From Reclinomonas americana ATCC 50394 (taxonomy: Eukaryota), in assembly GCA_048213135.1 (NCBI GenBank), contig PS015439.1:44356-64355 (forward strand): a stretch of 20,000 bases of DNA, in the 5' to 3' direction. Of the stretch, positions 1 to 20,000 are shown piece after piece. A program made the translations under genes and the position numbers. A model generated the notes under the pieces. The model made no database searches. It was not told the origin of the DNA and was given only the letters and a program-made list of their open reading frames with translations. Position 1 is the stretch's first letter; every line of letters begins with the position of its first letter.

Positions 1-42
1 GTTATTGCTGTGTGCTCACGGTTTGGAGGGCCTGGGGGTTAG

Positions 43-809
43 TGTCGAGGAGCTGGTGGCGTTTGTGTACAATTTGCATTTCCACGCCACCGAAGTCATT
101 ATCAAGGAGCACTTTACAAAGGTGTGTGGTCGCTGAAAGGGCGGCTGGATTGTTTCCGAGATTGCTTACGAAAGTTGTTTGTGTCGCGCAGCTCGGGTGC
201 CGAGTCAAGGAGGTCCGTTTGATGCGCAATCACTACGGCAAGTCGCGCGGTCACGCGTATGTGGAGATGGAGGACAGAGTTGCGTTCTCACCCCTGCAGT
301 GCCCCCTGCTCACGTGTTTTTTTGTGTCTGGCTCACCTCCTATCGACAATGTGTGCAGGAGAGTGTGCAACGCGCCATCGCCACCGACGAGAAGGAGTCG
401 CTGTTGAATCGCCCGCTGCGTGTCGACGTGTCGAGGACAGATGTGCGAGGAAAGCACAAGGATGAGAACAGTGAGCAGGCGGGGGCAGCGGCCGCAGGAG
501 GCGCATCCGGCCGTGGCGATGCACCGTTTACCGTCAAGTTTCGTGTGCATGTGTGTGTGCCCGAGTCAGTTACCTGCTTTGTTTGCGTGCTCATTTCTCA
601 TGTCGGCGTGCAGACATGGCCGTGGCGGTCATTTGGTGCCTCGTGCCGCGCGACTCGCACCCGTCATCCTGCCGAAGCGTGCACGCGTGGATGCCAGCAA
701 CACCGAGAGTGGCAGTGGCACAAGTGACGCACCGGCTGCCAGTGCCGGTGAGACGGTCGACAGCAAGCCGCGCTCCAATGCCGAGTTTGCAAGCTTCTTG
801 AAAAAGTGA
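43..809 (+). CDS. SART3: 3' part of a U4/U6 snRNP recycling factor (Prp24/SART3-like): RRM plus C-terminal LSm-interaction motif; 5' end lies outside the window
   Basis: Exons 43-121, 192-278, 359-537 and 614-809 join through GT-AG introns to give VEELVAFVYNLHFHATEVIIKEHFTKLGCRVKEVRLMRNHYGKSRGHAYVEMEDRESVQRAIATDEKESLLNRPLRVDVSR...KPRSNAEFASFLKK*. RNP2 (AFVYNL) and RNP1 (RGHAYVEM) are present. The terminal SNAEFASFL resembles the SNxxFRxxF LSm-binding tail of Prp24/SART3. Confidence 0.8.
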
Positions 810-919
810 ATGGACTGCATGCAACGAACGCGAGTCAAAAAGGAAGAGTTGCTCGTTTAAATGAGTCCGCACAACGGAGGTGCGAGCAAAAGAAAGTGAG
901 GGGAGAAAATACTAGAAGT

Positions 920-925
920 AATAAA
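920..925 (+). promoter_or_regulatory. Possible polyadenylation signal (AATAAA) for the SART3-like gene
   Basis: AATAAA lies about 110 nt after the TGA at 809, in the 148-nt space between two convergent stop codons. Confidence 0.3.
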
Positions 926-957
926 AATCGTCGAGAGATTACGGGGGGCGATGCAGC

Positions 958-5404
<4,447 letters not shown>

Positions 5405-6148
5405 CTTGTGCAGGTGTGCATGCGTGTGTATGAAGGAAGAGGCAAAGTGTGCCGGGAAGAGATGAATACTAAGAGAGAGAGAGAGCTGGGAGAATGCTTG
5501 CGACGTTTCGAAAACAAGCTGTAAAATGCCAGTGCGTCGCTAACGGTGGTCGGGCTTTGTAGTGGTGCATCTACAGACTATCTTCCACATGCTAAGCATA
5601 AGCGAGATGCATGTCGGGAAAGTCCAGATAATTCGACTTCGCACCGAATTCTGCGTTTTTTCCCGTTTCTTTCCACGTCACCTCACGTAATCAACGCTGC
5701 TGTTAATGCTGCGGCTGGGCTACCGTACAACTGCGCAGACCATGTATGTTATATTACCGTGTCCTGCCGCAAAACCGGACAAAGACCGCTGCCCTGGCAG
5801 AGCGCGCGATCGATATCTCTGCCTCTCTCTCTCTCTCACACACACACACGCATTGTGCGCGTTGTCTTGCAACACATAGGTAAGCATCGCACACACGCAC
5901 ACGCACAGACAATCGCAGACACACACAGAGAGAAACAGACGCGCGTGTCTGGATTTCATTTTTTTTCGCACACACACACAGAGATCAACCCTCTCTCACC
6001 AAGATACAACGCATCTGCACACACGACAATGCACACACCGCGCACGAAAACAGCAGAGATAGATAGACAAAGTAGACGAGGACATGGCCGCGCACATCAC
6101 CACACTCACCACACCACGCAGCAGTCATCAACATACAAGTGAACAAGC

Positions 6149-6411
6149 ATGAGCGGCCCGCCTCCTCCGCGCGTCTCTGGGCTGGCCAGCGCGCGCGGCA
6201 CTGGCGGCAACCTCTCTCGCGCATTCAGTGCCGCCGCGCACGCTGCCTCGAGCTACTCTGCCTCAGCGGCAGCAGGAGGAGCGTCTCCCATGTTGCCTTC
6301 TCAACCGCCGCCGCGACAACGGCCGCTGGTGACGGTGCCGCGATTGGAGATGTCGCGGGTGTATGGATCGGCGGCGGCGGCGCCTAGTGCGGCCGCCTCG
6401 TCGGGTTATGC
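6149..6411 (+). CDS. Probable first exon of a hypothetical gene with an Ala/Ser/Pro-rich N-terminus; remainder lost in or after the gap
   Basis: ATG at 6149 gives MSGPPPPRVSGLASARGTGGNLSRAFSAAAH...PRLEMSRVYGSAAAAPSAAASSGY. The block is GC-rich and coding-like, and ends at GC|gttgcgt (6412), followed by CT/GT-repeat intron-like sequence. Confidence 0.55.
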
Positions 6412-6575
6412 GTTGCGTACTTCTTGGTGGGGCTCGCTTTCTCTGTCTCTGTCTCTGTCTCTGCCTGTGTGTCTGTGTGTGTCACTCTGTATGTGTGATG
6501 ATTGATTGTGGGCATTCGCGATACTGATTGCGGTGCTCTCTGCGATTGACGGACCTCTTTCCCGCCCGTTGATCG

Positions 6576-6617
6576 CTCTCTCTCTCTTTCTCTTTCTCTC
6601 TCTCTCTCTCTCTCTCT
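6576..6617. repeat. (CT)n microsatellite running into gap
   Basis: ctctctct tract. Confidence 0.9.
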
Positions 6618-7394
6618 NNNNNNNNNNNNNNNNNNNNNNNNNNNNNNNNNNNNNNNNNNNNNNNNNNNNNNNNNNNNNNNNNNNNNNNNNNNNNNNNNNN
6701 NNNNNNNNNNNNNNNNNNNNNNNNNNNNNNNNNNNNNNNNNNNNNNNNNNNNNNNNNNNNNNNNNNNNNNNNNNNNNNNNNNNNNNNNNNNNNNNNNNNN
6801 NNNNNNNNNNNNNNNNNNNNNNNNNNNNNNNNNNNNNNNNNNNNNNNNNNNNNNNNNNNNNNNNNNNNNNNNNNNNNNNNNNNNNNNNNNNNNNNNNNNN
6901 NNNNNNNNNNNNNNNNNNNNNNNNNNNNNNNNNNNNNNNNNNNNNNNNNNNNNNNNNNNNNNNNNNNNNNNNNNNNNNNNNNNNNNNNNNNNNNNNNNNN
7001 NNNNNNNNNNNNNNNNNNNNNNNNNNNNNNNNNNNNNNNNNNNNNNNNNNNNNNNNNNNNNNNNNNNNNNNNNNNNNNNNNNNNNNNNNNNNNNNNNNNN
7101 NNNNNNNNNNNNNNNNNNNNNNNNNNNNNNNNNNNNNNNNNNNNNNNNNNNNNNNNNNNNNNNNNNNNNNNNNNNNNNNNNNNNNNNNNNNNNNNNNNNN
7201 NNNNNNNNNNNNNNNNNNNNNNNNNNNNNNNNNNNNNNNNNNNNNNNNNNNNNNNNNNNNNNNNNNNNNNNNNNNNNNNNNNNNNNNNNNNNNNNNNNNN
7301 NNNNNNNNNNNNNNNNNNNNNNNNNNNNNNNNNNNNNNNNNNNNNNNNNNNNNNNNNNNNNNNNNNNNNNNNNNNNNNNNNNNNNNNNNNNNNN
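6618..7394. other. Assembly gap (N run)
   Basis: N bases. Confidence 1.
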
Positions 7395-10300
7395 TTGGCA
7401 ATACCAACTGACCAGCCACAGGGAACTGATGGAAGGAGCCGCCAACGCGCACAAGTCGCAGATTGACCGTGTTGACCTCTGGCCAGTTGCACATCCACAC
7501 CGGATGGTACACGTCATGACGAGTGAGCACCAGGTGCGGGATCGGTTCCACCACGGTAATAGCGCGTTCTGCGAGGCGCACACACCGAGGAAGTCAGTCA
7601 AACACCCTTCAAGAAAAGCACCGGCTCGATTTCTTGCCGTACCGACAAGCACCACCGAGAAAACACCAAAGACACCATCGTCGAGCACGATGGTAAACTC
7701 GACCGTCTCCGAGGCCGCCAGCGACGGAATAATGGCCGTGGATACGAGGTCAACAGGCGGTGACGACGGGACGTTCCACCAAACGCCATTCCTGAATGTG
7801 CCGTCACAAACGGTGGCGCGATCCACACTGACTGCCACCGTAGTGCTCGTGCTATTGGAAGAAGGTCGCTGCTGGAACAGCAGGTCGACATTGGCCGTGA
7901 CCACGGTCGGATTCTCGCACGACCACATCAGCGAGAGCGGTTCCTGACCGTAGTATGCCACTGTATCGATGAAAGCACACATGTTGAGTGCGACATCGCC
8001 ATCAATGCCAATCTACGAAAGTGAGGAACCTGGCATTGCCGACGAGGCCAGACGCGTTGTGCCAAGCATTTGCAGCTGAATGGTTGACATGAACAGCAAG
8101 TTGGCACTGATCGTGGAGAACGGATACCACGTCGACGCGTGCCGCACACACAGCTGCAGCCGACGGGCTACCGATGCAGGCGCGCTGCCGAGGGTGTACG
8201 GCACCTGCGAGATACGAGGTGAATCTAAACGTGCAACACCGAGTTTCAATCCACGAAGAACGCAACCAGCAGTCGACTGCCACCCCCACTGGGCACACCA
8301 ACAGTGCCTACTGCCACACCGGTGGCACACGAGTCGGTGGCGGCCACAATTTGGAAGCGCTCTCGGTCGGCATTCAAGTTGACACCCATCACTGTCAGTG
8401 TGTACCACTCGTTGTCACGGTTGACACGGTGCGACGGTAAATTGTCCACCGACACTGTGAGCAACGGACGTGGTGAGAACACAACACTCCGCAATACTCA
8501 ACTACCGCATGAATCGCCTCACCCAGCTGCAACGCAGTGTTGTCTGCCACTGCGCCCCACTGCACTGCGGGATCGGCGCTGGCCGGTCGCATACATACGT
8601 GGTACGCCTGCGCTGTGGCAGTTACGGGAATCGTGACTTTCACCACCAATGTCGAGGGCACACCGCTCGCATCCAGTGTTGTGGCCACGACGTTGAGCAT
8701 GGAGGGCACCAGCGGGGCAGCCGGACTGCAGTCCACGTTCCACGGAACCACCGCCACATCCGTACCCACCGTCAAGTTGATGCCACTGATGGTGACGCTG
8801 ACGGACGAGAGCGAGAACGTGGCAGGAACGGTTAGCAGGCGAGGAATCGCCACGGGAGTCAGCGCCGTCGGCCGAGCTGCGAACAGTGCAATAGTCAGAC
8901 ATCCTCATCCAGCCTTCGACGTACGGGACAAATACGTGACATACCCAAAGTAATGACATTCAGTCCAGCACCAGCAGCCGCGCCGACTGGTGTCCACGCA
9001 AATGCGGGATTGGCAGCTGCCGAGTTGCGTATGCACAGCTGCAAAGCCGCTGGTGCACCGGGAGATGGAGTTGTCGACGAAGTAACGGCCACCCGCAGCA
9101 CGAGTTGGGTGGACGAACTGGTGGCCGCATCCACTGTGACAGAGCCGACGGGGACTGTCGATGCGCTCGAGCACGACGAATCGGCTGCCACCAAGGCAAA
9201 CGAATCGCGCGAGGCGTTCAGGAACAGACCCGGGACGACGAGTGTCTTTGCCAGGCTGTCAGTGACCATCAGTGTTGGCGATACGGCACCCGTCGACACT
9301 GAGGAAGAGAAAGGGAGAAAAAGTCAACAAACAAGTGATAAAAGGCGGCATGACATGTCAACAATGCAGACCGAGGATCAGCTGCTGGCCAGGTGCAGCA
9401 TCGCCAAACTGCGCACTGGCACTTCCACCCGGTTTAATGCACACCCTGCGCGCACCAAGACAGTGCATGAGTGGATTATGCACATGTACCTATCCTTGCA
9501 CACCACCAGCGCAACTTATACACCCCGGCCGTCAGCGGGAGCGCCAGCGTCAGCGTAGCTGAGGAAGGTGGCGAGGTGACGACCGTGGTAGTGATGGCGG
9601 CAGCCGGACTGCTACCAGCAGGCATGGTGCACGTAGTCGACGGAAGAGCCACCACGTACTGATCGGCGGCGTCGAGGTGTGCGCCAACCAGCTGCACAGA
9701 GAGTGGCGATGTGCCGATAGAAAGAACATTGGGGACAATCGACGAGATCACCACTGCGAGAATGATCGTAAGTTATTTCAGCACGCAAACACGCTCGGGA
9801 GGGGATCGACTTTTTGTCGTACCTGCGGTGACATCGCCGTTGCTCGCCACTGGCGTGAACTCAACAAATGGCGTGCCGACATTGACCTGGATACACATGC
9901 GCAGGAATGTGCCGTTCACCAAGTCGGCTGGTACTGGCACCGTGACCAGCAACTCAAGGGACGTGTCGGTTGGTCCAACAGGATCCACTGCACAGCGCGA
10001 ATGAGCAACGCATCAGCAGAAAACGTGCAAAATGTGGTCACTTCCTCACCAGTGATAGCGCCGACAGTAGCGCCGCTGGCACATGTCGTCGACCGCAGCA
10101 CCAACTTGAACATGTCACGTGCCTTGTTCAAGCCATTGCCTTGAACGGTGATGCGCTTCGCTGATCCGTCAGCAACAACGGCATTGGGAATCAGTGCAGC
10201 CGCGCGCACTGTGCAAGAAATCAACAGGACTGCCAAGACCAACACAAGACTCATATGCTACTACGCACCGATTGACAAGCTGGTCGTACCCACTTGCGTG

Positions 10301-13300
10301 TACGGCGAGACACCGTCCACCGAGAAGCACACGATGTCTGCACTCGATGTGAGACACACACGCACGCCACACCGCACTCGGTAGAAGGTGCACGCAACAG
10401 CTGCCGGTCGGAATGGGACCTGGAGTGACACCCAGCGGCAACGATGCTGCCTGCGAGACCACGGTGGTCGAGGTGAGAGGAATGCCGGAGCCGTTGCAGG
10501 GAGCCGTGCTGGTAGACTGTAGCTGGAAGAACTGGGTGCTTGCCAGGTTTGTGCCGACAACAGTGAAGCCACTCGACAATGTGTCAGTGGCCGCCGTGGC
10601 TGGTAAGAATCCAGTGGCAGCGACTGCGCGCGGCGGCAATGGAAAGCTGCTGTTAGCGCTGCCAGCATACGCGACTCGCACGAGAAGAAGAGAATGAGAA
10701 CGAAACTGGCGGCAATCACAAACGTCTTCTGGAACGAAGCGCCACCGCTGTCGGTGACCCGAATGGTGACTACAAGATTGGAGGCTGTCTGTCCTGCTGC
10801 TGTGATGCGTAGCTCAGGTGGCACGGCCGCGTTGCTGATGTTGAACAGTGCATCGCCCTGGCCAGGCACGATGGAGTACACGAAAGAATCTTGCGAGTTG
10901 GCATCGACTGCTGAGAGTGTACCGAGCACGAAATTGTTGGTCAAGGTAGGTGCCACATAATACTGCTTGCTGAGTCCAATATTTGTGGGAGGCGAGTTAC
11001 CTGCACGCATTGGGTGTAAGGGAAGACGAAAAATAAGGATTGCGAGTCAGAGTCATCAAAGAATGAGAGAGAATAGGAAAGGGGTAGAGGTGACGAGAGA
11101 GGGGAGAGCAACAAGATTGCAAAGCAAGAACAAACGAAAAGACGCAACTTTCGCTGATGGTGAAAACTTCGTCTCGGAACAGGCCGGCGCTGTCGGTGGC
11201 GCGAACAATCACGCTCAAGTTGTTTCCCACCTGACCAGCGTTGCGCACTACCAACGTGGAACCGACGATTGCGAAGAGATTCATATTGGCGCCACCGACC
11301 AGCGAGAACGTTGCAATATCGGTCACGTTGTCGTCAAGCACCGTGAGATTGCCGACGGGTGTGTTGGGAGTGGTAGACGCAGGTGTGTAGGAGTACGACG
11401 ACATCAGAACGGCCCGTGGCGGCACCGGAACTAGTGATGAAGCGGTGAGGAAAAGGAAATGTAACAGCGGTGAGGAAAAAGGGAGATGTAACAGAGGTTG
11501 AAGACCGAGCTACGCACCATCAGTGACGACAAACTCCTTGTCGAGTGATGCCGGGCCGAGAGTATCCGTGACGCGCTGTTTCCATGCAGTCAGTCCATTG
11601 CCATCATGCACGACCACATAATCCCCTCCAAAGAACAACCAACGCACCACAATGACATGCAGGTTGGTGCCAACCTGGCCGGCGTTCACCAGCACCAGAT
11701 TGGCACCGAGAACGTTGAACAGCGTTGAAGACGACCCGCCGACAATGGAAAACACGTGCGCCTCCGGAGGCGAAGAATTGGCATCAACCACAGAGAGTGC
11801 ACCGATGACGGTGTTCGTCGTCACAGTAGCCGGCGTGTACGTGGAGGACGACAGAGAGAGAATGGTGGGTGGCACATTTTCTATGGAGAATAGAATATAC
11901 ACGATGTGAGTTGTTGCCACACCAACATGCACTCACGAGCGAGCGACGCACGTTCGGTAACCGTCAGTGTCGAATCCAGAATGCCACCAGCGCTGTCAGT
12001 GGTACGCACCACCAGCTGCATACCGTAGCCTTTAACACCAGCTGACGAAATGCGGAGCTGATTGCCAAAGACTGCGACACAGGGCCTCATTGGNNNNNNN
12101 NNNNNNNNNNNNNNNNNNNNNNNNNNNNNNNNNNNNNNNNNNNNNNNNNNNNNNNNNNNNNNNNNNNNNNNNNNNNNNNNNNNNNNNNNNNNNNNNNNNN
12201 NNNNNNNNNNNNNNNNNNNNNNNNNNNNNNNNNNNNNNNNNNNNNNNNNNNNNNNNNNNNNNNNNNNNNNNNNNNNNNNNNNNNNNNNNNNNNNNNNNNN
12301 NNNNNNNNNNNNNNNNNNNNNNNNNNNNNNNNNNNNNNNNNNNNNNNNNNNNNNNNNNNNNNNNNNNNNNNNNNNTAATGGCGGTGGGTGGCACGGGCAC
12401 TGCACAAAAAGTAGCTATAGTGAGGGAGTGGGAGAGCAAGGTGGCGACTGCTGGCGAGCACCGACGCAACAGTCGTTGATGACAAAATTGCGGTCGGAGA
12501 AGCCGCCAACCGAGTCCGTCGCTCGAATCTGTGGCGCCACAAAAAATGTCAGTCACAAGGACGCAATGCTGCAACCACACTCTGGCTCTTCTTCGTCAAA
12601 TTACCGTGAGAGTCAAGGCAGTGCCGCGCTGACCAGCCGCCACAAAGGCCAACTGGGGTGGCATCGTGGCCAGCACGGTGAAGAGGGCACCAGAGCCGCC
12701 AGGTCGCACGGTAAATGACACAGTTTGGCCAGTGTTCACATCCACAGCACTGAGAATGCCAATAGGCTGCAGGGCGCTGGTGGTCGGTGGAGTGTAGGTG
12801 TTGTTGCTGAGGGAGATAGACGTCGGCGGCACGTTGGCTGTTGGAAAATGCGTCAGGGAGCAATCATCAACGCAGGAGACAAGCGGAGGGATTTCGCAGA
12901 CCTTCGTTGATTGTGAAGGTGGACGTGATGGAAAGACCGCCCGAGTCGGTGGAACGCACTTGCACCAAAAGGCCATTACCGGAGAGTCCCGTGGTGGCCA
13001 CCAACAGGCGATCGTTGCTGATGCTGAAGGCCAGCTGATTGGCACCGCCGACAATCGAGTACGTAAATGTCTCTCCGGTATTGCTGTCGGTGGTCGTCAG
13101 CTGACCAACAGTGGCACCCACCACGCCCGGCGGCGTGTACAGTTGCGGTGAGAGTGCAAGTGCCGTTGGTGGCACATTGGCTGGCCATGGCGCGAGAAAT
13201 CATGATCAGAAACAACAATCAACAAACACCAGCAGGCGGTGACCACCGACCTTCATTGAACGTCAGCGTCTGCACCGCGCTCCGGCCAGTGTTGTCCGTC

Positions 13301-16300
13301 ACCTGCACACAGCAGTCAGCACAAAAGCAGCGCACTTGGACACGGACAATCCTGCAAACTCACCTGCACAACCACCTGCAGTCCGTTGCCCGTCTGACCC
13401 GCAGAGCGGAGAACCAACTGGTTCCCTTGCACATCAAACAAGGCGGCCGAAGCGCCACCCACGATTGAGAACGTGAACGNNNNNNNNNNNNNNNNNNNNN
13501 NNNNNNNNNNNNNNNNNNNNNNNNNNNNNNNNNNNNNNNNNNNNNNNNNNNNNNNNNNNNNNNNNNNNNNNNNNNNNNNNNNNNNNNNNNNNNNNNNNNN
13601 NNNNNNNNNNNNNNNNNNNNNNNNNNNNNNNNNNNNNNNNNNNNNNNNNNNNNNNNNNNNNNNNNNNNNNNNNNNNNNNNNNNNNNNNNNNNNNNNNNNN
13701 NNNNNNNNNNNNNNNNNNNNNNNNNNNNNNNNNNNNNNNNNNNNNNNNNNNNNNNNNNNNNNNNNNNNNNNNNNNNNNNNNNNNNNNNNNNNNNNNNNNN
13801 NNNNNNNNNNNNNNNNNNNNNNNNNNNNNNNNNNNNNNNNNNNNNNNNNNNNNNNNNNNNNNNNNNNNNNNNNNNNNNNNNNNNNNNNNNNNNNNNNNNN
13901 NNNNNNNNNNNNNNNNNNNNNNNNNNNNNNNNNNNNNNNNNNNCCAGCACTTGCAGGTTGTTCCCCGACTGGCTGGTGTTGACGAGGCGTAGCTGGTTGC
14001 CGGAGATGTAGAACAAACTGGCATCGGCACCGCCAACAATCGAATAGGTGAATGTCGAGGCTGTGTTCGCGTCCACGCCTTGAAGGATGCCAACCACTTG
14101 CCCTGGCGTCGGATCCAGTGGCACATATGATGTGCTGTCCAGCAGGAGGTTGGAAGGCGGCACATTGGCTGCGTGAATCAACCATCACGACATGTCAGCA
14201 CTGGAAACGATCGATATCGAGGAAGCGCATCAACGAGAACAACGCACCCTCGTCCAACACAAATGGCTGATCCACAAAGTTGCCGGTGGAGTCTGTCGAT
14301 CGTACCACCACCTGCAGTCCGTCACCGCGTTGCCCAGCGTTCTTGAACACCAGATTGCCATTGACAACATCAAAGAGGGCAGCGTCGGCGCCGCCAACAA
14401 CCGAGTAGGTGAACGAGTCAGTCGCGTTGGAGTCAGCAGTCGTCAGAACGCCGACCACCGCATTGGTTGAGGCGGTGGGTGGCACGTAGGTACTGGAGGA
14501 GAGCGACACCGACGTAGGTGCCACGGGTACTGCGAGGGAGAGCAATGTGAGTCTCCCAAGGCTGCGTCACATGTCAGTCAATCATCGACATACCATCGTT
14601 GACAGTGAACGGCACATCGAGTGAGGCACCGGCCGTGTCGGTGGCTCGCACAATCACGGACAGATTGGTTCCCGTCTGACCAGCATTACGCAAGCACAGC
14701 TGATTTCCAATGATGGTGAACAGCGCCTGGTTAGCACCGCCAACAATGGAGAACGTCGCCGTGTCCCAGGCATTGAGGTCGGTGGCGCTCAACGTGCCCA
14801 CTGGCTGATTCGCAGCCAACGTGGCCGGCGTGTATGTGTTCGACGAGAGAGAGATGCCGGAAGGAGCAACATTGGCTGCGAACGGGTAACGAAGGTTCTG
14901 TCTGTGTCAGTATCGCGTCACTCTCCGTACAAGGGACACGATCAACTCTAGCACACCATCACCGAGAGACAGCGTTGTATCCACTGTTCCACCACGGCCA
15001 TCATCTGTTCGCACAATCACCTGCAGGTTGCGTCCACTCAAGTTTGGCACAGCGGTGCGGATCTGCGATCCAACAACAGCGAACAAGGCCGCATCGGCGC
15101 CACCGACTCTGCAGACAGACAAGAGCGGGTGAGTGATGTGAACTTGCATCGAAGAAATGTCGTCGAGCACAATGTCGCAACATGGAATAGGTGAATAAGT
15201 CGCAGCAGTTTGCATCAACGCCTGCCAATGTGCCGACAACGGTGCCGGCAGGAGACAGCGGTGCAACGCCGGGAGACGAGATAGTGACACCAGCTGGCGG
15301 CACGTTCACTGCGCAAACACGCACAGCATAAAGATGAGACACACAAGATGTTCTTCTTCATCTCTTGAATGTCACTGACCTTCGGTAATGACAAATGACT
15401 GCGTGGTGGAGAGGCCAGTGGCGTCGGTCACTCGCACAGTGACTGGCACATTGGTACCAGTGGAGCCAGCCGAGAGCCACACCAACTGATTGCCACCGAC
15501 AACACCAAAGATGCCGCCGCCAGTCACCACGCTGAATGTGAATGCGGTGTCGAGCACATTGGGGTCGATGGCGGACAGGGTGCCAATTACTTGATTTGGC
15601 ACCACCGTCGGCGGCACATACGAGGTCGAGCTCAACAGCACGCCGGTCGGTGGCACGGGCACATCCGTGATGACAAACACGTGGTCGACAGAGGCTGATG
15701 CTGAATCCGTAGCTCGCACCGTGACGGAGAGATTCGCGCCAGTGAGTCCCGCCGACGTAATTCGCAGTTGGTCGCCACTAATGTTGAAGAGGGAACCGGA
15801 GCCACCCGGCAGGATCGTGTACGTCACCGTCTGACAGCAGTTGGCGTCGACAGCGGACAGTGTGCCAACCACGGTATTGGCAGCTGCCGAAGGTGGCGCA
15901 TACGTTGCCGGCGACAACGAGATGCTCGACGGTGCCACGTTGACTGCAATAACAACGTGAGCAACGGGTGCGCAAGGATGGCGGGGAGCAGCACATCGCA
16001 CCTTCGTTGAGGAAGAAAGTGGTGTCTTGTGAGCCGCCGTTGCCGTCACTCACGCGAACAGTGATGATGAGGTTCTGCAACAATCCACGTGAGCAAGGGT
16101 CACACACTCTCTTGCAGCCGCGTGAATATATACACACCATGCCGCTCAGCACCAGCGTCTGCACGCGCAGCTCATTACCAGCAACACCACCAATCTGCAC
16201 ATAGCACACAATCAGAGTCGCGCGACACCAACACAGCGAATGACAGACAGAGCGCAACGTAGAACTTGGAGTCATCGTCATTGCCAATGAGAGTGTACGA

Positions 16301-19300
16301 AAGACTCTGACAGCAGTTGGCGTCGGTGGCCGACAACACTCCAATCAAAGCATTCTGCAAACTACGTGGAGCATAGAATGTTGTCGACAGCGCCAGGTTT
16401 GCTGGTGGCACGTTGGCTGCAGAACAAATACAATCAGTGGATAGCAGGCGCGTAGAATCACGTGCAACTGAGAATACCTTCGTTGATGCTGTGCGCGGAG
16501 AGAGAGAGAGACACACGGAGACGCACGTTGAGAAACAAAAGATAGATGCAAGAATCAAAATGAGAACCACAAATCTCCGCGACAGCACACGCACGTAAAT
16601 GTTGTCTGCAGAGTTCCACCACGACCGTCGGATACTTCGATGCGGATGCGCAGGTTGTTGCCAGTCTGCCCGGCCAGTGCCAGCGATAGCGTCGACCCGC
16701 TGAGCACAAACAGCGACTCGTTGAAGCCGGCGACAACCGTGTACGTGTATGAGCCCAGCGTGTTGGCGTCGACGGCGGTGAGCGAGCCCACCACCACTCC
16801 GGCGGTGGGAGTTGGCGGCACATATGTGTTGGAGCTTAGCACCAATGCCGACGGCGGCACATTCACTGTGCGTACGGACGAGTGAGATGACATACAACAG
16901 GCATGATCGACAGAGATGTGGGACCTTCAGTGATGGTGAACAGCTTGCGGACCCAGGCACCGGCCGCGTCGGTCGACTGCACTTCGACCTGCAGTGGATC
17001 ACCACGAGAGTTTGCGGCGCTCAGTCGTAGTTGTGTGCCGTTGATGTTGAACATGGCAGAGTGCGGGCCGCCAGAGATTGCTGCATTGACATTGACAAGA
17101 TCACGATCATGTCAGTCTCAAATCACAGATGGTCACCCCACACAATTGCAATCCATGCACGCAGCAGTAGGTGAATGTGTCACCAGTATTGATGTCCAAC
17201 GTGGTGAAGAAGCCCACCACCACATTCGCACTCGAGGTCGGTGGAATGTATGTCGTGCCCCACAAAATAATGTCACTTGGTGCCACGTTGACTGCAGTCG
17301 ACCAATCACCCATCAGTCAGTAAGGCACACTTTGCAGTGTACGAGCTCGTCGGTCATTTCCGCAACACACACCTTCGTTGACAGTAAACGTGCGGTCCAA
17401 TGAGGAAAATCCATCAGAGACACGAATGGTGACCAGCAATCCAGTGCCCGACAAGCCACCGGGAACATTGGCAAGCAAGTCGGTGCCGGAGACCGCAAAC
17501 AGACCCTGGTTTGCGCCTCCAACACTGCATGATAGAGGGGATCAGCCGGCAGGCACACGAGAAGGTAAGCAGCAAAGAAAACACGGCTGGTCGTTGCGCA
17601 ACATGGAGTAGGTGTGTGACTGACAACAGTTGGCGTCGATCACAAACAGAGAGCCAATAACTGATCCCTGTGCCGCTGGCGGCACGTACGTGGATGGCGA
17701 CAGCAGAAGATCACTCGGCGGCACATTAGCTGCGCAACAAGAAGTGAACCACACGCGCAGCAGATGTGCTAACCCACCGCCGGCAACACCAACCTTCAGT
17801 GATGGTCAGTGTCTGGTCGACAGAGCCGCCCGCGCCGTCGTCGGCGTGCACAATCACGGTGAGAGGCGACGTGTTGAGAGTGGCAGCTGCAACCACCAGC
17901 TGGTCTCCCGACACGGAGAACTTGCTGGCATCAGGTCCACCAACACTGACAAAGAAGACTTGCGTGAGAACGAGATCGCAGGACGCGCCAGCTCAACGGT
18001 GAACGCACATGGAATAGGTGAACGATTGACAGCAATTGGCATCCACAGCCGCCAGCGTGCCAACGACCGTGCCCAACGGTGACGGCGGTGTGTATGTCAT
18101 CGACGACAAGGTCACCGCCGTCGGTGCCACATTGGCCTCGTCCAGCACAAATGTCTGGTCTCGAACACCACCTGCGCCGTCATCGACACGCACAACAATG
18201 CTCAGACTGTTGCCGGTGAGCGGGCCGCCACTGCTGTCGACCACCAGTTGGTTTCCAGAGATACTGAATCGAGACGCAGCAGCGCCACCAACAATCGAGT
18301 AGGTCATGCTCTGACAGCAGTTTGCGTCCCTGTGGTGGCGTGCAGAGTGAGGATTACACGAACCCCAGATGGACCATGAGCAATCATGAGTGCAAACGCA
18401 CGTGGTCGAGAGCGTGGCAACGACGGTGCCAACGGGTGCGGGTACCGGCGAGTACGTGGTGGTGGAGAGTGCCAGTGCGGACGGAGGCACATTGGCTAGC
18501 GACAGACTAGATGAGCGACACAGACACAAGAAGGCAGAGAAGCACATGCACGCACCTTCGTTGACGGTAAACGTCTTGTCAAAGTGCGCGCCAGACGGAT
18601 CACTGACTCGGACGGTGACTTGCAAATTGTTGCCCTGCTGGCCTGCGTTGCGGAGTACTAACTGCGAGCCGACAATGTCGAAGAGAGCACTATTCGCACC
18701 ACCGACGATAGACAGTGACAGTGCGTCGTTCGCATTGCCATCGACACCAGTGATTGTGCCCACCACCGTATTGGCAGCGGGTGTGGGTGGTGCGTAGGCC
18801 GACGAGGATAAAAGTACGTCGGTCGGGGTCACGGGCACTGCAAGCGACCGAGAGAGTGAGCAGCGACTCTCTCTGCAAACACCAAATATCGTCACTCACC
18901 GTCGTTGATGGTAAAGAACTTGGCCAGCGTTTGTCCACTGGCATTGGTTGACAGCACCTGCACTTGCAGACCGGTACCTCGCTGTCCCGCAGCTCGAATT
19001 ACCAGTTGATCCCCAATGACCGAGAACACAGCAGCATCGGTTCCGCCCACCACGGCGTAGGTGTAGGGTGAAGAGGCAGATGTGTCGGTTGTGGAGAGCG
19101 TGCCAATCACCGTATTCGCGGTCGAGGTCGGTGGCGTGTAGGTGGTCGAGGATNNNNNNNNNNNNNNNNNNNNNNNNNNNNNNNNNNNNNNNNNNNNNNN
19201 NNNNNNNNNNNNNNNNNNNNNNNNNNNNNNNNNNNNNNNNNNNNNNNNNNNNNNNNNNNNNNNNNNNNNNNNNNNNNNNNNNNNNNNNNNNNNNNNNNNN

Positions 19301-20000
19301 NNNNNNNNNNNNNNNNNNNNNNNNNNNNNNNNNNNNNNNNNNNNNNNNNNNNNNNNNNNNNNNNNNNNNNNNNNNNNNNNNNNNNNNNNNNNNNNNNNNN
19401 NNNNNNNNNNNNNNNNNNNNNNNNAAACGACAAGTTGTGCGAGTGTATGTGTGTGTGAATGAACACCTTCGCTGATGACAAATGAACTTGTGGTTGAGCC
19501 ACCGGCGCCGTCGCTGACCGTCACTGTTACTTGCAGGCCGTTGCCAGTGAGACTGGCCACGTTGGCACGGAGACTGTTGCCGCTGATATTGAACATGGAC
19601 TGATTGGCGCCTCCGGTGACGGCGTACGTCAGCGTTTGACCCGTGTTCACGTCGCTTGCCGAGAGCAGGCCAATGACACCGTTGAGTGCCAGCGGAGGAA
19701 TGTACACGTTGGTCGAGAGGGTGGGAGCAGTTGGAGGCACATTGGCTGCGATTCACGTGAGTATGGCAAACATGATACGCACAATGGCAGTGCGAGTCAC
19801 CTTCGTTGATGAGGAAAGTGCTCGAGTTGCTGCCACCAGCGCCGTCGGAGACAGTGACCGTGACTTGCAGGCCGCTGCCGGTGAGGCCCGCGACAGCAGA
19901 GACAAGATCGGAACCGACCAGAGAGAAGGAGGCCTGCGCGCTACCGCCGGTGATGGTGAACGACAGCGTCTGCCCAGTGTTCACATCGGTGGCGGCGATT
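7395..20000 (-). CDS. Giant extracellular/cell-surface protein: about 23 tandem cadherin-like repeats, then six IPT/TIG-like repeats and two further Ig-like modules; both termini missing
   Basis: 42 inferred introns join exons into one frame, apart from three gaps and one ambiguous base near 12078. Exons include 20000-19801, 19745-19467, 18837-18556, 18495-18402, 18329-18009, 17945-17794, 17729-17603, 17524-17373, 17291-17166, 17080-16925, 16865-16595, 16488-16478, 16416-16259, 16194-16138, 16074-16002, 15943-15380, 15308-15182, 15108-14957, 14875-14594, 14529-14248, 13180-12902, 12837-12605, 11880-11648, 11430-11149, 11000-10707, 10623-10399, 10337-10269, 10208-10050, 9987-9823, 9753-9516, 9445-9372, 9298-8945, 8876-8523, 8454-8267, 8204-8030, 7960-7676, 7568-7395. 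Confidence 0.88.
8030..10623 (-). repeat. Six IPT/TIG-like Ig-fold repeats, each with two conserved Cys
   Basis: Each unit has P...T(V/I)xGxNL...C...(Y/L)x(V/L/M)C, e.g. FTVVGTNL..APC..YIVCF; ITVQGNGL..TTC..LRMCI; VQLVGAHL..TTC..YKVCI; VVPGLFL..SSC..LQLCI; TISGINL..VDC..YHVCM; TVMGVNL..DSC..LQLCV. Confidence 0.6.
11441..11492. repeat. Imperfect 25/27-nt tandem duplication inside an intron
   Basis: agcggtgaggaaaaggaaatgtaac followed by agcggtgaggaaaaagggagatgtaac. Confidence 0.85.
12094..12375. other. Assembly gap (N run)
   Basis: N bases. Confidence 1.
13480..13943. other. Assembly gap (N run)
   Basis: N bases. Confidence 1.
16478..16488 (-). CDS. 11-nt micro-exon of the cadherin-repeat gene
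   Basis: cgcacag|C ATC AAC GAA G|gtattc restores the consensus ...TFT-INE-ANVPP between introns 16594-16489 and 16477-16417. Confidence 0.8.
19154..19424. other. Assembly gap (N run)
   Basis: N bases. Confidence 1.

What the first reader, a model, noticed from the sequence alone, without database searches (positions are those of the whole stretch)
279..17602. Pervasive class of one-base-shifted 5' splice sites (GTTGCG) used almost only when the exon does not end in G
Seen in sequence: I inferred 62 donors across four genes on both strands. Thirteen are GTTGCG: 279+, 6412+, and on the minus strand 2137, 3099, 4741, 8266, 9515, 10398, 11148, 12470, 15181, 16258, 17602. Two are GTTTCG (538+, 10706-), one is GTTGAG(T) (1154-) and one is GCTGCG (17165-). 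These are the ordinary GTGCG/GTGAG donor motif displaced 1 nt into the intron. Of the 21 donors whose exon ends in A/C/T, 16 are shifted and the other 5 are GTGCG. Of the 41 donors whose exon ends in G, only one (8266) is GTTGCG and the rest are loosely conserved. Several positions are pinned by frame and repeat homology (TYS-AT|T-VGG, YK|VCI, GS|YIVC). Established: shifted-register U1 snRNA pairing is known for rare human GUUAAGU-type sites. Inference: here the intron's +1 G may take the U1 position normally used by exonic -1 G (|GTTGCG aligns with G|GTGCG). That would make the shifted register a mainstream splice code covering roughly a quarter of introns, possibly with an altered U1/U6 or a dedicated snRNA variant.
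Basis: partly seen in the sequence, partly recalled or inferred. Interest (0 to 1): 0.82.

Follow-up and report, generated by a model that had tools for sequence, protein, structure and literature searches.

The report
One-base-offset splice donors (GTTGCGT class)
In this intron-rich eukaryotic DNA about a quarter of the introns seem to start with GTTGCGT, the usual strong start signal pushed one base into the intron, and almost only where the exon does not end in G; that would make a rare human oddity a routine splice signal here, but no RNA data could be found to prove it.

Summary
All 13 GTTGCG sites exist. I rebuilt the four gene models without scoring donor motifs. They translate without a stop: giant cadherin-like gene 159+1287+253+1167 aa, coiled-coil gene 741 aa, RRM gene. 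I count 60 donors (reader: 62). Of 21 donors with -1 not G, 16 are offset-type (12 GTTGCG, 2 GTTTCG, GTTGAG, GCTGCG), 5 are GTGCG, 0 other. Of 39 with -1 G, 1 is GTTGCG (Fisher p=2e-9). The link holds in the homology-pinned subset (p=1.6e-4) and in the three other genes (p=2.5e-4). Sense-strand GTTGCG occurs 16 times: 13 donors, 3 intronic, 0 exonic. GTT[GT]CG is absent from 11.4 kb of coding sequence against 6.8 expected (P=0.001). These introns are otherwise ordinary U2-type.

The -1G dependence is the known split 5' splice-site consensus. The one-base-offset motif as a major class is the new part. A shifted U1 register is the best reading, but it is unproven. With the textbook U1 5' end these donors form almost no duplex, so an altered U1 or another reader is likely. 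No genome, RNA run or organism identity was available.

The parts
279..358 (+). Intron, donor A|GTTGCGT, 80 nt, in the RRM gene
   Evidence: Splicing 279>359 keeps the RRM frame open (VEMEDR^ESVQRAI). CTCAC lies 23 nt before the CAG acceptor.
538..613 (+). Intron, donor A|GTTTCGT, 76 nt, in the RRM gene
   Evidence: Frame open to the stop codon at about 807. In-frame alternative donors exist at +15 and +27.
6412..6417 (+). Donor-like C|GTTGCGT at the end of the first coding exon of gene 4 (ATG at 6149)
   Evidence: Motif present. The acceptor lies in or beyond N gap 6618-7394, so it cannot be verified.
1088..1154 (-). Intron, donor A|GTTGAGT, 67 nt, last intron of the coiled-coil gene
   Evidence: One search lists no other GT donor of the same phase within 45 nt (three GC sites only, at -45, -42 and -9). 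Acceptor 1087 gives VQS-D-VDEERRQ through to the stop.
2069..2137 (-). Intron, donor T|GTTGCGT, 69 nt, coiled-coil gene
   Evidence: Part of the 741-aa open model. An in-frame alternative lies at -6 (A|GTGGAT).
3024..3099 (-). Intron, donor T|GTTGCGT, 76 nt, coiled-coil gene
   Evidence: Acceptor 3038 is also frame-compatible, but the donor is unaffected.
4736..4741 (-). Donor-like T|GTTGCGT after a short first exon of the coiled-coil gene
   Evidence: Motif present. By my reading, its phase 1 fits acceptor 4075 (lead 2). That intron would span a (GA)n run and N gap 4316-4551, so it is unverified.
8205..8266 (-). Intron, donor G|GTTGCGT, 62 nt; the only offset donor with -1 G
   Evidence: One search gives SRLL^VPYTLG...LQLCVRH, matching neighbouring modules. 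Alternative donor 8254 (C|GTGGAT) has the same phase.
9446..9515 (-). Intron, donor A|GTTGCGC, 70 nt
   Evidence: One search gives AGVY-K-VCIKPGG; only 2 acceptors were listed. By my reading of the module translations, the Y-x-V/L-C motif of the module is kept.
10338..10398 (-). Intron, donor T|GTTGCGT, 61 nt
   Evidence: Gives PTGS-Y-IVCFSVDG and is part of the open 1167-aa block.
10624..10706 (-). Intron, donor A|GTTTCGT, 83 nt, at the homologous phase-1 site after the last cadherin-like repeat
   Evidence: The repeat HMM ends at position 92 at 10711. The donor sits at the same phase-1 position as the NE-G| introns.
11001..11148 (-). Intron, donor A|GTTGCGT, 148 nt
   Evidence: Top candidate with HMM offset 0: FTISE^SNSPPT.
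12400..12470 (-). Intron, donor T|GTTGCGT, 71 nt
   Evidence: FVIND^LPVPPTAI, parallel to the uninterrupted ITD-V-PVPPT in exon 15378-15941.
15109..15181 (-). Intron, donor T|GTTGCGA, 73 nt, at the TYS|IVGG site
   Evidence: FTYS^IVGGADAALF. The only same-phase alternative is a GC site at +3.
16195..16258 (-). Intron, donor C|GTTGCGC, 64 nt
   Evidence: SKFY^IGGVAGNELRV; part of the open 1287-aa block.
17081..17165 (-). GC-AG intron, donor T|GCTGCGT, 85 nt, at the TYS|I site
   Evidence: Top candidate with HMM offset 0: FTY^SISGGPHSAMF. A single acceptor fits.
17525..17602 (-). Intron, donor T|GTTGCGC, 78 nt, at the TYS|IVGG site
   Evidence: Top candidate with HMM offset 0: HTYS^IVGGANQGLF.
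17946..18008 (-). Comparison intron at the same TYS|IVGG site with the unshifted donor T|GTGCGT. The other -1 non-G GTGCG donors are at 18401, 16594, 11951 and 3604.
   Evidence: FTYS^IVGGPDASKF, HMM offset 0; table.
7395..20000 (-). Giant gene (both ends outside the window or in gaps): tandem cadherin-like repeats of about 94 aa, then unassigned beta-sandwich-like modules; 42 donors
   Evidence: Own repeat HMM, open blocks. Pfam Cadherin scores 21.4 bits, below the cut-off of 28.8. Database relatives carry PF00028.
958..4741 (-). Coiled-coil gene, 14 donors
   Evidence: 741-aa open model ending at a stop codon. No Pfam hit or homologue was found.
1..809 (+). 3' part of an RRM-protein gene, 3 donors
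   Evidence: Open frame ending FLKK*. RRM_1 scores 19.4 bits, cut-off 20.7.

Best explanation
These are ordinary short U2-type GT-AG introns. Their 5' splice sites fall into the two classes known from other eukaryotes. One class is exon-side (AG|GT followed by almost anything). The other is intron-side and is used when the exon does not end in G. In this organism the intron-side signal is the block (U)GCGU. It can sit directly after the G (GUGCGU, 5 of 21 non-G donors) or, more often, one base further in (GUUGCGU, 16 of 21). The offset form is most likely read by U1 snRNA in a register displaced by one nucleotide. In that register U+3 pairs with U1 A7, GCGU pairs with positions 6-3, the intron's G+1 lies opposite C9 (normally the place of exonic G-1), and U+2 is mismatched. 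Cleavage still occurs in front of the GU, fixed later by U6/U5. Shown: the motif, its position at frame- and homology-restoring intron starts, its tie to -1 non-G, its absence from exons, and the ordinary branch and acceptor signals. Inferred: every statement about U1/U6 pairing. The GCG core pairs badly with a textbook U1. I therefore also infer that this organism's U1 differs at position 5 and/or 6, or that a further factor helps.
For: Gene models built without donor scoring translate with 0 stops. Repeat-HMM coordinates put 17602, 17165 and 11148 as the offset-0 top candidates. 15181, 12470 and 16258 restore the repeat consensus. The -1 association is p=2e-9 overall, 1.6e-4 in the HMM-placed subset and 2.5e-4 in the three other genes. 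GTTGCG on the sense strand: 13 of 16 are donors and 0 are exonic. GTT[GT]CG: 0 in 11,403 nt of coding sequence against a codon-shuffle mean of 6.76 (P=0.001), with 8 on the antisense strand. +7 is T in 13 of 17. The offset introns match the rest: median 73 nt against 65-72, CAG in 15 of 15, branch-like CTNAY upstream, no U12 branch motif. There is no shared sequence among the 57 introns beyond the donor. Shift rather than bulge: -1 G is seen in 1 of 17. In the duplex model with a G5 U1 variant, U+3 pairs with A7 in 13 of 16 non-G offset donors, while U+2 pairs with A7 in none (unpaired in 15, A3 in 1). Precedents: shifted and +2/+3-bulged registers are validated in human cells (Tan et al. 2016, passages read). 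A U1 with ACGUAC matching +4C donors is reported for Mastigamoeba balamuthi (Roy and Bowser preprint, section 15 read).
Against: There are no junction reads and no snRNA genes. With the textbook U1 5' end no register gives a stable helix for these donors: median -0.6 kcal/mol, range -4.9 to +0.7. Even with the G5 variant the offset donors (median -4.2) are predicted to be weaker than the unshifted non-G GTGCG donors (-7.3). Yet they are three times as frequent, which simple U1 thermodynamics does not explain. Thecamonas and the Mamiellales prefer +4C while keeping a standard U1, so +4C need not mean an altered U1. Outside the cadherin repeats the donor choice leaned on the recurring motif, because in-frame alternatives exist. 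The sample is one 20-kb window of four genes, one of them a tandem-repeat gene whose introns share ancestry.
Confidence: 0.4

Rival explanations
1. Bulged-U register. U1 pairs G+1 and U+2 with C8 and A7 as usual, one U (+2 or +3) bulges out, and GCGU pairs with positions 6-3. The donor is then GUGCGU with a one-base insertion.
For: GTGCGT and GTTGCGT occur at the same homologous intron site (18008 against 17602 and 15181). They differ by a single-T indel that leaves the reading frame untouched. A bulge at +2/+3 is a validated human register (Tan et al. 2016 Figure 1C legend and Table 3: 54 updated sites at +2/+3 and 36 at +3, of 201,541).
Against: In this register -1 G would still pair with C9, so it should be as common as in GTGCG donors (7 of 12). 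It is 1 of 17 (P=8.5e-6). The nearest-neighbour model never chose U+2-A7 pairing for the non-G offset donors. A bulged site should be weaker, and so rarer, than the unbulged one, yet it is 16 against 5.
Confidence: 0.15
2. A second or altered U1 snRNA. Its 5' end is directly complementary to GUUGCGU, so the offset class is canonical for its own snRNA.
For: Textbook U1 predicts almost no binding. A hypothetical 5' end complementary to the motif gives a median of -10.3 kcal/mol for the offset class but only -3.8 for the loose -1G donors. That fits two readers better than one. The motif is highly donor-specific and is excluded from exons. Co-evolved U1 5' ends are reported in Entamoeba and Mastigamoeba (abstract and section 15 read).
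Against: No snRNA gene could be examined: no Rfam hit in the window and no genome. Known co-evolved U1s replace the standard one rather than coexist with it. Mamiellales and Thecamonas keep a standard U1 despite atypical donors.
Confidence: 0.15
3. The UGCGU block is read mainly by something other than U1, such as the U6 ACAGA region after hand-over or a sequence-specific protein. It acts as a position-tolerant intronic enhancer next to a minimal GU.
For: The intron-side class of the split consensus is attributed to U6 rather than U1 (Parker et al. 2025, section 4). C before the conserved G is found in 20 of 21 non-G donors, but in only 7 of the 13 -1G donors of GTG[AC]G type (counted from the table). 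A standard U1 cannot explain that.
Against: By my own reading of the textbook U6 box, which is recalled and not tested here, it has no G to pair with that C either. No candidate protein is known. A fixed 0- or 1-nt spacing looks like helix geometry rather than an enhancer.
Confidence: 0.15
4. Annotation artefact or local peculiarity. Some boundaries are mis-inferred, or the pattern is confined to this locus and is not a genome-wide code.
For: There is no RNA evidence. Frame-compatible alternatives lie near every offset donor. Three donors lack a visible acceptor. 42 of the 60 donors come from one repeat gene.
Against: Four unrelated genes on both strands show the pattern. Repeat homology fixes at least six sites to the codon. 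Finding an identical 6- to 7-mer at a frame-compatible site in 13 introns is far beyond chance (p=4e-16). The motif is avoided in exons.
Confidence: 0.1

Closest known systems
Shifted-register 5' splice sites of human genes (Roca and Krainer 2009, as described in Tan et al. 2016, NAR, PMC4856993; passages and Tables 2-3 read; the 2009 paper itself is not held)
   Same: The donor looks like the organism's strong consensus moved one base into the intron. G+1 would take the U1 position normally used by exonic G-1, and cleavage stays at the GU.
   Different: In humans all validated noncanonical registers together cover 1.5% of 201,541 sites. Here the offset class is 17 of 60 donors. The human oligonucleotide used to test the shifted register carries an AAGU block that pairs continuously with U1 (Table 2). 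Here the block is GCGU, which pairs poorly with a textbook U1. No experiment exists here.
Bulge +2/+3 register (Roca et al. 2012, via Tan et al. 2016 Table 3)
   Same: An extra U directly after GU, followed by an otherwise consensus block.
   Different: It is rare in humans (54 updated sites at +2/+3 and 36 at +3). The depletion of -1 G seen here is not expected for a bulge.
Split 5' splice-site consensus AG//GUNNN versus NN//GURAG, also called seesaw linkage (Parker, Fica and Simpson 2025, Open Biol, PMC11732430; sections 4 and 8 read)
   Same: Donors with -1 G (39; -2 A in 20 of them) have a loose intron side. Donors without -1 G all carry a strong intron-side motif (21 of 21).
   Different: The intron-side motif here is GUGCGU/GUUGCGU rather than GURAG, and it comes in two positions one base apart.
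Lineages with +4C donors: Mamiellales GYGCGY / AG|GTGCGT, Ostreococcus GTGCGTG, Thecamonas, Mastigamoeba GUGCGC
   Same: A GTGCG(T) core, occasional GC donors, and a CTGAC/CTCAC branch motif.
   Different: Mamiellales (outside their low-GC regions) and Thecamonas are described as intron-poor, and Mastigamoeba has 2.5 introns per gene. None of the passages I read mentions a GTTGCG form. This window has one intron per roughly 200 nt of coding sequence. Its introns (52% GC) do not match the AT-rich BOC1 introns of Micromonas (below 43% GC, no branch motif).
Co-evolved U1 snRNAs of Entamoeba (AACAAAC) and Mastigamoeba (ACGUAC) (Roy and Bowser, bioRxiv 10.1101/2022.06.08.495308; abstract and sections 15-16 read)
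   Same: An atypical donor consensus that a standard U1 cannot pair with. This is a precedent for expecting a changed U1 5' end.
   Different: There, one consensus is matched by one U1 in the canonical register. Here two registers coexist, and the U1 is unknown.

Membership tests
U2-type GT-AG spliceosomal introns | GT (rarely GC) at the 5' end and AG at the 3' end | tested here: met
   Of 57 complete introns, 56 start with GT and 1 with GC. All end in AG (CAG 52, TAG 5).
U2-type GT-AG spliceosomal introns | Branch-point-like CTRAY motif a short distance upstream of the acceptor | tested here: met
   CT[CGA]A[CT] lies in positions -36 to -7 of 46 of 57 introns, against 43 of 358 exon windows of 30 nt.
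U2-type GT-AG spliceosomal introns | Removal restores a continuous reading frame and protein homology | tested here: met
   0 stops in 159+1287+253+1167 aa and in 741 aa. Repeat-HMM offset is 0 at the junctions.
U2-type GT-AG spliceosomal introns | Absence from mature mRNA | not testable with these tools
No transcript-derived protein of this organism is in the protein libraries.
Shifted-register 5' splice sites | Canonical-register pairing to U1 is poor | tested here: met
   Median -0.6 kcal/mol for the 16 non-G offset donors with the textbook U1 5' end, against -5.7 to -10 for the -1G classes. This is a model only.
Shifted-register 5' splice sites | The register displaced by +1 gives clearly better pairing | tested here: inconclusive
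   With the textbook U1, G+1 pairs with C9 in only 2 of 16 and energies stay near zero. With the G5 variant reported for Mastigamoeba, U+3 pairs with A7 in 13 of 16 and the median is -4.2. The organism's own U1 is unknown.
Shifted-register 5' splice sites | Rescue by suppressor U1 designed for the shifted register but not for the canonical one | not testable with these tools
   This is an experiment.
Split consensus (exon-side versus intron-side donor classes) | Anticorrelation between -1 G and the strength of the intron-side motif | tested here: met
   All 21 non-G donors carry GTGCG or the offset motif, against 8 of 39 -1G donors (14 of 39 if GTGAG is counted).
U12-type (minor spliceosome) introns | The 5' RTATCCTT motif and the TCCTTRAY branch site | tested here: not met
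   No intron has the branch motif (0 of 57), and none of the donors listed reads RTATCC.
Introner / repeat introns | Sequence similarity between introns beyond the splice signals | tested here: not met
   All-against-all blastn of the 57 introns gave only three hits of 13-16 nt.

The most novel reading that the evidence does not exclude
This organism runs two 5' splice-site grammars side by side in its major spliceosome. The second grammar (N|GUUGCGU, about a quarter of introns) is served by its own U1 variant, or by a U1 whose 5' end has been remodelled so that the intron's first G pairs where the exon's last G normally does. That would be a natural dual-register or dual-U1 splice code.
Probability: 0.15. 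Interest if true: 0.85.

Novelty: new variant of a known kind. Interest (0 to 1): 0.62.

Why it matters
Noncanonical U1 registers are known in humans, where the validated ones cover 1.5% of sites. A lineage in which a one-base-offset donor is the commonest strong donor would be a natural system for two questions. First, how much register freedom do U1 and U6 tolerate? Second, how is the cleavage site fixed when the recognition helix is displaced? It would also test whether snRNAs co-evolve with splice signals. On the practical side, gene finders trained on a single donor matrix would misplace or miss about a quarter of the introns of this genome.

Tried and rejected
Whole genome: none is held, so no genome-wide logo or snRNA search was possible.

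Rfam on the window: 0 hits.

RNA evidence: no RNA holder was listed by the look-up of sequencing runs and the cap is now used, so read laying could not be run.

Earlier scan notes: nothing on this genome or on look-alike stretches. Word searches gave only an Ostreococcus lead.

Protein libraries, searched for a transcript-derived or annotated copy that would show the junctions and name the organism. The word-index search with the 188-aa exon gave 43 hits of at most 45% identity to the query; the named ones are bacterial or metagenomic. The 143-aa coiled-coil exon gave none. In the full HMMER scan of the representatives, the best 150 are all distant, with at most 60% identity over short tblastn segments against the window. 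Of the ten best, the only organism names given are bacterial. The ESM Atlas gave cadherin clusters only. The metagenome scan gave 5 distant loci, L001-L005, which I did not use. The organism remains unidentified.

Guesses considered and dropped from what I read: Ostreococcus/Micromonas outlier-chromosome introns (AT-rich, no branch motif); Thecamonas (intron-poor); Mastigamoeba (prefers +6C, 2.5 introns per gene).

An unsupervised coding-potential DP without donor scoring and a greedy first-acceptor chain both placed many boundaries wrongly in this GC-rich DNA. I replaced them with repeat-HMM anchoring and manual reading.

Searches on GTTGCG or GUUGCG with splice, intron, donor or consensus listed nothing on such a donor class among the 15-20 top-ranked papers shown per search. 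The remaining hits were not inspected. Supplements were not consulted. Roca and Krainer 2009 and Roca et al. 2012 are not held.

The U12-type and introner readings were tested and rejected.


Full report
WHAT THE WINDOW IS

The 20-kb window is eukaryotic and intron-dense. G+C is 55-62% outside five N gaps (4316-4551, 6618-7394, 12094-12375, 13480-13943, 19154-19424). It holds four genes:
- the 3' part of an RRM-protein gene (+, 1-809);
- a coiled-coil gene (-, 958 to about 4741);
- the first exon of a fourth gene (+, ATG at 6149);
- a giant gene (-, 7395-20000) made of tandem cadherin-like repeats of about 94 aa, followed by unassigned beta-sandwich-like modules.

On the cadherin-like label: Pfam Cadherin reaches 21.4 bits, below its cut-off of 28.8. 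Database relatives carry PF00028 and, where named, are bacterial or metagenomic.

No whole genome is held. No RNA family was found in the window. No RNA sequencing run was listed. The organism could not be identified.

REBUILDING THE GENE MODELS

I did not use donor motifs beyond GT/GC. I built a profile HMM of the repeat from the window's own translated open frames (94 positions, 30 hits). For each pair of neighbouring hits I listed every GT/GC-AG pair that keeps the frame, and ranked them by how well the number of residues matches the HMM coordinates.

The offset-0 candidate was nearly always unique, and it gave the expected junction peptides NE-(A/V)-NVPP and TYS-I-VGG. The remaining junctions were read from frames and module homology.

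The final models translate without a stop:
- the giant gene in four blocks of 159, 1287, 253 and 1167 aa;
- the coiled-coil gene, 741 aa to its stop codon;
- the RRM gene to FLKK*.

This gives 60 donors, 57 of them with both intron ends visible.

THE OBSERVATION

All listed sites exist.

| Exon ends in | Donors | Offset-type | GTGCG | GTGAG | Other |
|---|---|---|---|---|---|
| A, C or T | 21 | 16 | 5 | 0 | 0 |
| G | 39 | 1 (8266) | 7 | 6 | 25 |

The 16 offset-type donors are 12 GTTGCG, GTTTCG at 538+ and 10706-, GTTGAG at 1154- and GCTGCG at 17165-.

Fisher tests of offset-type against the -1 base:
- all 60 donors: p=2e-9;
- the 57 complete introns: p=2e-8;
- the 30 donors of the cadherin-repeat part: p=1.6e-4 (7 of 11 against 0 of 19);
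- the giant gene alone: p=1.4e-5;
- the 18 donors of the other three genes: p=2.5e-4 (7 of 8 against 0 of 10).

The paralogous repeats act as a natural experiment.
- At the phase-1 site after the repeat, the donors with -1 G are loose (GTGACT, GTGTTC, GTCCCA, GTATTC, GTCAGT and so on). The four donors without -1 G are T|GTTGCG, A|GTTGCG, A|GTTTCG and C|GTGCGT.
- At the TYS|I site, which always has -1 T, the four donors are GTGCGT, GTTGCG, GCTGCG and GTTGCG.

The offset motif extends to +7, which is T in 13 of 17.

IS IT A SIGNAL?

Of 1307 sense-strand GT sites in the gene spans, 16 are GTTGCG. Thirteen of these are donors, three are intronic and none is exonic (p=4e-16). GTTGCGT is a donor in 9 of 9 occurrences, GTGCGT in 9 of 17.

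In 11,403 nt of spliced coding sequence, GTT[GT]CG occurs 0 times. Codon shuffles expect 6.76 (P=0.001), and the antisense strand has 8. For GTTGCG alone the figures are 0 against 2.75 (P=0.067). Such exclusion from exons is what one expects of a potent donor.

The offset introns are otherwise like the others:
- median length 73 nt against 65-72;
- CAG acceptor in 15 of 15;
- a CTNAY branch-like motif upstream (46 of all 57 introns, against 43 of 358 exon windows);
- no U12 branch motif;
- no sequence shared between introns beyond the donor.

WEAK POINTS

- There is no RNA evidence.
- 4741-, 6412+ and 19466- have no visible acceptor.
- 8266, the single -1G case, has a same-phase alternative at 8254.
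- Outside the cadherin repeats, in-frame alternative GT/GC sites lie within 45 nt of every offset donor. There the recurrence of the motif was part of my choice.
- Introns at homologous repeat positions share ancestry.

MECHANISM

The dependence on -1 G is not new in itself. Compensation between the exon and intron sides of the donor is established in animals and plants, now described as two classes, AG//GUNNN and NN//GURAG (Parker, Fica and Simpson 2025, section 4). Here the -1G class (-2 A in 20 of 39) is the first type.

The new part is the intron-side class. Its core is GCGU, and it sits either at +3..+6 or, three times as often, at +4..+7.

I modelled U1 pairing with ViennaRNA duplexfold, using U in place of pseudouridine and ignoring proteins.

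| U1 5' end used | Non-G offset donors | Non-G GTGCG donors | -1G classes |
|---|---|---|---|
| Textbook (as printed in Tan et al. 2016 Table 2) | -0.6 | -1.4 | -5.7 to -10 |
| G at position 5 (ACGUAC, reported for Mastigamoeba balamuthi) | -4.2 | -7.3 | -6.8 to -12.3 |

Values are median kcal/mol.

So the most conserved donors are the poorest partners of a standard U1. None of the 21 non-G donors is GT[AG]AGT, the form that would pair best with it. This argues that U1 is altered here, or that another reader exists.

With the G5 variant, U+3 pairs with A7 in 13 of 16 offset donors. That is the shifted arrangement, not the bulged one.

The -1 G count points the same way. It is 1 of 17, against a neutral 26.8% (P=0.036) and against 7 of 12 in GTGCG donors (P=8.5e-6).

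Even so, the model does not explain why the offset form outnumbers the unshifted one 16 to 5. A hypothetical U1 end fully complementary to the offset motif would explain it (median -10.3), but that end would serve the loose -1G donors badly (-3.8). This keeps a two-U1 model alive.

COMPARISON WITH WHAT IS KNOWN

- Shifted and +2/+3-bulged registers are validated in human cells but are rare. Validated noncanonical registers cover 1.5% of 201,541 sites, with 54 updated sites for bulge +2/+3 and 36 for +3 (Tan et al. 2016).
- GTGCG-type donors are known in Mamiellales, Ostreococcus, Thecamonas and Mastigamoeba. The passages I read do not mention a GTTGCG form.
- U1 co-evolution with donors is reported for Entamoeba and Mastigamoeba. 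It was not found in Mamiellales or Thecamonas.
- My ten literature searches listed nothing on a GTTGCG donor class (and others). Only the top-ranked papers of each search were shown, supplements were not read, and the organism's own genome paper could not be looked up because the organism is unknown.

VERDICT

The donors are very probably real. The shifted-register reading is the best available explanation but rests on modelling (about 0.4). The rivals are a bulged U, a variant U1, a non-U1 reader and an artefact. The finding is a new variant of a known kind, and it is worth RNA-seq and an snRNA census in the source genome.

Noticed in passing
window 16478-16488 (-): An 11-nt micro-exon sits between introns 16489-16594 and 16417-16477. 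It supplies the -INE- of the repeat end (TF-TINE-ANVPP). A 20-nt version ending at a CA|GTTGCA donor (16468) is also frame-compatible.
   Followed up: partly
window 17361-17372 (-): Tandem donors lie 6 nt apart: G|GTGTGT at 17372 and T|GTTGCG at 17366, in the same phase. The second would add two residues (NEGV-F-NVAPSD) and may be an alternative or the real donor.
   Followed up: partly
window 7395-10623 (-): After the last cadherin-like repeat the giant gene continues with about seven modules of roughly 100 aa sharing a Y-x-V/L-C motif (for example LQLCIRN, AYHVCMRP, LQLCVRH, YKVCIKP). Pfam finds nothing in them. They look like Ig/IPT-type beta-sandwich domains, but that is my impression only.
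   Followed up: partly
window 7395-20000 (-): The closest database relatives of the repeat exon share at most 45% identity with it. Where they carry a name or organism, they are bacterial or metagenomic giant cadherin-like proteins. No copy of the gene's own product is in the libraries. A bacterial origin of the repeat type is possible but was not tested.
   Followed up: no
window 614-809 (+): The RRM-protein gene ends in ...SNAEFASFLKK*. From memory this resembles the C-terminal LSm-binding box of Prp24/SART3-type U4/U6 recycling factors. That is recalled, not tested. Pfam RRM_1 is just below its cut-off (19.4 against 20.7 bits).
   Followed up: no
window 17788-17793 and 2807-2812 (-): Two donors read G|GTTGGT. 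In all, 6 of the 39 -1G donors have T at +3, so +3 T alone is not confined to the offset class.
   Followed up: no
window 4560-4735 (-/+): A long (GA)n microsatellite of about 140 nt and an N gap lie just downstream of the putative first-exon donor 4741 of the coiled-coil gene. If 4741 joins acceptor 4075, the intron (about 666 nt) would be far longer than the 55-148 nt of all the others.
   Followed up: no
spliced coding sequence of all genes: GTGAG is also under-represented on the sense strand of exons (4 against 10.9 expected, P=0.0145). GTGCGT is not (3 against 3.0).
   Followed up: partly
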